Shown here one piece after another: positions 1-64,000 of a stretch of DNA of 64,000 bases; the first letter of the stretch is position 1; each line of letters starts with the position of its first letter. The notes beneath the pieces are model-generated. The model was not told the DNA's origin and did not search any database. It worked only from the letters and a program-made list of their open reading frames with translations. Origin of the DNA: Vampirovibrio chlorellavorus (GTDB lineage Bacteria; Cyanobacteriota; Vampirovibrionia; Vampirovibrionales; Vampirovibrionaceae); assembly GCA_003149345.1 (NCBI GenBank), contig QFWI01000019.1:61397-125396 (forward strand), in the 5' to 3' direction. The position numbers and the translations under genes are program-made.

Positions 1-77
1 ACGGCGTTGGCCACGGCATCAATACCGCTTTCAAGGGCGCGACGGGCTTCTTCTTCAAATACAATGCGCTTAGCCAT
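1..77 (-). CDS. groEL: Chaperonin GroEL, N-terminal fragment (gene runs off the window start)
   Basis: Reverse complement of 1-77 reads ATG GCT AAG CGC ATT GTA TTT GAA GAA... = MAKRIVFEEEARRALESGIDAVANA, the canonical GroEL N-terminus. It lies 75 nt downstream of groES on the same strand. Confidence 0.85.
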   Translation of the reverse strand, partial: MAKRIVFEEEARRALESGIDAVANA

Positions 78-152
78 TGTGTTTTACCTCTGCTTACTAA
101 CAACTGTAGGGATAATGCTTCACAGGATTGGGATTTGGGAAACCTGAAGGAA

Positions 153-464
153 TTAACCTTCAATAATGCCCAAAATATCCTTTTCGGAGAGGATTTTAAC
201 TTCCTTGCCGGAGAGTTTCACATCGGTGCCACTGTACTTGGCGAACAGGACCACATCGCCAACTTGCACCTGCATTTCCTCACGCTTGCCGCTGTCATTC
301 AGCTTGCCAGGGCCCACTGCCAGGATTTTACCTTTTTGGGGCTTTTCGCGAGCGGTTTCTGGCAAGTAAATGCCACCGGAAGTTTGCTCGGTTTCTTCCA
401 GCACTTCCAGCACGACGCGATCGCCGAGCGGTTTAATTGCGATTTTGGTTTCAGTTGTAGGCAT
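153..464 (-). CDS. groES: Co-chaperonin GroES (Cpn10)
   Basis: The ORF 153..476 translation (IKPLGDRVVLEV...GGIYLPETAREKPQKGKILAVGPG...GDVVLFAKYSGTDV) is textbook GroES. The track start at 476 is a GTG. The ATG at 464 is preceded by GGAGG (rc of 470-474), so 464 is preferred. Confidence 0.95.
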   Translation of the reverse strand: MPTTETKIAIKPLGDRVVLEVLEETEQTSGGIYLPETAREKPQKGKILAVGPGKLNDSGKREEMQVQVGDVVLFAKYSGTDVKLSGKEVKILSEKDILGIIEG

Positions 465-756
465 AAGAACCTCCACAATCTAAACAGGTGTTGATACTAC
501 AAATGGGTAGTTTTTCGAGTGATTCTATAGTAGGCAAGACCAAAAGCCGTGTCTATCCGGTTAAGGAAAAATTAATAATTACCAAGACACACTGTTCAAA
601 GGAGAGAGGTGGGCGAGACTTCCACTGCCTGGAGGAGCCAGCCTGATGGGCTCACAGGGTATGATCCGGACAGCGCGAAAAATAACTTGGACAGGGATAG
701 TGAAACGTTGGGATAAGCCAGTCCCTGAAATCCTTGGTTCTTGTGAAGGAAGTGCA

Positions 757-1731
757 ATGACAGTGCCCCTGGATAGTGTTATTCAACAATCGGAACGCCC
801 GAGTGGCGTTCTTTTAGCGCTGTTTTTGCCAGTACTCCTTTGCCTGTTGTTTTCTGGGTGCGAACCTGCTTCAAACAGCATGCCGGGGGTACGGCCGGGA
901 GGGGGGGCTATCCCGGGCCGTCCGGGTGGGGCGGGAAGCGTCAATATTCCAGCACAATCATCGAGAACACCCGGTGTTAACGACGCTGTTCGTCCTGTCT
1001 TAAAGCCGGGAGGGGCCCAAACAACACCTGTTGAGACCGCTGCCAGTTTGGTGCCTGCAAAACCGGATACCACAACAGAACAAACTATTCCGAACGAAGC
1101 CTCGCCCCCCAATGCCTCGCCGGTCAATTCGTTGGGGCCCACCGGCAGAGTGGAACAGGCCGGTAATACGGTTGAGTTGGCGTCATCCATCATTGCGGCC
1201 AAGGCCAATCCATTTCTGGACTGGTTACCAAAGCCTTTGCTCACCTCCGATTCATCAGGCGAGACCACGTCTGCGGCCTCGACGGCCCCATCCGCCGACC
1301 CGTTTGACGGGATCACTCTGTTGGGTGTGATGTCGCACGGGAAAAAGGCCATGGCCCTGATTAGCGTTGGGGATGGCCAGAGTCAGTTTGCTGAACCGGG
1401 TAGTGTCATTCCTTTGGGGGCCGGCTTGGCAAAGGTAATAGCCATCCGCTCGGACGGCGTGGATTTTCAGCTACTGGGCAAAGAGCCTCAAGCCAGAACG
1501 CTGACCTTGCCCGATATTATTGGCTACAGCTCATCCGCCAGCCCCGGGGCAAGTAGTCGGGGAGAAGCCTCAGAGCCACCACTGAATACCCTGAACGCAT
1601 CAGGAGGCTCAATCGATAATAAATCCAACTCGGCGTTGGAAAACCTGAAACAACTATTCGAGCAGTCATCAGGGGGACGGTCCGCTTCTCCGGCTGGTGC
1701 TGGCACTCAACTGAATTTACAGGAACGTTAA
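757..1731 (+). CDS. PilP-like lipoprotein with a long Pro/Gly/Ser-rich linker (pilus/secretin-associated)
   Basis: ORF 646..1731. The ATG at 757 has GAAGGA 7 nt upstream. There is a hydrophobic signal ending in the lipobox LLFSGC, then about 190 aa of low complexity. The beta-rich C-terminal domain (ITLLGVMSHGKKAMALISVGDGQSQFAEPGSVIPLGAGLAKVIAIRSDGVDFQL) resembles PilP/GspC-HR. It sits 13 nt upstream of the secretin gene. Confidence 0.5.
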   Translation: MTVPLDSVIQQSERPSGVLLALFLPVLLCLLFSGCEPASNSMPGVRPGGGAIPGRPGGAGSVNIPAQSSRTPGVNDAVRPVLKPGGAQTTPVETAASLVPAKPDTTTEQTIPNEASPPNASPVNSLGPTGRVEQAGNTVELASSIIAAKANPFLDWLPKPLLTSDSSGETTSAASTAPSADPFDGITLLGVMSHGKKAMALISVGDGQSQFAEPGSVIPLGAGLAKVIAIRSDGVDFQLLGKEPQARTLTLPDIIGYSSSASPGASSRGEASEPPLNTLNASGGSIDNKSNSALENLKQLFEQSSGGRSASPAGAGTQLNLQER

Positions 1732-1743
1732 AGGGACGTAGCG

Positions 1744-4161
1744 ATGTTAAAGCCTTGGCAAAACAAATTCCTCAGGCCGGATTGCTTTTCACAGTCTGGC
1801 TTCCAGCTGTTTAAAAAGGCTTTTAATGTTCTGCTGGCCACGAGTCTTTTTGTCCCTCAATTGCAATTATGGGTTTTGGCGGAAACGGTTGGGACAACTG
1901 CGCCTGGTGCGGTACAAGGGCAAATTTCCATTTCCCGAGAAGTGGCCATTTCATCGTCCAAGGAAAAAGTCAGCCTAAACTTGCGAGATGCCAATATCCG
2001 GGATTTGCTAAATATGCTGGCCAAGCAAGGCAACTTTAATATCATTGTGGATGAGTCCGTGGAAGGGACGTTAACAGTTGATATTAAAGATATTCCCATT
2101 AATAAGGCTCTGGAATATATTTTTACTTTAGGGCAATTATCCTACACCAAGGATGGTAATACGGTCATTGTGGCATCCGAAGAAACCGCTTTGAATCGTA
2201 ATTTAACCGCGAAGACCTTCAAAGCCATTCCGGTTCTGTATAAAAACGCCGCTATCATAGCCGGGCAATTAACCAATACTATTTTGAGAGTCCAGCGTCC
2301 CAGTGGTAACAGGGCGGCGTTGGTTTCTGCCGATTTGGACACGAATTCCCTTCTGGTGCTGGGGACGGATTCTGATATTCGACTGATTGGGGATGCCTTG
2401 AGAGAATTAGATGTTCCGCGTAACCGGAAAGTTTACCATATACGGCATAACACACCGGCTCATGTCGCTCAGGTACTGGCGGCCAACTTTTTTGCCACGA
2501 ATAATATGGCTGGCGGTGGCATGGCCGGCGGAATGGCCGGCGGTGGCATGGCCGGCGGAATGGCTGGCGGTGGCATGGCCGGCGGAATGGCTGGCGGTGG
2601 CATGGCTGGCGGAATGGCCGGTGGTGGCATGGCTGGCGGAATGGCCGGTGGTGGCATGGCTGGTGGTGGCATGGCCGGCGGAATGGCCGGCGGTGGAATG
2701 GCTGGCGGCGCGGCAGGCGGAATGGCCGGGGGCGCGGCAGGTGGAATGGCCGGCGGCGCAGCGGGTGGCATGGCCGGTGGTGGCATGGCAGGCGGAATGG
2801 CCGGGGGCGCGGCGGGTGGTCTCAGTACCTTTACAGTGGGTGGGGTGACATTTATTCCTGAACCCATTTCTGCCACCTTGACGGTGTTAGCAACCGATGA
2901 ACAGTTGGGACTGATTGACTCGATCATTGAGCAGGTGGATGTACGTCGTCCGCAGGTGGCCATTGAGGTTTCTTTGGTCGAAATTCAGGACTCCAGCCTG
3001 AAAAATATGGTTCCCACCTGGGATTCCTTCAACTTTGGTCGGATTGCCCGTTTGAGCCCACTGGGCTCCGGGGGGGGCAATTTACTTGAATTGGCCAGTC
3101 CCTTTACCAAGCAAAAATTACAGTTATCCAGGCCGGAAACCTTTACCAATACCGTTTCACTCAGCTACACCAGTCAGAACCTGAGAGGTAAAATCCTGGC
3201 CAACCCAACCATTGTGACCATGGATAACACGTCGGCCAGCATTAGCATTACGGATCAGGTGCCCACTATCAGTCAATCCAACACCATTGTAAATGGCAGC
3301 CAAACCATTACCACCACCATTACCACCCAGGAGGCTGGGGTGACCGTTGAGCTGACGCCTCAGATCTTCAATGATGGTTCGGTATTGCTGAGTTTACAGC
3401 CGGAAGTTTCACAGCCGGTGCGAACGGTGACTGCCACCAGTGGTAGTGGCGCTTCGGCCACCACCACCTCCACCGTTTTGTTGGCCACGCGCAGTATGGA
3501 TATATCCGGCGTCAGGGTTCAGGATGGGGAAACCCTGGTGATTGGCGGCTTGTTGAGAGAGACGGCCCAAACCGACATTAGCAGAGTCCCGGGTCTGGAT
3601 AAGCTGCCCATTGTGAGCGCCATGTTCCGGGCCACCAACAGCAACAACAAGGAAAAGACCGAGCTGGTGCTGATGGTGACACCGCATATCCTGAAGGAAG
3701 AGGCGGTCAGCTACTTCACCCAGCCTCAGGCAAATACCCGTAAACCCACGAGTCTGAATCATGGACACGGTGGCTTGCAGCCAGTGTCGCTGCCGAAATT
3801 TATGGGCGCTACCCCGGCCCTAAAGCCCCCTGCCGGTTCCGATCAGGAGCAGCCAGTGCAGTCAGCCCCGGAGGCCAATAAGTCAGGTTCACAATCGACA
3901 AGCGCATCGCCTGCCATTGGTGGGGCATCGTCTCTGCCAAAAGTGGGGCAGGTGCTACAAGATGCCAAAAAAGCATTTGCTGATCCTCCTGCCAAAGCGG
4001 AATCGAGAGCAGATGCCCTGAAGTCCGATGCCAGTCCTTTATCCAGTTCCTTATCCCGGCTCGGAAAACAGTCTCGCAAGACCAAAGGGGATCGGGTCTA
4101 TGAAAAAGCGCCCTCCCGCCCAGAAATATTGAATAGCCTGGAGGAAATCCTGAAAAACTAG
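1744..4161 (+). CDS. pilQ: Secretin (PilQ/GspD family) with internal Met/Ala/Gly repeat and low-complexity C-terminal tail
   Basis: 805 aa. The N-terminal secretin N-domain-like region reads LNLRDANIRDLLNMLAKQGNFNIIVDESVEGTLTVDIKDIPINKALEYIF. The C-terminal secretin core reads VLLATRSMDISGVRVQDGETLVIGGLLRE...ISRVPGLDKLPIVSAMFR...ELVLMVTPHIL. About 170 aa of Pro/Ser/Ala-rich tail follow the core. Confidence 0.9.
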   Translation: MLKPWQNKFLRPDCFSQSGFQLFKKAFNVLLATSLFVPQLQLWVLAETVGTTAPGAVQGQISISREVAISSSKEKVSLNLRDANIRDLLNMLAKQGNFNIIVDESVEGTLTVDIKDIPINKALEYIFTLGQLSYTKDGNTVIVASEETALNRNLTAKTFKAIPVLYKNAAIIAGQLTNTILRVQRPSGNRAALVSADLDTNSLLVLGTDSDIRLIGDALRELDVPRNRKVYHIRHNTPAHVAQVLAANFFATNNMAGGGMAGGMAGGGMAGGMAGGGMAGGMAGGGMAGGMAGGGMAGGMAGGGMAGGGMAGGMAGGGMAGGAAGGMAGGAAGGMAGGAAGGMAGGGMAGGMAGGAAGGLSTFTVGGVTFIPEPISATLTVLATDEQLGLIDSIIEQVDVRRPQVAIEVSLVEIQDSSLKNMVPTWDSFNFGRIARLSPLGSGGGNLLELASPFTKQKLQLSRPETFTNTVSLSYTSQNLRGKILANPTIVTMDNTSASISITDQVPTISQSNTIVNGSQTITTTITTQEAGVTVELTPQIFNDGSVLLSLQPEVSQPVRTVTATSGSGASATTTSTVLLATRSMDISGVRVQDGETLVIGGLLRETAQTDISRVPGLDKLPIVSAMFRATNSNNKEKTELVLMVTPHILKEEAVSYFTQPQANTRKPTSLNHGHGGLQPVSLPKFMGATPALKPPAGSDQEQPVQSAPEANKSGSQSTSASPAIGGASSLPKVGQVLQDAKKAFADPPAKAESRADALKSDASPLSSSLSRLGKQSRKTKGDRVYEKAPSRPEILNSLEEILKN
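2506..2820 (+). repeat. In-frame tandem repeat (27-nt and 24-nt units) encoding (MAGGG/MAGG/MAGGAAGG)n inside the secretin gene
   Basis: Directly visible. The unit atggccggcggaatggc(c/t)ggcggtggc is repeated head to tail, then atggccgg(g/c)ggcgc(g/a)gc(a/g)gg(c/t)gga variants. The translation contains only M, A and G for 105 residues. Confidence 0.95.
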
Positions 4162-4222
4162 AACCGGGCAGCATTTTTGGGCGGATCAACTTGATGAGGA
4201 CAGTATTGGTAAATTTATTCCT

Positions 4223-5998
4223 ATGAGCCTTGAAGAGAAAAATCTCAATACGGTGACACCGGTTCCGGTCAATCGACCCGCTCGCAAGCGCATTGGCGAA
4301 ATTTTGCAGGAAGCGGGTTTGGTTAATGACGAGGAATTGGAGAAGGCCCTGGATGAATCCAAAAAGTCCGGGCAATTTATTGGTCTGGTTTTGGTCAAAT
4401 CGGGCAAAATTACCGTAGAGCAACTCGGGCAGGCCTTGGCGGTTCAACACGGCCTGAAGTACGTCAGTATTTCCAAAGTTCCCATTAACCCCGATCTGAT
4501 GGCTTTGCTCCCGGACGAGTTTATCCGGGATAAGCAGGTCATTCCCCTGGCCAAGGAGCGGGGCCGTTTGGTGGTGGCCATGGTCAATCCGTCCAACCGG
4601 GAAGTGGTGGACGAGATTACGTTTATCACGGGGATGCGGCCCTTGGTGACCGTTTGTACCAGTATTGAATTTATTGAATTCTGCAATAAAAATCTGACTG
4701 AATCGGCCACCACCTTTCTGAAGCAGGAAATTTCCACCTTCTCGGGTCAGTTGCTGGAACAGGCCCAGGAGCTTGATTTTCGTCAGAAAAACGATGCTGA
4801 AGTTTCTGACCCCACGAACCCTTTGGTTAAATTGGTGAACTCCATTATTGAAGAGGGTATTGAGCGAAATGCCAGCGATATTCACATTGAACCGCGCCCC
4901 AAAAAATACCTGGTGCGGTTCCGGGTGGATGGGATTTTGCGCACGATTCTGGATGTGCCTCAAAATATGGAATCGAGTTTTGTCACCCGGATTAAAGTCA
5001 TGGCCAAAATGGATATTGCCGAGCATCGGCGTCCCCAGGATGGTCGTATTACCATTAAATACAAAGGAACGGATTATAACTTACGGGTAAATACCCTTCC
5101 GGTCAGTGATAATCGGGAAAAAATCGTCATTCGTATTTTGCGGCCCTCTAAAAATATCAGCGATTTCCAGGCCCTGGGCTTTGACGATGAGGATATCCGC
5201 AAACTGGAGTACCTGTACAAGTCCCCCTATGGCATTATCCTGGTATGCGGCCCCACCGGTTCGGGGAAAACCACCACGCTTTACACCGTACTTCAGCGGA
5301 TTAATGATGACATCCGCAACATTTGTACCGTGGAAGATCCGGTGGAATTGCAGATTGAAGGTTTAAACCAGTCCCAGGTGAACCCCAAGGCGGATTATAC
5401 CTTTGCCAGTAGTATGCGGGCCCTGTTGCGTCAGGATCCTGATGTGATCATGGTTGGTGAGATTCGGGATTATGAAACTTTGGAAGCCGCTGTTCACGCT
5501 GCTCTGACGGGTCACTTGGTGTTTAGTACCATTCACAGTAACACCACCGCCGCTACTATTACCCGGATGATCGAGATGGGAGCGGCTTCCAACTTGATTG
5601 GCTCCGCTTTGGTCGGGGTGTTGGCCCAACGTCTGGTACGCAATATCTGTTCGTATTGCAAGGTGCCTTATGAGGCCAGCGAGGCGGAGAAAGCCTTACT
5701 TTTCCCTCATGCCGAGGCAAAGCGTCTGGATCAACTGATTCTGTACAAGGGTAAAGGCTGCGAGCTGTGCATGAACTCCGGTTACTCAGGCCGGAGCGCC
5801 GTTTATGAGATTTTGATTGTGGATCGGGAAATTCGACAATTAATCAATGACAGTCACTCGGATTTGGAAATTGAAGACGCTGCCATTGCCGCAGGCATGA
5901 AAAATTTGGGGATGAGTGGTCGGGCCAAAGTTTTAAATGGGACAACCACCGTTGAGGAAGTGACCCGTGTCTTGGGTGTTAATCTGGGGGGGCAGTAA
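4223..5998 (+). CDS. pilB: Type IV pilus / type II secretion assembly ATPase (PilB/GspE family)
   Basis: 591 aa with an N-terminal T2SSE_N/MshEN-like domain, Walker A GPTGSGKTTT, the Asp/His-box region (VMVGEIRD...LTGHLVFSTIH) and a tetracysteine motif CSYC...CELC. Confidence 0.9.
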   Translation: MSLEEKNLNTVTPVPVNRPARKRIGEILQEAGLVNDEELEKALDESKKSGQFIGLVLVKSGKITVEQLGQALAVQHGLKYVSISKVPINPDLMALLPDEFIRDKQVIPLAKERGRLVVAMVNPSNREVVDEITFITGMRPLVTVCTSIEFIEFCNKNLTESATTFLKQEISTFSGQLLEQAQELDFRQKNDAEVSDPTNPLVKLVNSIIEEGIERNASDIHIEPRPKKYLVRFRVDGILRTILDVPQNMESSFVTRIKVMAKMDIAEHRRPQDGRITIKYKGTDYNLRVNTLPVSDNREKIVIRILRPSKNISDFQALGFDDEDIRKLEYLYKSPYGIILVCGPTGSGKTTTLYTVLQRINDDIRNICTVEDPVELQIEGLNQSQVNPKADYTFASSMRALLRQDPDVIMVGEIRDYETLEAAVHAALTGHLVFSTIHSNTTAATITRMIEMGAASNLIGSALVGVLAQRLVRNICSYCKVPYEASEAEKALLFPHAEAKRLDQLILYKGKGCELCMNSGYSGRSAVYEILIVDREIRQLINDSHSDLEIEDAAIAAGMKNLGMSGRAKVLNGTTTVEEVTRVLGVNLGGQ

Positions 5999-6001
5999 TC
6001 C

Positions 6002-7240
6002 ATGGCGTCTTTTCAGTATGAGGCAATGAAAATTAGCGACCGCAGCCGCGCGAATGGGGTCATTTCTGCGGTTAATGAGAAAGAGGCGCGCGAATTATTA
6101 CGGGAACAAAACTTAATTCCGACCAAAATCTCCATTATTTCCAGCGAGGGTAAGGGAAGCGGGAATAAAAAAAATCCGCTGGCAGAGTTTGTCCAGAATA
6201 TTTTTGGGGTGAGCGCCAAAGATAAGATCGCCTTTACCCGAAATATGGGCATGATGGTGCGTGCCGGGATTCCGGTGACTGAAGCGCTGATGTACTACGA
6301 GAACTTTGCCGCCAACCCCAAATTCCGCAGAATGGTGGGTCGGGTGCGTCAGGATATTTTGGCGGGCTACACCTTAAGTCAGGCATTGGCCAAGCATAAA
6401 AAAGTGTTTGACGAGGTTTATGTCAGCGTGACCAAAGCCGGGGAGCGCAGCGGGGAGCTGGATCAGACCATGACCCGGCTAACCGAGATGTTGACCAAGG
6501 CGGAGCAACTCAAAATGAAAATCATCTCCGCCTCCATCTATCCCATCATTGTGGTGGTCATTTTGTCCCTGGTGTTATTGGTAATGTTCTTGCTGGTATT
6601 GCCCACCTTTGCCGATATTTACAAGCAAATGAACATCCCCTTGCCGATGATTACCCAGATCATGATGGGGATTAGCTTTGCCTTACGGAGTTACTGGTTT
6701 GTTTCCTTTCCATTGCTGGGCAGTGTCTTGTTTGGGATTTACAAATTTTTGGTCAGCCCGGTGGGTAAGGAACTGGTCGATCGCATGGTACTCAAGGTTC
6801 CCGTGTTGGGGGATTTGGTCAAGCATATCCAAAGCTCTCACTTTGTCTCCACCCTGTTTATTGCCTTTGGGGCCGGTTTACCCATTACCGATGCCCTGGC
6901 ATTGTCCACTGAGACCTTGACCCATACCCAAATCAAAGCGGCGTTTCGGCAGGTGAACTTTCAGATTCAGAGCGGTCAACGCTTGGCCCTGGCTTTGGCC
7001 AATACGGGTTATGTACCGGATATCGTGATGCTGATGATCTCCACCGGCGAAGAGTCTGGCGATCTGGAGAAAATGCTGGAGGCCTCCTATGACTATCTGG
7101 AAGAGGAGGTGAACCACCGGGTGGGTATTTTAACCACCATGATGGAGCCGATGATGCTGCTGGTGATTGGGGCCGTGGTGGGCTTTGTGGCTCTCTCCAT
7201 TTATTTGCCGTTGTTCAGTATTTACGACGGTTTGGGTTAA
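6002..7240 (+). CDS. pilC: Type IV pilus / T2SS inner-membrane platform protein (PilC/GspF family)
   Basis: 412 aa with the duplicated GspF architecture (FTRNMGMMVRAGIPVTEAL... and FVSTLFIAFGAGLPITDAL...) and three TM segments. It starts 4 nt after the ATPase stop. Confidence 0.9.
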   Translation: MASFQYEAMKISDRSRANGVISAVNEKEARELLREQNLIPTKISIISSEGKGSGNKKNPLAEFVQNIFGVSAKDKIAFTRNMGMMVRAGIPVTEALMYYENFAANPKFRRMVGRVRQDILAGYTLSQALAKHKKVFDEVYVSVTKAGERSGELDQTMTRLTEMLTKAEQLKMKIISASIYPIIVVVILSLVLLVMFLLVLPTFADIYKQMNIPLPMITQIMMGISFALRSYWFVSFPLLGSVLFGIYKFLVSPVGKELVDRMVLKVPVLGDLVKHIQSSHFVSTLFIAFGAGLPITDALALSTETLTHTQIKAAFRQVNFQIQSGQRLALALANTGYVPDIVMLMISTGEESGDLEKMLEASYDYLEEEVNHRVGILTTMMEPMMLLVIGAVVGFVALSIYLPLFSIYDGLG

Positions 7241-7279
7241 AACACAGGCTAAATCCGCAAAAAATTCAGGTCGCCTTGC

Positions 7280-7425
7280 TTAAAATTAGGTAAGTCTCCC
7301 AAAACTGCGTACTGCTCGGACAAGCCGTGGAATTGCTTCTGGCAACATTTGCCAAGCCATCTTTTTAACTCGCTGTACTCAAACCGTTACAAACGTGTTG
7401 TGAAGGGAGACTTACCTAAAATTAA
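7280..7425. repeat. Copy 1 of a conserved intergenic element (core 7301-7416), closed by a 13-bp perfect inverted repeat
   Basis: aggtaagtctccc (7288-7300) is the exact reverse complement of gggagacttacct (7405-7417). The internal hairpin is tggcaa-cat-ttgcca (7340-7354). The 3' block 7364-7416 matches 61109-61161 at 45/53 positions (hand count). Confidence 0.8.
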
Positions 7426-7485
7426 AAACCCTCTGAATAGTCAGAAGGCTTTTAATCTGGCATCAGTCCTGATTAGGAATGCGCC

Positions 7486-8559
7486 CTATTCAATATATTC
7501 TTTCAGGCGACGGCTGCGATTGGGGTGACGCAACTTGCGCAGGGCCTTGGCTTCAATCTGCCGGATGCGCTCCCGGGTTACCCCGAACAGCTGACCCACC
7601 TCTTCCAGGGTGCGTTGACGGCCATCATCCAGACCGAAACGCAGACGCAGGACATCCCGCTCCCGAGGGGACAGGCTGCTCAGCACTTCGGTGAGATCTT
7701 CCCGCAGCAATTCATGGGCGACAGTGGTGGCTGGGGCTTTGGCTTCCCGGTCTTCAATGAAATCACCCAGACGAGAGTCTTCTTCCTTCCCGATGGGGGT
7801 TTCCAAGGACAGGGGCTCCTGAGCCACTTTGATGATGTCGCGCAGCTTGGGCACGGTAATCATCATGGCCGCCGCCAGCTCTTCTTCCGTGGGTTTACGG
7901 CTCAGCTCCTGGGCCAATTTACGGGTGATCTTCTTCAGTTTGTTGATGGTTTCCACCATGTGTACCGGAATACGGATGGTGCGGGCCTGATCGGCGATGG
8001 CCCGGGTAATGGCCTGACGAATCCACCAGGTGGCGTAGGTGGAGAACTTGTAGCCCCGCTCGTGGTCAAATTTCTCAGCGGCCCGAATCAAGCCCAGGTT
8101 GCCTTCCTGAATGAGATCCAGGAACAACATGCCACGGCCCACATATTTTTTGGCGATACTGACCACCAACCGCAGGTTGGCTTGTACCAGCTTTTGCTTG
8201 GCCCGAGCGCCGGACTCGCCGCCAGCCACAATTTGACGGGCCAGCTCAATTTCTTCATCCCCGGTCAGCAGGGGAATACGGCCAATTTCCCGCAGGTACA
8301 TGCGCACCGGGTCATCGAGGGTCAGGCCCCGGGTTTCCACGTTGTACGTTACTTCTTCCTGCTCGTCATCGTTGGTCAGCAGGGCTACGCTGCCGCTACT
8401 GGCGCCATCGTTAAACAGAGAACCAATCTGATCGGAGTCCCCATCGTCAACGGACAAGATTTCATCGACGCCGCTGCGCTCATCACGTCCGCGTTCGCTC
8501 TTGTTGATCATGGCCAACAAGGAGTCTTCACTCTTTTTTGAGGATCTGCGTTTGGTCAT
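7486..8559 (-). CDS. rpoD: Primary RNA polymerase sigma factor (sigma-70 family, group 1-like)
   Basis: 357 aa with regions 1.2-4.2 recognisable ([38 protein letters not shown]...[45 protein letters not shown]...[20 protein letters not shown]). Confidence 0.95.
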
Positions 8560-8611
8560 GGTTGGTATCCATCCCTTATTGTGTTGATAATACGGTTGAT
8601 GTGGGCGCTGA

Positions 8612-10645
8612 CTACAGGTGAGAAGCCTGATCCGGTGTTTGATGCCCCGGAGGCCCTGTATTGGCCAGCAGCCTGTCCTGAAACTGGTAGGTAAGCTCCA
8701 CCTGGTTGCCGTCGTTGCGTAAAGCGTCTGCTTTCAGGGCTTGAAGATGCCTGAGTCGTTGACAGTTGGCAAGCAAAGCGAGCTGTTCTTGCGCCAGATT
8801 CGTCACTTTGTCCTTAAATAATGAACCCTTGATGTCACCCAAGCCGATCGACTCGCAAAAAGACTCTGCCGTAAAGGCCAGTTCGGCGAATGTATGAATC
8901 ACGTCCGGTTTGTCAAAATATAAGTGATTCATTTTGTCGATCAAAGTTCCCACGAATCCATTATCCGATGGATCAGTCTTTGTTTCAAACTGGGCGGTAT
9001 CCAGGTTTTGCAAGCCGGTCAAAATCTCTTGATGAACCGGGTCATCAAAAGCCAGAGCGGTTTGCGCTTGTAGGAGACGCATCATGGTGAAGAAACTTTC
9101 AGTCGAGTACAGGGCAAGTTTCAGCAGGTTTTTTTCCACGGTAACCTGCCGGGAGGACAACTGGGCGCGAAGGACGGTGACGTTCTCGGTGGGTGCAACC
9201 TCGCTTCTCCTGAATGAAGTCGAACCCCCTTTGGAAATTGCTTTTTTTCGATCGGATTTTTGAAAACCGGCAAAGTTTCGGTTAGCCTGCGGGTTTCTGG
9301 CAGACTCGTAGCGTTTGACTTCCAAGGCCAGGGACTCTTCATCCAGACCAATTTGTTCGGAGAAGAGCTTTAGATATTCCGCTCGCATGGTGGGACGCTG
9401 AATGGCGGCCAAGAGAGGCGTTAAGCGATTGGCGGCCTGAATGCGCCCTTCCGGGCTGTGACAATCGATTCCCCGAATGGCCATGCCCAGCTTAAAGGTT
9501 AAAAAGTGCTGGGCTTCTTCCATTAAGGCCCGGAAGGCCTCCCCGCCATGCTGCCGGATAAAATCATCGGGGTCTTTGCCGTCGGGCACAATCAGCACCT
9601 TAATTTGCAAATCCCCGCTTTCGGCGTAAGGCTCAATCAGCTGGATAGCGCTTAAAGCCGCCTTTAGGCCCGCTTCATCCGAGTCAAAGGCCAGGTAAAC
9701 GGTCTGGGCCCCAAAGCGGGTCAGCAACTTCAGGTGGCTATCGGTCATGGCCGTGCCGCAGGAGCCCACCGCTTCCGTGATGCCGTGGAGGTGTGCGGTA
9801 ATGACGTCGAAGTAGCCTTCCATGATGATGGCCGTTCGACTGTGCCGAATGCTGTCCTTGGCCTGATGGAAGCCGTAGAGAACCTGACTTTTTTTGTATA
9901 GCAACGTTTCCGGGGAGTTCAGGTACTTGGGCTTATCCTCATCGCTGAGGGCGCGGCCCCCAAAGGCCACCACTTGTCCTTTTTCATCCTGGATGGGGAT
10001 GATCAGCCGATGTCGAAACCGATCGTATTGCCCCTGTCCGTGATCGCGCGTATTGGCCAGACCGGCAGTATTGAGTAAATCCGGGTTGGCCTGTACAAAA
10101 TCAAACTGGTTTTTGAGGTACGGGGTCAGGTTTTCCCACCCGGGCAGGGCATAGCCCAGATGGAAGGCCTGAATGGCTTGCTGACACTGTTGCGTGTCAG
10201 TGTATCGCTTGCTCAGGTACTGACGCACCTCCTGAGCAGCAGCGGTTTGGAGTTGCAGGGCAAACCACTGGCTGGCCGATTCATTGAGGGCCAGAATTTT
10301 TTGCCGGGCATCCCGCTGGATTTGTACAGTTTCGGCCTGCTGGCCTTCGTACTGAATGTCAATGCCCTGCTCCTGGGCCAGATCCCGGATGAGTTCCCCG
10401 AAGGTTTTATTTTCGATTTTCATTAAAAAGGTGAGAGAATCGCCGCCCACCCCGCAGGAAAAGCACTTAAAAATGCCTTTTTCCCGACTGACATTCATGG
10501 AGGGGCTTTTGTCGTTATGAAAAGGACACTTGCCCGTGTAGCTGCGCCCGGTTTTTTTCAGAACCACGTGCCGCTGGATGACATCCACAATGTCCAGCCC
10601 GCTTTTGACCCGCTCAGCGGCTTCCGCAAAGGTCAGGCGGCTCAT
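8612..10645 (-). CDS. dnaG: DNA primase
   Basis: 677 aa with the zinc ribbon ([30 protein letters not shown]) and the TOPRIM region ([17 protein letters not shown]...[10 protein letters not shown]). Its start overlaps the upstream gene stop by 4 nt (ATGA). Confidence 0.95.
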
Positions 10646-11691
10646 TGGGTTAATTCCCCGGAGAACATATTGACGCTAAAGGCCCGGTAGGCTTGCGGCA
10701 GCAGGTAATTCTTGTAGGCCTCTATGGCAAAGCGGTCGGTCATGCCGGAGATATAATCCAGAATGCGCCGCTCCAGCGAATCGGATGCGGGCAGGTTGGG
10801 GCTGAGGGCTTCCGGGTGCTTGCTGTAGAACTCGTACAGGGCCAACAGCATGCGGCGCACGTTTTCGGTTTGCTCCATGCGCTGCGGGGCCAGATAGATG
10901 TTGTCAAACATCCACTGCCGCAAGGCCATCATGGCTGCCCAGGTTTCAGCGGACAACGCGATGGTGGGGTTTCCTTCGTTTAAATTTTGAGCGCTGGTGC
11001 GGACCATATCGCTCACCATGCAATCCAGTCGCTCCAGCCGATTGGCCCCTAAAGCCGTTCGGATGGCCTGAGGGAGATCGTTGTCCTGCATAATCCCGGC
11101 CCGTCGGGCATCTTCCACATCGTGGTGGAGGTAAGCCATGCGGTCTGCAATGTCTACAATCTGGGCTTCCAGTGTCAGAAAAGAAGGTTTTTCCGGGGTC
11201 AGCCCTTCCATGCCGTCCAGCACTTCCCGGGTCAGGTTCAGGGGTTCCAGCACGGTCACGATGCGCAAGCCCTGTTCCTGATGATGATAGCCCAGCGGGG
11301 AAAGCTCGTTGAGGACGTGTTCGCCGGTGTGTCCAAAAGGCGGATGCCCCAGATCGTGAGCCAGGGCAATGCTTTCGGTTAAATCTTCGTTCAGGCGCAA
11401 GGCCCGGGCAATGGTGCGGGAAACCTGGGCCACTTCCAGGGTGTGGGTCAGGCGGGTCCGGTAATGATCGCCCATGGGGGCAATGAACATTTGGGTTTTG
11501 TGCTTGAGTCGGCGGAAGGCTTTCGAGTGCAGGATGCGATCCCGGTCTCGCTGGAAGTCAGTACGAATTGGGCAAGCGTTTTCCGCTTTTAGTCGTCCCA
11601 AAGAGGTCGCACTACGTGCTGCCAGCGGATGCAGCCATTGTGCCTCTAGCGCTTCTGTGGACTCCCGAATCTCCAAAACACCCGCTGTCAC
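10642..11691 (-). CDS. dgt: dGTPase-like HD-domain triphosphohydrolase
   Basis: 349 aa with FQRDRDRILHSKAFRRLKHKTQ...RTRLTHTLEVAQVSR...AHDLGHPPFGH, typical of the dGTP triphosphohydrolase-like family. The start codon is GTG. Confidence 0.85.
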   Translation of the reverse strand: MTAGVLEIRESTEALEAQWLHPLAARSATSLGRLKAENACPIRTDFQRDRDRILHSKAFRRLKHKTQMFIAPMGDHYRTRLTHTLEVAQVSRTIARALRLNEDLTESIALAHDLGHPPFGHTGEHVLNELSPLGYHHQEQGLRIVTVLEPLNLTREVLDGMEGLTPEKPSFLTLEAQIVDIADRMAYLHHDVEDARRAGIMQDNDLPQAIRTALGANRLERLDCMVSDMVRTSAQNLNEGNPTIALSAETWAAMMALRQWMFDNIYLAPQRMEQTENVRRMLLALYEFYSKHPEALSPNLPASDSLERRILDYISGMTDRFAIEAYKNYLLPQAYRAFSVNMFSGELTQ

Positions 11692-12036
11692 GATTTTTCC
11701 TTACCTGTTCCTTCATACCTGCCTGATCGACTGTGAGAACTGCCGCTGGTTGTTTTTGTGGGCGGCCAGGCCCGAACAGTGCCATTCATTCGGCTGGATG
11801 ATGGTGATTACGTCAGGGCCAAGGATGGATTCAATTGCATTAATGAGACGGGCCACCTACAGGATCGTTTCATCAATAATTAAGATGAATAGACTAGCAC
11901 AGAAGGGGCGCTATCATCCACATTTGTGAAGTGAGTATGATGGCCCAACCTTTTTCGGTTACGGGTAGGGGTGTTAGACTGATGGCTGTGTACGCTTTGG
12001 TAAATGCTTTGTTTTGAGGAAGGGTCTGTGCAGCAA

Positions 12037-12747
12037 ATGGCGAACTGTCTGGAATTATTGAGGGGTGGGGTTGTGGTTTCGGTTCAGGCCTCTCAGGGGG
12101 AGCCGCTGGATCGGCCCGAGATCCTGTGTGCCCTGGCCGAATCTGCCTTGAATGGCGGGGCTTGTGCCGTGCGTATGGCTCAGCCCGGTAATATGCAGTT
12201 CTTCAGGCGGCGGCACCCGCAAGTGCCTTTGATTGGAATCACCAAGCCGGAGCGGATTCCCGAAAACGCCCATAATCTGGTGTATATCACCCCTGGCTTT
12301 GCCGATGTGCAAAGTATTGCTGGTTGCTGTGACATTGTGGCGCTGGATGCCACCCTGCGGCCCCGGCCTTCTGGCGAAACCTTGGCGGAGATTGTGGCTC
12401 AAACCCGTGCAGCTTATCCGAATTTATTGCTCATGGCGGATGTTTCAACCCCGAAAGAGGGGCTAAATGCGCAAACATTGGGTTTTGACCTGATTGGCAC
12501 CACGTTGTCCGGCTATACCGCCGAAACGTTGTCCCGAAAAGATCAGGGGCCGGACTTTGAGTTACTGGAGGGTTTGGTGGCAGTGGTGGACATTCCGGTG
12601 ATCATGGAAGGCCGATTGTGGGAACCTTCGGAAGTGGCAAAAGCCATTGCTTTGGGTGCTTTTGCCGTGGTGATTGGCTCGGCGGTGACTCGTCCCCACG
12701 AAATTACCCGGCGTTTCGTGCAGGCCGCCTCACCTCACTCGGCATAA
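12037..12747 (+). CDS. nanE: Putative N-acetylmannosamine-6-phosphate 2-epimerase
   Basis: ORF 12004..12747. The translation (GGVVVSVQA...GACAVRM...IGITK...DIVALDAT.RPRP...LLMADVST.EG...GFDLIGTTLSGYT...IPVIMEGR...GAFAVVIGSAVTRP) matches the NanE barrel pattern. The ATG at 12037 has GAGGAAGGG upstream. Confidence 0.8.
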   Translation: MANCLELLRGGVVVSVQASQGEPLDRPEILCALAESALNGGACAVRMAQPGNMQFFRRRHPQVPLIGITKPERIPENAHNLVYITPGFADVQSIAGCCDIVALDATLRPRPSGETLAEIVAQTRAAYPNLLLMADVSTPKEGLNAQTLGFDLIGTTLSGYTAETLSRKDQGPDFELLEGLVAVVDIPVIMEGRLWEPSEVAKAIALGAFAVVIGSAVTRPHEITRRFVQAASPHSA

Positions 12748-12969
12748 TACTCGGTATAGCGACAGACATCCCTCTTTAAAATTGGCAGTTGGCAAAATTT
12801 GCATCTGAATTGTCCCTGCCCTACAATAAAGCGCTATTAAATTCATGCTCTTCAGCAAAGCGCGAATTTAAAGCAATCTGGAAAGACACACTCATAACAA
12901 AGCATGTTGCCGGGATTTAGCAACAGGTAAATCCTCACAATCCTCTTATAACCAAGGAGTCACCCAGGC

Positions 12970-14250
12970 ATGTCCACTTCTCGCTACCTATTTACCTCCG
13001 AGTCCGTGACCGAAGGGCATCCCGATAAAATTTGCGACCAGATTTCCGATTCCATTCTGGACGCTTTTTTAACCCAGGATCCCAAGGCCCGTGTTGCCGC
13101 TGAAACCTCTGTCACCACTGGTTTGGTGCTGGTCAGTGGGGAGATTACGGCGAACTGTTATGTGGATATCGCCTCCGTGGTGCGTAAAACCGTTCAGGAC
13201 ATTGGCTACGTGGGAGAATCTTCCGGTGGCTTTGACGGCAGAACCTGCGCCGTTTTGCTGAGCATTGACGAGCAGTCTGTCGATATCGCCGGTGGTGTGG
13301 ATCAGGCTCATGAAGTCCGTGGCAAGCTCTCCGACGATGAAATTGACAAGATTGGCGCTGGCGATCAGGGTATTATGTTTGGGTTTGCCTGCAACGAAAC
13401 CAAGGAGCTGATGCCCCTGCCCATTCAGGTGGCTCATGCTTTGGCCCGTCAGTTGACCACTGTGCGTAAAAATGGCACGTTACCCTACCTGCGTCCCGAC
13501 GGTAAGTCTCAGGTGACTGTGGAGTATGTCAACGACAAGCCGCACCGCATTGATACCGTGGTCATCAGCACCCAGCACGACCCGGCGATTGGGGGCGAAA
13601 CCGACAACACCAAGATTCAGCAACGCATTGACGCTGACCTGCGTAAATTCGTCATTGACGAAGTGTTCAAGCATTTTGATGTGAAGCCGGACGCCAATAC
13701 CAAGTACTTCATCAACCCAAGCGGCCGCTTTGTCATTGGTGGCCCTCAGGGCGACGCCGGTTTGACGGGCCGTAAAATCATTGTAGACACCTATGGCGGT
13801 TACGCTCGTCACGGTGGTGGCGCTTTCTCGGGCAAAGATCCCACAAAAGTGGATCGTTCCGCTGCTTACGCCGCCCGCTACGTGGCCAAAAATATTGTGG
13901 CCGCTGGTCTGGCTGAAAAATGTGAGATCCAGATTGGTTACGCCATCGGGGTGGCTCGTCCCATGTCCATTAACGTAAACACCTGGGGCACCGGTAAGCT
14001 CAGCGACAGCGAGCTGGCTACTTTGGTCGAGCAGCATTTTGATCTGCGCCCGGCTGCCATTATCCAGAACTTTGATCTGCAAGGGCTGCCTTCCAAAAAT
14101 AATGGCCGCTTCTACCACAATGTGGCTGCTTACGGTCACTTGGGCCGCCCGGATCTGGATTTGCCCTGGGAGCGTCTGGACAAAGTAGAGGCCTTGCGTC
14201 AAGCGACTGCCTCCCGGTTGTCTGAAACCCCTGTAGCTGCTGCCGTATAG
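12970..14250 (+). CDS. metK: S-adenosylmethionine synthetase
   Basis: 426 aa: [20 protein letters not shown]...[12 protein letters not shown]...[25 protein letters not shown] lies 9 nt upstream of the ATG. Confidence 0.97.
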
Positions 14251-14294
14251 GGTTTTTATCCCGGTTTTTCGGCAAGCCGCGGAGTTTTAATTGT

Positions 14295-14345
14295 AAAAAA
14301 CACTCAATCCTGCGCCCTCTGCGGATTGAGTGTTTTTAATTTTGC
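14295..14345 (+). terminator. Rho-independent terminator downstream of metK
   Basis: acactcaatcc (14300-14310) pairs with ggattgagtgt (14323-14333), with 2 further GC pairs and a 7-nt loop, followed by tttttaatttt. Confidence 0.7.
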
Positions 14346-14515
14346 TCATATACTTTGATCTAGAGAGAGCGATACAATAAAGGTGTGTCATGTGTTAGCA
14401 TTGTAATATTGCTTGCAATGCACTGTGGATTTATTACTCGCTCACAATTCAGTCGTTTTCACTGTCTAGCTCAACTGAATCAGCCTTTCCCCGTTTTGAG
14501 GTGTTAAAACAGTCA

Positions 14516-15823
14516 ATGCACATTCTGGTAAGCGGCGTCAGACATCGTACAGCCCCTATTGAGGTGCGGGAAAAATTTGCCCTGCTGGAAGGTGAAGTTT
14601 CTGCGGCGCTGAAGGTGCTGAAAGCCTGTGCCGGTATTGAAGAATGTGCCATTCTCACCACTTGCAACCGTACCGAAATTTATGCGGTAGTCCGGGATAC
14701 GGAGTTGGGCTTGCAGTCTGTCCAGCAGTTTTACAAGATTTTCAAGGGGCTGGATATCGTTCCTTATCGTCAGTACACGTTTAATTTGCTCCACGAAGAC
14801 GCTGTGTCTCACCTGTTTCGGGTGGCTTCCGGTTTGGATAGCCTGATTATTGGCGAGGGGCAGATTATGGGGCAGGTCAAGGAGACTTTGGCGCTCGCTC
14901 AGCGTGAAAAAACAGTGGGATTGTTGCTCGATAAGCTCTTTAAAGCCGCCTTGAGCGTGGGTAAGCGAGTTCGCTCCGAAACGGGGCTTGCCGATAAGGA
15001 TGTCAGTGTCTCTCTGGCTGCCTTCCACTTTGCCAAAAAGCAGGATCCGCAATTGATGGATCGTCGAATCGCTTTGATCGGCGGCGGCAAGATGGCTGAA
15101 ATTGTCATGTCTCTGTTCAAGCAAGGCATGACCCCAGAGCAGCAGTCCAACGTGGTGGTTCTCAATCGCAGTCAGGCCCGTCTGGATGAGTTGTGCGAGC
15201 GCTATGGATACCGGGGCTACACCTGGGATCAGTTGGATGTGGTTCTAAACCACGCCGAGGTGTTGTTTGTGGCCACCGGCGCTCCGCATGTCGTATTGGG
15301 GAAAGCCGATTTTGAAGGGCGTGGCTCCAAACTGGTCATTGATATTGCGGTTCCACGGAACGTGGATGCCCGAGTCTCTGAGCTGAGTGAAATCCAGCTA
15401 TTCAATACCGATGATTTGGCGGGTTTGAACGGGTTTTCCGGCGAGGCTCAGCGTCAAATCAAACAGCAGGCCCAGTCCATTTTGGAGGAAGAGTGTATTG
15501 CCTTCCAGCAATGGCGTATGTCTTTGTCTGTGGTGCCCACTTTAACCCGTCTGCGGGAGAAGGTGGAGAGCATTCGTCAGGCTGAACTGGCGGCCAACCC
15601 ATCCCTGGGCAAGCAATATGAACTGATTGACGTGGTGTCCAAAAACCTCATCCGCAAGATTTTGCACGACCCCACGGTCCGCCTGAAGAGTTCTCGCAAT
15701 CTGGCAGAAATTTACCAGCAGGCCTCCGTCCTGAGTCACCTCTTTGATATTGATTTGAGTACCGATGTGGAGTCCCCTCCGGCGGAGTCTGCCGCTTTGT
15801 GGGACAATACGGCATCGGCCTAA
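14516..15823 (+). CDS. hemA: Glutamyl-tRNA reductase
   Basis: ORF 14501..15823 (GTG). The ATG at 14516 gives MHILVSGVRHRTAPIEVREKF..., with the active-site region ILTTCNRTEIY and the NADPH site LIGGGKMAE. Confidence 0.9.
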   Translation: MHILVSGVRHRTAPIEVREKFALLEGEVSAALKVLKACAGIEECAILTTCNRTEIYAVVRDTELGLQSVQQFYKIFKGLDIVPYRQYTFNLLHEDAVSHLFRVASGLDSLIIGEGQIMGQVKETLALAQREKTVGLLLDKLFKAALSVGKRVRSETGLADKDVSVSLAAFHFAKKQDPQLMDRRIALIGGGKMAEIVMSLFKQGMTPEQQSNVVVLNRSQARLDELCERYGYRGYTWDQLDVVLNHAEVLFVATGAPHVVLGKADFEGRGSKLVIDIAVPRNVDARVSELSEIQLFNTDDLAGLNGFSGEAQRQIKQQAQSILEEECIAFQQWRMSLSVVPTLTRLREKVESIRQAELAANPSLGKQYELIDVVSKNLIRKILHDPTVRLKSSRNLAEIYQQASVLSHLFDIDLSTDVESPPAESAALWDNTASA

Positions 15824-15836
15824 AGGGTTTTTACCG

Positions 15837-16772
15837 ATGATGACTGAAAAATTAGTGCGGCTGGGTAGCCGGGAAAGTCCTCTGGCTTTGGCTCAGACCC
15901 ATCAGGTGGCGGACGCCCTGCGGCGGCAATGGCCACAAGTGCAGGTGGAGATTCACACCTTCAAGACCCAGGGCGATATCATTCTGGATACGGCTTTGTC
16001 CAAAGCCGGGGACAAGGGCTTGTTCGTCAAGGAGCTGGAAGTGGCCTTGCTGGAGGGTCACATTGATGTGGCCGTTCACAGTATGAAAGACATGCCGGGT
16101 GAATTGCCGGATGGATTGGCCTTGGTTTCCTTCGGGGAGCGGGAAGACGCCCGGGATGTGTTATTGAGCAAAAATTCGGTGCCTTTTGAGGCCCTGCCTG
16201 CCGGAGCCGTGATCGGTACTTCGTCCCTGCGCCGAGAGGCCCAGTTGCGCCGTCTGCGACCTGATTTGACCTACCAGGTGATTCGGGGAAACCTGCAAAC
16301 CCGTTACCGCAAGTTGGAAGAAGGGCCCTATGAGGCCATCGTGCTGGCTGCCGCCGGGATCAGGCGGCTAGGCTGGCAGGAGCGCATTACTCAGGCTTTT
16401 GACGCTTGGGAGCAGAGCATTCCCGCAGTGGCTCAGGGGATTCTGGGGCTGGAATTCCGGGTGGACGATGAGGGGATTCGCAACCTGATACAGCCTTTAC
16501 AGCAATCTGCCGTGGAAGTGGCCCGCTTGGCCGAACGTGCCGTATTGACCACCCTGGCCGGGGGCTGCCAATTGCCCTTGGGGGCTTACTGCCGCCCTTG
16601 TCCGCAAGGCTATGAGATGAAGGGCGTGGTCTTATCCCTGGATGGTCGGGAGGCTGTGTATGCCCACACCGTGTTTGATGCCCCGGATGCTGTGAGTGCC
16701 GGAAACCGATTGGCCCAAGACCTTTTACAGCAGGGTGGGCAAGCGATTTTAGCAGTCATTCGGCCCGCTTGA
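15837..16772 (+). CDS. hemC: Porphobilinogen deaminase (hydroxymethylbilane synthase)
   Basis: ORF 15765..16772. The ATG at 15837 gives MMTEKLVRLGSRESPLALAQT...KTQGD...GLFVKELE...DVAVHSMKD...GTSSLRR. Starting here removes the overlap with the hemA 3' end. Confidence 0.9.
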   Translation: MMTEKLVRLGSRESPLALAQTHQVADALRRQWPQVQVEIHTFKTQGDIILDTALSKAGDKGLFVKELEVALLEGHIDVAVHSMKDMPGELPDGLALVSFGEREDARDVLLSKNSVPFEALPAGAVIGTSSLRREAQLRRLRPDLTYQVIRGNLQTRYRKLEEGPYEAIVLAAAGIRRLGWQERITQAFDAWEQSIPAVAQGILGLEFRVDDEGIRNLIQPLQQSAVEVARLAERAVLTTLAGGCQLPLGAYCRPCPQGYEMKGVVLSLDGREAVYAHTVFDAPDAVSAGNRLAQDLLQQGGQAILAVIRPA

Positions 16773-16836
16773 GGCATTCCCTGGTTGTCTCCTGAGGCGT
16801 CCACTAGTGCCCCCCTGAGGCATCCAGAAGGGCCGC

Positions 16837-17277
16837 TTAATTCTCCAGAATGAACGTGACTGGGCCATCGTTGACCAGTGAGACTTGCATATCGGCCCCA
16901 AAAACGCCCGTTTCCACGCTCAGGTGACTGGTTTCCCGCAGTTTTTCCACCAGTTGCAAGTACAGTTGCTCGGCTTCCTTAGGGGCCTTGGCGTTGTCAA
17001 AGCCGGGCCGATTGCCCTTGCGGCAGTCTCCGGCCAGGGTGAATTGGGACACCACCAGTATGCCGCCCTGAATATCCTGCACGGAACGGTTCATTTTGCC
17101 TTGCTCATCGGGAAAAATGCGCAGCTTGAGCAGTTTACCCACGTGGTAATCCAGTTTGCTAGCGTCATCGTCTTTTTCCACGCCAAATAAGACCAGCAAG
17201 CCTTGGCCAATTTGGCCCACGACGCTTTGATCCACCATCACGTAGGCCTGAGAGACTCGTTGAATGACGCATTTCAC
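16837..17277 (-). CDS. dtd: D-aminoacyl-tRNA deacylase
   Basis: 146 aa: MKCVIQRV...GLLVLFGV...SQFTLAGDCRKGNRPGF... Confidence 0.9.
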   Translation of the reverse strand: MKCVIQRVSQAYVMVDQSVVGQIGQGLLVLFGVEKDDDASKLDYHVGKLLKLRIFPDEQGKMNRSVQDIQGGILVVSQFTLAGDCRKGNRPGFDNAKAPKEAEQLYLQLVEKLRETSHLSVETGVFGADMQVSLVNDGPVTFILEN

Positions 17278-17298
17278 TGGGAGGAAGCGTCCCTCTAC

Positions 17299-17778
17299 CT
17301 AAACGGTTGTCGGGGCGGCAATCCCGGTGGAGCCGAATCCACCTTGCCGACCTTCAACGAGGGCCACTTCCTCGGCCTCCGTCCACTGCACCTGGGTGAC
17401 CGGGGCAATGACCAACTGGGCGATGCGATCGCCGGGCTGAATGGTGAAGGCTTCGTTGGACAGGTTGATGAGGGCCACTTTAACCTCGTGGCGGTAGTCG
17501 CTATCAATGGTGCCCACCCCGTTGGCCAGACAAATGCCGTGCTTGATGGCCAGCCCGCTGCGGGCCCGCACCTGACATTCGTAGCCTTCCGGCAGCATCA
17601 TGACAAAGCCGGTGGGGACTAGAGCCCGTTCCAACGGTTGCAAGGTCAGTGGTACCCCAATGGCCGCCTGTACGTCCATACCTGCCGAACCGGGCGTGGC
17701 GTAAGCGGGCAAATGCTTTGGGGCGTGGGCCAGTCGGTGAATGGCCACCTGAATGGTTTGTTGGGTCATGGTTTCCAT
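17299..17778 (-). CDS. dut: dUTP diphosphatase
   Basis: ORF 17299..17874. The ATG at 17778 (METMTQQ...) avoids overlap with tpiA. Motifs: ATPGSAGMDV, RSGLAIKHGI, GTIDSDYRHEV, GGFGSTG. Confidence 0.9.
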   Translation of the reverse strand: METMTQQTIQVAIHRLAHAPKHLPAYATPGSAGMDVQAAIGVPLTLQPLERALVPTGFVMMLPEGYECQVRARSGLAIKHGICLANGVGTIDSDYRHEVKVALINLSNEAFTIQPGDRIAQLVIAPVTQVQWTEAEEVALVEGRQGGFGSTGIAAPTTV

Positions 17779-17788
17779 GGCGCTTCTC

Positions 17789-18574
17789 CTAGACCGACAC
17801 AGGGCTGGCGCACTGAATAATGGCGAAAAAGCTGTCCGCTTCCAGGCTGGCGCCGCCCACCAGGCCGCCGTCAATGTCGCTTTGGCTCATCAGGGCTTGG
17901 GCGTTATCCGCTTTCATGCTGCCCCCGTACAGAATGCGAGTGTGTTCGGCGGTACCGTATTCACCTACAAAGTGACGAATCAGGCCGCAAACCCGATTGG
18001 CTTCGGCGGCTTCGCAGACTTTGCCGGTACCGATGGCCCAAACGGGTTCATAGGCAATCACAATTTTGGGTAAATCGCTGGCTTGCAGCTGGCTGCATAC
18101 GGCCCGGATCTGTTGCTCAATCACCGCGTCGGTCAAGCCGTTTTCCCGTTCCTGTAATTCTTCTCCCACACAGACGATGGGGGTTAGGCCGTGTTTGAGG
18201 GCAGCCAATGTTTTGGCGGTAACGGTCTCATCGCTTTCGTTGAAGTATTGACGGCGCTCGCTGTGACCCAGTACCACCCAACGCACGCCGATATCCGTCA
18301 GCATCAGGGGGGAAATTTCACCGGTATAGGCGCCGTTGTCCCGGCTTTCCATGGTTTGGGCGGCCACAATAAAGGGCGCACCCAATTTTTCCACCTGTTG
18401 CTTTACGGTGCTTAATGCGGTAAACGGCGCACACAGGACGATTTCCGGCAGCTCGCTACCCTTGAGTGCTTGTACTTTTTGCCAAAGGGCATCCACAAAG
18501 GCGCTGGCCTCCTGAGTGGTTTTAAACATTTTCCAGTTGCCGGCAATAACGGGGCGGCGGGGGGTAGCCATCAA
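17789..18574 (-). CDS. tpiA: Triosephosphate isomerase
   Basis: 261 aa: VIAGNWKM...VVLGHSERR...VCVGE...IAYEPVWAIGTG...ILYGGS. Confidence 0.95.
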   Translation of the reverse strand: MMATPRRPVIAGNWKMFKTTQEASAFVDALWQKVQALKGSELPEIVLCAPFTALSTVKQQVEKLGAPFIVAAQTMESRDNGAYTGEISPLMLTDIGVRWVVLGHSERRQYFNESDETVTAKTLAALKHGLTPIVCVGEELQERENGLTDAVIEQQIRAVCSQLQASDLPKIVIAYEPVWAIGTGKVCEAAEANRVCGLIRHFVGEYGTAEHTRILYGGSMKADNAQALMSQSDIDGGLVGGASLEADSFFAIIQCASPVSV

Positions 18575-18673
18575 TCTCTCTCCTGCGAAATGGGGTTCAA
18601 CTCAAACTATTTGCGCTTGGCAAAGGGGGATATAGCCAGAGGGGAGCAAACGCTCCCCTCTGAAATGTTGCGA

Positions 18674-19714
<1,041 letters not shown>

Positions 19715-19876
19715 CTAAAGTTCATACGGCTGATACAGCCAAAATAACTGCCAAATCAATATATCACAAGCAAAGTGCAAACGCTTGGTCGGCGCTTTCC
19801 CTGACCCCGGTTCAGGGAAAGCGGCTTGTCTGGGTGGTCTGCCCTGTGCGTTGGCCTTTAACCGGTTGGGTTGGCG

Positions 19877-21247
19877 CTAACGGTTGGAGGCCTGGGGGAA
19901 TTCCCTGAATCCTGTTTTCTTTCGACTTTGCAGCCGGATAACCCGGGTATTGTGGATGGCCTGAGCAACGTTGGCCGGGGATTCCTTCAGGTAATCCAGC
20001 GCTTTAATGGCGCTCTTGTCCTCAAACTTGAGCGAGGTTTGGCCGTAACTGGGTCGGCTGCTATGCGCGGATTTTTCCGGCACCTTCGGTTCCTCTGTTA
20101 TGGCGTCCTCGGTTGCGGCAGCGGGTGGGTACAGGGGCATTAACCCCGTCACGTAGGGCAGATTGGTGGGCAGGCTCCCGTTGGACAAGGATTGGCGCGC
20201 CTGGGTGAACAGAATCTTTAAAAGTACCAGGGCCCCTATCACGCAGAACACCCCAATGCCGCCAAAGAAAATAGCGACCGTGATGACCAGCCACTGAGGA
20301 ATGGACTGGAAGCCCTTGCGGACTTCACGGGTCAGCTCCTTAAGTTCACTGGAGCCCACTTTAGCCGGTTGGCTCACGTTGGTGGCGCTTGACGAATTGG
20401 TTTGGCCTTGCGCTGAAGCGGCTGGCCCTTTCAGGGCGTCTGCGGGCATTGGCTGGGCGGGCGGCAGCGCGTGTAAATACCAGAGCGGATCGGGCTTGGC
20501 AGCCGTGCCTGCTGGAGGCTCTGCCATCGACTCCGCCACGGAGAGGGTGTGGACTGGTTCTGGTGACCGGGGTGAGGTGTCAGTCGAACGGGGCTTGCTG
20601 GCCTTGCGTGTCGGCGCTTCCTGCTGGAAATCCGAAGGGCGATACACGTAAGGGTTCCACACCCCGCCTGGGGTGGCCCGTACCGGGGCCGGGCTCAGTT
20701 TGAGCCGGTTCTGGCTGGGACCGGGCGTTTTGGCCGCTTCTTGTTTAGGGCTGACTTTCTCGAAATGGGCAGCCACTTGTTCAAAGTGATTGGCCCGCTC
20801 TTTAGTCACCGCTGGTCGGGGTTTCAGTTTTTCCGTGGTGCTAGCGGCCACTTTTTGAGGCTGTTTGCTGTGTTGTTGTTGAACCGAGACGGAATACTCG
20901 TTGGCGGCCAGATTGGGCAGGATGATTTTCACCTTGCCGTCGCCCTGAGGAACGGCCCGTCCGATGAAGCGGTTCTTGTTATCCAGCACCACCGGCAGGC
21001 CATTGTCGATCTGCTCCTGGGACAATTGGGTTTCCGGCAGAATAATGGCGAATTGTTTGCCCTGATGTTCGGTGCTGTAGCTAACCCGTTGATCGGTGAA
21101 CAGGGTCACTGTGACGTTTTTGTCCTGGGTGTTAATGGCAAAGCCGTTCAGCTCCGCGGCGATAGAAAGACTGGACGCCAAAAGGCCAAGCCCCAAGGCC
21201 CAAGTGATGCCATTCAAAACAGGGTGTCTCAACGCCACGTCAACCAC
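19877..21247 (-). CDS. Bitopic membrane protein with N-terminal AMIN-like domain and Pro-rich linker (hypothetical)
   Basis: 456 aa with a signal peptide. A beta-rich domain of about 100 aa (NVTVTLFTDQRVSYSTEHQGKQFAIILPETQL...GKVKIILPNL) resembles AMIN domains. A low-complexity linker of about 190 aa follows, then one TM (WLVITVAIFFGGIGVFCVIGALVLL) and a cytoplasmic tail. Confidence 0.5.
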   Translation of the reverse strand: MVDVALRHPVLNGITWALGLGLLASSLSIAAELNGFAINTQDKNVTVTLFTDQRVSYSTEHQGKQFAIILPETQLSQEQIDNGLPVVLDNKNRFIGRAVPQGDGKVKIILPNLAANEYSVSVQQQHSKQPQKVAASTTEKLKPRPAVTKERANHFEQVAAHFEKVSPKQEAAKTPGPSQNRLKLSPAPVRATPGGVWNPYVYRPSDFQQEAPTRKASKPRSTDTSPRSPEPVHTLSVAESMAEPPAGTAAKPDPLWYLHALPPAQPMPADALKGPAASAQGQTNSSSATNVSQPAKVGSSELKELTREVRKGFQSIPQWLVITVAIFFGGIGVFCVIGALVLLKILFTQARQSLSNGSLPTNLPYVTGLMPLYPPAAATEDAITEEPKVPEKSAHSSRPSYGQTSLKFEDKSAIKALDYLKESPANVAQAIHNTRVIRLQSRKKTGFREFPQASNR

Positions 21248-21374
21248 TCAATCTGACTATGCACTGGATGTATTGTAACTGATTGTTGCGCTGAGGGGGA
21301 ATAGACCATGGGGTCAATCTCGGGGGGCAATCTCAGCGCATGGGACTCATTTCCCAGTCTGGGACAGGGGCTTT

Positions 21375-22031
21375 TTAAACCAGACCGTGTTCAAAGGCGT
21401 AGGCAACCAGCAAGGTTCGCTTGTTCAGCCCCGTCTTCTTCATCAGGTTGGCAATGTGGGTATCCACGGTTTTAACGGACAAGCACAGAATTTTGGCGAT
21501 TTCCTGATTGCTGAGCCCCTGGGCCAACTGCACTAAAATTTCCTGCTCTCTGGCCGTGAAAGGATGGGGGGAAATTTGATGCGCTTCTTTAGCCAGCTTT
21601 TCCGCCACGTCGGGGGAGAAAACGGGGCGTTGCCCCTCCTGAACGGCTTCCAGCAGCTTGGCGCAAAGCGTCTGCTCATCGATGGTTTTGCTTAAAAAAC
21701 CTGCCACGCCTAATTGCTGGGCTTTGCGGATGTACTGTAGTTCACAGTGGGCAGAGAAAAACACGATGTTGAGCGACGGGAATTGGGCCAGCAGCTCTTG
21801 GGTCAGTTGCAGGCCGTTTTTGCCCGGCAAGTTCACATCCAGTAGCACCACATCCGGTTGCTTGAGTTGAATCAGGCCTGCAAGCTCTTCCCCATGGGCG
21901 GCCTCCCCCACCACGGTAAAGTGGGCGTTGCGATGCAGTATTTCCCGGGTGCCCTGGCGAACCACATCGTGGTCATCCACCAGCAGCACCGTGATGGTTG
22001 TTTGCGTTTTGGTCGGAGAAGGGTCTTTCAT
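21375..22031 (-). CDS. NarL/FixJ-family response regulator (REC + LuxR-type HTH)
   Basis: 218 aa: VLLVDDHDVVRQG...DVVLLDVNLPGKNG; C-terminal LTAREQEILVQLAQGLSNQEIAKILCLSVKTVDTHIANLMKK. Confidence 0.9.
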   Translation of the reverse strand: MKDPSPTKTQTTITVLLVDDHDVVRQGTREILHRNAHFTVVGEAAHGEELAGLIQLKQPDVVLLDVNLPGKNGLQLTQELLAQFPSLNIVFFSAHCELQYIRKAQQLGVAGFLSKTIDEQTLCAKLLEAVQEGQRPVFSPDVAEKLAKEAHQISPHPFTAREQEILVQLAQGLSNQEIAKILCLSVKTVDTHIANLMKKTGLNKRTLLVAYAFEHGLV

Positions 22032-23149
22032 TCAGGTTTTACCGGAACGATTAGCTGGAAGTGACTGCCCTGATTGGGTTGGCTGCGGATATGGATTTTT
22101 CCGCCCAATTGTTGAATGCGTTCCTGAACACCGGTTAATCCCATTTTACGGGGATCTTTTCGTTCAGGATCAAAGCCCCGGCCATTGTCGCTGATGGTGG
22201 CGCTTAAAATGGGGCCGTCCTCCGGGGCGTAAGCCAGGGTGATTTGTACCTGACTGGCCTGGGCGTGATGCTTGATGTTAGCGCATAACTCCTGAAAAAC
22301 CCGAAAAAGCGGCAGTTCATAACGTTTGGGGAGTTGTTTGAGTCCTTCAGCGGCCGTGTTGAGAGAGACTTGGGCAATGCCTGCCTGTCGCAAGTCATCG
22401 GCCAAAAATTCCAGGGCGGCTTCCAGGCCCAGGTCTTCCAGAATCTGCGGCTTCAGGTTCTGACAGATTCGCCGGAGGTTATCAATGACTGAATCCACTT
22501 TGTGGGCGGCGTAACCCCGTTTCAGATCCACCAGATCCTGCACCACCCCGTCATGCAGATCCTGGGCGATGCGCTGGCGTTCCTCTTCTTGCAAACGAAT
22601 GTTGATATCCCGGGAACGGGCCAGTTGCTGAATCAGCCGATCCAGGTCGTAGGCTGTCATTGCCGTGAGAATCAGCCCGAGTACAATCATGCTGAGCGTG
22701 ACCCACTGAGTGACCTGTTGGGCCTGATCCTGCAAATCCCGCAGCTCGTTGAGGGACTCCAGTTTGAGGGTAAACAGTTCGTTTTGGCTCAGGCTGTCCA
22801 GCAGTGTGGCTGTCGGGGTGGGATTGGCCAGGATGCTTTGCAGGAGGGGGGAGAAAGTGGCGCTGTTGGCCGGATCGGACTTTTGTGCGACATCGGAAAG
22901 CATCATGGCTTGCCGGTAAATTTCGTGCCAGTCGGTTTGGGCCTGTTCCGGGTTTTCCGGGAGTTCCCGCTGCACTTTTTTGATGCCCCAGCGGACATTG
23001 CTGAGGATGACCACTTGGCTGACCTTGTGGGTGACCCGGTTGACTTCATTTTTCCAGCCCAAAATTTGCTGGTAGGCCGTGCCACCCACCAGAAACGTTA
23101 AAAGCACCATGACCAGCAACGGTGCCAGAATGGAATGTCGGGCATTCAA
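22028..23149 (-). CDS. Sensor histidine kinase (HisKA_3 / NarX-like)
   Basis: 373 aa with two TM segments flanking a sensor region of about 125 aa, the H-box IAQDLHDGVVQDL, and an ATPase domain with DNGRGF and GLTGVQERIQQLGG. It overlaps the regulator gene by 4 nt. Confidence 0.85.
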   Translation of the reverse strand: MNARHSILAPLLVMVLLTFLVGGTAYQQILGWKNEVNRVTHKVSQVVILSNVRWGIKKVQRELPENPEQAQTDWHEIYRQAMMLSDVAQKSDPANSATFSPLLQSILANPTPTATLLDSLSQNELFTLKLESLNELRDLQDQAQQVTQWVTLSMIVLGLILTAMTAYDLDRLIQQLARSRDINIRLQEEERQRIAQDLHDGVVQDLVDLKRGYAAHKVDSVIDNLRRICQNLKPQILEDLGLEAALEFLADDLRQAGIAQVSLNTAAEGLKQLPKRYELPLFRVFQELCANIKHHAQASQVQITLAYAPEDGPILSATISDNGRGFDPERKDPRKMGLTGVQERIQQLGGKIHIRSQPNQGSHFQLIVPVKPE

Positions 23150-23176
23150 GGTTGTAAGACCCGTGATGAAATTGCG

Positions 23177-23206
23177 CCCAGGGGGCCATATTTATGGCCT
23201 CCTGGG
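23177..23206 (-). terminator. Strong stem-loop between pilin gene and kinase gene (possible partial terminator)
   Basis: cccagggggccat / atggcctcctggg forms a stem of about 13 bp (one G-U), 13 nt after the pilin stop. The U-tract on the minus strand is weak (aatttc). Confidence 0.45.
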
Positions 23207-23218
23207 CTGGAGCTTCAA

Positions 23219-23656
23219 TTAGAAGTTGGACAGAGGGAGCGAGTTTCCGTTTTTAGGGGTTGCTTGTCCAGTGATCATCCCATTGTTCCATGTATAGACA
23301 ATGTTCCATTTGGTAAAGGCGGCACTGCAAGTTAGCGTAGGACCAGGAGCCGTACAACTTCCTGCACCTTTGGCTGCATTTGGTCCAAATCGACCTACTG
23401 CAATAGTTAATGGTCTTGCGGCCTGACCATTGGCAGTTACGGAAACGAAATTACTGAAATTTGTGGGAGTTTGCGCTTGTTCTGCCGTATAGATGGCTGC
23501 GGCGCTGGCCAATTGTGCTTTTAAATCTTTGATTTGTGTTAATTCGGCTTGAGCCGTGGTATCGCCAAAGCGGGGCAGGGCCACGGCGGCCAAAATGGCG
23601 ATAATGGCGATGACCACGGCCAATTCAATCAGGGTAAAACCTTTTTGGGATGTCAT
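23219..23656 (-). CDS. pilA: Type IV pilin (prepilin with class III signal)
   Basis: 145 aa. MTSQKG|FTLIELAVVIAIIAILAAVALPRF is the canonical prepilin peptidase site with Glu+5. There is a C-terminal Cys pair (GSCTAPGPTLTC). Confidence 0.85.
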   Translation of the reverse strand: MTSQKGFTLIELAVVIAIIAILAAVALPRFGDTTAQAELTQIKDLKAQLASAAAIYTAEQAQTPTNFSNFVSVTANGQAARPLTIAVGRFGPNAAKGAGSCTAPGPTLTCSAAFTKWNIVYTWNNGMITGQATPKNGNSLPLSNF

Positions 23657-23788
23657 AGGGGGCTCCTTTTCCTCACCTTACCGCTTTGAATGGATGTTGA
23701 TTAGACGGTGTCCAAAATGATTGTTTTTAAATCTATTATAGCTCTGTTAGGAGTGTCGGATTTTTGAATGCGTTCCGTATCGGTAAAA

Positions 23789-25501
23789 TTACTGATCTTT
23801 TTGAGTGGCCTGGATTTGATAAATTGTTATTAATTTTTTTGCGGATTGAAAAACTGGATGGGATAGCGAGGGATTTTCTTTCAAGGTCTGACCCAGAGGA
23901 CTTTTCTTGAAGGTAAAGCGCCAATTATTTTTCAGATGCTTGGTGTTGATATGAAAAGCATTGCTGATGAGGTATTGGATGTGTTTTTCTTTCAAAAAGA
24001 TCAGGTGGGTGGCCACGCTGCTTTGGTGGATCTCAGACAGGCAGTCCAAATTTTGGGCGGGGCATAACTGATTTAACCGGAATGCAGGGATTATTAAAAA
24101 AGTATCCAGTGTTTGATGCCTTGTATTCAGCGCATAGAAGTAGGCTTCATCCAGATTCTCAACGTAAATCCGGCTGTGCGGTGGAACTTGGGTGTTTAAA
24201 AAGTGCAGTGTGTCTGCATACTCCTGCCAAAGATCGACTTTAGTATTAATGGCCATTTGATTGGGGCCTTGTTTGTTGAGATAAGGCTGCAGATGAATGC
24301 TGTTCAATATCAAAGCCGCCATGAGTAGTCCGGTTAGCGCCCATTGCTTTCGGTGTCGCATCATCCCTTGGATAGGCAGAGCCGATAGCAACAAAGCCCA
24401 TAGAATGGGCAGTATGGGCATTAAAAACCGGGGATAGACGCTGTAAAAACTCCAGAACGGCAAAATCGCCAGATAAAGAGCCACATAAAGGCCCTCCACG
24501 GAATATTGGCGGGCTTTGAGCCGCTGGTAGGCGTATCGGCCCAACAGTAGAATGAGGGTGAAACTGAGGCCCAGAATGATACTTTCCGAAAAGATGGTAG
24601 CCTTTTGCAGGAAAAAGCGCTCCAGCAGGGGGAAAAACTGCACGGAGAAATTCCCCAATAGCTCCTGAAACCCCTTCCCCACCAGCTCCGGTAAGGTGTA
24701 CTCGTACTTCAAATCCATGCGGAAGGACTGAAAGTAAGTCTCCTGAAAGGTGCGCACCAAAAAGTCGCCCACCGGGTAGGTGGTGTCTTTCCGAGAGCCG
24801 GACCACATAAGCCAGGGCAGCATCAGCATGGCGCTGCCCAGCCAATATCCGGCAGCCTGCTTGCGCTGACCGCTTAGCCACAGCCACAGGCCAATGGCCA
24901 TAATCAGGGGCAAAGCCATGGTGCGGGTATAAAACGCGGCCACGCTCACAATCACCAGCAAGGCCACGTTTGCAAGCGTGAACGGTTGATGGGTTTCTTT
25001 GAACCGATGGCACAGAACGATGGTCAGGGTGCTGAGCAGCATAAACAGGGGCTCAGACATCAGATCAATGCTGACTTCCAGAAAGCGCCAGTGGGTGCCT
25101 ATAATCAGCACCAGTAACAGGCAAATCCATTGCGGCAACTGGCGAATTTTTCGGAAATAATACCCCCACAGGGCCAAGGTGCCGGTGGCTAGTAGAATGT
25201 TGATGCTTTTGAGCCACACAATATTGTGCGGAAAGTGCGGGTTCATCAGCCAGCCCAGCGCCAAAAGCACCGGAAAGAGCGGCGGATACTTGAAGAAATA
25301 AGGCTGATCCACCATGCCCATCAGCCGATACCCGTGCCCTTCGGCCATGGCTTTGGCCACCATCAGGTACATGCCATCATCGTGCAGAAAGCCCACCACA
25401 TCCGGGCGCATGAGATAGTAGGCCAAGGCCATAAAGCCTGCCAACAGGCCAAACCACAAACCAGCGATTTTGACATCGCATCGCTTCAAGAACACGCTCA
25501 C
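23789..25501 (-). CDS. Polytopic membrane protein, GT-C-fold glycosyltransferase-like (ArnT/PMT-like)
   Basis: 570 aa with more than 10 predicted TM helices. An early periplasmic-loop acidic motif (FLHDDGMYLMVAKAMAEGHGY) resembles GT-C/GT39/GT83 enzymes. The C-terminal 130 aa or so are soluble. The assignment is by pattern only. Confidence 0.5.
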   Translation of the reverse strand: MSVFLKRCDVKIAGLWFGLLAGFMALAYYLMRPDVVGFLHDDGMYLMVAKAMAEGHGYRLMGMVDQPYFFKYPPLFPVLLALGWLMNPHFPHNIVWLKSINILLATGTLALWGYYFRKIRQLPQWICLLLVLIIGTHWRFLEVSIDLMSEPLFMLLSTLTIVLCHRFKETHQPFTLANVALLVIVSVAAFYTRTMALPLIMAIGLWLWLSGQRKQAAGYWLGSAMLMLPWLMWSGSRKDTTYPVGDFLVRTFQETYFQSFRMDLKYEYTLPELVGKGFQELLGNFSVQFFPLLERFFLQKATIFSESIILGLSFTLILLLGRYAYQRLKARQYSVEGLYVALYLAILPFWSFYSVYPRFLMPILPILWALLLSALPIQGMMRHRKQWALTGLLMAALILNSIHLQPYLNKQGPNQMAINTKVDLWQEYADTLHFLNTQVPPHSRIYVENLDEAYFYALNTRHQTLDTFLIIPAFRLNQLCPAQNLDCLSEIHQSSVATHLIFLKEKHIQYLISNAFHINTKHLKNNWRFTFKKSPLGQTLKENPSLSHPVFQSAKKLITIYQIQATQKDQ

Positions 25502-25603
25502 TCCCCGATATTCAGGATACTGTTATTGTAGCAAGTTTTAAGGGTTGTCTGTGGGCTTGGCGGACGAACCACTCCAGGGCCGCCGGGATGCTATGATGCT
25601 GCC

Positions 25604-26770
25604 ATGAATGCCCGGAAACCCATTATTTTGATAGCTCCGGCCTGCTATAAAGGCACCCTGTCCGCCCCAGAGGCCGCCGAGATCATGCAATCCACCCTCA
25701 GGGAAAGTCTGGGGGACGCTGTGGACATCCAGTTATGCCCGATTGCCGACGGCGGGGATGACACCTTGCTGGTACTCAAACAAAGCCTGCCACAGGCCAG
25801 TTTCAAAACCGTCCAGGTGACCGGCCCCGTAGCCGCCATGTGTGTACAGGCTCAGTATTTGTGGGAGCCTGCCAGCAAAACCGTGATCATTGAATCGGCG
25901 CAGGCCCATGGTCTGAAGCTCTTGGGGACTGAACGCCACCCCTTGACGGCCAAGTCTTACGGGGTGGGGGAATTGATTGCTGAAGCGGTGCGTGACTGTC
26001 AGCCGGAGACGGTGGTGGTGACTGTGGGCGGTAGTGCTTCCACCGATGGCGGATTGGGAGCGCTGCAAGCCTTGGGCCTATGCTGCGTGGATGAAGACGG
26101 GCAGCGGATTCTGGCGTCGTTGAGTGGCGGTGACTTACCAAGCGTTCAGCGGCTGTTTTGGCCGGAGACGCTGATGGGAGACTGGGGAATGATGCCTAAA
26201 TTGATTATTGCCACCGACGTGCAAAACCCCTTGTTGGGCATTCAGGGTGCGGCAGCCGTGTTCGCCCCTCAAAAAGGCGCTTCTGAGGAGCAATGCCAGG
26301 TGTTAGCGCAAGGGTTGTCTCACCTGCGGGATCTGCTGGCCGGGCAATTTACGGTGGATTATGTGTTATGTCCCGGTTCGGGGGCGGCGGGTGGCTTGGC
26401 CTATGGCTTACAATACTGGCCGGGCGGCGCTGTGGTGGTTTCCGGCAGCCAGTGGATTGCTGAGACCTTGAACTTGAAGCAACTCGTGGCTGAGGCGGAT
26501 GTGATTCTCTCCGGGGAGGGTCGTTGGGATGCCACTTCACTGGGTGGCAAAGCCACGGGGCATCTGCTGACGCTGGCGGGGAACAAGCCGGTCTTTCTGC
26601 TTCCCGGGCAATGCCAGGCGGGTTTGCAGCTGCCTGCCACGGTGCAATGTCTGCCCTTGGCCACAACGGAGGCCGAAACTCAGGCGGCCATGGCGAATCC
26701 TAGGCAGGCCTTGCGGACTGTAGTGCTTCAGAGGTTGCCGCTGCTGAAACGCCATTTGCCAGCACATTAG
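25604..26770 (+). CDS. glxK: Glycerate kinase
   Basis: 388 aa: ILIAPACYKGTLSA.EAAE...PIADGGDDTL...GGSASTDGGLGALQALG...TDV.NPLLG..GAAAVFAPQKGA. Confidence 0.85.
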   Translation: MNARKPIILIAPACYKGTLSAPEAAEIMQSTLRESLGDAVDIQLCPIADGGDDTLLVLKQSLPQASFKTVQVTGPVAAMCVQAQYLWEPASKTVIIESAQAHGLKLLGTERHPLTAKSYGVGELIAEAVRDCQPETVVVTVGGSASTDGGLGALQALGLCCVDEDGQRILASLSGGDLPSVQRLFWPETLMGDWGMMPKLIIATDVQNPLLGIQGAAAVFAPQKGASEEQCQVLAQGLSHLRDLLAGQFTVDYVLCPGSGAAGGLAYGLQYWPGGAVVVSGSQWIAETLNLKQLVAEADVILSGEGRWDATSLGGKATGHLLTLAGNKPVFLLPGQCQAGLQLPATVQCLPLATTEAETQAAMANPRQALRTVVLQRLPLLKRHLPAH

Positions 26771-28316
26771 CCAAGGCCCGCATATTGGCTGGCCGATAGG
26801 TACAAAGGCTCAGGTGCGCTTGGGGCATCGACAGTTTTTGTAAATCGTAAGGGGTTCCCGCCGAGGCCAGAATGAACCGGGCGTGGGGAAACTGGGCTTT
26901 GAGCAGTGCGTACAAATTCGCCTGACTGGTGTATATCAAGGGGTTGAAGCTGACGAAAACAACGGTCTCAGGTGCGGAGCCCGTCAAGCTATCGCATAGC
27001 GCTGGCGCATCAAAGGCTTGTTTGGCGGGATAGGTCAGACTGTTAATCTGGCTAAAGCCGGCCACCTCAAAATAATGCTCAAGAGGGGGTGAAGTGGGGG
27101 CATCAAAGGCATAATTGCCCATGCCGATTCGTTCAGGATGCACCAATAGCAAGGGAGCCTCCAAGGGCAGGGGAAGCGCATCAGCGGAACCTTCTAGAAG
27201 ACTGATGCCCTGTTCCGCCCAGACATCGGCCTGCTGCTGGCAGTCAGTTTGGGACAGACTCACCTGAGGGGTCGGGGCTTCCGCCAGATACTGAGCCTTT
27301 AAGTGGGCAATCCGGGTGAGGGACGCCTGCAATTGGCTGAGGGGCAGCGCACCGGTTTCAAAGGCCTGAAGCACTGCTTGGTAAACCGACCATTCCGCTT
27401 CGGTGCTTTGCTTATACAGCAAAATATCCACGCCTGCCTTCAGGGAGGCCAGCGCCGCCTCTACCGGGTTGCGGTGTTGGGTAATGGCCCCCATGCACAT
27501 GTCATCGGTGATAATCACCCCCTGAAAACCGAACCGCTCACGCAGCAAACCCTGAATAATGGCGGGAGAGGCTGAGGAGGGGAGCTGTTGTTCTTCTTTC
27601 GTGGTTTGTAACGCCGGGTAATAGCCGTGGGCCACCAGCATAACGGGTACACCCGCATGAATGGCTTGCTGAAAAGGCTGTAATTCGGCATCCGTAAAGT
27701 GCAGGGTGGGCAAATCGAGGTGGGAATCCACGGTGCCGTTGCCGTGGCCGGGGAAGTGCTTGCCTACGGAAATCAGCTTTTCAGCCTCAAAAGCCTGCAT
27801 GGCAATTTTAGCAAAACGCCACACCGTTTCAGGATCATCCCCAAAGCTGCGCACCCCAATGATGGGGTTTTCGGCCTGTAAATTCACGTCCAGGGTGGGG
27901 AAAAAATTCAGGTTCAAGCCCAGTGCCCGCAAGTGCTGGGCCATGGCTTGATACATTTCCTGAGCCAGTTGCTCCGGTGCCTCGGCCAAAGCCACCGCCC
28001 GTGGGGATAAAGCCGTGGGGAAGAGCGTGTGCGGCAAGCGCTCCACCTGACCGCCTTCCTGATCAATGCCCATCAGCATGCGGGGGAGATGCGCCGGAAC
28101 GCTGGCTTGCAGTTTTGCGGTCAAGTCCGCTACCGCTTGCGGGGTTTGCTGGGGCAAGGCGTCAAAATTGTCCCTAAAAAAAATCAGCCCCCCCACGCCA
28201 CGCTCTAAAAAACGGTGGGTGATGGGGTTGGGGTTCAAGCCTTCGTAGCCCACCATAAACAGCTGGGCCACTTGCTCAGCCAGGGTTAGATGAGCAAACC
28301 CGTTTGATGCGTTCAT
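26700..28316 (-). CDS. nagZ: Beta-N-acetylhexosaminidase, GH3 family (NagZ-like, two-domain form)
   Basis: 538 aa: GGLIFFRDN...GIDQEGGQVERL...KHFPGHGNGTVDSHLDLP...VIITDDMCMGAI. The extra C-terminal domain of about 200 aa is as in long GH3 NagZ/YbbD forms. Confidence 0.85.
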   Translation of the reverse strand: MNASNGFAHLTLAEQVAQLFMVGYEGLNPNPITHRFLERGVGGLIFFRDNFDALPQQTPQAVADLTAKLQASVPAHLPRMLMGIDQEGGQVERLPHTLFPTALSPRAVALAEAPEQLAQEMYQAMAQHLRALGLNLNFFPTLDVNLQAENPIIGVRSFGDDPETVWRFAKIAMQAFEAEKLISVGKHFPGHGNGTVDSHLDLPTLHFTDAELQPFQQAIHAGVPVMLVAHGYYPALQTTKEEQQLPSSASPAIIQGLLRERFGFQGVIITDDMCMGAITQHRNPVEAALASLKAGVDILLYKQSTEAEWSVYQAVLQAFETGALPLSQLQASLTRIAHLKAQYLAEAPTPQVSLSQTDCQQQADVWAEQGISLLEGSADALPLPLEAPLLLVHPERIGMGNYAFDAPTSPPLEHYFEVAGFSQINSLTYPAKQAFDAPALCDSLTGSAPETVVFVSFNPLIYTSQANLYALLKAQFPHARFILASAGTPYDLQKLSMPQAHLSLCTYRPANMRALANVLANGVSAAATSEALQSARPA

Positions 28317-28322
28317 AAAAGC

Positions 28323-29672
28323 CTATTTGCCCACGCAAAATTGCTGGAACACACTGGTCAGAACCTCTTCGGTGGTGTCTCGGCCCATCAGTTCATCCAG
28401 CTTGCGCAAGGCTTCCGTCATGGGCATGGTCACCACATCCAAAGGCAGGGTGGATTGAATGGCCGCCTGGGCCTGCTTTAGACACTCTTCCACTTCAATG
28501 CAGCATTTAATCTGACGCTGGTTCAGCGACAGGGTCAAGCCGGTATCCTCATGGGAAAAGGCTCGAATTTTTTCTTGCAAGGCGGTGTAAATTTCATCCA
28601 TGCCCTCTCTGGTTTTGACGGACACGTAAATCCAGTTGGGGAAAGTCTTTTGACCGGCCCGTAATAAATCCTTCTTGTTGCCCACCACAATGGTGTTGCT
28701 GGCTTCCAGCTTGGTTAAAATCTGCATGTCGTAGCGCAGTAAGCCCACCGAGCAATCAATTAAATAAATCACAATCTGCGCTTCAGAGGCGGCCTGCCAA
28801 CTGCGCTGAATGCCCATCATCTCAATGCTGTGGTGGGTTTCCCGAATGCCCGCCGTGTCAATCAGGGTGATGGCAATGCCGTCGATGTCCAGCACCTCAG
28901 TGACCACATCGCGGGTGGTGCCCGCTTCAGCGGTTACAATGGAACGATCCCGGGCCAGCAGGGCATTGAATAACGAGGATTTCCCGGAGTTGGGCATGCC
29001 CAGCAAAGCCACTTTCAAGCCTTCCCGAACCATGCGATTGCGCTGGGCGCTTTCCTTCAACCGAGAAATGCCCGCCAGACACTCTTCCAGCTGATGGGCC
29101 AACACTTGCCGATCCGGCTCCTCCACTTCATCGGGGAAATCAATGCTGGCCACGATTTGGGCTTGCAAAGTCAACAGGCCCTGACTCATATCATCAATGT
29201 ACTTGCCCAGAGAGCGGTTTTTGAGATTGTTAGAGGCTTGGGAAATCAGACGTTCACTGCGAGACGAGATAAGATCCATGACCGATTCAGCCTGAGTCAA
29301 ATCCATTTTGCCATTGAGGTAGGCCCGCATGGTGAATTCGCCGGGCATGGCCACTCGGGCCCCATTTTTAACGCATAAATTCAGGATTTTATGGGAAATA
29401 ACATCGCCCCCGTGACAATGAATCTCGATGACATCTTCCCCGGTGTAGCTATGGGGGCCTTTGAAGGCCAACAACAGCACTTCATCCACAATATCGCCTT
29501 CATCGGCAATCCAGCCGTGGTAAAAACGACCCTGCTGGAACTTCAAATTTTTCTTGGAGAATAGCTCATAGGCGATACTCCAGGCCTCTTTGCCGCTAAT
29601 ACGGAGGACGGCCACACTGCCTTGGCCTCGGGCGGTGGCAATGGCGGCAATAGTACTTTCAGTGCTGATCAT
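28323..29672 (-). CDS. mnmE: tRNA modification GTPase MnmE
   Basis: 449 aa: TIAAIATA.G.GSVAVLRISG...GMPNSGKSSLFNAL...DTAGIRET...C-terminal FCVGK. Confidence 0.95.
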   Translation of the reverse strand: MISTESTIAAIATARGQGSVAVLRISGKEAWSIAYELFSKKNLKFQQGRFYHGWIADEGDIVDEVLLLAFKGPHSYTGEDVIEIHCHGGDVISHKILNLCVKNGARVAMPGEFTMRAYLNGKMDLTQAESVMDLISSRSERLISQASNNLKNRSLGKYIDDMSQGLLTLQAQIVASIDFPDEVEEPDRQVLAHQLEECLAGISRLKESAQRNRMVREGLKVALLGMPNSGKSSLFNALLARDRSIVTAEAGTTRDVVTEVLDIDGIAITLIDTAGIRETHHSIEMMGIQRSWQAASEAQIVIYLIDCSVGLLRYDMQILTKLEASNTIVVGNKKDLLRAGQKTFPNWIYVSVKTREGMDEIYTALQEKIRAFSHEDTGLTLSLNQRQIKCCIEVEECLKQAQAAIQSTLPLDVVTMPMTEALRKLDELMGRDTTEEVLTSVFQQFCVGK

Positions 29673-29798
29673 GATCGGTGTGTGGCTTTCTCGATTGATG
29701 GCATTGTCGGATCGCTGGGTATGAAAACAAACCGGGGGGCTTCCTTTAGGCTGTTACCAGTGTACTGTAATGACGCCTGCTACGGCAACTCTGCCTCT

Positions 29799-32414
29799 CT
29801 AAAACAAGCTCAGCTGGGGCGTTTCCAAAATCTCCTCTCGGGAAGCTTTTGCGCTGACCGCCGCCAGCTCCTTTCGCTGCATCTGGCTCAATATGGCTTC
29901 TGCCTTATGGATAATTTCCGTGGGCAAGCCAGCCATTTTGGCCACCTGAATACCGTAGCTTTTCTGGGCGGCTCCCGGCTCTACGGTGTGTAAAAACTCA
30001 ATTTCCCCGTCCGCTTCAGCCACACAAACCCGGTAATTGGCAATCTTGGGATAATTCTGCTCCAGGGTGTTCAGTTCGTGGTAGTGGGTGGCAAACAGGG
30101 TGCGGCAACCCACCCGTCGGGTCATATACTCGGACACGGCCCAGGCGATGGAGACTCCATCGTAGGTGCTGGTTCCCCGGCCCACTTCATCCAGCAATAC
30201 CAGGCTGCGGCGGGTAGCCCCGTGCAGGATTTGGGCCGTTTCATTCATTTCCACCATAAACGTGGATTGCCCGCTGGAGAGATCATCCACCGCGCCCACT
30301 CGGGTGTAAATACCATCCACCAGGCCAATGCGGGCGTAACTGGCTGGCACGAACGAACCCATTTGGGCCATTAAAATAATTTGAGCCACCTGTCGCATAT
30401 AAGTCGATTTCCCGGCCATGTTGGGGCCGGTAATAATCATCATCTGCGGGACTTGCAACGCCTCGGGATCGGCGGACATAGCCACGTTATTGGGCACAAA
30501 CCGTCCTAGCGGCAGGATTTTTTCCACCACTGGGTGGCGGCTTTGCTGCAAGTTAATTTCCAGAGAGTCATCCACATGCGGGCGCACGTAATTTTGCTCG
30601 ACGGCCACGGTGGCCAGCGATTGCAACACATCCAGCACGGCCACCCGTTGCGCCGAATCCGCTACAATCGGGGCGTAAGCCAGCAATTTTTGCCGCAAGT
30701 CCATAAATAAGTTGTATTCCAGCTCGTACTGGTTGCTCTGGGCGTCCAGCACCTGAGCTTCGTGGGTCTTTAAAATGTCGGTGGTGTAGCGTTCGGCGTT
30801 GGTTAAGGTTTGCTTCCGGTGATAATCAGCCGGTACGGCGCCGCTGTTGGCTCGGGTTACTTCAATAAAATAGCCAAAGGCACTGTTGAAAGAGACCTTC
30901 AGTGTTTTGACGCCGGTACGTTCCCGTTGCTCCTGCTCGTACTGAGCCAGCCAGGTTTCATGATTCCGCACCAATTCCCGCATCTGATCCAGTTGGGCGT
31001 GGTAACCGGTCTTGATGATGCCCCCTTCTTTCAAGTTCAGATTGGGGGTATCGTCGATGGCTTGCTCAATCAGGGCCATCATTTTGAACAATTCCGGCGG
31101 AAAGTCTTGCAGGCGGTTCAAATAAAAGCTTTCCAGGGGCTTGAGAAGGTTGGATAAATCCGGCAAGCGGGCAATGGAATGCTTGAGAGCAATTAAATCC
31201 CGAGGGCTGGCGCTGAAGTTGGCCACCTTGGTGCTGAGGCGCTCAATATCGTAAATATCAGGTAACAGGTGGCGCACGGATTCTCGGATATCGGCATGTC
31301 GCACCAGTTCTTCCACCCCATCCAGCCGGGATTCAATTTCCGGTAAATGGGTCAAGGGCTGGCTGATCCACTGGCGCAGCAGCCGGGCCCCCATGCTGGT
31401 ACAGGTCTGGTTGAGGACCCACAGCAGGCTGCCTTCGGTCTGGCCGCTTTTGGCTGTGGACAGTAATTCCAGATTGCGGCGGGCCGTGGTGTTCATGGTC
31501 ACGGTTTGCTGAAGCGAATACAGGCGGATTCCGTTGAAGACTGGCTGCTGATCCAGAAAATTCCGGTTGATGTAATAGCCAATGGTGCCAGCCGCCTGTA
31601 ACGCACAGGGACGATCTTCCAGCCCAAAGCCCTCCAGGGAGGCCACTTGAAAAAGCTCCAGCAGGCCCCGGCGGGTATCGGAAATCTGAAATGCCCCTTC
31701 CGGCAAAGGCGTACAGCGGTAGTTCTCACTGATTTCCGGGGGCACATCGGCAATAAAGCTGTCCAGTTCGTGGATAGAAGTGGCCTTGCGTTTGCGGCCT
31801 TTTACCAAAATTTCCACGGGCCGGATGCGATCCAGCTCGGACAGCAGCTCCAGAAAACTCAATTCGGTCACCCGGAATTCTCCGGTGGTGACATCGCAGT
31901 AGGCCAACCCGCAGGCTTGCTGCGATTGAATGTGGATGGCCGCCAGAAAGTTATTTTCCTCCGGGCGCAGCAGCGATTGTTCGGTAATGGTGCCGCTGGA
32001 AAGTACCCGCACCACTTGCCGTTTGACCAGGCCCTTGGCCTGGCTGGGATCTTCCATTTGCTCGCAAATGGCCACTTTTAAATTTTGAGCCAACAACTTG
32101 GTTAAATAGGCTTCTGCCGCTTTTACCGGAATACCGGCCATGGGAATACGACCGGCTTTTCCGGCGTCCCGTCCGGTCAGGGTAATTTCCAGCACCCGTG
32201 CGGTGATCAGGGCATCCTCAAAAAAAGTTTCGTAAAAATCCCCCATGCGGTAAAACAGGATAATGCCCGGGTATTCGGATTTAACCGTCAAGAATTGGCT
32301 GACCATGGGCGTTGCGCCCGCCGGATCCACCGACAGGGAGTGCAGGGTGTCGTAGTGGCCTTGTTTGCCAGTGGGCATTTTGGGGGTGTTTTCTGGGGAA
32401 GCAGGCTCTCTCAT
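29799..32414 (-). CDS. mutS: DNA mismatch repair protein MutS
   Basis: 871 aa: TPMVSQFLTVKSEYPGIILFYRMGDFYETFFEDA...ITGPNMAGKSTYMRQ...STFMVEMNETA...DEVGRGTSTYDG. Confidence 0.95.
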   Translation of the reverse strand: MREPASPENTPKMPTGKQGHYDTLHSLSVDPAGATPMVSQFLTVKSEYPGIILFYRMGDFYETFFEDALITARVLEITLTGRDAGKAGRIPMAGIPVKAAEAYLTKLLAQNLKVAICEQMEDPSQAKGLVKRQVVRVLSSGTITEQSLLRPEENNFLAAIHIQSQQACGLAYCDVTTGEFRVTELSFLELLSELDRIRPVEILVKGRKRKATSIHELDSFIADVPPEISENYRCTPLPEGAFQISDTRRGLLELFQVASLEGFGLEDRPCALQAAGTIGYYINRNFLDQQPVFNGIRLYSLQQTVTMNTTARRNLELLSTAKSGQTEGSLLWVLNQTCTSMGARLLRQWISQPLTHLPEIESRLDGVEELVRHADIRESVRHLLPDIYDIERLSTKVANFSASPRDLIALKHSIARLPDLSNLLKPLESFYLNRLQDFPPELFKMMALIEQAIDDTPNLNLKEGGIIKTGYHAQLDQMRELVRNHETWLAQYEQEQRERTGVKTLKVSFNSAFGYFIEVTRANSGAVPADYHRKQTLTNAERYTTDILKTHEAQVLDAQSNQYELEYNLFMDLRQKLLAYAPIVADSAQRVAVLDVLQSLATVAVEQNYVRPHVDDSLEINLQQSRHPVVEKILPLGRFVPNNVAMSADPEALQVPQMMIITGPNMAGKSTYMRQVAQIILMAQMGSFVPASYARIGLVDGIYTRVGAVDDLSSGQSTFMVEMNETAQILHGATRRSLVLLDEVGRGTSTYDGVSIAWAVSEYMTRRVGCRTLFATHYHELNTLEQNYPKIANYRVCVAEADGEIEFLHTVEPGAAQKSYGIQVAKMAGLPTEIIHKAEAILSQMQRKELAAVSAKASREEILETPQLSLF

Positions 32415-32495
32415 GGTTTGATTTTAGCAAGATTGCAGGCCAAAGTCTGGCCAGATTAAACACTGTAAATATGGGCTTGGGCAAGTCTTACCATG

Positions 32496-32528
32496 CAAAA
32501 AGCCAGACTGGAAACAGCCTGGCTTTTC
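32496..32528 (-). terminator. Rho-independent terminator downstream of skp
   Basis: On the minus strand, aaaagccag-g-ctg-tttc-cag-t-ctggcttttt: an interrupted stem with a tetraloop, followed by TTTTT. It lies 30 nt after the skp stop. Confidence 0.65.
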
Positions 32529-32556
32529 AAGGGAGCTTTGATTTTGAAGGCAGTGC

Positions 32557-33039
32557 CTACTTAACGTCCGGGATGCCTGCGTTTAATTTGGAAAGCACTT
32601 CATTAGTAATGTCGGTACCACCCACGAAGACGGACTGTTTGGCAATAATAACGGACAGGTTCTTGCTGCGGGCCACTTCTTCGATGGTCGTGGTCATAGC
32701 CGTTTCCAGACTTTTGGCTTTGGCGGCCTGGGTATCGCGGTATTCATTGACCTTGGCAGCCAGCTTGTCCTCCAGGCTTTTTTGTAATTGGTCTACAGCC
32801 ACGGGGTTATTGGGCTGTTTGGTTTTGGCTTCCCGAATTTGTTTGACGAATTCGGCTTGCATTTTTTCCAGATCGGCTTCTTTGGCCTTCATGTCATCGT
32901 TAAACATTTGGGCCTTGTTGTAAGAGCGGATCAGTTTTTCATAGTCGATGGTGCCAATGGTATCAGCCGCCTGAGCTGCCCGCAGGCTACCCAACCCAAT
33001 GACCAGAACGGAAAGGACAATCGTCAGGATACGTCTCAT
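32557..33039 (-). CDS. skp: Periplasmic chaperone OmpH/Skp family
   Basis: ORF 32557..33072 (TTG). The ATG at 33039 gives MRRILTIVLSVLVIGLGSLRAAQA followed by a K/E/Q-rich coiled coil typical of Skp. It is located directly downstream of bamA. Confidence 0.8.
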   Translation of the reverse strand: MRRILTIVLSVLVIGLGSLRAAQAADTIGTIDYEKLIRSYNKAQMFNDDMKAKEADLEKMQAEFVKQIREAKTKQPNNPVAVDQLQKSLEDKLAAKVNEYRDTQAAKAKSLETAMTTTIEEVARSKNLSVIIAKQSVFVGGTDITNEVLSKLNAGIPDVK

Positions 33040-33161
33040 GGATAATAAAAACTCCTTTGGACAAACAGACAAGCAATGGGTCGATTATTTCAGAAATTGC
33101 CACATTGAACAAGATGCAAAAGGCAGAGTCTTGTTCCTGGGCAATTTTGCGTTCGCACGGA

Positions 33162-35105
33162 CTAGAATTTCTCACCGACACCGAAGTTCCAGGGCCGGTT
33201 ATATTTGCTGCCGCCAGCAATGGGAATGGCGTAATCAATCCGAATGGGGCCAACGCCGGGCATATTCAAACGAATCCCGATACCGGTGGACATGCCTCGG
33301 CCAGTGCGGTTAAACACATTGTTGAAATTGGACTCGCCCAGAACGGTACCCGCATCCAGGAATGTGGCCAGGCTGAGAGTATTAAGCACCGGAATGTTTT
33401 TCATCTTGCCAATCATGGGCATTTTGGCTCGTAATTCCGCCGTACTTAGCAGGTAGCCGTTGCCAATCCCCAGACCGCCTTCCTGGAAGCCCCGCACCGA
33501 GTAGGCGCCGCCCATGCGGAACATGTTGAACTCGGGGATATCCCCCAACAGGGAATTCCCGCCCTGTGCGTTCAGGGCCAGGGTAATGCCTTCCCGGATT
33601 TTGATGTACTTTCTCAGGTTGGCGCTGACCAGGCCGTAGGAGTTGTTGCTCAGGCCGTAAGCGCCCGTTAGGGACACGGTGTTCAGCCAGCCGGACGTGG
33701 GGTTGAAGCGGTTGTTTCGGGTGTCAAAGGCCAGTGTGGGCGATAAGGACACAAAAGTGCCGCCTTTGAGCTGGTCTTTCCGGTCGGAACTGGAGATGCC
33801 GAATTCTCTTAAATCGTTGTTATTGGCAAAGTCCCGAATTCTAACATTTTCACCCCGCAGGCTCAGGCCCACGGAGGTGTTTTTGTACTTCATCAGGGGG
33901 GCGCCCCAGGCCACTTCGGTACCAATCCGGCGCTCAATCCCCAAGGGGATGTTGAAACTGGAGAAGTCGCGGCCATACAGGTTGGCGCTCAGCGAGTTGG
34001 CCGTGTTCATGAAGCTGGGATCGCTCCAGCCCACATCAAATTGGTACGTGCGGGCGCTGGCCTGGGTGTTGCGATCCCGGCCAATAATACCGCTACCCAC
34101 CGCAAAAATGGAGTTGACGTTTTGTCCCCGGCCCAGGAAGTTGGGGTCGCTGTAGCCCAGAGAGCCGAACAGACCGGTGTTGGTATCCACGCCGCCCCCT
34201 ACGGAAATGGAGCCGGTGCGCTTCTCATCCACCTCGATGGTGAGGTTGTATTTATCCGGGCTATCGGGCGAGGCGGTGATGACTCGGCGGACATCCGAGA
34301 AGGCCTGCGTGCCGAAGATGCGTTTCAGGTCATCGGCCAGTGCTTTTTCGTTGTAAACATCACCAACCTTGGAGGTCATCAGGCGCTTGATCACAAAGTC
34401 CTTGGTTTTGCGGTTACCCACAAACTGGACTTTATCAATAGTGCCCTCGTTGATTTTGAGGTTAATTACCCCGTCCGGGTCATCCTCAATGTTGGAAACC
34501 CGGGCCAGCACATAGCCTTTCTCGGCGTAGAGCTTTTCAACCTTTTCAATGCTTTCATTCAGCTGCCCGATATTCTGGGGCATACCGGTCTGTTTGGCGA
34601 AGATGGCCTGGAGTTCGCTGTCTTCGATGATGGAGTTGCCTTCAATGTGAACGCCGGTGACTGGTGCGTTTTCTTGCACCACAATGCGCAACACAATACC
34701 CTCACTGGTGGAAACGGGGACGGCCTTAATTTTTTCCGTGAAGTAGCCCATGTCGTAAATGCGGCGCAGGTCATCCTTCAGCGTGTTTTTGCTGTACAGG
34801 CTGCCGGGGCGCATAATCATGGAATCTTTGATTTTGTCCGACTGGATCAGTCGGTTTCCTTCAATACTGATTTTATTGATGGTCAGGCCCTGGTCATAGC
34901 GCTGATCGCGGGCAGCCCGCACTTCATCCGGGGCAAACTCGCTCAACGGGGTCGGCGTGCTTTCTTCGCTGGAAGTGATATCCCCGGCTGGGGCCAAAGC
35001 ATCCTGGGCCCAAGACTGGCTTACAGAAGTGGAAATGCCGATGGAAAGAGCCAACAATGCCAGCATTAGGGGTGGCTGATGAAGGGGGAGCAAACGGCTT
35101 TTCAA
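33162..35105 (-). CDS. bamA: Outer membrane protein assembly factor BamA (Omp85 family)
   Basis: 647 aa with a signal peptide, POTRA repeats (INKISIEGN..., VTGVHIEGN..., IDKVQFVGN...) and a C-terminal beta-barrel ending ...GGSKYNRPWNFGVGEKF (terminal aromatic residue). Confidence 0.9.
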   Translation of the reverse strand: MKSRLLPLHQPPLMLALLALSIGISTSVSQSWAQDALAPAGDITSSEESTPTPLSEFAPDEVRAARDQRYDQGLTINKISIEGNRLIQSDKIKDSMIMRPGSLYSKNTLKDDLRRIYDMGYFTEKIKAVPVSTSEGIVLRIVVQENAPVTGVHIEGNSIIEDSELQAIFAKQTGMPQNIGQLNESIEKVEKLYAEKGYVLARVSNIEDDPDGVINLKINEGTIDKVQFVGNRKTKDFVIKRLMTSKVGDVYNEKALADDLKRIFGTQAFSDVRRVITASPDSPDKYNLTIEVDEKRTGSISVGGGVDTNTGLFGSLGYSDPNFLGRGQNVNSIFAVGSGIIGRDRNTQASARTYQFDVGWSDPSFMNTANSLSANLYGRDFSSFNIPLGIERRIGTEVAWGAPLMKYKNTSVGLSLRGENVRIRDFANNNDLREFGISSSDRKDQLKGGTFVSLSPTLAFDTRNNRFNPTSGWLNTVSLTGAYGLSNNSYGLVSANLRKYIKIREGITLALNAQGGNSLLGDIPEFNMFRMGGAYSVRGFQEGGLGIGNGYLLSTAELRAKMPMIGKMKNIPVLNTLSLATFLDAGTVLGESNFNNVFNRTGRGMSTGIGIRLNMPGVGPIRIDYAIPIAGGSKYNRPWNFGVGEKF

Positions 35106-35371
35106 AACGTAAACCTCATGAGTTATGGTCTAAATGGTTGTAGTCTAAAAATTTTAGAGGACTCAAAAAATACCAGTCAGTTTGTGGGCATTTTCCCACA
35201 GATAACAAAATTCTCCCACAAGCAGATCATTTTGGGAAACAGAACGAAAGTCAAACCTGTTTGAAATCACACCTGTTTATTGGTTCGCCATGGCTGACCC
35301 TGAGATGGGTGATTTAACGGGATGCGCTATTAAAAACAGAATAGAAACCCCTTTTGCGTTTTAAGACAGCA

Positions 35372-36415
35372 TCAGGCCAATTCTTCACTCAAGTCAGCCT
35401 GTTCTTCAGCCGTCGGGGTCTTATAGTGTCCTTTCAGCAGTACCAGTCCGCCTATCAGCGATGTGCAGGTTGAGATAATGTCCCAGTAAACGGCAAAGGC
35501 CAAGGCGGTGTCAGGCTCAAGCCCGGCCTTGGTGAGTAGCAGCAAATAGGCGCCTTCCCGGACGCCAAAGCCGTTGAAGGCAATGGGTAAAACGCTGGCC
35601 AACGAAACCACACCGTAAACCACGGTCATATAAAAGGGATTGACTGAGGTGTGCAAGGCCTGGGCAATGAGCAAATGCATCACAATCATCATGGCATGCA
35701 CAAATAGAGAGATAGAAACGGACTTGGCCAACAAGCCCACATTGGCCCAGTAGACTTTGGCCTGATCCAGTAAGGCCAGCTTGGGGAAGCGCTGAATTAA
35801 GGCCTGTAACGGCACGAGCCACAGGCAAAAATAGCCCAGAATCAGCAGGCTGGACAAGCCGACCAGTAATACGCTGAGATCAAAGCTCAAAGGTTGCTGG
35901 ATAAGAGGCAGTTTGACCGGAATGGCCAAATGGGCGCCGTGGAGGGTTGGGCTCAGACAGACGGCGCTGGTCAGCAATAAAAGGGCTACCAGGCCCACAC
36001 CGCGCTCTGCTAGTAGAGTTAGCAGCGCTTCCCGCTTTTTTCGACCCGTGCTTTTGGCCAGATAATAGAGGCGCAAAACATCGCCCCCAATGGCCCCGGG
36101 TAAAAACAGGTTGAAAAACATGCCAATCAGGTAATAGTCGTAAAACTCCCGAAGGGCCAGCTTGAAATCCAGGGCGGCGCTTAAAAACTTCCAGCGATAG
36201 GCGCTAATGAGCTGGCCGACCAGATAAACCACCACCCCCACCGGGATAAACCACAAGTTGGCCTTGGATAATTTGTGCAGGATATTCTCCAGTCCGATGT
36301 GTTGCAGCAAAAAGCCCAGCAGCACCACGCTAATCAGGATTTTGAAGGCCTGTTTGGACGAGAACGAGGGCTTTGGTTTAGCGTGCGAGGGACTGGCCAA
36401 GGTGTGAGGGGTCAT
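35372..36415 (-). CDS. Flippase-like membrane protein (LPG-synthase-TM / UPF0104 family)
   Basis: ORF 35372..36505, with a plausible ATG at 36415 (MTPHTL...). The polytopic protein carries the family signature RWKFL...YYLIGMFFNLFLPGAIGGDVLRLYYL. Confidence 0.7.
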   Translation of the reverse strand: MTPHTLASPSHAKPKPSFSSKQAFKILISVVLLGFLLQHIGLENILHKLSKANLWFIPVGVVVYLVGQLISAYRWKFLSAALDFKLALREFYDYYLIGMFFNLFLPGAIGGDVLRLYYLAKSTGRKKREALLTLLAERGVGLVALLLLTSAVCLSPTLHGAHLAIPVKLPLIQQPLSFDLSVLLVGLSSLLILGYFCLWLVPLQALIQRFPKLALLDQAKVYWANVGLLAKSVSISLFVHAMMIVMHLLIAQALHTSVNPFYMTVVYGVVSLASVLPIAFNGFGVREGAYLLLLTKAGLEPDTALAFAVYWDIISTCTSLIGGLVLLKGHYKTPTAEEQADLSEELA

Positions 36416-37424
36416 GTTGAAGTGTTTCGTGCTGAATAACTTCGCGGACTTTGTAAATGGGCTTGTCCTGCGATTCAAAATAAGTACGGGCCTGAATCTC
36501 GGCAATCATACCGGTGCTGATGAGTTGAATGCCGGTTAAAAACATCAGCACACCCAGTAACAACAGGGGGCGGGTGCCAATATCGTGGCCAAATAGCAGT
36601 TTATCCACAACCAAGGAACCCAAAATCAGAGCGCCCACAAAGAAAAAGGCGAAACCGGCCCGACCAAACATGTGCAAGGGACGGGTCAGGAAGCGCTTGA
36701 GGAACAATACGGTCAGCAGATCCAGAATGACTTTAAATGTTCTGGATAGCCCGTACTTGCTGGTGCCCGCCACACGGGGGCGGTGATTGACGGGTACTTC
36801 TTTAATTACCGCGCCATCAATGCTGGCCAGGGCGGGAATAAAGCGGTGCATCTCACCATATAACGGCACCTCCTTGGCCACTTCCGCCCGGTACACTTTG
36901 AGGGAGCATCCGTAGTCGTGGATTTTAACCCCGGTGGAAGCCCCAATAATTCGGTTGGCAATCATGGAAGGCAGCTTGCGGGTTAAAGCCTTATCCTGAC
37001 GATGCTTGCGCCACCCACAGACGATATCCAGATTTTCCGCTTCCAGCAAGTCTATAATTTCAGGCACTTGGGCCGGATCGTTTTGCAAGTCGCCGTCCAG
37101 GGTGACAAAATACTTGCCTTGGGCGTACCGAAACCCGGCAGCCGTGGCGGCGGTTTGTCCAAAGTTGCGTTTCAGGCAAACCACCCGCAATTGAGGGAAT
37201 TCATCGCTTAAATGGCGCAACGCTTGCACCGTGCCATCTTTGGAACCATCATCCACCAGCACCATTTCAAAGGAGCGGTTCAGCCGGTAGCCGGTCTGGG
37301 CCACTTCCCGGATCAGGGCGTCTACGTTGTCCACTTCGTTGTAAACCGGGATAATGAAGGACACATCCACCGGATGGGTCGCTTGTCGCGAGGGGATACT
37401 GGAGAGAGGGTTCGCTGCGGTCAT
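36378..37424 (-). CDS. Family 2 glycosyltransferase, polyprenyl-phosphate sugar synthase type (ArnC/DPM1-like)
   Basis: 348 aa: VSFIIPVYNE...VLVDDGSKDGT...NFGQTAA...VTLDGDLQNDP, plus two C-terminal TM helices. It overlaps the upstream GT-C gene by 4 nt. Confidence 0.85.
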   Translation of the reverse strand: MTAANPLSSIPSRQATHPVDVSFIIPVYNEVDNVDALIREVAQTGYRLNRSFEMVLVDDGSKDGTVQALRHLSDEFPQLRVVCLKRNFGQTAATAAGFRYAQGKYFVTLDGDLQNDPAQVPEIIDLLEAENLDIVCGWRKHRQDKALTRKLPSMIANRIIGASTGVKIHDYGCSLKVYRAEVAKEVPLYGEMHRFIPALASIDGAVIKEVPVNHRPRVAGTSKYGLSRTFKVILDLLTVLFLKRFLTRPLHMFGRAGFAFFFVGALILGSLVVDKLLFGHDIGTRPLLLLGVLMFLTGIQLISTGMIAEIQARTYFESQDKPIYKVREVIQHETLQHDPSHLGQSLAR

Positions 37425-39136
37425 GGTTGGGTTTCCTGTGGTGTGGCGGTTTGCCGTTTGCGTACAGAAAGTAAACTATAAACACGGTCTTTTTCAACAA
37501 CCGTTAATTCCAGGGTGGTGGGGATTAAGGGCCGAAGGGTGCTCATGTGCTCATTTTTAGTAATGATGAAGCTTTGCGGATGTTGTCGCAGTTCGCTCAA
37601 TAGGGCGGGGGCTTGTTCTTCCACGAAGCGAGGAATACGACGCTTGCCGTAAAACGTCAGGCTGGTGCGTTGAATTTCATAGAGAATCAGTGGCTGGCCA
37701 TTGGTTTTACGCAGGTAGTTCATCATAACACTTTGGGCGGCTTGGCTGACATTGGGGACAATGCCTTGTAGGGCTACGATTGCCAGCAGAAATATGGTTG
37801 AGGCTTGAATGAAAAGCGCTTGTCCGGCTTTTTGTCGATTCAGCAGCCAGCTGGTGGCCACGGAGCCTACTAAAAGAACCAGTACCGCCGCCACATTGTA
37901 GCCATTCGCTTCAATCCCAGCCGCTTCCCGTGGGAGTAGTTTTTCCATATTGCTTATAAAAACCGAGCCCCCGATCAAAGTGCTGAGTGGCAAAATCAGG
38001 CTTGGAATCTGCATCCAGCGCCAGTGAACACCGGGTGTTTGCCCGTTTTCCTGGGAAAGGGCGTACCAGGTGCTGGCGGTCATTAGGGCCAAGGCGGGAA
38101 ACAGGGGCAGAATGTAGGTTAATAGCTTGGTGCTGCCCAGGCTGAAGAATCCAAAGACAAAGCAAGCCCACACCAGGCCGTATAGGGGAATGAGATAGTG
38201 AAAGGCCTGTTGATCAACCCATTGTTGATGATTGGTTTTGAATTGATGCCACAGCGTGCGGAGGGCGGCGGGCAAGTAAGCCGTCCAGGGTAAAAAACCC
38301 GCCAATAGCACCAGTGTATAAAAATAGGGAGGCTGCTTGTGCCCGGAGACTACATCCGAGTAGCGGGTTACATTGTTCATGAACTGGGATTCAATGAAAA
38401 CCGGGCCGTTCTCCTGGTAAATGGCCCAATACCACGGGCCTGCAATCAGTAGGGCCACCGCAATGGCCAAAGGCATCCACCGGTTGAGAAGGCAGCGTTT
38501 GAATTGTCCAATGATCAATGTATACAGGGTGAAAATGGCGCCGGGGATAATCAGGGCCACCGGGCCCTTGGTTAAAATACCCAAACCGGCAAAAATTCCC
38601 GCAGCCAGCCACCATTTTAAATGGCGATGGGCGGCCAAAAACAGGCACAGGGAAGTGCCGGTCATAAAGCAGGCCAGGGTCATGTCCGTAATGGCCATGC
38701 GAGCAATGCCAATGAATAGAACGCTGGAGGCCAGAATAAGCGCTGCGTAAAGTCCAAACCGACGGGACATCAAATGGCGACCAAAGGCGTAAACCATCCC
38801 CACGGTGGCGCTGGCGGTGACCGCGCTGAAAAAGCGGGCTGAAAATTCAGACAGCCCAAACACCTGATAGGCTAGGGCAATCAGCCAGTAGAAAAAAACC
38901 GGTTTTTCAAAGCGGACTTCGTAGTTGAAGTAGGGGGTAATCCAGTTTTGGCGCTCCAGCATTTCCCGGGCCGCTTCGGCGTAACGGGGCTCATCCAGAT
39001 CGAACAGTGGGTAACTGCCGAGCTTAAAGAAAAACACAACGGCGCAAAACAGCACCAGTAGGGCAATATCCTGAATGGCTGTGCTGAATGCCTTTTGAGA
39101 CGGTTTTTCGGGGGATGCTTTAATGGAAGTGCTCAT
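37421..39136 (-). CDS. ArnT/PMT_2-like GT-C glycosyltransferase (GT39/GT83-like)
   Basis: ORF 37421..39337. The ATG at 39136 gives MSTSIKASPEKP.... The motif LFDLDEPRYAEAAREMLE and more than 10 TM helices are typical of 4-amino-4-deoxy-L-arabinose transferase-like enzymes. The upstream 67 codons of the track ORF look non-coding. Confidence 0.8.
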   Translation of the reverse strand: MSTSIKASPEKPSQKAFSTAIQDIALLVLFCAVVFFFKLGSYPLFDLDEPRYAEAAREMLERQNWITPYFNYEVRFEKPVFFYWLIALAYQVFGLSEFSARFFSAVTASATVGMVYAFGRHLMSRRFGLYAALILASSVLFIGIARMAITDMTLACFMTGTSLCLFLAAHRHLKWWLAAGIFAGLGILTKGPVALIIPGAIFTLYTLIIGQFKRCLLNRWMPLAIAVALLIAGPWYWAIYQENGPVFIESQFMNNVTRYSDVVSGHKQPPYFYTLVLLAGFLPWTAYLPAALRTLWHQFKTNHQQWVDQQAFHYLIPLYGLVWACFVFGFFSLGSTKLLTYILPLFPALALMTASTWYALSQENGQTPGVHWRWMQIPSLILPLSTLIGGSVFISNMEKLLPREAAGIEANGYNVAAVLVLLVGSVATSWLLNRQKAGQALFIQASTIFLLAIVALQGIVPNVSQAAQSVMMNYLRKTNGQPLILYEIQRTSLTFYGKRRIPRFVEEQAPALLSELRQHPQSFIITKNEHMSTLRPLIPTTLELTVVEKDRVYSLLSVRKRQTATPQETQP

Positions 39137-39172
39137 GGTGCTAGTATTGTATAACACACTCGTTGAGCGAAT

Positions 39173-40099
39173 ATGAGTTCTCCAAAAATGCACGTAAAAC
39201 TCCCGTTTACCAAAATGCACGGCCTCGGCAATGATTTTGTCATGCTTTCTGGGCCGGAATTGGCCGGATTGGATCTGCACCCGGATCGTCAAAAGGAAAC
39301 CCTGGAAAAGCTGGCCGCCTTTTTGTGTGATCGTCATTTCGGGATTGGAGCGGATGGCCTGATTTTGCCAGTGCCTCCCTCTGATCCTGCTCGCTTCGAC
39401 ACTCGCTTTGTTTATTTGAATGGTGATGGCAGCTGGGCTGAGATGTGCGGCAACGGTATCCGCTGCTTTGCCTTGTTCGTCAAGGATCTGGGTCTGGTGA
39501 ACAGTGATTCCTTCATTGTGGAAACCCTGGCTGGGCCGATTAGCCCCAAAATAAACGCCGATCGCACCGTTACCGTGGATATGGGGCCGCCCATTCTAGA
39601 GCCCGCCTTGATTCCCTTTGCCGGGGAAAACGCCAAGGCCCCCGTGCAGCGTTTTGAGCTGGACGTATTGGGACGGAAGGTTCCAGTGACCCCGGTGAGT
39701 ATGGGGAACCCACACTGCTTGGTATTTCAGGATGAACTGACTCAAAAGCTGGATCCTGCACTGTTCGGCCCGGCGCTGGAGACGCATCCCGCATTCCCGG
39801 CCAAAACCAACGTGGAATTTGTAGAAGTGCTTTCCCGGCAGGAATTAAAGGTCACGGTTTGGGAGCGTGGTTGCGGCTTTACGCTGGCCTGTGGCACCGG
39901 GGCATGCGCTACCGGGGTCGGTGCCATGATGCTGGGCAAAGTGGATTCGGTGGTGAATGTGCTTTTGCCTGGTGGCACATTGAAGATTGAGTGGGACGGT
40001 CAGCCTGGTGCGCACATGTTCATGAGTGGCCCTGCCACCTACGTGTTCAAGGGCGAGATTGAGGTGCCCGCCTCTGTTTTGCCTAAAGTACCGGTTTAG
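39173..40099 (+). CDS. dapF: Diaminopimelate epimerase
   Basis: 308 aa: FTKMHGLGNDFVML...NGDGSWAEMCGNGIRC...MGNPHCLVF...ERGCGFTLACGTGACA (both catalytic Cys contexts present). An alternative ATG lies at 39188. Confidence 0.9.
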   Translation: MSSPKMHVKLPFTKMHGLGNDFVMLSGPELAGLDLHPDRQKETLEKLAAFLCDRHFGIGADGLILPVPPSDPARFDTRFVYLNGDGSWAEMCGNGIRCFALFVKDLGLVNSDSFIVETLAGPISPKINADRTVTVDMGPPILEPALIPFAGENAKAPVQRFELDVLGRKVPVTPVSMGNPHCLVFQDELTQKLDPALFGPALETHPAFPAKTNVEFVEVLSRQELKVTVWERGCGFTLACGTGACATGVGAMMLGKVDSVVNVLLPGGTLKIEWDGQPGAHMFMSGPATYVFKGEIEVPASVLPKVPV

Positions 40100-40201
40100 T
40101 GGGTGACCACTGTGCTGGCTGTATAATGTTCGCCCGGAGCGGAAACTTTTTTGATTTTGCCGTCATCCCCCTTGAATGAGTTATAAAGCGAAGAGAATGA
40201 T

Positions 40202-42070
40202 ATGACAGGACTGAGATCCCCGTTTAAAAAAGGCTTAGTGGCTATGGCCGCCAGTGTGTTTCTGGCGCTTGGGGGAGTGGGGGCTATGTCCGCCTGGGCC
40301 ACGGATTTGCCGCCTGGTGTCCTGAATTACCTGCGGGAGAAGGATCCGCAGGTCAAGGTGCGCTTTGATGGCCTTGTACTCTTCAGCAACGGGGAGTCCT
40401 ATGTTCCGGTGATTCCTCAGGATCCTGATTTACACCCCGATTCCCAGCGAGTGATCGCGGCTTTACCGGAAGGCGCGGCTTATCCCGACTTGATTCAGTT
40501 TGATAACAACTTTTTCCTGATGCGGTTGATTCTGACTTCCTCTGGTCGGCTGACCTTCCCCAAAATGGCGGAATATCCCATGCAGTTGCGAGAAGGGTTG
40601 TTACCGCAAGACTTTTTGATTCCCGGTAACTTGTTTATCCCGGTGGAGTTGAAGGTACTGCTGGGCTCCCTGCCCTACAATCCCTCGTATGTGCCGGAGA
40701 AAAAGCCCGTCATCGTGCCGCCTGCGGTTGCCTTGTCCCAGCAGGGAGGGCAAAGCGCCCCTTTGACGGTGGGTAATCGCTTGACTTATGTGTTTGACCT
40801 GAATAATCAAAAGATTCTCGCTATCGAGCCTTTGACTGGCAAGATCACCGGAGAGGTCGCCTTGGAGTCTGTCCCCGCTGGACTGGAGCTGTCGCCCGAC
40901 GGTAAATTGCTGTTCTTGCCCTGTTTGTCCACCAATGAACTGGTGGTGGTAGATACCGGCTCTAATCTGGTGAAAACCCGGGTGCCGGTGGGGCAGCGTC
41001 CCGATTCGGTGATGTATGTCCCCGGGATGAAGGAAGTGATTGTCAGCAATCGCTATTCGCCCTATTTGTCAGTGGTGGATGGGGAGAAACTGCAAGCCGG
41101 GGTCAAAATCGACTTGCCAGGCAATGGCGGGGTGATGGCCCTGATACCGGCTGAGTCCAGGCTGTTGGTAGCCGATTCCGGCAAGCCCCAGCTGTATCTG
41201 GTGAACTTGAAGACCCGGGCGGTGGAAAAGACCATTCCGGCCTTGCCGGACATTTCCGTATTGCGGGCGTTTAAAAATACCGCGGGCGAGTTGGAAATCT
41301 GGGTGGCCAGTCGCAGTAAGGATGAAGTTTCTGTCCTGAATCTGGATGGCGCGGTACTCAAAACGCTGACCGTGGGCAAAAAGCCGGTGGATATGATCAC
41401 CTACCGGAATAAACTGTTCATTTTATCCGCTGGAGACGCCCGCTTTGATGTGGTGGACATGACCAACCGCACTTTACAGCCTGCTATTCCCTTGCTGAGT
41501 GATACCTTCCCGGCCAGTGTGGTGAACTCCCCGTCCGAGCAGCGGGCTTATGTGGTCACCGCCGGTTCCACCGACCTGATTGTGGTTAACCTGTCATCCG
41601 AGCAAATGGAAAAAAGTGTGCCGGTTAAATTTCGGGGCGGGCTGATTGCCATGACCCCCGATGCCGCCGAGAAAGAGCCGGTCATCCCGGTCATTGAGAC
41701 CGCCGGGACACCAGCCTCTCCGGGAGCGCCCAAGGCCCCATCCTCCCAACTGACGCCGCCAGTCCAACCATCCGTCACACCGGGAAATACGGGCAGGTTG
41801 ACCCGTAAATTCTCCATTATTAAATTCGGGCAAGAAACGGGATCGCGTAAAGCCTCGCCGGACCCAAAAAAGACGTCCGACCGTCTCGGGCAGTCCGGTG
41901 CTGATGTCTCCACGGTGGAGTCTGAGAAATCGGATTTACCGGTGAAATCGGGGGCTCGTCTGGAGCAACCCAATGTCCTGCCCGCCTCCCCTGACTTGCC
42001 GACAGAAAATACGCCGGGCGGGAATCCCTCCGGCACTCAATTGCTGCCGCTGGATGATCAACGGAAGTAA
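40202..42070 (+). CDS. Secreted beta-propeller repeat protein (YVTN/YncE-like) with Pro-rich C-terminal tail
   Basis: 622 aa with a signal peptide (AMSAWA|TD). Repeated blocks of about 40 aa have the form ...P.G...SPDGK.L.V......L.V.D. The last 130 aa or so are Pro/Ser/Gly-rich. Confidence 0.6.
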   Translation: MTGLRSPFKKGLVAMAASVFLALGGVGAMSAWATDLPPGVLNYLREKDPQVKVRFDGLVLFSNGESYVPVIPQDPDLHPDSQRVIAALPEGAAYPDLIQFDNNFFLMRLILTSSGRLTFPKMAEYPMQLREGLLPQDFLIPGNLFIPVELKVLLGSLPYNPSYVPEKKPVIVPPAVALSQQGGQSAPLTVGNRLTYVFDLNNQKILAIEPLTGKITGEVALESVPAGLELSPDGKLLFLPCLSTNELVVVDTGSNLVKTRVPVGQRPDSVMYVPGMKEVIVSNRYSPYLSVVDGEKLQAGVKIDLPGNGGVMALIPAESRLLVADSGKPQLYLVNLKTRAVEKTIPALPDISVLRAFKNTAGELEIWVASRSKDEVSVLNLDGAVLKTLTVGKKPVDMITYRNKLFILSAGDARFDVVDMTNRTLQPAIPLLSDTFPASVVNSPSEQRAYVVTAGSTDLIVVNLSSEQMEKSVPVKFRGGLIAMTPDAAEKEPVIPVIETAGTPASPGAPKAPSSQLTPPVQPSVTPGNTGRLTRKFSIIKFGQETGSRKASPDPKKTSDRLGQSGADVSTVESEKSDLPVKSGARLEQPNVLPASPDLPTENTPGGNPSGTQLLPLDDQRK

Positions 42071-42095
42071 GCAGTTCCCGGGCGCTTTACATCCA

Positions 42096-42151
42096 TGTTT
42101 TATATCTGTGTTTTATATCTGTGTTTTATATCTGTGTTTTATATCTGTGTT
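42096..42151. repeat. Perfect 13-bp tandem repeat, 4 copies plus a 4-nt partial (TGTTTTATATCTG)
   Basis: Directly visible as tgttttatatctg x4 then tgtt. It lies in the 90-bp convergent intergenic gap between the propeller gene stop (42070) and the ldcA stop (42161). Confidence 0.95.
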
Positions 42152-42160
42152 GGGCCTTAC

Positions 42161-43117
42161 TTAAAGCCTGACCGGGTTTTCCAGCAGGGTCAGGGTGCCG
42201 GTAGTGGCGTTGAATTCGGCCAAGCAGCCAATGGGCAGCGTGGCGGTTTGCTCCCCGTGGCCTACCGAAAAGCCAAAGCCCACTGGTACCTTTAAAAAGG
42301 CGGTCAGTTCTTTTAGAAATTCCGGCAGGGTCTGTTCTGGCTCGGTTTCAATTTCCGAAAAGTCTGCCAGTAAAAGCCCGGCAATGCCATCTAACAGCCC
42401 GGCCATCCTCAGTTGCTGGAATTGGCGATCCAGGGTGTAGTATTTTTCGTGCCAATCTTCAATAAACAGGATATGTCCCTCGGTGCGGGGCTGAAAAGGT
42501 GTTCCGCACAGGGCGGTGAGTAAGGAAAGATTCCCGCCGATCAGCCGCCCTTGGGCGATTCCCGGTTGGAAGCACTGATAGGGGTTTTGGTTGGGGATGC
42601 TGTAGGGGGCTTCGTTCTGTCCTTGAATCATTTGCAGCAGCTGGTTTTGGCTGCAGGGCTCGTTATGAATGAGGTTGGAGGTGAGCATGGGGCCATAAAA
42701 ACCCATTAGCCCGGTTTGTTGATAAATGGGTAGCAGTAAGGCGGTAATGTCGCTGAAGCCAATCAGCACTTTGGGGTTTTGCTGAATCAGGGCAAAGTCC
42801 AGCTGGGGGAGCAAGCGGGTGCAGCCATAGCCACCCCGGGCGCATAAAATGCCGTTCACCTGTGGGTCGGCAAAGGCGGCCTGTAAATCGCTCAGGCGTT
42901 CGGCATCGGTACCGGCCAGGTAGAGGCGCTTGTTTTTGGCGTGGGGCATCAACTTGACCCGAAAGCCCGCCGCTTCCAGCAGGGCCATGCCTTGGGCGAA
43001 GGGATCGGGTTTGGCGGACTCAACGGGCTCAAGGGGCGTAGCCCCGGCCGGGGAGACAATGGCAATGGTGTCACCGGGGTGCAGGGCTGGGGCTTTAACG
43101 GGGGGCATGGGGAGCAT
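42161..43117 (-). CDS. ldcA: LD-carboxypeptidase (peptidase S66, muramoyltetrapeptide carboxypeptidase)
   Basis: 318 aa: GDTIAIVSPAG...ILCARGGYG..RLL...IGFSDITALL...VGHG. Confidence 0.85.
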   Translation of the reverse strand: MLPMPPVKAPALHPGDTIAIVSPAGATPLEPVESAKPDPFAQGMALLEAAGFRVKLMPHAKNKRLYLAGTDAERLSDLQAAFADPQVNGILCARGGYGCTRLLPQLDFALIQQNPKVLIGFSDITALLLPIYQQTGLMGFYGPMLTSNLIHNEPCSQNQLLQMIQGQNEAPYSIPNQNPYQCFQPGIAQGRLIGGNLSLLTALCGTPFQPRTEGHILFIEDWHEKYYTLDRQFQQLRMAGLLDGIAGLLLADFSEIETEPEQTLPEFLKELTAFLKVPVGFGFSVGHGEQTATLPIGCLAEFNATTGTLTLLENPVRL

Positions 43118-43129
43118 CCTTTAACAAGC

Positions 43130-43164
43130 AATAGAGCCAGGTCTTTTAAAGACCTGACTCTATT
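43130..43164 (-). terminator. Stem-loop (13/14 bp) between hypothetical gene and ldcA; possible terminator
   Basis: aatagagccaggtc / gacctgactctatt with loop ttttaaa, 35 nt after the stop at 43199. The U-tract on the minus strand is poor. Confidence 0.4.
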
Positions 43165-43198
43165 ATTTTAGCCTGTTGGGGTATTTATCGTTGAGCGC

Positions 43199-44302
43199 TC
43201 AAGCTTTGTTTTTTGTGAAGAGACTTTTACCCCAGCCCCAAGCACCACTGAGCGCACCAGAAGCGCGTCCAATCGTATGGGAAGCACCCGAATAAATGCC
43301 ATTACCCAATTTTCTAAAGAATCCAGGTTGCTGTGTGCCTACGGCTGGTAGAGTTGCGCCTGCGGCACCCTGACCTTTGGTTGCTGCTTGATTGGCTGTG
43401 GCATCTTGGGCTCCAGCACCACTTCCTCCATTGCCGCCTGTCGTGGTAGTGACTTCAGCTTCGACTTTGGCTGGTTCTGTTTCAGGAGCTTTCAACTTCT
43501 TGGTGTAGGTTTCTTCCGCCGTTTCAATGGCTCCCTCAAGGTCTTTGACGTCTTTAGAATTCAGAATATCATCCAGGCTTGGTGCGTTCTCTTCTTTGAG
43601 TTTTGCCGCTATTTTATCGATAGGCGCGGAGTGCGCTGTTTCAAGCTCTGTAAACACCTTGTAATCGGCCTCTGTGACTTCCGATTTCAGGTTCTTGTCT
43701 TTCAATTCGGTAAACGTCTTTTTGAAGTCTGCAACCTTGGTGTCTACGTTTTCTTTGGTCAAATCTTTAGTGAAAGCCTCTTTGGCTGTTTTTATTTTAT
43801 TAACCAGCCCGGTCGTCAACTCCTTCAATTCACCTGTCAGTTCGTGGAGGCCCTTGCTGCCATATTCACTGTCAGCACTTTTGAAGATGTTCAATTGGCC
43901 TTTTGAGATAGCAATACCCGCATAAACTGCGACTGCTACACCGGCTGCGATGGTGCTAATGCCTTTCCAGCTGCTCCAAAAACTGCCGCCGGATAAATTG
44001 TTGTTGTTATCGGCATAGCCGCCTGATGGATGCTGGAATACAGTGCCTTGAGGGCTGCCAGCGGCTGGGGCGCTCATTGGCGGGCCAAAGGCGTCTTGAC
44101 CCATGCCAGCGGGCATGCCGGGAGCCATGGCCGGTTGGGGTACGCCGGGAAGCGCCATGTTGGGAAAACCTGGGCCTCCGGGCATTGGCAGGCTGGCCAT
44201 CGGGTTCATGGGGCTCATGGGGTTCTGTCCACCCAATCCCGGCTGCGGAAGCAGCATAGGGTTTGTGGGAGCATATGGGGTATTGGGGGGCAGGTAGCTC
44301 AT
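43199..44302 (-). CDS. Hypothetical single-pass membrane protein with Pro/Met-rich N-terminus, K/E-rich helical region and Gly/Ala-rich tail
   Basis: 367 aa with an ATG that has AGGAG upstream. The first 86 aa or so contain about 23 Pro and 11 Met (hand count). The TM segment is ISTIAAGVAVAVYAGIAI. A helical K/E/T-rich segment of about 130 aa follows. I recognise no family. Confidence 0.6.
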   Translation of the reverse strand: MSYLPPNTPYAPTNPMLLPQPGLGGQNPMSPMNPMASLPMPGGPGFPNMALPGVPQPAMAPGMPAGMGQDAFGPPMSAPAAGSPQGTVFQHPSGGYADNNNNLSGGSFWSSWKGISTIAAGVAVAVYAGIAISKGQLNIFKSADSEYGSKGLHELTGELKELTTGLVNKIKTAKEAFTKDLTKENVDTKVADFKKTFTELKDKNLKSEVTEADYKVFTELETAHSAPIDKIAAKLKEENAPSLDDILNSKDVKDLEGAIETAEETYTKKLKAPETEPAKVEAEVTTTTGGNGGSGAGAQDATANQAATKGQGAAGATLPAVGTQQPGFFRKLGNGIYSGASHTIGRASGALSGAWGWGKSLFTKNKA

Positions 44303-44667
44303 TGGGGAAAATCTCCTGAGTTTTTGGAAACTTGCTTAATCTTGCCTTCTTAAAACCCCTCAATGGATGTTTGTGCGACATGAGTGGATGGTGTGTGTAA
44401 AAAAACTTAATAATTTGGGAGAACCATTGAATACTGTCACTGGTGCGGGCGTTGGGGGATTAATACAAGGAATGTTTAAGCGTGTGTGTGCTTGTGCGAT
44501 TGAGGATTGAATTTAAAGTGAGGCTATTATTGATGAAAGAAAAAACTCATGCAAGGACAAGGCTTTTCAGGCCCATCCCGTTGCGGATGGGATGAGCAAG
44601 CGGCAGGACTTGAGAGGCGAAAATGCTGAATCGTGGCTGAGTAGAGGTGTTTTAGCGTAATCGGGTT

Positions 44668-45891
44668 TTAGCTTAATCCGCTGAGAATCAGCTGGGCGTA
44701 TTCCCCGGCCTCTCCATCGGGATCCAGGGCCACGGTTTTTTCCAAATGGCGCTTGGCATTTTCCAGTTCCCCCAGGTTCAGGTAGCAAGTGGCCAGGTCG
44801 CTGTGGCACCAGGGATCGTTCGCTTCGCTTTTTAGCTGAAACTGGTACTGATTGACGGCCTTATCCCATTGTCCCAGTTTGGAATAAATGCGGGCCAGGT
44901 TTAAAAAAGTGCGGAAGTCATCGGGGGCCAATTCCTGCGCTCGTAAAAAATATTCTTCAGCGGCAGGGTAATTGCCCAGATCCTCCTGGGTGTTGGCAAT
45001 GTTAAAGTAAGGGTTAATGTAACCGGGGTCATACTCAATGGCTTTGCTCCACCACTGGAGGGCCACCGCATTCTTGCCCAGCAGGGCGCAGCCCACCCCT
45101 GCCTCGGTGGCGTAAATGGCTTTATTTCTGGCGGAGGCCTGAGAAATTTTCAGGGCTTCCCGGTAAAAAATGACGCTTTTTTCCAGTTCATACTCGCTAC
45201 GAAAGCAACGTGCCAGGTGATAGTAAGCGGTTTCCATATGGGGATCTTCCCGCAATGCGCTTTCGTAGAGGGCGATCTTTTCCGTGACAGCGGAAACGTG
45301 ATGGGCCTTGATGGCCAGCTTGAGGGCCGAGAGCGAATGGCACAGTAAGGGCAACGCCTCGGGCCGGGTATCGCTTGCCCCAGGCGAGATGGCCTGGATG
45401 ACTTGATATACGACAGAATTAATCACCCGGTTCAATTCTTTGACCGGAATTTCAGGCTCCCCACCATCCCCAATGTTTTCAATGTCCAGACTCAGAACGG
45501 TTGTGTCAGTGAATAAAATGGTGTTTTTGGCCAGGCCGTAAAGGCTTAATTCAACTTCCAGCTCACTTTTAATTTGTGTGGATTGCTGAAGGACGCCGGT
45601 TAACAAGTAGTGGGTTCGGGTGGACTGGCAAATTTGCCTCAGTTTGTTCAGGGAGTCCGCTGAGTGCATATCCTCTGGGGCGCGGAGCCAATGCGGCTCT
45701 ATTTTATCGCTTACGGTGGCCAAATCCTTGTATTGCAAATTGGCCAATCGAGCCGCCTGACTCAGGACGCCGTAAAGCAAAAGCTCCTCGCACTGGTGCG
45801 TTAAACCAGACGGGGATGGTTTAAACAATCCAATGGCCACTAGCTTTTGCGTATCAGATATCATGATAACGTTGAGTTCTCCCAATCCCAC
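44668..45891 (-). CDS. TPR-repeat protein
   Basis: 407 aa (GTG start; alternative ATG at 45864). The C-terminal half has consecutive 34-aa TPR-like repeats (AYYHLARCF..., ...ALQWWSKAIEYDPGY, ...AEEYFLRAQELAPDD, ...AVNQYQFQLKSEANDP, ...AKRHLEKTVALDPD). Confidence 0.8.
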   Translation of the reverse strand: MGLGELNVIMISDTQKLVAIGLFKPSPSGLTHQCEELLLYGVLSQAARLANLQYKDLATVSDKIEPHWLRAPEDMHSADSLNKLRQICQSTRTHYLLTGVLQQSTQIKSELEVELSLYGLAKNTILFTDTTVLSLDIENIGDGGEPEIPVKELNRVINSVVYQVIQAISPGASDTRPEALPLLCHSLSALKLAIKAHHVSAVTEKIALYESALREDPHMETAYYHLARCFRSEYELEKSVIFYREALKISQASARNKAIYATEAGVGCALLGKNAVALQWWSKAIEYDPGYINPYFNIANTQEDLGNYPAAEEYFLRAQELAPDDFRTFLNLARIYSKLGQWDKAVNQYQFQLKSEANDPWCHSDLATCYLNLGELENAKRHLEKTVALDPDGEAGEYAQLILSGLS

Positions 45892-46053
45892 TAGGCATTT
45901 TGGACAGTCGTGAACTCTAGTTGCCCAAAAATAAATTGATAGTCTGCTCTGTTATCAGTATAAGCCCACTTTGGTACTTAATGGGGGTACTTATTGGGAA
46001 TTCATGTCTAGTTCATACCCAGTATGAGGCATTCTGGTGGTGTTTGACCTCGG

Positions 46054-47580
46054 CTAGTTGTTGTAAAAAAGCACCTGGCCTTGCCAATTTTTCGGTCTTG
46101 CCTGAGAGGGCGGCAAGGGCTGACTCTGTTTCAGGATAGCGCCCGTGGAAGACAAGATGGCCGAAATGCCGGTATTGCTGGCAATGGCCAGCGGGGTTTT
46201 GCTTTCGGCGGCCCGCAGTTGGCCAATGGCCAGAAACTGGGCTTCAATCAGCGGGTTTTGATGAAACCAGCCCAGGTTGCTGAGGTTGATGAGTAACTCC
46301 ACATTTTGCTTGCGATAAGCCTGGCTGAACCATCCGTCGATGAGTTCAAAACAGACCAGCCCCCCCAGTTGGTATTTGCCTGCCACTAAAGGTTGCGTAC
46401 TTTGCCCCATGCTGTAGGGGGCGGAGTAATCCACCTGAAATGTTTGCAGGATGCTGCTGAGTGCCGCTCCCAACTGGTAAGGGGTGTATTCTCCGAAGGG
46501 TACCAGTCGTCGCTTGTGGTAAAAACGGATGGGCTCCGTTTTTGTGCCGGGTAATAGCGCAATACTGTTGAACAGTCGCCCATTTGAAGAGTGGCTACTA
46601 ATACCCACCGCAATGTAAACGCTTTTTTGTTGGGCCAGATGGGCCAGTTGTTCCAAAAGAGGGTTGCTCAGGGGGGTGTCCAGGTTGACCAGACCCGGTA
46701 CCGCTCCCTCTTCCGGGAGTAAAATCAGGCTGCCTGCTGGAAAATTACGGGTCTGAATGGGTTGTAAATAAGCCGGATCAATTTCCCGTAGGGTTAATTG
46801 GCCCGAGCGAATCAACTCAATGGGTAAATTGGCCTGAACGATGGCCAGCGGCATAGGGAGTGACCTGAGGTTTCTTGGCTCCGGCAGGGCGTTTAATAAA
46901 GCCAATATGGCCGGGACGCACAGCAGGCTGAATAGACTGAGCTTTGGCCTCAGTTTTGAGTGCGCTGCGGTGACTGACTGAAGGCTTTCGGCCAGCAGAA
47001 TGGCAAAAAACACCAGGAGCGCCGTCACCCCCAGTCCTCCCAGCTGGCCAGCCAGCCAGCGCAGGGGCCATACTCCGGCCTGGGTGTATTCCAGCAAGCC
47101 CCAGGGCAGAGCCAGCGGGGTGGCGTTCAACAACGCAAAAAGGCTAATCCAGGCCAAGGGCAGGCCAAGGAGTCTCAAAACAAAAGGCTGCTTACGGCCA
47201 GCCAGCCCAAAAAACAGGCTGGTTAACAGCCCACCCTCCGCTCCAATCAACAGCCAGCCAGCCAGCGTGACCAAGCGGCTACTTATTTCATCAAAGCCCA
47301 GCCAGGTCAACGGGTGCAGATCAAAAAACCAGGCGCAGTAAATGGCCTGAAAGCAAAATCCGAACCAAAACCCGCCCCAGACTCTTTGTTTCAGTGTGTC
47401 GCCACGGTAGGCCCAAAGCAACGCCGGGGCAATGGACAGCCAGGCCAGCCACCAGTGGTTGTATCCCGGCGCGCTAAGCCCTAATAACATCCCAAACAGG
47501 GCCATCCAGAGCGGATACTGTATCAATTTGGCATCCAACACGGTCTGACCAATGGCGGATTTTGAAAATGGGGCTATCAT
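46054..47580 (-). CDS. lnt: Apolipoprotein N-acyltransferase
   Basis: 508 aa with an N-terminal polytopic region and a C-terminal CN-hydrolase domain (LILLPEEGAVPG...YHKRRLVPFGEY.P...GGLVCFELI). Confidence 0.85.
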   Translation of the reverse strand: MIAPFSKSAIGQTVLDAKLIQYPLWMALFGMLLGLSAPGYNHWWLAWLSIAPALLWAYRGDTLKQRVWGGFWFGFCFQAIYCAWFFDLHPLTWLGFDEISSRLVTLAGWLLIGAEGGLLTSLFFGLAGRKQPFVLRLLGLPLAWISLFALLNATPLALPWGLLEYTQAGVWPLRWLAGQLGGLGVTALLVFFAILLAESLQSVTAAHSKLRPKLSLFSLLCVPAILALLNALPEPRNLRSLPMPLAIVQANLPIELIRSGQLTLREIDPAYLQPIQTRNFPAGSLILLPEEGAVPGLVNLDTPLSNPLLEQLAHLAQQKSVYIAVGISSHSSNGRLFNSIALLPGTKTEPIRFYHKRRLVPFGEYTPYQLGAALSSILQTFQVDYSAPYSMGQSTQPLVAGKYQLGGLVCFELIDGWFSQAYRKQNVELLINLSNLGWFHQNPLIEAQFLAIGQLRAAESKTPLAIASNTGISAILSSTGAILKQSQPLPPSQARPKNWQGQVLFYNN

Positions 47581-47597
47581 GCTGGGGTATCGTCTCT

Positions 47598-47606
47598 TGC
47601 TATAAT
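47598..47606 (+). promoter_or_regulatory. Candidate extended -10 promoter element (TGcTATAAT) for ruvC
   Basis: ttgctataat at 47597-47606. The hexamer ends 6 nt before the ruvC ATG (47613), which would give a leaderless or near-leaderless mRNA. No convincing -35 element. Confidence 0.3.
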
Positions 47607-47612
47607 GCCGCT

Positions 47613-48149
47613 ATGAGAATTTTAGGCATCGATCCGGGATTAGGGAGAGTGGGCTTTGGCCTGGTGGAAACCGTTCGGGATACCAATCAGTCCACAGGCT
47701 GGGCGGGAGAGGAATTCGGGGCATGCCAATGGGGCATCATCGCCACCACCAAAGATAAGTCGGACGGGGCCCGTCTGCAAGAAATTCACGACGATCTGAC
47801 CCAGGTGATCGAGCAGCTTCAGCCCGATGTGGTGTCTCTGGAGCGACTGTTTTACTTTCGGAACAACACCACCATTATACCGGTGGCCCAGGCCCGGGGG
47901 GTCATCCTGATGCTGACCCATCGCTTTGACTTGCCGGTGTACGAATATACCCCCATGCAGGTCAAGCAGGCGGTTACCGGCTATGGTAAGGCTGAAAAAG
48001 CGGAGGTACAGGAGGCTTTAATTCAGTTGCTGAAGCTGGATAAGAAGCCTACACCGGATGATGCCGCGGATGGCCTGGCTTTGGCTGTTTGCTACTACAA
48101 TCAGGTGGGTCGGTTGCATGTGCTGCAAGGGGCTTCTGGCTTGCCTTAG
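47613..48149 (+). CDS. ruvC: Holliday junction resolvase RuvC
   Basis: ORF 47562..48149. The ATG at 47613 gives MRILGIDPGLGRVGFGLVE...VSLERLFYFRN...AQARGV...EYTP.QVKQAVTGYGKAEK.EV...PDDAADGLALAV. Confidence 0.9.
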   Translation: MRILGIDPGLGRVGFGLVETVRDTNQSTGWAGEEFGACQWGIIATTKDKSDGARLQEIHDDLTQVIEQLQPDVVSLERLFYFRNNTTIIPVAQARGVILMLTHRFDLPVYEYTPMQVKQAVTGYGKAEKAEVQEALIQLLKLDKKPTPDDAADGLALAVCYYNQVGRLHVLQGASGLP

Positions 48150-48254
48150 CGAAAAGTCCTATGGGGCTTGCGTTGTGGGCGGAGTTGTTCCGCTGGCGTG
48201 TTTTGGATAGAGTTGAAATATATGCCATCAGCACAATGAGATGAGGATTTTGGT

Positions 48255-49274
48255 ATGCAGCAGGCAGTACGTGTGGCCGTTTTTGGTTTCGGTGGATTGG
48301 GCAAGGGGATGGCCCGTCTAATTCCCCATCGCCCTGATTTCAAATTGGTCGCCGTGGCCGATAGCCAGGGCTTTGCCTTTAACGCCAATGGCCTGTCTCT
48401 GACCGAATCTTACGAGCTGAGCCAGCCTCTACATTCCGATTCGGACTCGATTATCAGCCTGCTAAAGGCCCATGCCGACGAGATTGACGCTGTGTTTATG
48501 GCACTGCCCAACTTGCCGGTGGAATTTTTTGCCGATACCGTGAAGCGAATTGTGGCTGAAACTGGCTTCAAAGGGGTGTTTGTGGATGCCCTGAAGCGCA
48601 CTGAAGCCGTGGAGCGTTTGTTTGATCTGCATGACGCATTGCGGGAACAAGGCATTTTGTACGTCACCGGGGCGGGCGCTACGCCCGGCTTCCTGACCAC
48701 CGTGGCCGCCGTGGCCGCTCACTCCTTTGTGGAAGTGCTGGATGTGAACATCCACTTTGGGGTGGGGATTGCCAACTGGGAAGCCTATAAAGCCACCGTG
48801 CGGGAAGATTTTATTCACCTGGAAGGCTTTGATGCCAAGCGGGTGGCCTGCATGAGCGACGAAGAGATCGCCGAAGAGCTGAGCGTACGCAACGGTCTGC
48901 TGAAGCTGGTGGACATGGAACATGCTGATGATGTCATTCTGGAACTGGCAGGCGTTTGCCCCCGGGATCGGGTTCGTGTAGGCGGTTTGGTGGATACCCG
49001 TAACGCCAAAAAACCGGTGAATACTACCGTTACGGTAACGGGTCGCACCATGAGCGGCGCTGTTGGCAGTCATCAGTTTGTGGTCAGCGATGAAGCCACC
49101 ATGGTGGACAACGTTTGCGGTCCTGCTTTGGGCTTTATGCTACGGGCTGCTGAAATGCATCTGCGTGGCTTTTACGGCCTGATTACTTCCGCTGACATTA
49201 TGCCTCGCTTTGCCAGCCGGGTACCGGGCGCTGAAGCGCAACCCCTGCAAGCGGAAATGGCCCTGAGCGTCTAG
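48255..49274 (+). CDS. NAD(P)-binding Rossmann-fold dehydrogenase-like protein (saccharopine/homoserine-dehydrogenase-like); possible BioU-type biotin enzyme
   Basis: 339 aa with an N-terminal VAVFGFGGLGKGMA dinucleotide-binding motif and GAGGA 7 nt upstream of the ATG. It ends 19 nt before bioD on the same strand. The coding call is secure; the function is uncertain. Confidence 0.6.
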   Translation: MQQAVRVAVFGFGGLGKGMARLIPHRPDFKLVAVADSQGFAFNANGLSLTESYELSQPLHSDSDSIISLLKAHADEIDAVFMALPNLPVEFFADTVKRIVAETGFKGVFVDALKRTEAVERLFDLHDALREQGILYVTGAGATPGFLTTVAAVAAHSFVEVLDVNIHFGVGIANWEAYKATVREDFIHLEGFDAKRVACMSDEEIAEELSVRNGLLKLVDMEHADDVILELAGVCPRDRVRVGGLVDTRNAKKPVNTTVTVTGRTMSGAVGSHQFVVSDEATMVDNVCGPALGFMLRAAEMHLRGFYGLITSADIMPRFASRVPGAEAQPLQAEMALSV

Positions 49275-49293
49275 GCTGTTCGGGCTGGGGCTG

Positions 49294-50001
49294 ATGTCTC
49301 TGTTTATTACCGGTACAGATACCGGGGTTGGTAAAACCGTTATGACTGCCGGGTTGGCGGCCTTGCTAACCCGGCAAGGTAAATCGTTCTGCGTGTTTAA
49401 GCCCATTCAAACTGGTTCACCGGACGCCAATCACCCGGAAGATCCAGAGCAGGTCAAACATTGGGTCAATGCGGAAGTGCCCACCTATTGTACGTACTGC
49501 TTTTCCTCGCCAGTGGCCCCTTACGCCGCTGATCCAGAGCGAACCATTCAACCTCGGCGTATTTTGACCCAGTTCAAGGAGCTACAGTCTCGCTATGAGG
49601 TGGTGTTGGTAGAAGGCGCCGGTGGCGTGCGTGTCCCGGTCGCCCCGCACTTTGAAATGCTGGATTTGGCGCGCATGTTGCAGTTGCCCGTGGTGGTGGT
49701 GGCCCGTCCCAACCTGGGAACCATGAACCACACGTTGCTCACGGTAGACGCCTTACTCTCGCAGCGGTTGGAGGTAAAAGGGGTTGTATTTTCCAATTGG
49801 CGAGCGGATGATCCCGATCCGGCCGTGCATAGTTTGCGGGAAACAATAGAACCGTTTCTCCCGGTGCCCATTTTGGGATTATTGCCACCCTTGCCCCAAA
49901 CAGCGAGAGGTTTTCTGGAGGATGCGGTGATTGCACAGTTTGAAGGTCTTCATTTACTGGAAGAGCCTCACTTACTGGAAGAATCCTACGCACTGAGATA
50001 A
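49294..50001 (+). CDS. bioD: Dethiobiotin synthetase
   Basis: 235 aa: LFITGTDTGVGKTV...KPIQTG...VLVEGAGG..VP... Confidence 0.9.
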   Translation: MSLFITGTDTGVGKTVMTAGLAALLTRQGKSFCVFKPIQTGSPDANHPEDPEQVKHWVNAEVPTYCTYCFSSPVAPYAADPERTIQPRRILTQFKELQSRYEVVLVEGAGGVRVPVAPHFEMLDLARMLQLPVVVVARPNLGTMNHTLLTVDALLSQRLEVKGVVFSNWRADDPDPAVHSLRETIEPFLPVPILGLLPPLPQTARGFLEDAVIAQFEGLHLLEEPHLLEESYALR

Positions 50002-50152
50002 TTCAGCCGACAATCTGCTGGGCAGTGGCCTTCAAACAACGTATTTCCTGCCTTCTGAAGCGCACGAAACAACCTGGAGCGCCCGGAACCACAAGCTCGT
50101 GATGCGGGCTGGTTATGGTTTGGCCTTTTTTTGATGAATCAGTCTGGATGAA

Positions 50153-51646
50153 TCAGGAGACGGACTGGCCAAAGTAATTCAGGTTGGGGTTCCGGGCGGC
50201 GGCCACTTCATCCACTTTGCTGACCGGCGTGGTATGGGGAGCGTTCAGCACAAGCGCTGGTTGGGTTCGGCACTCCTCGGCAATGGCCTTCATGGCCGCC
50301 ACAAACTGATCCAGCGTGGCTTTGGACTCGGTTTCGGTGGGCTCAATCATCATGGCCTCCGGTACAATCAGGGGAAAGTACACGGTGGGCGGATGATAGC
50401 CATAATCCATCAGCCGTTTGACGATGGCCATGGTGTTCAAGTGGGCGTCATGCACCTTTTGCTTGGCGTTGGTCAAGATAAACTCGTGCTTGCAGACCTG
50501 ATCAAAAGCCACCTGATAGTCTTCTTGCAAGCAGGCTTTGAGGTAGTTGGCGTTCAACACGGCATCCTGACTAACCTGAGACAGTCCTTCCGCCCCGTAG
50601 GCCAGAATATAGGTCAGGGATCGGGCCATCATCTCAAAATTGCCGTAAAAAGCCTTCACTTTACCCACCGACAAGGGCCGATCCTCATTCAGGAAGTATT
50701 GCTGCCCATCGAAATCGGCAATGGGAGCGGGCAGGTAAGGAGCCAGGGTTTTGGTCACGGCCACCGGTCCACAGCCGGGGCCTCCACCGCCATGCGGGGT
50801 AGCCAAAGTTTTGTGCGTGTTGATGTGCATCACATCGAAGCCCATTTGGGCCGGTTTGGCCTGGCCCATCACGGCGTTCAGGTTGGCCCCGTCATAGTAC
50901 ATAAAGGCGCCCACCTCATGCACCAGGCGGGTGATTTCCAGAATGTCCTTCTCAAATAGCCCCACTGTGCTGGGATTGGTCAGCATCACAGCAGCGGTTT
51001 TATTGGAGAGCGCCGCTTTGAGGCGTTCCAGATCCACCAGACCGTTGGCCCCGGATTTGATTTCCACGATGTTATAGCCGCACATGGCCGCTGAAGCGGG
51101 ATTGGTGCCGTGGGCGGAGTCCGGCACAATCACTTCGGTGCGCTGGGTGTCCCCGATGTGGGCGAAATGGGCCTTGATCATCATAATGCCCACCAGTTCC
51201 CCTTGGGCACCGGCGGCTTGCTGCAGGCTGACAGCGTCAAAGCCGGTAATATCGGCCAAATACTGTTGCAAGGTATAAATAATCTTCAAAGCGCCTTGGC
51301 TCAAATGGGCTGGCGTCAAGGGGTGCAGGCGGGTTAATCCATCCAGCATGCCGTAATAGTCGCACACCTTGGGGTTGTACTTCATGGTGCAGGAGCCCAG
51401 CGGGTAAAACTCCTTGTCAATACAATGATTCAGCTGAGACAAACGCAGGAAGTGCCGCACGGCGTCCATTTGAGAGATTTCTGGCAGGCGAGGGGCCGTT
51501 TCTCTCAAAAATTCCGGGGGAATCAAGGACTCCAGGGGCTTTTCCTCAACACCCACCGCTGGCAGGCAGACCCCTTGGGCCCCAGCGTGGGAGCGTTCAA
51601 AAATGGAGGGTTCCAATACACGTGTTTCCGACAGGGGGGCGGTCAT
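50153..51646 (-). CDS. gcvPB: Glycine dehydrogenase (decarboxylating) subunit 2
   Basis: 497 aa: LGSCTMKYNP...the PLP-lysine context MHINTHKTLATPHGGGGPG. The start ATG overlaps the gcvPA stop (TAATG). Confidence 0.95.
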   Translation of the reverse strand: MTAPLSETRVLEPSIFERSHAGAQGVCLPAVGVEEKPLESLIPPEFLRETAPRLPEISQMDAVRHFLRLSQLNHCIDKEFYPLGSCTMKYNPKVCDYYGMLDGLTRLHPLTPAHLSQGALKIIYTLQQYLADITGFDAVSLQQAAGAQGELVGIMMIKAHFAHIGDTQRTEVIVPDSAHGTNPASAAMCGYNIVEIKSGANGLVDLERLKAALSNKTAAVMLTNPSTVGLFEKDILEITRLVHEVGAFMYYDGANLNAVMGQAKPAQMGFDVMHINTHKTLATPHGGGGPGCGPVAVTKTLAPYLPAPIADFDGQQYFLNEDRPLSVGKVKAFYGNFEMMARSLTYILAYGAEGLSQVSQDAVLNANYLKACLQEDYQVAFDQVCKHEFILTNAKQKVHDAHLNTMAIVKRLMDYGYHPPTVYFPLIVPEAMMIEPTETESKATLDQFVAAMKAIAEECRTQPALVLNAPHTTPVSKVDEVAAARNPNLNYFGQSVS

Positions 51647-53061
51647 TAGCAGGTGGCCTCCATTTGTTGCAGCAGCTCGGCGGGTTGTGGGGTGCCGGGT
51701 GGGGCATTCAGCTTCAGGTACTCTTTGACCGCCTGCACATAACGATCAATCTCGCTGGGCAGGGTCATTTCGGTGCAGGCAATCAGCAGGCAGTTTTGGG
51801 CGTCCGGGTAGAAGCGCTCCAGGGCAATGCCAGCCAAAATGCCCTGTTGCTCCAGATGCTGGAGCAATGGGGCAACCGGCACCGGGAAGCGCAAGGCTAC
51901 TTCGGCAAAGAACGGCTGCCCGGCTTGATACAGGGTGATGCCAGGTAGCTTGCGCAACTGGCTGGCCAGCGTATGGGTACGCTGTAGGGAGAGATTGGCC
52001 AGGTGCTTCAATCCGTTGGGCCCCACTAAGGTCATGTAAACGGTTGCTTTAAGCACGTTTAGGGCCTGGTTGGTACAGATATTGCTGGTGGCCTTCTCTC
52101 GGCGGATGTGTTGTTCCCGGGTTTGCAGGGTCAGCGTGTAGCACTGCTTCCCGTTGCGATCCACTGTTTTACCGACCAACCGGCCCGGCAATTGCCGGAC
52201 ATACTTACTTTTGGTGGCGATATACCCCCCGTAAGGGCCCCCAAATGAAAGGTTGTTGCCCAGGGGTTGGATGTCCCCGGTCACAATATCAGCGCCGTAG
52301 CTGCCAGGCGCTTTGAGCAGCCCCAGGGAAACGGGCTCCGCAGAAACGATAAAGAGGGCGCCAGTGGCCTCGCAAAATTGCTGAATGACTTTAGGATCTT
52401 CCAGCCCACCCCAGTAGTTGGGGATTTGCATAACCACGCAGGCGGTTTGTTGGGCTTGTGGATGATGAGGGCTGAGGATTTCTCCGGGTTTCAACGGATC
52501 AAAAGTGTCCACGCTCACCTCGCCGAGTCCCTTGGCGTAGGTTTCCAGCACCTTGCGATAATCCGGATTGACCGAGTTGGCGACGAGAATGCGGTTGCGG
52601 CGGGTGGTGCGCATGGCCATAAAGGCCGCTTCCGTCACTGCGGAAGCCCCATCGTAGACCGAAGCGTTGGCCACATCCATGCCGGTCAATTCGCAAATCA
52701 TGGTCTGGAACTCATAGGTGACTTGCAGGGTGCCTTGGGCGATTTCCGGCTGGTAGGGGGTGTAGGCGGTGTAAAATTCCGAACGGCTGGCAATGGTATT
52801 CACAGCCATGGGGATAAACCGGTTATAGGCTCCGCCTCCTAAAAAGCAGGCCAGCTCTGTGCCTTTGTTCTGGTGGGCCAAGGCTTGCAACTCGGCCTGT
52901 AATTCCATTTCGGTCAGGCCCTGACTGGGCAGCACGGTGTACTCTATGTTCTGGCGCAAGGAGGTCGGGATGTCGCTGAACAGGGCGTCAATATTTTTTA
53001 CCCCGATTTTAGCCAGCATCAACTGACGTTCCGCCTCGGTGTGGGGAAGAAAGTTATACAT
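51646..53061 (-). CDS. gcvPA: Glycine dehydrogenase (decarboxylating) subunit 1
   Basis: ORF 51646..53160. The ATG at 53061 gives MYNFLPHTEAERQLMLAKIG...FLGGGAY...YTPYQPEIAQGTLQ... Confidence 0.93.
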   Translation of the reverse strand: MYNFLPHTEAERQLMLAKIGVKNIDALFSDIPTSLRQNIEYTVLPSQGLTEMELQAELQALAHQNKGTELACFLGGGAYNRFIPMAVNTIASRSEFYTAYTPYQPEIAQGTLQVTYEFQTMICELTGMDVANASVYDGASAVTEAAFMAMRTTRRNRILVANSVNPDYRKVLETYAKGLGEVSVDTFDPLKPGEILSPHHPQAQQTACVVMQIPNYWGGLEDPKVIQQFCEATGALFIVSAEPVSLGLLKAPGSYGADIVTGDIQPLGNNLSFGGPYGGYIATKSKYVRQLPGRLVGKTVDRNGKQCYTLTLQTREQHIRREKATSNICTNQALNVLKATVYMTLVGPNGLKHLANLSLQRTHTLASQLRKLPGITLYQAGQPFFAEVALRFPVPVAPLLQHLEQQGILAGIALERFYPDAQNCLLIACTEMTLPSEIDRYVQAVKEYLKLNAPPGTPQPAELLQQMEATC

Positions 53062-53205
53062 CACTTTGCCTTTCCTCTCTGTATGCAGCCTTTTTTGGAT
53101 GCTTTGGCGCGCGCTGCGCCTGGTTACCCCGACAGTACCACTTGCTGGAATGCCGTTCACGAATCAGGTTTTCTCGGCAGGACATTCGTAAACAGCAACA
53201 TGGAT

Positions 53206-53234
53206 ATTATAGTATGACGATTTGACCCCGCCAA
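53206..53234 (-). promoter_or_regulatory. Candidate sigma-70 promoter inside the gcvH-gcvPA spacer (TTGGCG-17-TATAAT)
   Basis: On the minus strand, TTGGCG (rc of 53229-53234), a 17-nt spacer, then TATAAT (rc of 53206-53211). It lies about 145 nt upstream of the gcvPA ATG. Confidence 0.3.
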
Positions 53235-53290
53235 GTGAGTAAGCGCAGTTTACTGGTTAGAGCCGGTTAAGACAAAAGCGGTGACTGGTT

Positions 53291-53692
53291 TTAGTTGGCT
53301 TCGCCAATGAATTTCAGGTAGCTGTCGGCATCCATCAACTTTTTCAAGTCGTCCGGGTTGGAGAGCAGAATTTCCAGCATCCAGCCGCCGTTGTAAGGAT
53401 CATCGTTGACCATCTGAGGCTCTTCGCTGAGTTGGGTGTTCACGGCGATAATTTCACCGGCCACGGGCAAGTAAAGTTCCGATTGGGCTTTTACGGACTC
53501 AATGGACCCAAAGGATTCATTCTGGTCAAAGGTTTGACCCACATCGGGCAATTCCACAAACACAATGTCGCCCAATTGTCCGGCGGCGTATTCGGTAATG
53601 CCGACCCGCACCCGATCATCATCCATGGTACGGACATATTCGTGAGTTTCTGCAACTAAAATGTCATCCGGCATAATGAATTCGGTCGCCAT
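53291..53692 (-). CDS. gcvH: Glycine cleavage system H protein
   Basis: 133 aa with the lipoyl-lysine context FGSIESVKAQSELYLPVAGEI. Confidence 0.95.
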   Translation of the reverse strand: MATEFIMPDDILVAETHEYVRTMDDDRVRVGITEYAAGQLGDIVFVELPDVGQTFDQNESFGSIESVKAQSELYLPVAGEIIAVNTQLSEEPQMVNDDPYNGGWMLEILLSNPDDLKKLMDADSYLKFIGEAN

Positions 53693-53715
53693 GGGGGGTA
53701 ATCTCCTAACGGGCT

Positions 53716-54894
53716 CTACTTCTGATAAAAAGGTCTTTCAACGATCTCAGCGTCCACATCCACCCCGCGTACCCGGATTTGAATGGTGTCACCCGGGCCG
53801 ATGACCGTTTGGGAGCGAATATATCCCATGCCAATAGGCACGTTGAACAGGGGCGAAATGGAGCCGCTGGTTACAGTACCCACCGGTGCACCGTTTTTAT
53901 AAATGATATCGTGCTGGCGGGCAATGGTTCGTTTGTTGATGGTAAAACAATAAAATTCCTTGTCCAGCCCTTTTTCCTGTTGTTGGAGGAGAGCCTGTTT
54001 GCCGATGAAGTCTCCCGGCTTGTTGAGCTTGACTGACCAGGCCAGCCCCGCCTCCAGAGGCGTGTCGGACTCAGAAATATCGTGCCCGTGCAAGGGATAC
54101 GCCGCTTCCAGGCGCAAGGTATCTCGCGCGCCCAGTCCGATGGGTTGCAGTCCAACGGGTTTCCCCAAATCCAGCAGTAAATCCCAGAGATATTCCGCTT
54201 TGGCTGCCGGAACAATGATTTCTACGCCATCTTCGCCCGTATAGCCGGTTCTGGACAGAAGCACGGATGCCTCCTGGATGGTGGCGTCCGAAAGCTGGAA
54301 CCGTTTGGGTAGATAGTCCGTATCAAAGCCGGTGCGGGCCAGGATATCGGCAAATAATGGGCCCTGTAAAGCAAACAGGCTGGCTTGCTCGTACAGATCC
54401 TGAACCTGAATCTGTGGATAATGCAGCGCCTTCGATTGTGTTCTCAGCCAGTCAAGGTCTCTCTGGGCGTTGGCCGCGTTGCAGATGACCATGAATTCCT
54501 GAAATTCAGGAAAGGCTGGCAAGTTCGGGAGCATGTAGACAATGACATCATCGATGATGCCGCCCTGTTCGTTTAAAAACTGGGTGTAAATGGCTTTCCC
54601 CGGAAACAGCTTACGCAAATCCTGTGCCACCAGGCGATCCAGAAACGCGCGGCTGGTTTCCACATCGCCGCAGGACACAACCACCAGGGCCATGTGGGAA
54701 ATATCAAACAGCCCTGCCGCCTGGCGGACGGCGTGATGCTCTTCCAGCACTTTGCCGTATTGCAAGGGCATTTGCCAGCCTGCAAAATCAACCATTTTTG
54801 CGCCACGGGACACATGGTTGTGGTAAAGCGGTGTTTGCCTGGAGAACGTTTTTAATTCGGGAGCGTTTGGCTCCGGCGTGGGTTGGGTCGTCAT
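53716..54894 (-). CDS. gcvT: Glycine cleavage system aminomethyltransferase T
   Basis: 392 aa: TPLY..H...GAKMVDFAGW.MPLQY...EHHAVR..AGLFDISHM...SRTGYTGEDG.EI...GLGARDTLRLEA.... Confidence 0.95.
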   Translation of the reverse strand: MTTQPTPEPNAPELKTFSRQTPLYHNHVSRGAKMVDFAGWQMPLQYGKVLEEHHAVRQAAGLFDISHMALVVVSCGDVETSRAFLDRLVAQDLRKLFPGKAIYTQFLNEQGGIIDDVIVYMLPNLPAFPEFQEFMVICNAANAQRDLDWLRTQSKALHYPQIQVQDLYEQASLFALQGPLFADILARTGFDTDYLPKRFQLSDATIQEASVLLSRTGYTGEDGVEIIVPAAKAEYLWDLLLDLGKPVGLQPIGLGARDTLRLEAAYPLHGHDISESDTPLEAGLAWSVKLNKPGDFIGKQALLQQQEKGLDKEFYCFTINKRTIARQHDIIYKNGAPVGTVTSGSISPLFNVPIGMGYIRSQTVIGPGDTIQIRVRGVDVDAEIVERPFYQK

Positions 54895-54928
54895 AAAGTA
54901 GATTTTTCACCAGCCCCTGCCGCTTGTC

Positions 54929-54983
54929 AAATTTAAAAATCCACGGCGCAAATTGCTTGTTAGGAATGGGGCAAGCGGTGTGG
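54929..54983 (-). terminator. Hairpin plus U-tract in the gcvT 5' leader (candidate attenuator / expression platform)
   Basis: On the minus strand, CCACACCGCTTG-loop-CAAGC(AATTT)GCGCCGTGG followed by ATTTTTAAATTT. It ends about 35 nt upstream of the gcvT ATG, inside a 357-bp ORF-free region. Confidence 0.35.
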
Positions 54984-55251
54984 CGCCAGGAAAGGGAACG
55001 CCTCGGGAGCTGAATGCCTACAGCAACCAGAGGGCCAGGGCATAGACCGCGCCCAATAAAGCCAGTTGAACCGTGACGCTTTGCAAAGGATGGACACGAC
55101 TGGCGCTCACGGCGATAGCCTGAGGTTGGGACTTACGCTGCTGGGCGCGGGAATTCGGGTAAGGTCGCATTCAGTCTTACGCTCCATCGTTATCTGCTTC
55201 TATAATCGCTTCGACGTTTTTGGCGAAAACTTTAGGGGGAAATATTTTTTG

Positions 55252-56169
55252 TTACGAAGCGTGTGTCTGGTAACTTTGCTCAATCACTTTTTCAATAATA
55301 GTCGGGGTTTCCCGGAGGAGTGAGCCTCTGTCACTGTAGCATCCTCGGGTATAGTATAGCAGAAATTCGATATTTCCTTTTGGCCCAGTGATAGGAGAAA
55401 AATCAAATCCGGCCAAAGTCCACTGGGGCAGTAAATTCTCCAGATCCTGAAGCACCCCGCTCACAATGGCTCGGTGGGTTTCCAGGCCTTTCACCACCCC
55501 TTTGAATGTGGAGTCCTGAATGTAATCCTTATGCTCAAACTGGGGCTTCAGCAGGGCCACTATTTCCGCATCCGGGCTCAGCAATTCGCTCAGGGGGGGT
55601 AGCACTTTTTTGAGAGAGATAAATGAGGTGTCCACCACGCCTAGTGAGGGCTGGCCCTCCAGTTGTTCCGCTTTCAGCTCCCGAATGTTGGTTTTTTCCA
55701 GCACCTGAACCCGCTGATCGCTTCTTAGTTTCCAGTCCAGTTGCCCGTAGCCCACATCCACGGCAATCACTTGACTGGCCCCGTGCTGTAGTAGGCAATC
55801 GGTAAATCCGCCGGTCGAAGCACCCACATCCATGCACACCCGATCCTGTACCTGAATCTCAAACAGGGGCAGGGCCTTGGCCAGTTTCAGTCCCCCACGG
55901 CTGACAAATGGTTGCAGCCCGCTTACCTCAATATCGGTTTCCTCCACGGAAATCAGGGTGCCTGGCTTTTTCAGGGCCTCTCCCCGCACTTTGACCTTGC
56001 CGTCCATAATGAGGGCTTGAGCCTGGGCACGGGTACTGCACAGGCCCCGATCCACCACGAGTTTATCCAGTCTTTCTTTTTGAGTGGCCAAGGTTTGGAT
56101 CTCTTTTGCATCTCTTATTGTAGACTTTTCTATACTACAAGGAATGGGCATCCCGAGAAAGCAAAGCAA
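55252..56169 (-). CDS. tlyA: TlyA-family rRNA 2'-O-methyltransferase (S4 + FtsJ domains)
   Basis: 305 aa ORF: RLDKLVVDRGLCSTRAQAQALIMDGKVKV (S4-like) and CMDVGASTGGFTDCLLQHGA..V.AVDVGYGQL (SAM site). The real start is probably downstream of 56169 (for example TTG just before ATQKERLDKL), because pth starts 9 nt away on the other strand. Confidence 0.85.
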   Translation of the reverse strand: MLCFLGMPIPCSIEKSTIRDAKEIQTLATQKERLDKLVVDRGLCSTRAQAQALIMDGKVKVRGEALKKPGTLISVEETDIEVSGLQPFVSRGGLKLAKALPLFEIQVQDRVCMDVGASTGGFTDCLLQHGASQVIAVDVGYGQLDWKLRSDQRVQVLEKTNIRELKAEQLEGQPSLGVVDTSFISLKKVLPPLSELLSPDAEIVALLKPQFEHKDYIQDSTFKGVVKGLETHRAIVSGVLQDLENLLPQWTLAGFDFSPITGPKGNIEFLLYYTRGCYSDRGSLLRETPTIIEKVIEQSYQTHAS

Positions 56170-56177
56170 ACTGGCTT

Positions 56178-56768
56178 ATGAGCGATAAATTTCTCATTGT
56201 GGGGTTGGGTAACCCCGGCAAACAGTACGAAGCCACCCGTCATAATATTGGCTTTATGGTTTTAGAGGCGTTAGGTCGCCGGGCGGGCATCGTCGGCAAG
56301 TCGGAGAGTCGCTTTAAGGCCATGGTGGGTTTGGGTCGTTTGGGCCGTTATTCGGTCATTCTGGCCCAACCGCTGACCTACATGAACTTATCGGGGGAAG
56401 CCGTCCTAAAGCTGATGAATTACTACGATGTTCCGTCAGAGCGCTTGTTGGTGGTTTATGACGAGGCCGCCCTGCCCTTCGGCAAAATCCGGGTGCGCCC
56501 CGGTGGCAGCGATGCGGGTCAGAAAGGGGTGCGCTCGATAATCCAGCAGTTGGGCGGCAATCAGCAGTTTGCTCGCTTGCGGGTGGGCATTGGTTCTCCT
56601 CCCCCGCCGATGACCATGCCGGATTTTGTGCTGTCCAAATTCGCGCCGGAAGAACAGCAGCATTTGCCGGAGATTATTGAGGCGGCCCTGGATGCTGTGG
56701 AGTCCTGGATGAGCGCAGGCGTGGAAGAGACTATGACCCGTTATAACGGGCGTTTGTTAATACCCTAA
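56178..56768 (+). CDS. pth: Peptidyl-tRNA hydrolase
   Basis: 196 aa: LIVGLGNPG..Y..TRHNIGF...KP.TYMNLSG.AV...V.YDE..LPFGKIR.R..GS..G..G..S. Confidence 0.95.
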   Translation: MSDKFLIVGLGNPGKQYEATRHNIGFMVLEALGRRAGIVGKSESRFKAMVGLGRLGRYSVILAQPLTYMNLSGEAVLKLMNYYDVPSERLLVVYDEAALPFGKIRVRPGGSDAGQKGVRSIIQQLGGNQQFARLRVGIGSPPPPMTMPDFVLSKFAPEEQQHLPEIIEAALDAVESWMSAGVEETMTRYNGRLLIP

Positions 56769-56774
56769 GAGTCA

Positions 56775-57743
56775 CTAATGGCCACCTGCCCAGTGCTTCA
56801 GCATTTTAGCCAGTGGGCGATAGCTATGATCCAGCACAAAGTTTACCCCCTTGTCGATGGGATGCACGATGAAGGGAATAATAGCCATACTGCCGATTAA
56901 CGGTAAGGCGATACACAGGTTTTTTTCGGCTTTGGGGCCCCATTTTTGAACCATTTCGGCAACCTTTTGGGAGGGCTTGATTTTTTGCAGCAGGGTTTGG
57001 TCAATGCCCTTTTTCAGCTTGCCCAGTAGGCGTTGATCGAAACGATACCAGCCTTTGGCTTCAATCTCGTGACGGATTTCATGCTCCAGTATCTCTTTGA
57101 CCGCTTTTTGCTTGCCGAGTAGACGGTTTAGGCCCAGTTTCAGGCTGTCTCGGGTCGCTGCTACCAGAAAGGCCGGGATGGAATAGCTGGCCCCGTATTG
57201 GAACAGGGCCGCGTCCAGACCGGAGGTGGTGGCGCTGAGAACTTGAAGGCCTTGGCTTTCCCCGGCCTTTTGGGATTTGCGGTATCCTTTGGCGGCTTTA
57301 TCAAAGGCATCCAAGGCCACGTAACCGCCCACTGCCGTGTAAGAGTGCTTGACAATGCCATCGGCTTGATTCGCGAAAAAGGAAGAGGCTTTGAGCCAGT
57401 CCTTGAGGGATTCTCCCAACTCGTTCAAGTAGCCCATGTAGCGCAGGGGCGTGTCCCGGAAGATGTCTTTGGACTGTACCGTTGAAGGCTGGTGCTGATG
57501 GGAGCCTTGATGAGGTTGATGATGGCTTGATCTGCCTGCCGGCATAATACTTTGGGCAGTCGGTATCGGGTTTTGGACAGGAGGCGGTACGTGGAATGCC
57601 TTGGTGGTTGTTGGGCTGCTCCAAATCGGGGAAGGCGTTTGCAAAGCGCTTGGCCGAATAGACCCATAAACGCTTGGCGGGTATGGCTGCGGGGAGGCCC
57701 AGGCAGGGATTGTCGGTAAGGTATTCGCTAGAGTCGGTTGCAA
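56775..57743 (-). CDS. Hypothetical membrane protein with MTFP1/MTP18-like domain and Pro/His/Gln-rich N-terminal extension
   Basis: 322-aa ORF (TTG start at 57743; first ATG at 57545). From residue 95 or so it reads FRDTPLRYMGYLNELGESLK...SYTAVGGYVALDAFDKAAKGY...IPAFLV...IIPFIVHPIDKGVNFVLDHSYRPL. This parallels my recollection of eukaryotic MTFP1 motifs. The start codon is uncertain. Confidence 0.55.
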   Translation of the reverse strand: MQPTLANTLPTIPAWASPQPYPPSVYGSIRPSALQTPSPIWSSPTTTKAFHVPPPVQNPIPTAQSIMPAGRSSHHQPHQGSHQHQPSTVQSKDIFRDTPLRYMGYLNELGESLKDWLKASSFFANQADGIVKHSYTAVGGYVALDAFDKAAKGYRKSQKAGESQGLQVLSATTSGLDAALFQYGASYSIPAFLVAATRDSLKLGLNRLLGKQKAVKEILEHEIRHEIEAKGWYRFDQRLLGKLKKGIDQTLLQKIKPSQKVAEMVQKWGPKAEKNLCIALPLIGSMAIIPFIVHPIDKGVNFVLDHSYRPLAKMLKHWAGGH

Positions 57744-57840
57744 GGTCTTCAGGTCTCTTTACGGATACTACAGGCTTTAGATTCTAAATGAGCGTGAAGC
57801 CAGTTTTGTGATAGGTTGTAAAGTCTGTTTAAGCGCGGGG

Positions 57841-58704
57841 TCAAGCAATGCTTTTCTGGCTTAAAATGCGGGCGCTGCCCAAGGTTTGTGCCAATTGGGT
57901 CAGGAAGCGTCTTACCTGGGGAATGGCGGCGTTGTTATTGATGACCAGGTCGGCCACCTCACGGGCGGGCAGAATATGTCGCTCCAGGCATTGCACGGTG
58001 GTATTCCACATATTGTCGGTGATGCCCCGGTTTTCCTGAATGTTGCGGGAAAGCCAGCGCTGACGGCGGGTCTTTTCATCCACGTCCACGTAAATTTTAA
58101 ACTGGTACAAGGGTAAAATGGCTGGTTCGTAAAAGGCGTGAATACCTTCGGTGACCATAAACGGGGTCACTGGCAGATGAATGGCTTCTTCAATAATGGC
58201 AGGCTTTTGATCCGGGGTGCCAAAGCGCAGTTTGGGAATAGAAATACTGCTGCCAAGGGGCTGGGCCTGAAAGCGTTGTAAATCACGCCCCAAATGGCGA
58301 AAGCGAATGTGATCCGGGTCATCGAAGTCGATATGATCGTAAAACAGGCTCAGGGGCAGGTGCGGAAAATCCGCCTCAAAGTCCCGATAGTAGTTATCCT
58401 GGGTAAAGGAGGCCACCTCGGTGAACTGGCTCAACTCCCGAACCAGCGTTTCCCGGATAAAAGATTTGCCGGAGCCGGAAGGGCCTGTCAGGGCCAAGAT
58501 GAAAGGCTGAGGGACAAAGGCGATATGATGAGCCCACCGGGATAAATCATCCCAGAAAAATAGCGAAACCGATTGCGCAACCGGTATTTCGCTTCGGCTG
58601 TCCTCGGTCAGGAGCGCTTTTACCTGAGAAATGACCTGATCAGTCACTCTGGCTGATTGGGGGGGAGCCTCCGAACCAGTGGAGGGTTGATTTTTATGTG
58701 TCAT
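57841..58704 (-). CDS. udk: Uridine kinase / phosphoribulokinase-family P-loop kinase with N-terminal extension
   Basis: 287 aa with Walker A LTGPSGSGKSF, then SFTQDNYYRD...DFDDPDHIRF...PKLRF......MVTEGIHAFY...KIYVDVDEKTRRQRWLSRNIQENRG, the Udk-family order of motifs. Confidence 0.7.
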   Translation of the reverse strand: MTHKNQPSTGSEAPPQSARVTDQVISQVKALLTEDSRSEIPVAQSVSLFFWDDLSRWAHHIAFVPQPFILALTGPSGSGKSFIRETLVRELSQFTEVASFTQDNYYRDFEADFPHLPLSLFYDHIDFDDPDHIRFRHLGRDLQRFQAQPLGSSISIPKLRFGTPDQKPAIIEEAIHLPVTPFMVTEGIHAFYEPAILPLYQFKIYVDVDEKTRRQRWLSRNIQENRGITDNMWNTTVQCLERHILPAREVADLVINNNAAIPQVRRFLTQLAQTLGSARILSQKSIA

Positions 58705-58933
58705 CGGGTGTCTGTTTACGTACGGAAGTTCTATTATTCTAGCGGAGAGCCTGCCGAGACCATAGAAAATTTTGTAACGCTCCGTGAAACCAGAGGCTTT
58801 GGGCTTCCGCGGCGCATGGCCGATCTCCGATTTGGAAAACCGAACATTTATCGGTTTACATCCAAAGTTGGCTCAGTCAACATGAAGGTTCTATGAAAGC
58901 CGAACCGGTTTTGTTGTATTCGGGGTTTCAAGC

Positions 58934-60046
58934 GTGATGAGTCAGCAATCGGACAATCTGGACGCCAGTTTCGCGCTATTGACGGAAGCGGTAGTGGGGT
59001 TGGAGGACAACGCCCGATCTTCAGAGGGTCAGCCCCTGTCGGCCCGCCGAGCGCTGAATGGAACGGCCTATCGTATTTATCGGCTCCTGCAATGGCTCAT
59101 TCAATCGCCTCTGACGGTGGATCAGCTGAACCGAAAGTTTGAGCAGGACCCGGGCATTGGCAAATCCGTTTCCAATGATTCTATCTGGCTGTATATCAAT
59201 ACCCTCAAGGCGTTGGGATGTGTCATTCGTCGGCCCACTCCACGCAACGGCTTTGCCTATCAAATGGTCAGTCATCCCTTTGGAATGTCCCTGGAGCAAA
59301 ATGGTCTTGAGGTTCTGGCGCAGGCCAAGGTGGTGGCTCAACGGCACTTCTCGCCCCAGGAAATGTTGGCCCTTGATAGCCTGCTGAAGAAGATGATCGT
59401 CCAGAGCCTCTTGAAAGGGTCTGAGGATGGTAGTGAGTGGACGACCCAGTTGTTTGTCCAAAGCCGCAGTCTGGATTCTCAGGAATGTCGAACCCGCATT
59501 GAGCAACTGGAGAGGGCCATTCTGGAAGAGAGTTTGCTGGAAGTGACTTATGCTTCCCCTCTGAAGGGCGAAAGCGTGTTTACCTTTTTGCCAGAGAGCC
59601 TGTTTTATCGGCAGGGGGTGGTGTACGTGCGTGGCGAACGCCTGGACTATCCGGGCCCTAGCAGTTTGCGAGTCGATCGTTTATTGGGTGTGCAAACGGT
59701 GCAGGACGATGATCTGCGCGCTCAACTGATTGACCGTCAGCAGATCAAGATGGAGATTGTGCTGAAAGTTTTTGTGAAGTCACCGCAGGGCTTCCAGGGG
59801 TTCGCCCTGGATCCCAATCAGGGGGTCTATCAGGAAAGCCGCCTGTGGGTGGATGGGGTGGAACCCCATTACGAGGTTCGTTTGCAGGTGCGGGACTTCT
59901 TTTATGTCAAGCAAACCCTGTTGTCTTTGGGCTTGCCCTTTGCCATTGAGAGCCCGGAGGTATTCAGGCAGGACGTGAGGGAAACCCTGCGCACCATGCT
60001 GGAATTTTACAAGGTGAAAGGAAGTGCAGCGGATGGCCATGGCTAG
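58934..60046 (+). CDS. HTH-WYL-WCX transcriptional regulator, paralogue 1 (PafB/PafC-like architecture)
   Basis: 370 aa (GTG 58934 / ATG 58937). The N-terminal winged-HTH-like segment reads YRIYRLLQWLIQSPLTVDQLNRKF...IWLYINTLKALGCVIRR. The central WYL-like segment reads LEVTYASPLKGESVFTFLPESLFYRQGVVYVRGERLD...LRVDRLLGV. The C-terminal domain ends ...LGLPFAIESPEVFRQDVRETLRTMLEFY. Confidence 0.7.
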   Translation: MMSQQSDNLDASFALLTEAVVGLEDNARSSEGQPLSARRALNGTAYRIYRLLQWLIQSPLTVDQLNRKFEQDPGIGKSVSNDSIWLYINTLKALGCVIRRPTPRNGFAYQMVSHPFGMSLEQNGLEVLAQAKVVAQRHFSPQEMLALDSLLKKMIVQSLLKGSEDGSEWTTQLFVQSRSLDSQECRTRIEQLERAILEESLLEVTYASPLKGESVFTFLPESLFYRQGVVYVRGERLDYPGPSSLRVDRLLGVQTVQDDDLRAQLIDRQQIKMEIVLKVFVKSPQGFQGFALDPNQGVYQESRLWVDGVEPHYEVRLQVRDFFYVKQTLLSLGLPFAIESPEVFRQDVRETLRTMLEFYKVKGSAADGHG

Positions 60047-61013
60047 TGTCCCCTCAGAGGTGTTTCAGAATATTAATATCTCAGCGTACCGGGTGCTGTT
60101 CATTCTGTTGATGTTGGTGCGGTATCGTAGCCTGAATATGGTGGAGTTGAACCGTCTCCTCTACGAAAACCCCATGATTGGCCGGGGCTACAATTCGGAA
60201 ACGCTCACCAAGTACATCAACACGTTGCGAGAAGTGGGCTGTCGTATTCCCCGCTCTACCAACCGCAACGATTACAGCTATGAGTTGCTACGAAATCCTT
60301 TTCCGCTGTCTGTAGAGGCCAAGGAGCTTTCTGTGGCCCGCAAGCTGCTGGATATCCTGGCCAGTCAGCCAGATGAGGTTCTGTATCAGGACTATCGTCG
60401 CCTGATGGAAGATTTGGCCTGGGCGGTGGGTTGTAATGCATCCCTTGAGATGGAGGAGGAGGCGGGCTTGGTTCCGGTCACCCCTTTGCGAGATTTAGGG
60501 TTATGGCGGCAGCGTTTTAATGAATTCAAGCGCTATTGCCAGGAGGCTTTTGCCCTGGATCTCCAGTATGCCGATCCCGAACACGGGGTTCAGGACTTTT
60601 CGATTGAGCCTTATGACATTCTGGAGCGAGGAACCCGGCTTTTGTTGTTGGGCCTGGATCGGAGTAGCCAGGAGCAACGCTTGCTGGATCTGGATCGGAT
60701 TGCCTCGGTGCGCCAGTCGCCTTCTAAAAATCGCAGATCCCCAGTCCAGGTCACGGTGGTATTCGCCCTGTATGGGCGCTTGGCCAAAAGTTATCGCTTA
60801 TACCCGGACGAGCGTCTGGTTTACGCTTCGCAAACGGAAATTCACGTTAAAACCCGGCTTGCGGAGACCAGCGGCTTGATGCTGCGTCTGTTGAAGTATG
60901 GCGCATCCTGCCAGATACTTTCCCCTGATGGGCTGCGAGACGCCATGCGTCAGCACATTGAAGGTTTGCTATCGGCGATGGAAGGCCAGCCTCCCGCCGG
61001 GATTACAATTTAG
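60033..61013 (+). CDS. HTH-WYL-WCX transcriptional regulator, paralogue 2
   Basis: ORF 60024..61013 (GTG 60024; ATGs at 60033 and 60039, GGAAG upstream). It has the same architecture as paralogue 1: AYRVLFILLMLVRYRSLNMVELNRLL...LTKYINTLREVGCRIPR; LDLQYADPEHGVQDFSIEPYDILERGTRLLLLGLD...LDLDRIASV; ...YGASCQILSPDGLRDAMRQHIEGLL. It overlaps the stop of paralogue 1 (60044-60046). Confidence 0.7.
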   Translation: MAMASVPSEVFQNINISAYRVLFILLMLVRYRSLNMVELNRLLYENPMIGRGYNSETLTKYINTLREVGCRIPRSTNRNDYSYELLRNPFPLSVEAKELSVARKLLDILASQPDEVLYQDYRRLMEDLAWAVGCNASLEMEEEAGLVPVTPLRDLGLWRQRFNEFKRYCQEAFALDLQYADPEHGVQDFSIEPYDILERGTRLLLLGLDRSSQEQRLLDLDRIASVRQSPSKNRRSPVQVTVVFALYGRLAKSYRLYPDERLVYASQTEIHVKTRLAETSGLMLRLLKYGASCQILSPDGLRDAMRQHIEGLLSAMEGQPPAGITI

Positions 61014-61025
61014 GCCAGTATCCCC

Positions 61026-61161
61026 TCACAACACGTTTCTAAAACGGCGTGTCGCTCGGACAGTCGTATCCGATTCAGGCGCTGCGGACAAGGCAGCGCT
61101 TCTCAGATTTTTAACTCGCTGCACTCAGGCAGTTACAAACGTGTTTTGAAGAACGACTTAC
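61026..61161. repeat. Copy 2 of the conserved intergenic element (core 61040-61161)
   Basis: The 5' block aaaacggcgtgtcgctcggaca and the 3' block tttaactcgctgcactcaggcagttacaaacgtgttttgaagaacgacttacc match copy 1. The central hairpin is gcgctgc-ggacaag-gcagcgc (61078-61098). The closing stem cacaacacgtttctaa (61026-61041) / ttacaaacgtgttttg (61132-61147) pairs at 14/16 positions. Confidence 0.8.
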
Positions 61162-61165
61162 CGAA

Positions 61166-61447
61166 CTAATACAGGATAAACAGGCGACTCCCCCCAAAAA
61201 CCGGTTGATCATCCCGGTAACCCAAAAACATGGCGTCTTTCAACGGTTTGTTGACTCCGTATTGCTCCCGAAATTCTGGGCTATCGGTATTCATGGCGGT
61301 CATAAACGGATTGCTTCTTTTGGTGCTGGCCCCTGCACTGCCGGTGACGGCGGGTGCCGCCATAGAGGGCAGGGTGGCTTTGACCGCTTTGGTAAAGGGA
61401 TTGCGGGGGGTGGTAGGCACATTCGGTTGAAATGGGAGCTGGCTCAT
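61166..61447 (-). CDS. Small hypothetical protein (93 aa), Pro/Ala-rich with two NPF tripeptides
   Basis: ORF with an ATG start, divergent from prfB. I recognise no family. The coding status rests only on ORF length and local codon look. Confidence 0.4.
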
Positions 61448-61666
61448 ACGGGATGGCTTCCTCCGGTTGGGTGGTGGATTGATCGCAATCGATGCTCATT
61501 TCAAAGCTTATTCTAATTGGCGGTTCTGTCAAAAGCGTCCGGCAGGTGCAGTATTTTTAATTTTTGTCGTCGCCCCTCGTTCTGGTTTCATGCCCAGAAT
61601 CGACTTGTGGGTGACCTACCGGCTTCAGTACAATGAAAGTCGTACACCAACCCAAAAGGAAACACC

Positions 61667-62801
61667 GTGGATTTCTCCGATATTAAACGCCGACTGGATG
61701 CCCTGGCCCCTCGTCTTGATGCGGCAAGGGGGTTTCTTTGACACCCCGGCCATTCGGGAGCAAATTGCCAATTTAGAAAATAAAAGCACGCTGCCGGGCT
61801 TTTGGGATGATGCGGATGCCGCTCAATCGGCCATGCAGGAACTCAATGAACTGAAGGATAGTATCGCCCGCATGCAGCGCTGGGATCAGGCCTTGAGTGA
61901 TCAGCAGATTCTACTGTCTATGGGGCAGGAGGAAGGGGATGACTCGGTGATTGCCGAGTTGGATAGTGAATTATCAGCATTGGAAGCCGAAGTGGATGCC
62001 TGGGAGCTGCAAAGTCTGTTGAGTGACGAGTATGACAAGTGCGATGTGATTATTACCATCAGCGCCGGGGCGGGTGGCACCGATGCCCAGGATTGGGCCC
62101 AGATGCTGATGCGTATGTACCTTCGCTGGGCGGAGCAGCAGGGCTTTAAGCGGGACGTTCTGGACGTGAACGAAGGGGAGGAGGCTGGCATCAAGAGCGC
62201 TTCCATTCGTCTGAGCGGGAAGTACGCCTATGGTTATGCCAAAACAGAGCGGGGCGTCCATCGTCTGGTTCGTATTTCTCCGTTTAACGCTTCTGGGAAG
62301 CGGCAAACCAGCTTTGCCTCTCTGGAGGTGAGTCCGGTGGTGACCGGGGTGACCGCCGCGGATATCGAGATTCGTCCTGAGGACATTGAGCTGGATACCA
62401 GTCGCAGTGGTGGCGCTGGTGGGCAGAATGTCAACAAAGTGGAAACGGCGGTGCGTATTGTACATAAACCGACGGGGATTGTCGTGCGCAGTCAGCAGGA
62501 GCGTAGTCAGTTGCAGAACCGGGAAATCGCTATGGATATGCTGCGATCCAAGCTATTAGCCCGTAAAATCGCCGAACATGAAGCCAAGCTGGCAGCCAGC
62601 CGGGGTGAGGTCATGGATGTGAACTTTGGCAGTCAGATTCGTTCCTATGTGTTTCACCCCTACAGCATGGTCAAGGATCATCGCACCAATGAGGAAACCG
62701 CCGATGTGGACAGGGTCATGGATGGCGACTTAACCCGCTTTATTGAGGCCATGCTGCGGTTGCGGCAATCTCAGGTTCTAGCCGCTGAAGCGGCCAGTTA
62801 G
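61667..62801 (+). CDS. prfB: Peptide chain release factor 2, expressed through a programmed +1 ribosomal frameshift
   Basis: Frame 0 starts at GTG 61667 (AAGGA 8 nt upstream) and reads [24 protein letters not shown], then the in-frame TGA at 61739-61741. Shifting +1 at CTT TGA C continues with [13 protein letters not shown]... in the frame of track ORF 61467..62801. That frame contains the SPF-type region ([10 protein letters not shown]) and GGQ ([16 protein letters not shown]). Confidence 0.95.
61727..61742 (+). promoter_or_regulatory. RF2 autoregulatory +1 frameshift site (internal SD-like AGGGGG, slippery CTT, stop TGA, C)
   Basis: The sequence AGG GGG TTT CTT TGA C compares with the E. 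coli prfB site AGG GGG TAT CTT TGA C. Confidence 0.9.
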
Positions 62802-62877
62802 GAAGAAACGCCGAGGCCACCCGTGAGCCGAATTCGGTTACTATAAAAACAGGCATTACCCATCAAGGAGTTCCGCT

Positions 62878-63351
62878 GTGGCACAAGCGCCGAATCGAAC
62901 CATTGCTGTTATTAACGGCCCCAACCTCAATTTATTGGGCGAGCGGGAGCCGCATATTTACGGGGCACAGACCCTGGCGGAGATTAACGCGTCCCTGACC
63001 GCACTGGCAGACGACGCCGGGTTTGACCTGATCTGTTATCAGTCCAACCACGAGGGTGATTTGATCGATCAGGTGCAGGCAATGCGGCTGACCACGGGGG
63101 GGCTGATTATCAATCCTGGTGGTTATGCCCATACCAGCGTTGCGCTGCGGGATGCGTTGGCCGCTTATACCCATCCCATTGTGGAAGTGCATATTTCAAA
63201 CATACACCGCCGCGAGGCGTTTCGCCATCAGTCTTATCTGAGTGCGGTGGTGACCGGCGTGATTTGTGGATTGGGGGCTGACGGCTACCGTCTGGCTTTG
63301 CAAGCACTGATGGAAAGGCTCCAGCCCGCCGCTTTGGACAGCGCTATTTGA
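62878..63351 (+). CDS. aroQ: Type II 3-dehydroquinate dehydratase
   Basis: 157 aa, GTG start with AAGGAG 7 nt upstream: IAVINGPNLNLLGEREP.IYG...QSNHEGDLID.....INPGGYAHTSVALRDA.......VEVHISNIH.RE.FR..S. Confidence 0.95.
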   Translation: MAQAPNRTIAVINGPNLNLLGEREPHIYGAQTLAEINASLTALADDAGFDLICYQSNHEGDLIDQVQAMRLTTGGLIINPGGYAHTSVALRDALAAYTHPIVEVHISNIHRREAFRHQSYLSAVVTGVICGLGADGYRLALQALMERLQPAALDSAI

Positions 63352-64000
63352 CCTGACAGGCGGTTAGCACGGCGTCTTTCATCCCGTGAATGAGCTTTTT
63401 GTCAGCAGGGCAGGCGGTGGCCAATACCCCGGCCAAGGTCACTTGATCGTTTTCAACCAGGTAGTAAGGACACAGCCGAACCCGAGCCTGAAAATCCTGG
63501 ACTTCGCCTGTTTCCATATCCAACCGCTGGGCGGGTAGCACGTCGGCGGCTTCAAACTTTTGCAGAATATAAGGGGTTTGCCCAAAGCTGGCCAAGGCGG
63601 TATCCAGCTGCTGGCCCCAGCTGTCGCTGGAATGGTCGTGTCCGATAGTCACGCCTCGGCTGCCCCAACCGAGGGGAGAGAAGCCGGAGGGTTTCAGAAC
63701 CAGTTCCCGCTCCTTCTGGGAAAGGGTTTTCAGTTGCTGGAAGTCCTGAATGATTTTGCCACCGGGGTTTAGGTTGGCAATAATCGCCTGCGGTGGGAGC
63801 GGGGCCGGGTCAACGACCCAGCCTTGCGGCACCCATTGCCTGAGTTGCTGGAAATCGGCCTGACCCAGTTCTTTCGTCCAAAAATCAGCCAGGGCTGGGT
63901 GGTACAGCAAGGCCAGAGACAGTTTCTCTTCCAAGTGTGGCTTGAAGGGTGGGGTGCATTTGACCAGCCCTTTTTTGACGGCGTATTGGATCAGCTCGAT
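63344..64000 (-). CDS. Conserved hypothetical protein, C-terminal part (possibly ATP-grasp-like); gene continues beyond window end
   Basis: The reading frame is open from the window edge (..IELIQYAVKKGLVKCTPPFKPHLEEKLSLALLYHP...) to the stop at 63344. The track shows only the part from the first Met (63934). Motifs such as LVLKPSGFSPLGWGSRGVTIG are suggestive but unassigned. Confidence 0.5.
   Translation of the reverse strand: MELIQYAVKKGLVKCTPPFKPHLEEKLSLALLYHPALADFWTKELGQADFQQLRQWVPQGWVVDPAPLPPQAIIANLNPGGKIIQDFQQLKTLSQKERELVLKPSGFSPLGWGSRGVTIGHDHSSDSWGQQLDTALASFGQTPYILQKFEAADVLPAQRLDMETGEVQDFQARVRLCPYYLVENDQVTLAGVLATACPADKKLIHGMKDAVLTACQVK

Follow-up and report, generated by a model that had tools for sequence, protein, structure and literature searches.

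[quoted passage not shown] The gene is a stable, vertically inherited component of the Vampirovibrio chromosome, and its product is very probably a membrane protein. As a whole, the observations are best explained, tentatively, by a membrane protein that is anchored at its C-terminus and acts in the predator's own membrane. The MTFP1/MTP18-like domain had been recognized in the original prediction, and profile search, hhalign and Foldseek all identify it as a true divergent homologue. The lifestyle of the source organism, which had been left for confirmation, is given by the close homologues, which belong to Vampirovibrio chlorellavorus, an obligate epibiotic predator of Chlorella (PMC4451040). 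No report of this bacterial gene was found in the literature searched. The features discussed below are listed in Table 1.

Table 1. Position of the MTP18-like gene, the segments of its product and the neighbouring genes in the window.
Feature	Position	Strand	Basis or remark
MTP18/MTFP1-like CDS, complete	56775..57743	(-)	322 aa + stop, TTG start at 57743; ORF listing
N-terminal extension, residues 1-91	57471..57743	(-)	Pro/Gln/Ser/Thr/His-rich, predicted disordered
MTP18 domain part 1, residues 92-208	57120..57470	(-)	hhalign to classical MTFP1-type proteins
Lineage-specific insertion, residues ~209-269	56937..57119	(-)	Lys/Glu/Gln-rich; single gap in hhalign
MTP18 domain part 2, residues 270-322	56775..56936	(-)	last membrane helix and IIPFIVHPIDKGVNFVLDHSYRPL motif; hhalign
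Predicted transmembrane helix, residues 276-294, LCIALPLIGSMAIIPFIVH	56862..56918	(-)	Kyte-Doolittle
PRK/uridine-kinase-family protein, 287 aa	57841..58704	(-)	97 bp upstream of the MTP18-like gene; PF00485, 52 bits
WYL+WCX regulator genes, overlapping pair	58934-60046, 60024-61013	(+)	Pfam WYL/WCX; PADLOC WYL matches
pth, peptidyl-tRNA hydrolase	56178..56768	(+)	convergent, downstream; ORF listing
tlyA-like S4/FtsJ methyltransferase	55252-56169	(-)	Pfam FtsJ+S4; synteny with L003 and L012
gcvT	53716-54894	(-)	synteny with L003 and L012

The same TTG start and the same length of 322 codons, with zero indels, recur in two further loci, L001 and L002. Of the two starts considered in the original prediction, TTG at 57743 and ATG at 57545, it is thus the TTG that stands. 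Among three Vampirovibrio genomes, dN/dS was 0.15-0.20 for the whole gene and 0.06-0.15 across the domain core and the insertion; judged by these ratios, core and insertion are both under purifying selection. The GC content and composition of the gene are those of its flanks.

Residues ~92-322 are, by profile and motif comparison, homologous to MTP18/MTFP1 over the whole domain. An hhalign comparison of the bacterial profile with 21 classical MTFP1-type proteins, among them named annelid and thrips MTFP1, gave a probability of 99.95% and an E-value of 7.7e-38 over 160 columns. A bacterial-only profile gave 687 protein matches with E<=1e-3, 236 of them with E<=1e-10, in a library of 1.84 billion representatives, and a database-wide phmmer search retrieved PF10558-positive proteins at E-values of 5e-7 to 1e-4. 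The profile search through a word-indexed database overlooked most of the divergent bacterial members and yielded few extra names. Further, the four sequence blocks earlier said to parallel MTFP1 are all present and were aligned by BLASTP with a human MTFP1 sequence (E 2e-16, 26% identity, two gaps), which serves as a lead only. On PF10558 that human sequence reaches 67 bits, and its identity to MTFP1-type proteins in the database is 55-61%.

The Pfam hmmscan suggested as a check on the original prediction did not reach the curated threshold. The full-length protein gave no MTP18 match even at E<=10, and with the insertion deleted it scored 21.0 bits on PF10558 (E 3.7e-4, covering 21-168 of the 171 profile positions), short of the 25-bit gathering cutoff; the orthologues scored 19.7-22.6 bits or not at all. 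Searches of the intact protein against Pfam and NCBIfam returned noise only (Phage_C at E 0.25 and lycopene cyclase at E 0.05). The Pfam miss is not evidence against homology, as the domain is split by the insertion.

Conservation of individual residues agrees with the profile comparisons. R101, Y141, P290 and D297 (window numbering) are invariant among 85 aligned family members, while R96, G104, Y105, N107, E108, E111, Y135, D145, Q182, A185, S186, P190, I289 and P295 are conserved in at least 90% of them, and the window protein carries every one of these residues. It has in common with MTFP1/MTP18 the motifs RDTxLRYxGYxNExGE, SYxVxxYVxxDxxDK, (W/F)QxxAS...P and IPxIVHPID...RP, the first part of the domain containing KDIFRDTPLRYMGYLNELGES, SYTAVGGYVALDAFDKA and DAALFQYGASYSIPAF. 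Small deviations from the family motifs are 'FQ', with F for W, and PA for PG.

Structural comparison points in the same direction. In a Foldseek search of predicted structures, the AlphaFold model matched proteins named 'Mitochondrial fission process protein 1' or 'Mitochondrial 18 kDa protein' from Terrestrivirus, Fadolivirus and Tupanvirus with probabilities of 1.00, 1.00 and 0.98, respectively. The target-normalized TM-score was 0.52-0.53 for these three named models and 0.54 for an unnamed one, E5EQS8. A PDB sequence search returned nothing, and PDB fold searches with a low- and a high-confidence model gave best E-values of 0.77 and 0.4, respectively, to helices of ABC transporters, which are not significant; by these searches, no solved structure of the MTP18 family was found for comparison. 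A review considered as a source of structural information (PMC12477198) was dropped, as it places a GTPase domain at residues 101-300 of a 166-aa protein.

Classical MTFP1/MTP18 proteins are compact, with ~160-180 aa, whereas the bacterial protein has 322 aa and does not have this compact architecture. Homology extends throughout the ~150-residue domain, and both proteins are all-helical with hydrophobic helices in equivalent places. The bacterial protein has in addition a disordered Pro/Gln-rich N-terminus of ~90 aa and a charged helical insertion of ~61-70 aa, and differs from MTFP1 in having a less hydrophobic first helix and a more hydrophobic last one. The AlphaFold model is all-helical, with a pLDDT of 82.6 overall and >90 in the domain.

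The Pro/His/Gln-rich N-terminal extension of ~90 aa described in the original prediction corresponds to residues 1-91. Both AlphaFold models place them below a pLDDT of ~65; means over 10-residue blocks are 28-35 for the first model and 43-63 for the second. The extension contains 19 P, 10 Q, 22 S/T, 6 H and 3 K+R with no D/E, and by composition it is neither a Sec/Tat signal peptide nor a mitochondrial presequence. Its dN/dS is 0.38-0.58, without indels, among the three Vampirovibrio genomes. Analogous P/Q/Y-rich N-terminal extensions are often present in other bacterial MTP18-like clades.

The first part of the domain (dN/dS 0.08-0.15, pLDDT >90) is modelled as helices at residues 99-119, 124-159 and 164-208. 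It is followed by the insertion, for which three helices are predicted (212-227, 232-250 and 259-267) and which carries 14 K+R and 8 D+E. A K/E/Q-rich insertion before the last helix had been described with a length of ~55 aa; composition and place were correct, but the length is ~61-70 aa. The motif spacing is accordingly 194 residues, as against 120-128 in classical members, and the insertion is not present in classical MTFP1. It is common to clade A, the bacterial group that includes the window protein, and its dN/dS of 0.06-0.13 marks it as functional. The second part of the domain has a dN/dS of ~0.08-0.10 and ends in a basic tail, the last 16 aa of which include 3 K+R and 2 H with no D/E.

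The hydrophobicity of the helices bears on the membrane assignment. Averaged over 19 residues, Kyte-Doolittle hydropathy reaches 2.17 at residues 276-294 and 1.21 at residues 178-196. In every bacterial clade, the last helix exceeds its eukaryote-type counterparts in mean hydrophobicity (1.68-1.97 against 1.59); the first membrane helix lies below that of eukaryotic members.

The gene is part of a conserved block consisting, in order, of two WYL regulators, the PRK-like kinase, the MTP18-like gene, pth, tlyA and gcvT. This order is identical in L003 and L012, whose MTP18-like proteins are 60% and ~34-39% identical to that of the window, respectively, and whose neighbouring genes are 51-80% identical. 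An orthologue lies in the same housekeeping block in five independent assemblies (the window, L001-L003 and L012). The tlyA-like and gcvT products show 69-80% identity to the L003 and L012 copies, and pth, the stop codon of which is 6 bp from that of the MTP18-like gene, is 79% identical to the L003 copy and 68% to the L012 copy, a Pept_tRNA_hydro match being found at the equivalent position in L012. The MTP18-like gene is the fastest-evolving member of the block.

A position between a convergent pth and a kinase gene, as originally proposed, is borne out by the ORF listing for pth and by PF00485 for the kinase. The description of the gene as monocistronic is less well supported: the kinase-like gene lies 97 bp upstream in the same orientation, and the two are neighbours in L003 and L012 as well. 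Between the two genes, which are possibly co-transcribed, no terminator-like site was detected; a promoter and terminator scan around the MTP18-like gene gave counts at the level of shuffled sequence. NCBIfam uridine kinase models match the kinase-like protein below threshold only. The WYL+WCX pair is divergent from the kinase/MTP18-like pair, and the same layout occurs in L003 and L012. A role in a defence system was rejected: PADLOC was silent on the MTP18-like gene and gave only generic WYL matches for the neighbouring regulators.

The gene order and composition also bear on whether the finding is an artefact, either a chance or compositional similarity to MTFP1 or DNA of the algal prey wrongly assembled into a bacterial contig. 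Such concern is raised by the lack of an MTP18 match in the Pfam hmmscan of the intact protein and by the sequencing of V. chlorellavorus from a co-culture with Chlorella (PMC4451040). An artefact is refuted by the hhalign result, the 236 library matches at E<=1e-10 and the conservation of all the family signature residues, together with the bacterial gene order shared by five independent assemblies, the flank-like GC content, the purifying selection and the 0% bootstrap for affinity to picoalgae (see below). The 64-kb window carries prfB in addition to pth, tlyA and gcvT, and on account of these genes and the flank-like GC content the DNA is bacterial and not contamination.

Among prokaryotes the family is very rare. 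A motif scan with only two peptide patterns, which took in 185,579 bacterial and archaeal species at one genome apiece, had matches in four Vampirovibrio/Vampirovibrionales genomes and nowhere else; scans of 72,556 plasmids and of 50,697 phages gave no copy. The original view of the family as essentially eukaryotic is supported by this pattern scan with regard to prokaryotes, but needs amending with regard to giant viruses, which carry it widely. Further homologues in bacterial context occur on metagenomic contigs, including L005, L007, L009 and L010. Comparison of the ORFs of these four contigs with the Vampirovibrio loci showed aroQ alone to be common, at ~60% identity, and L007 bears an AvrB/AvrC-like gene in addition to its homologue. 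P0212 and P0202, examined as other bacterial lineages, were rejected as their contexts are eukaryote-type.

One other Vampirovibrionales genome contains three paralogues, namely P0125, which passes Pfam (39.5 bits), and a tandem pair in L004, in which the HPID motif is lost and no Pfam match is obtained. The L004 paralogues are located between aconitase and ribonucleotide reductase, and the L008 homologue adjoins a two-component system and pyruvate kinase. The P0125/P0021, P0026 and P0031 types and the L004 pair share the domain and a bacterial context with the window protein; however, they are without the long insertion, lie at other loci and are only ~20-30% identical to it. Mutual identity among the bacterial clades A-D and the L004 pair is ~20-40%.

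Giant viruses (Tupanvirus, Terrestrivirus, Fadolivirus and prasinovirus-like contigs) carry the same family and, like the predator, parasitize eukaryotic cells. Their copies are of the classical short type, pass Pfam (58 bits) and are made within the host cell, so that secretion is unnecessary. Metagenomic viral copies are 47-61% identical to picoalgal proteins, which indicates recent capture from a host. The bacterial profile scores viral copies at 61-71 bits and short-form library matches at 66-102 bits, and on these scores it has no special affinity to the viral copies.

In an unrooted, bootstrapped neighbour-joining tree of 160 columns, clade A received 96% bootstrap, the grouping of clade A with picoalgal P0011-P0014 0%, and an all-bacterial grouping 26%, or 20% with the L004 pair. 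In the observed distance tree, clades A-D group together and the two L004 paralogues stand apart. A recent transfer from green-algal prey was rejected on the basis of the 0% bootstrap with P0011-P0014 and a GC content equal to that of the flanks. The appearance of P0011-P0014 as the first eukaryotic matches was a word-index effect; in an exhaustive search they rank near 137th. Horizontal acquisition had been proposed in the original prediction, and a recent or isolated gain is not borne out by the flank-like composition, the conserved block and the several paralogous clades. Most parsimoniously, the bacterial branch would derive from an ancient transfer from a eukaryote to an ancestor of the Vampirovibrionales, followed by duplication and divergence.

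The reverse direction, in which the MTP18 fold arose in the cyanobacterial/melainabacterial lineage and was gained by eukaryotes before their last common ancestor, appears quite improbable. The great diversity of the bacterial sequences, the presence of three paralogues in one genome and the full integration of the gene into a core block would all fit an ancestral bacterial family. Likewise, the bacterial sequences nest inside no sampled eukaryotic group, and clades A-D come together in the distance tree, but their grouping has low bootstrap values in an unrooted tree of 160 columns, and fast bacterial evolution can look like antiquity. Mitochondria derive from Alphaproteobacteria, and the two-pattern scan found no homologue in that class. 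In addition, the confirmed prokaryotic carriers belong to one order, as against a pan-eukaryotic family; the jakobid Andalucia also has an MTP18 orthologue (PMC7050145).

The question of where the protein acts is finely balanced: action in the predator's own membrane, at about even odds or slightly less, is preferred to action in the prey. In the proposed mechanism, the C-terminal helix would anchor the protein in the cytoplasmic membrane of the bacterium, and the moderately hydrophobic helix 178-196 may also be embedded. The role would be that of MTFP1 in the bacterium-derived inner mitochondrial membrane, namely to organize or stabilize an energy-transducing membrane and to limit leak; mechanical fission is not part of the proposal. 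MTFP1 itself is dispensable for fission, and it limits proton leak dependent on ANT and the sensitivity to permeability transition pore opening, ANT and the pore being its partners (PMC9636241). The disordered tail and the charged insertion would serve as lineage-specific cytoplasmic interaction modules, and the gene and the kinase next to it may be expressed together, controlled by the divergent WYL regulators. ANT and the permeability transition pore are not known from bacteria, and because such partners are absent an endogenous role needs another mechanism.

Action in the predator's own membrane is favoured by the location of paralogues amid housekeeping genes, the conserved gene order and the lack of plasmid or phage copies and of any PADLOC match to the gene. 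Membrane anchoring is supported by the hydropathy of residues 276-294 and 178-196, the confident all-helical model and an N-terminus that has neither a Sec/Tat signal nor presequence character. The reading is weakened by the fact that the order of the confirmed carriers is typified by a predator of eukaryotic cells, a pattern typical of effectors, and that the window protein stays below the curated Pfam threshold. The fastest evolution in the block, together with several paralogous clades, fits an arms race as well as relaxed constraint.

These points lead to a second possibility, that the protein is exported by a type IV secretion system (T4SS) as a host mimic and inserts in the inner membrane of the Chlorella mitochondrion, or of another organelle, where it would mimic MTFP1 or be a dominant-negative form of it. 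Disturbed membrane integrity and dynamics of the prey would then lead to its quicker collapse. This is considered doubtful, and a more elaborate form of it, in which a whole set of MTFP1 mimics (this long form and the paralogous clades) is injected into algae by the T4SS and collapses the mitochondrial or plastid inner membrane, is unlikely. V. chlorellavorus attaches to Chlorella, and injection of effectors by a T4SS has been proposed (PMC4451040); however, no T4SS genes adjoin the MTP18-like gene and its composition is that of the genome. The family is eukaryotic save for giant viruses, with Vampirovibrio/Vampirovibrionales as the confirmed bacterial carriers, and the repeated capture of MTP18 genes by giant viruses of protists and algae suggests that parasites of eukaryotic cells gain from having copies. 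The gene outpaces its neighbours in evolution, multiple divergent paralogues occur per genome and the disordered N-terminal tail is variable, as might be expected of an effector. The AvrB/AvrC-like gene on a contig with a bacterial homologue points the same way. In contrast, the gene does not show the accessory, patchy distribution of effectors: it lies in a shared block, and synteny with housekeeping genes is kept down to ~34-39% protein identity, which is unusual among effectors.

Properties of the protein speak on both sides. Transmembrane effectors of the Legionella T4SS pass through an inner-membrane intermediate, and such hydrophobic proteins can be secreted via a C-terminal signal (PMC11602083), so that the strongly hydrophobic helix is also compatible with secretion. 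A basic C-terminal tail, and a first membrane helix of lower hydrophobicity than in eukaryotic members, would both suit export. Against export, the last helix is more hydrophobic than in the eukaryotic homologues, and the N-terminal extension is not a mitochondrial presequence.

The direct precedent for an exported mimic is LncP of Legionella, a mitochondrial carrier of eukaryotic type that is secreted by the Dot/Icm system and assembled in the inner mitochondrial membrane (PMC3252375). LncP and the MTP18-like gene are both bacterial homologues of inner-mitochondrial-membrane families once thought to be eukaryote-only, and their carriers both live at the expense of eukaryotic cells and both have a T4SS (PMC4451040). 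The two differ in several respects. LncP is a six-helix SLC25 carrier and not a member of the MTP18 family; its secretion and mitochondrial assembly were shown experimentally, whereas for the MTP18-like protein both are hypothetical; Legionella is an intracellular pathogen, whereas Vampirovibrio is an extracellular, epibiotic predator of algae; and, unlike LncP, the MTP18-like gene sits within a deeply conserved housekeeping block. MTFP1 is homologous to a bacterium-encoded protein in this case, and action in the predator's own membrane remains the preferred, if tentative, explanation.

MTFP1 is studied medically in heart failure, liver steatosis and cancer, and its molecular activity is still unclear. 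The bacterial branch offers a tractable, intron-free and highly diverged set of homologues, which could define the invariant core (R101, Y141, P290 and D297) and probe membrane activity outside mitochondria. It adds a clean case to the few membrane families, otherwise 'mitochondria-only', that are known from bacteria exploiting eukaryotes and for which LncP is the model, and together with the giant-virus copies it suggests that MTFP1 is a recurrent target of capture. The predator is also a pest of commercial Chlorella ponds, and the finding raises the testable hypothesis that an alga-killing predator hits the organelles of its prey with a mimic of an inner-membrane protein. If injected mimics were confirmed, they would provide the first case of a predator delivering a mimic of an organizer of the inner mitochondrial membrane, in parallel with independent capture by giant viruses. 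If, instead, the protein acts in the predator's own membrane, the function of the family would be independent of its mitochondrial partners.

The product of the MTP18-like ORF had been proposed, in the original prediction, to resemble MTFP1, with a Pfam hmmscan for MTP18 as the suggested check. Taken literally, that check failed: the intact window protein had no MTP18 match, even at E ≤ 10, and with its insertion deleted it aligned to positions 21-168 of the 171 in PF10558 (the Pfam model of MTP18/MTFP1) with 21 bits (E 3.7e-4), which is under the 25-bit gathering score. Its orthologues likewise scored 20-23 bits or had no match. The resemblance itself is nevertheless confirmed, because every test more sensitive than Pfam hmmscan (phmmer, a bacterial profile, hhalign, signature residues and Foldseek) was decisive. 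Database-wide, phmmer retrieved PF10558-positive proteins. A profile built from ten bacterial homologues alone and searched against 1.84 billion representatives hit 687 proteins at E ≤ 1e-3, of which 236 reached E ≤ 1e-10, and classical, short eukaryote-type members matched it as two stretches, one on either side of the insertion. In an hhalign comparison with 21 short proteins of the classical type, among them named MTFP1 of an annelid and a thrips, the same profile gave a probability of 99.95% (E 7.7e-38) over 160 columns. The window protein also retains all invariant and near-invariant family residues in an 85-sequence alignment, and its AlphaFold model resembles giant-virus proteins annotated as MTFP1/MTP18 (Foldseek probability 0.98-1.00). 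As a lead only, a sequence taken as that of human MTFP1 (67 bits on PF10558; 55-61% identity to database members) was matched by the window protein with a BLASTP E of 2e-16 covering all four blocks. The window protein is thus a divergent MTP18/MTFP1 homologue and not a threshold-passing Pfam member.

Features of the window protein, its neighbourhood and related bacterial loci
Feature	Position	Strand	Remarks
MTP18-like ORF	56775..57743	-	322 aa, TTG start (ORF listing)
pth	56178..56768	+	convergent with MTP18-like gene; stop codons 6 bp apart
PRK/uridine-kinase-family gene	57841..58704	-	same strand as MTP18-like gene, 97 bp upstream
two overlapping WYL+WCX regulator genes	window 58934-61013	divergent from kinase/MTP18-like pair	beyond kinase
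N-terminal tail	residues 1-~91		disordered; 19 P, 10 Q, 22 S/T, 6 H, 3 K+R, zero D/E
core, first part	residues ~92-208		helices 99-119, 124-159, 164-208; conserved N-terminal and central motifs
insertion	residues ~209-269		three helices; 14 K+R, 8 D+E; not in classical MTFP1
core, second part	residues 270-322		helices 270-287, 289-306, 308-321; IPFIVHPID motif
tandem pair (L004)	7998-8663 and 8766-9494		between aconitase and ribonucleotide reductase
P0125 gene (L008)	10001-10672		GCA_964390635.1

Two start codons had been considered, TTG 57743 and ATG 57545 (M67); the TTG is favoured, since it and the codons after it are conserved in three Vampirovibrio genomes (the window, L001 and L002). All three ORFs run for 322 codons with zero indels, and the upstream intergenic region does carry an indel. 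Existing gene calls of this family (P0003, P0004, P0005) begin too late. P0004, the existing 220-aa call in the window, starts at M103 (57435-57437), within the most conserved motif (RY-M-GY), and the named V. chlorellavorus protein (258 aa) is without most of the N-terminal tail. Among the same three genomes, dN/dS (Nei-Gojobori) was 0.08-0.15 for the core, 0.06-0.13 for the insertion and 0.38-0.58 for the tail. The ORF is a real gene under constraint. At 0.52-0.55, its GC content does not differ from that of the neighbouring sequence. Artefact or contamination can practically be dismissed.

The AlphaFold model, made with a deep alignment, had a mean pLDDT of 82.6, exceeding 90 across the domain, and a pTM of 0.69; PDB sequence and fold searches returned no solved structure resembling the fold. 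The N-terminal and C-terminal motifs stand 194 residues apart, as against 120-128 in classical members. By hydropathy, residues 276-294 are a strong transmembrane candidate (Kyte-Doolittle mean 2.17) and residues 178-196 a moderate one (1.21). Compared with eukaryote-type proteins, every bacterial clade has a less hydrophobic first helix (means 0.66-0.81 versus 1.12) and a more hydrophobic last one (1.68-1.97 versus 1.59). The N-terminal tail is not a Sec/Tat signal, and it is not a mitochondrial presequence either.

Gene order is shared by the window, L003 (another Vampirovibrio genome) and L012 (a metagenomic contig): two WYL regulators, kinase, MTP18-like gene, pth, tlyA and gcvT, the last two lying on the pth side. 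The MTP18-like protein, ~34-39% identical to the window protein in L012, is the fastest-evolving of this block, at 60% identity versus L003 (neighbours 68-80%) and 39% versus L012 (neighbours 51-75%). In the window the two WYL+WCX genes share 23 nt, an arrangement resembling that of PafB/PafC. The pair also stands beside the kinase/MTP18-like pair at L003 4490-6683 and L012 1602-3684, and this retention over deep divergence hints at a regulatory link. Farther along the window, a prfB (release factor 2) ORF (61467-62801) encodes 444 aa from a TTG, of which the profile match spans residues 90-431 only; the residues ahead of the match may be due to the programmed frameshift usual in prfB, or the start may have been placed too far upstream.

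Close homologues come from Vampirovibrio chlorellavorus. A scan of one genome per species across 185,579 prokaryotic species, with two peptide patterns that take in the classical eukaryotic motifs too, found relatives in only four genomes, all Vampirovibrio or Vampirovibrionales. Searches of 72,556 plasmids and 50,697 phages gave no MTP18-like copy. Provisionally, the family among prokaryotes is confined to Vampirovibrionales. An exhaustive profile search added further bacterial-looking homologues without the insertion, many with P/Q/Y-rich N-termini; P0026, P0021, P0031, P0009 and P0125 clearly sit in bacterial surroundings. Three paralogues occur together in an uncultured Vampirovibrionales genome (GCA_964390635.1): P0125, a short form that passes Pfam with 39.5 bits on PF10558, and the very divergent L004 tandem pair, which has LDP(V/I)AE in place of the HPID motif and no Pfam match. 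A phage-like region (L008 12978-20672; P2-type capsid domains, then many small ORFs) begins ~2.3 kb downstream of P0125, with no evidence that the P0125 gene belongs to it. On the bacterial contig L007, a gene (1557-2261) encoding the C-terminal part of an AvrB/AvrC avirulence (type III effector) domain (33.8 bits) lies 8 kb from the P0021 gene. On contig L005, aroQ (type II dehydroquinase; 373-861) is 59-62% identical to Vampirovibrio aroQ (L001-L003, ~13.3-13.9 kb) and, as in Vampirovibrio, has the MTP18-like gene within ~5-8 kb, which weakly hints that L005 is a relative. Precomputed PF10558 matches already exist on some bacterial metagenomic proteins, and literature searches turned up neither MTP18 homologues described from prokaryotes nor any account of the window gene.

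In a distance tree built on the MTP18 domain with bootstrap, clade A (the long form with the insertion) received 96% support. Nothing points to a recent capture from green algae, since grouping of clade A with picoalgal proteins had 0% support. All bacterial sequences formed a single group in only 26% of replicates, or 20% with the L004 pair. Parsimony favours an ancient import into bacteria because the family is pan-eukaryotic, present even in the jakobid Andalucia (PMC7050145), whereas the confirmed bacterial carriers belong to one order. That the entire family arose in bacteria, a matter of history and not of mechanism, is improbable.

Classical MTP18 proteins are also encoded on 101 contigs of a viral collection (IMG/VR), some labelled giant-virus MAGs. 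The one copy checked (L054, 4917-5549) passes Pfam with 58 bits on PF10558; the same contig carries PhoH and mannitol dehydrogenase genes. Identity between the viral and picoalgal proteins is 47-61%, and contig GC is ~40-44%; the contigs are consistent with prasinovirus-like viruses, and their sequences suggest host capture. Annotated MTFP1-like proteins also occur in Tupanvirus, Terrestrivirus and Fadolivirus (BFVD). Thus, since giant viruses carry copies, parasites of eukaryotic cells have captured this family repeatedly.

[quoted passage not shown] The window protein, as a homologue, would work alike; it is not an orthologue, as it falls under the curated Pfam cutoff, is without the compact architecture and cannot share the mitochondrial context. 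By a small margin we prefer, at somewhat short of even probability, an endogenous protein of the predator's own membrane. For it speak the housekeeping block, whose synteny runs deep, the strength of purifying selection, the native composition, the high hydrophobicity of the last helix and the lack of any association with mobile elements. Less probable, though a serious contender, is a secreted mimic delivered by a T4SS, which V. chlorellavorus has been proposed to use on Chlorella (PMC4451040), and then inserted into prey organelle membranes. The restricted, lifestyle-correlated carrier distribution, the several paralogous clades, the fast evolution and the giant-virus parallels speak for such a mimic, as do the precedent of LncP (PMC3252375), its closest functional analogy, and hydrophobic effectors that use a C-terminal signal and are secreted via an inner-membrane intermediate (PMC11602083). 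As an endogenous protein, it would be held in the cytoplasmic membrane of the predator by the C-terminal helix and would help to organise that membrane or keep it intact; the tail and insertion would be cytoplasmic modules for interaction, and the WYL regulators may control the gene jointly with the kinase gene. Homology, architecture, selective constraint, synteny and distribution are established here, whereas we infer localisation and activity. The finding is solid and the organism makes it intriguing; a eukaryote-like protein in a eukaryote-exploiting bacterium belongs to a theme already known.
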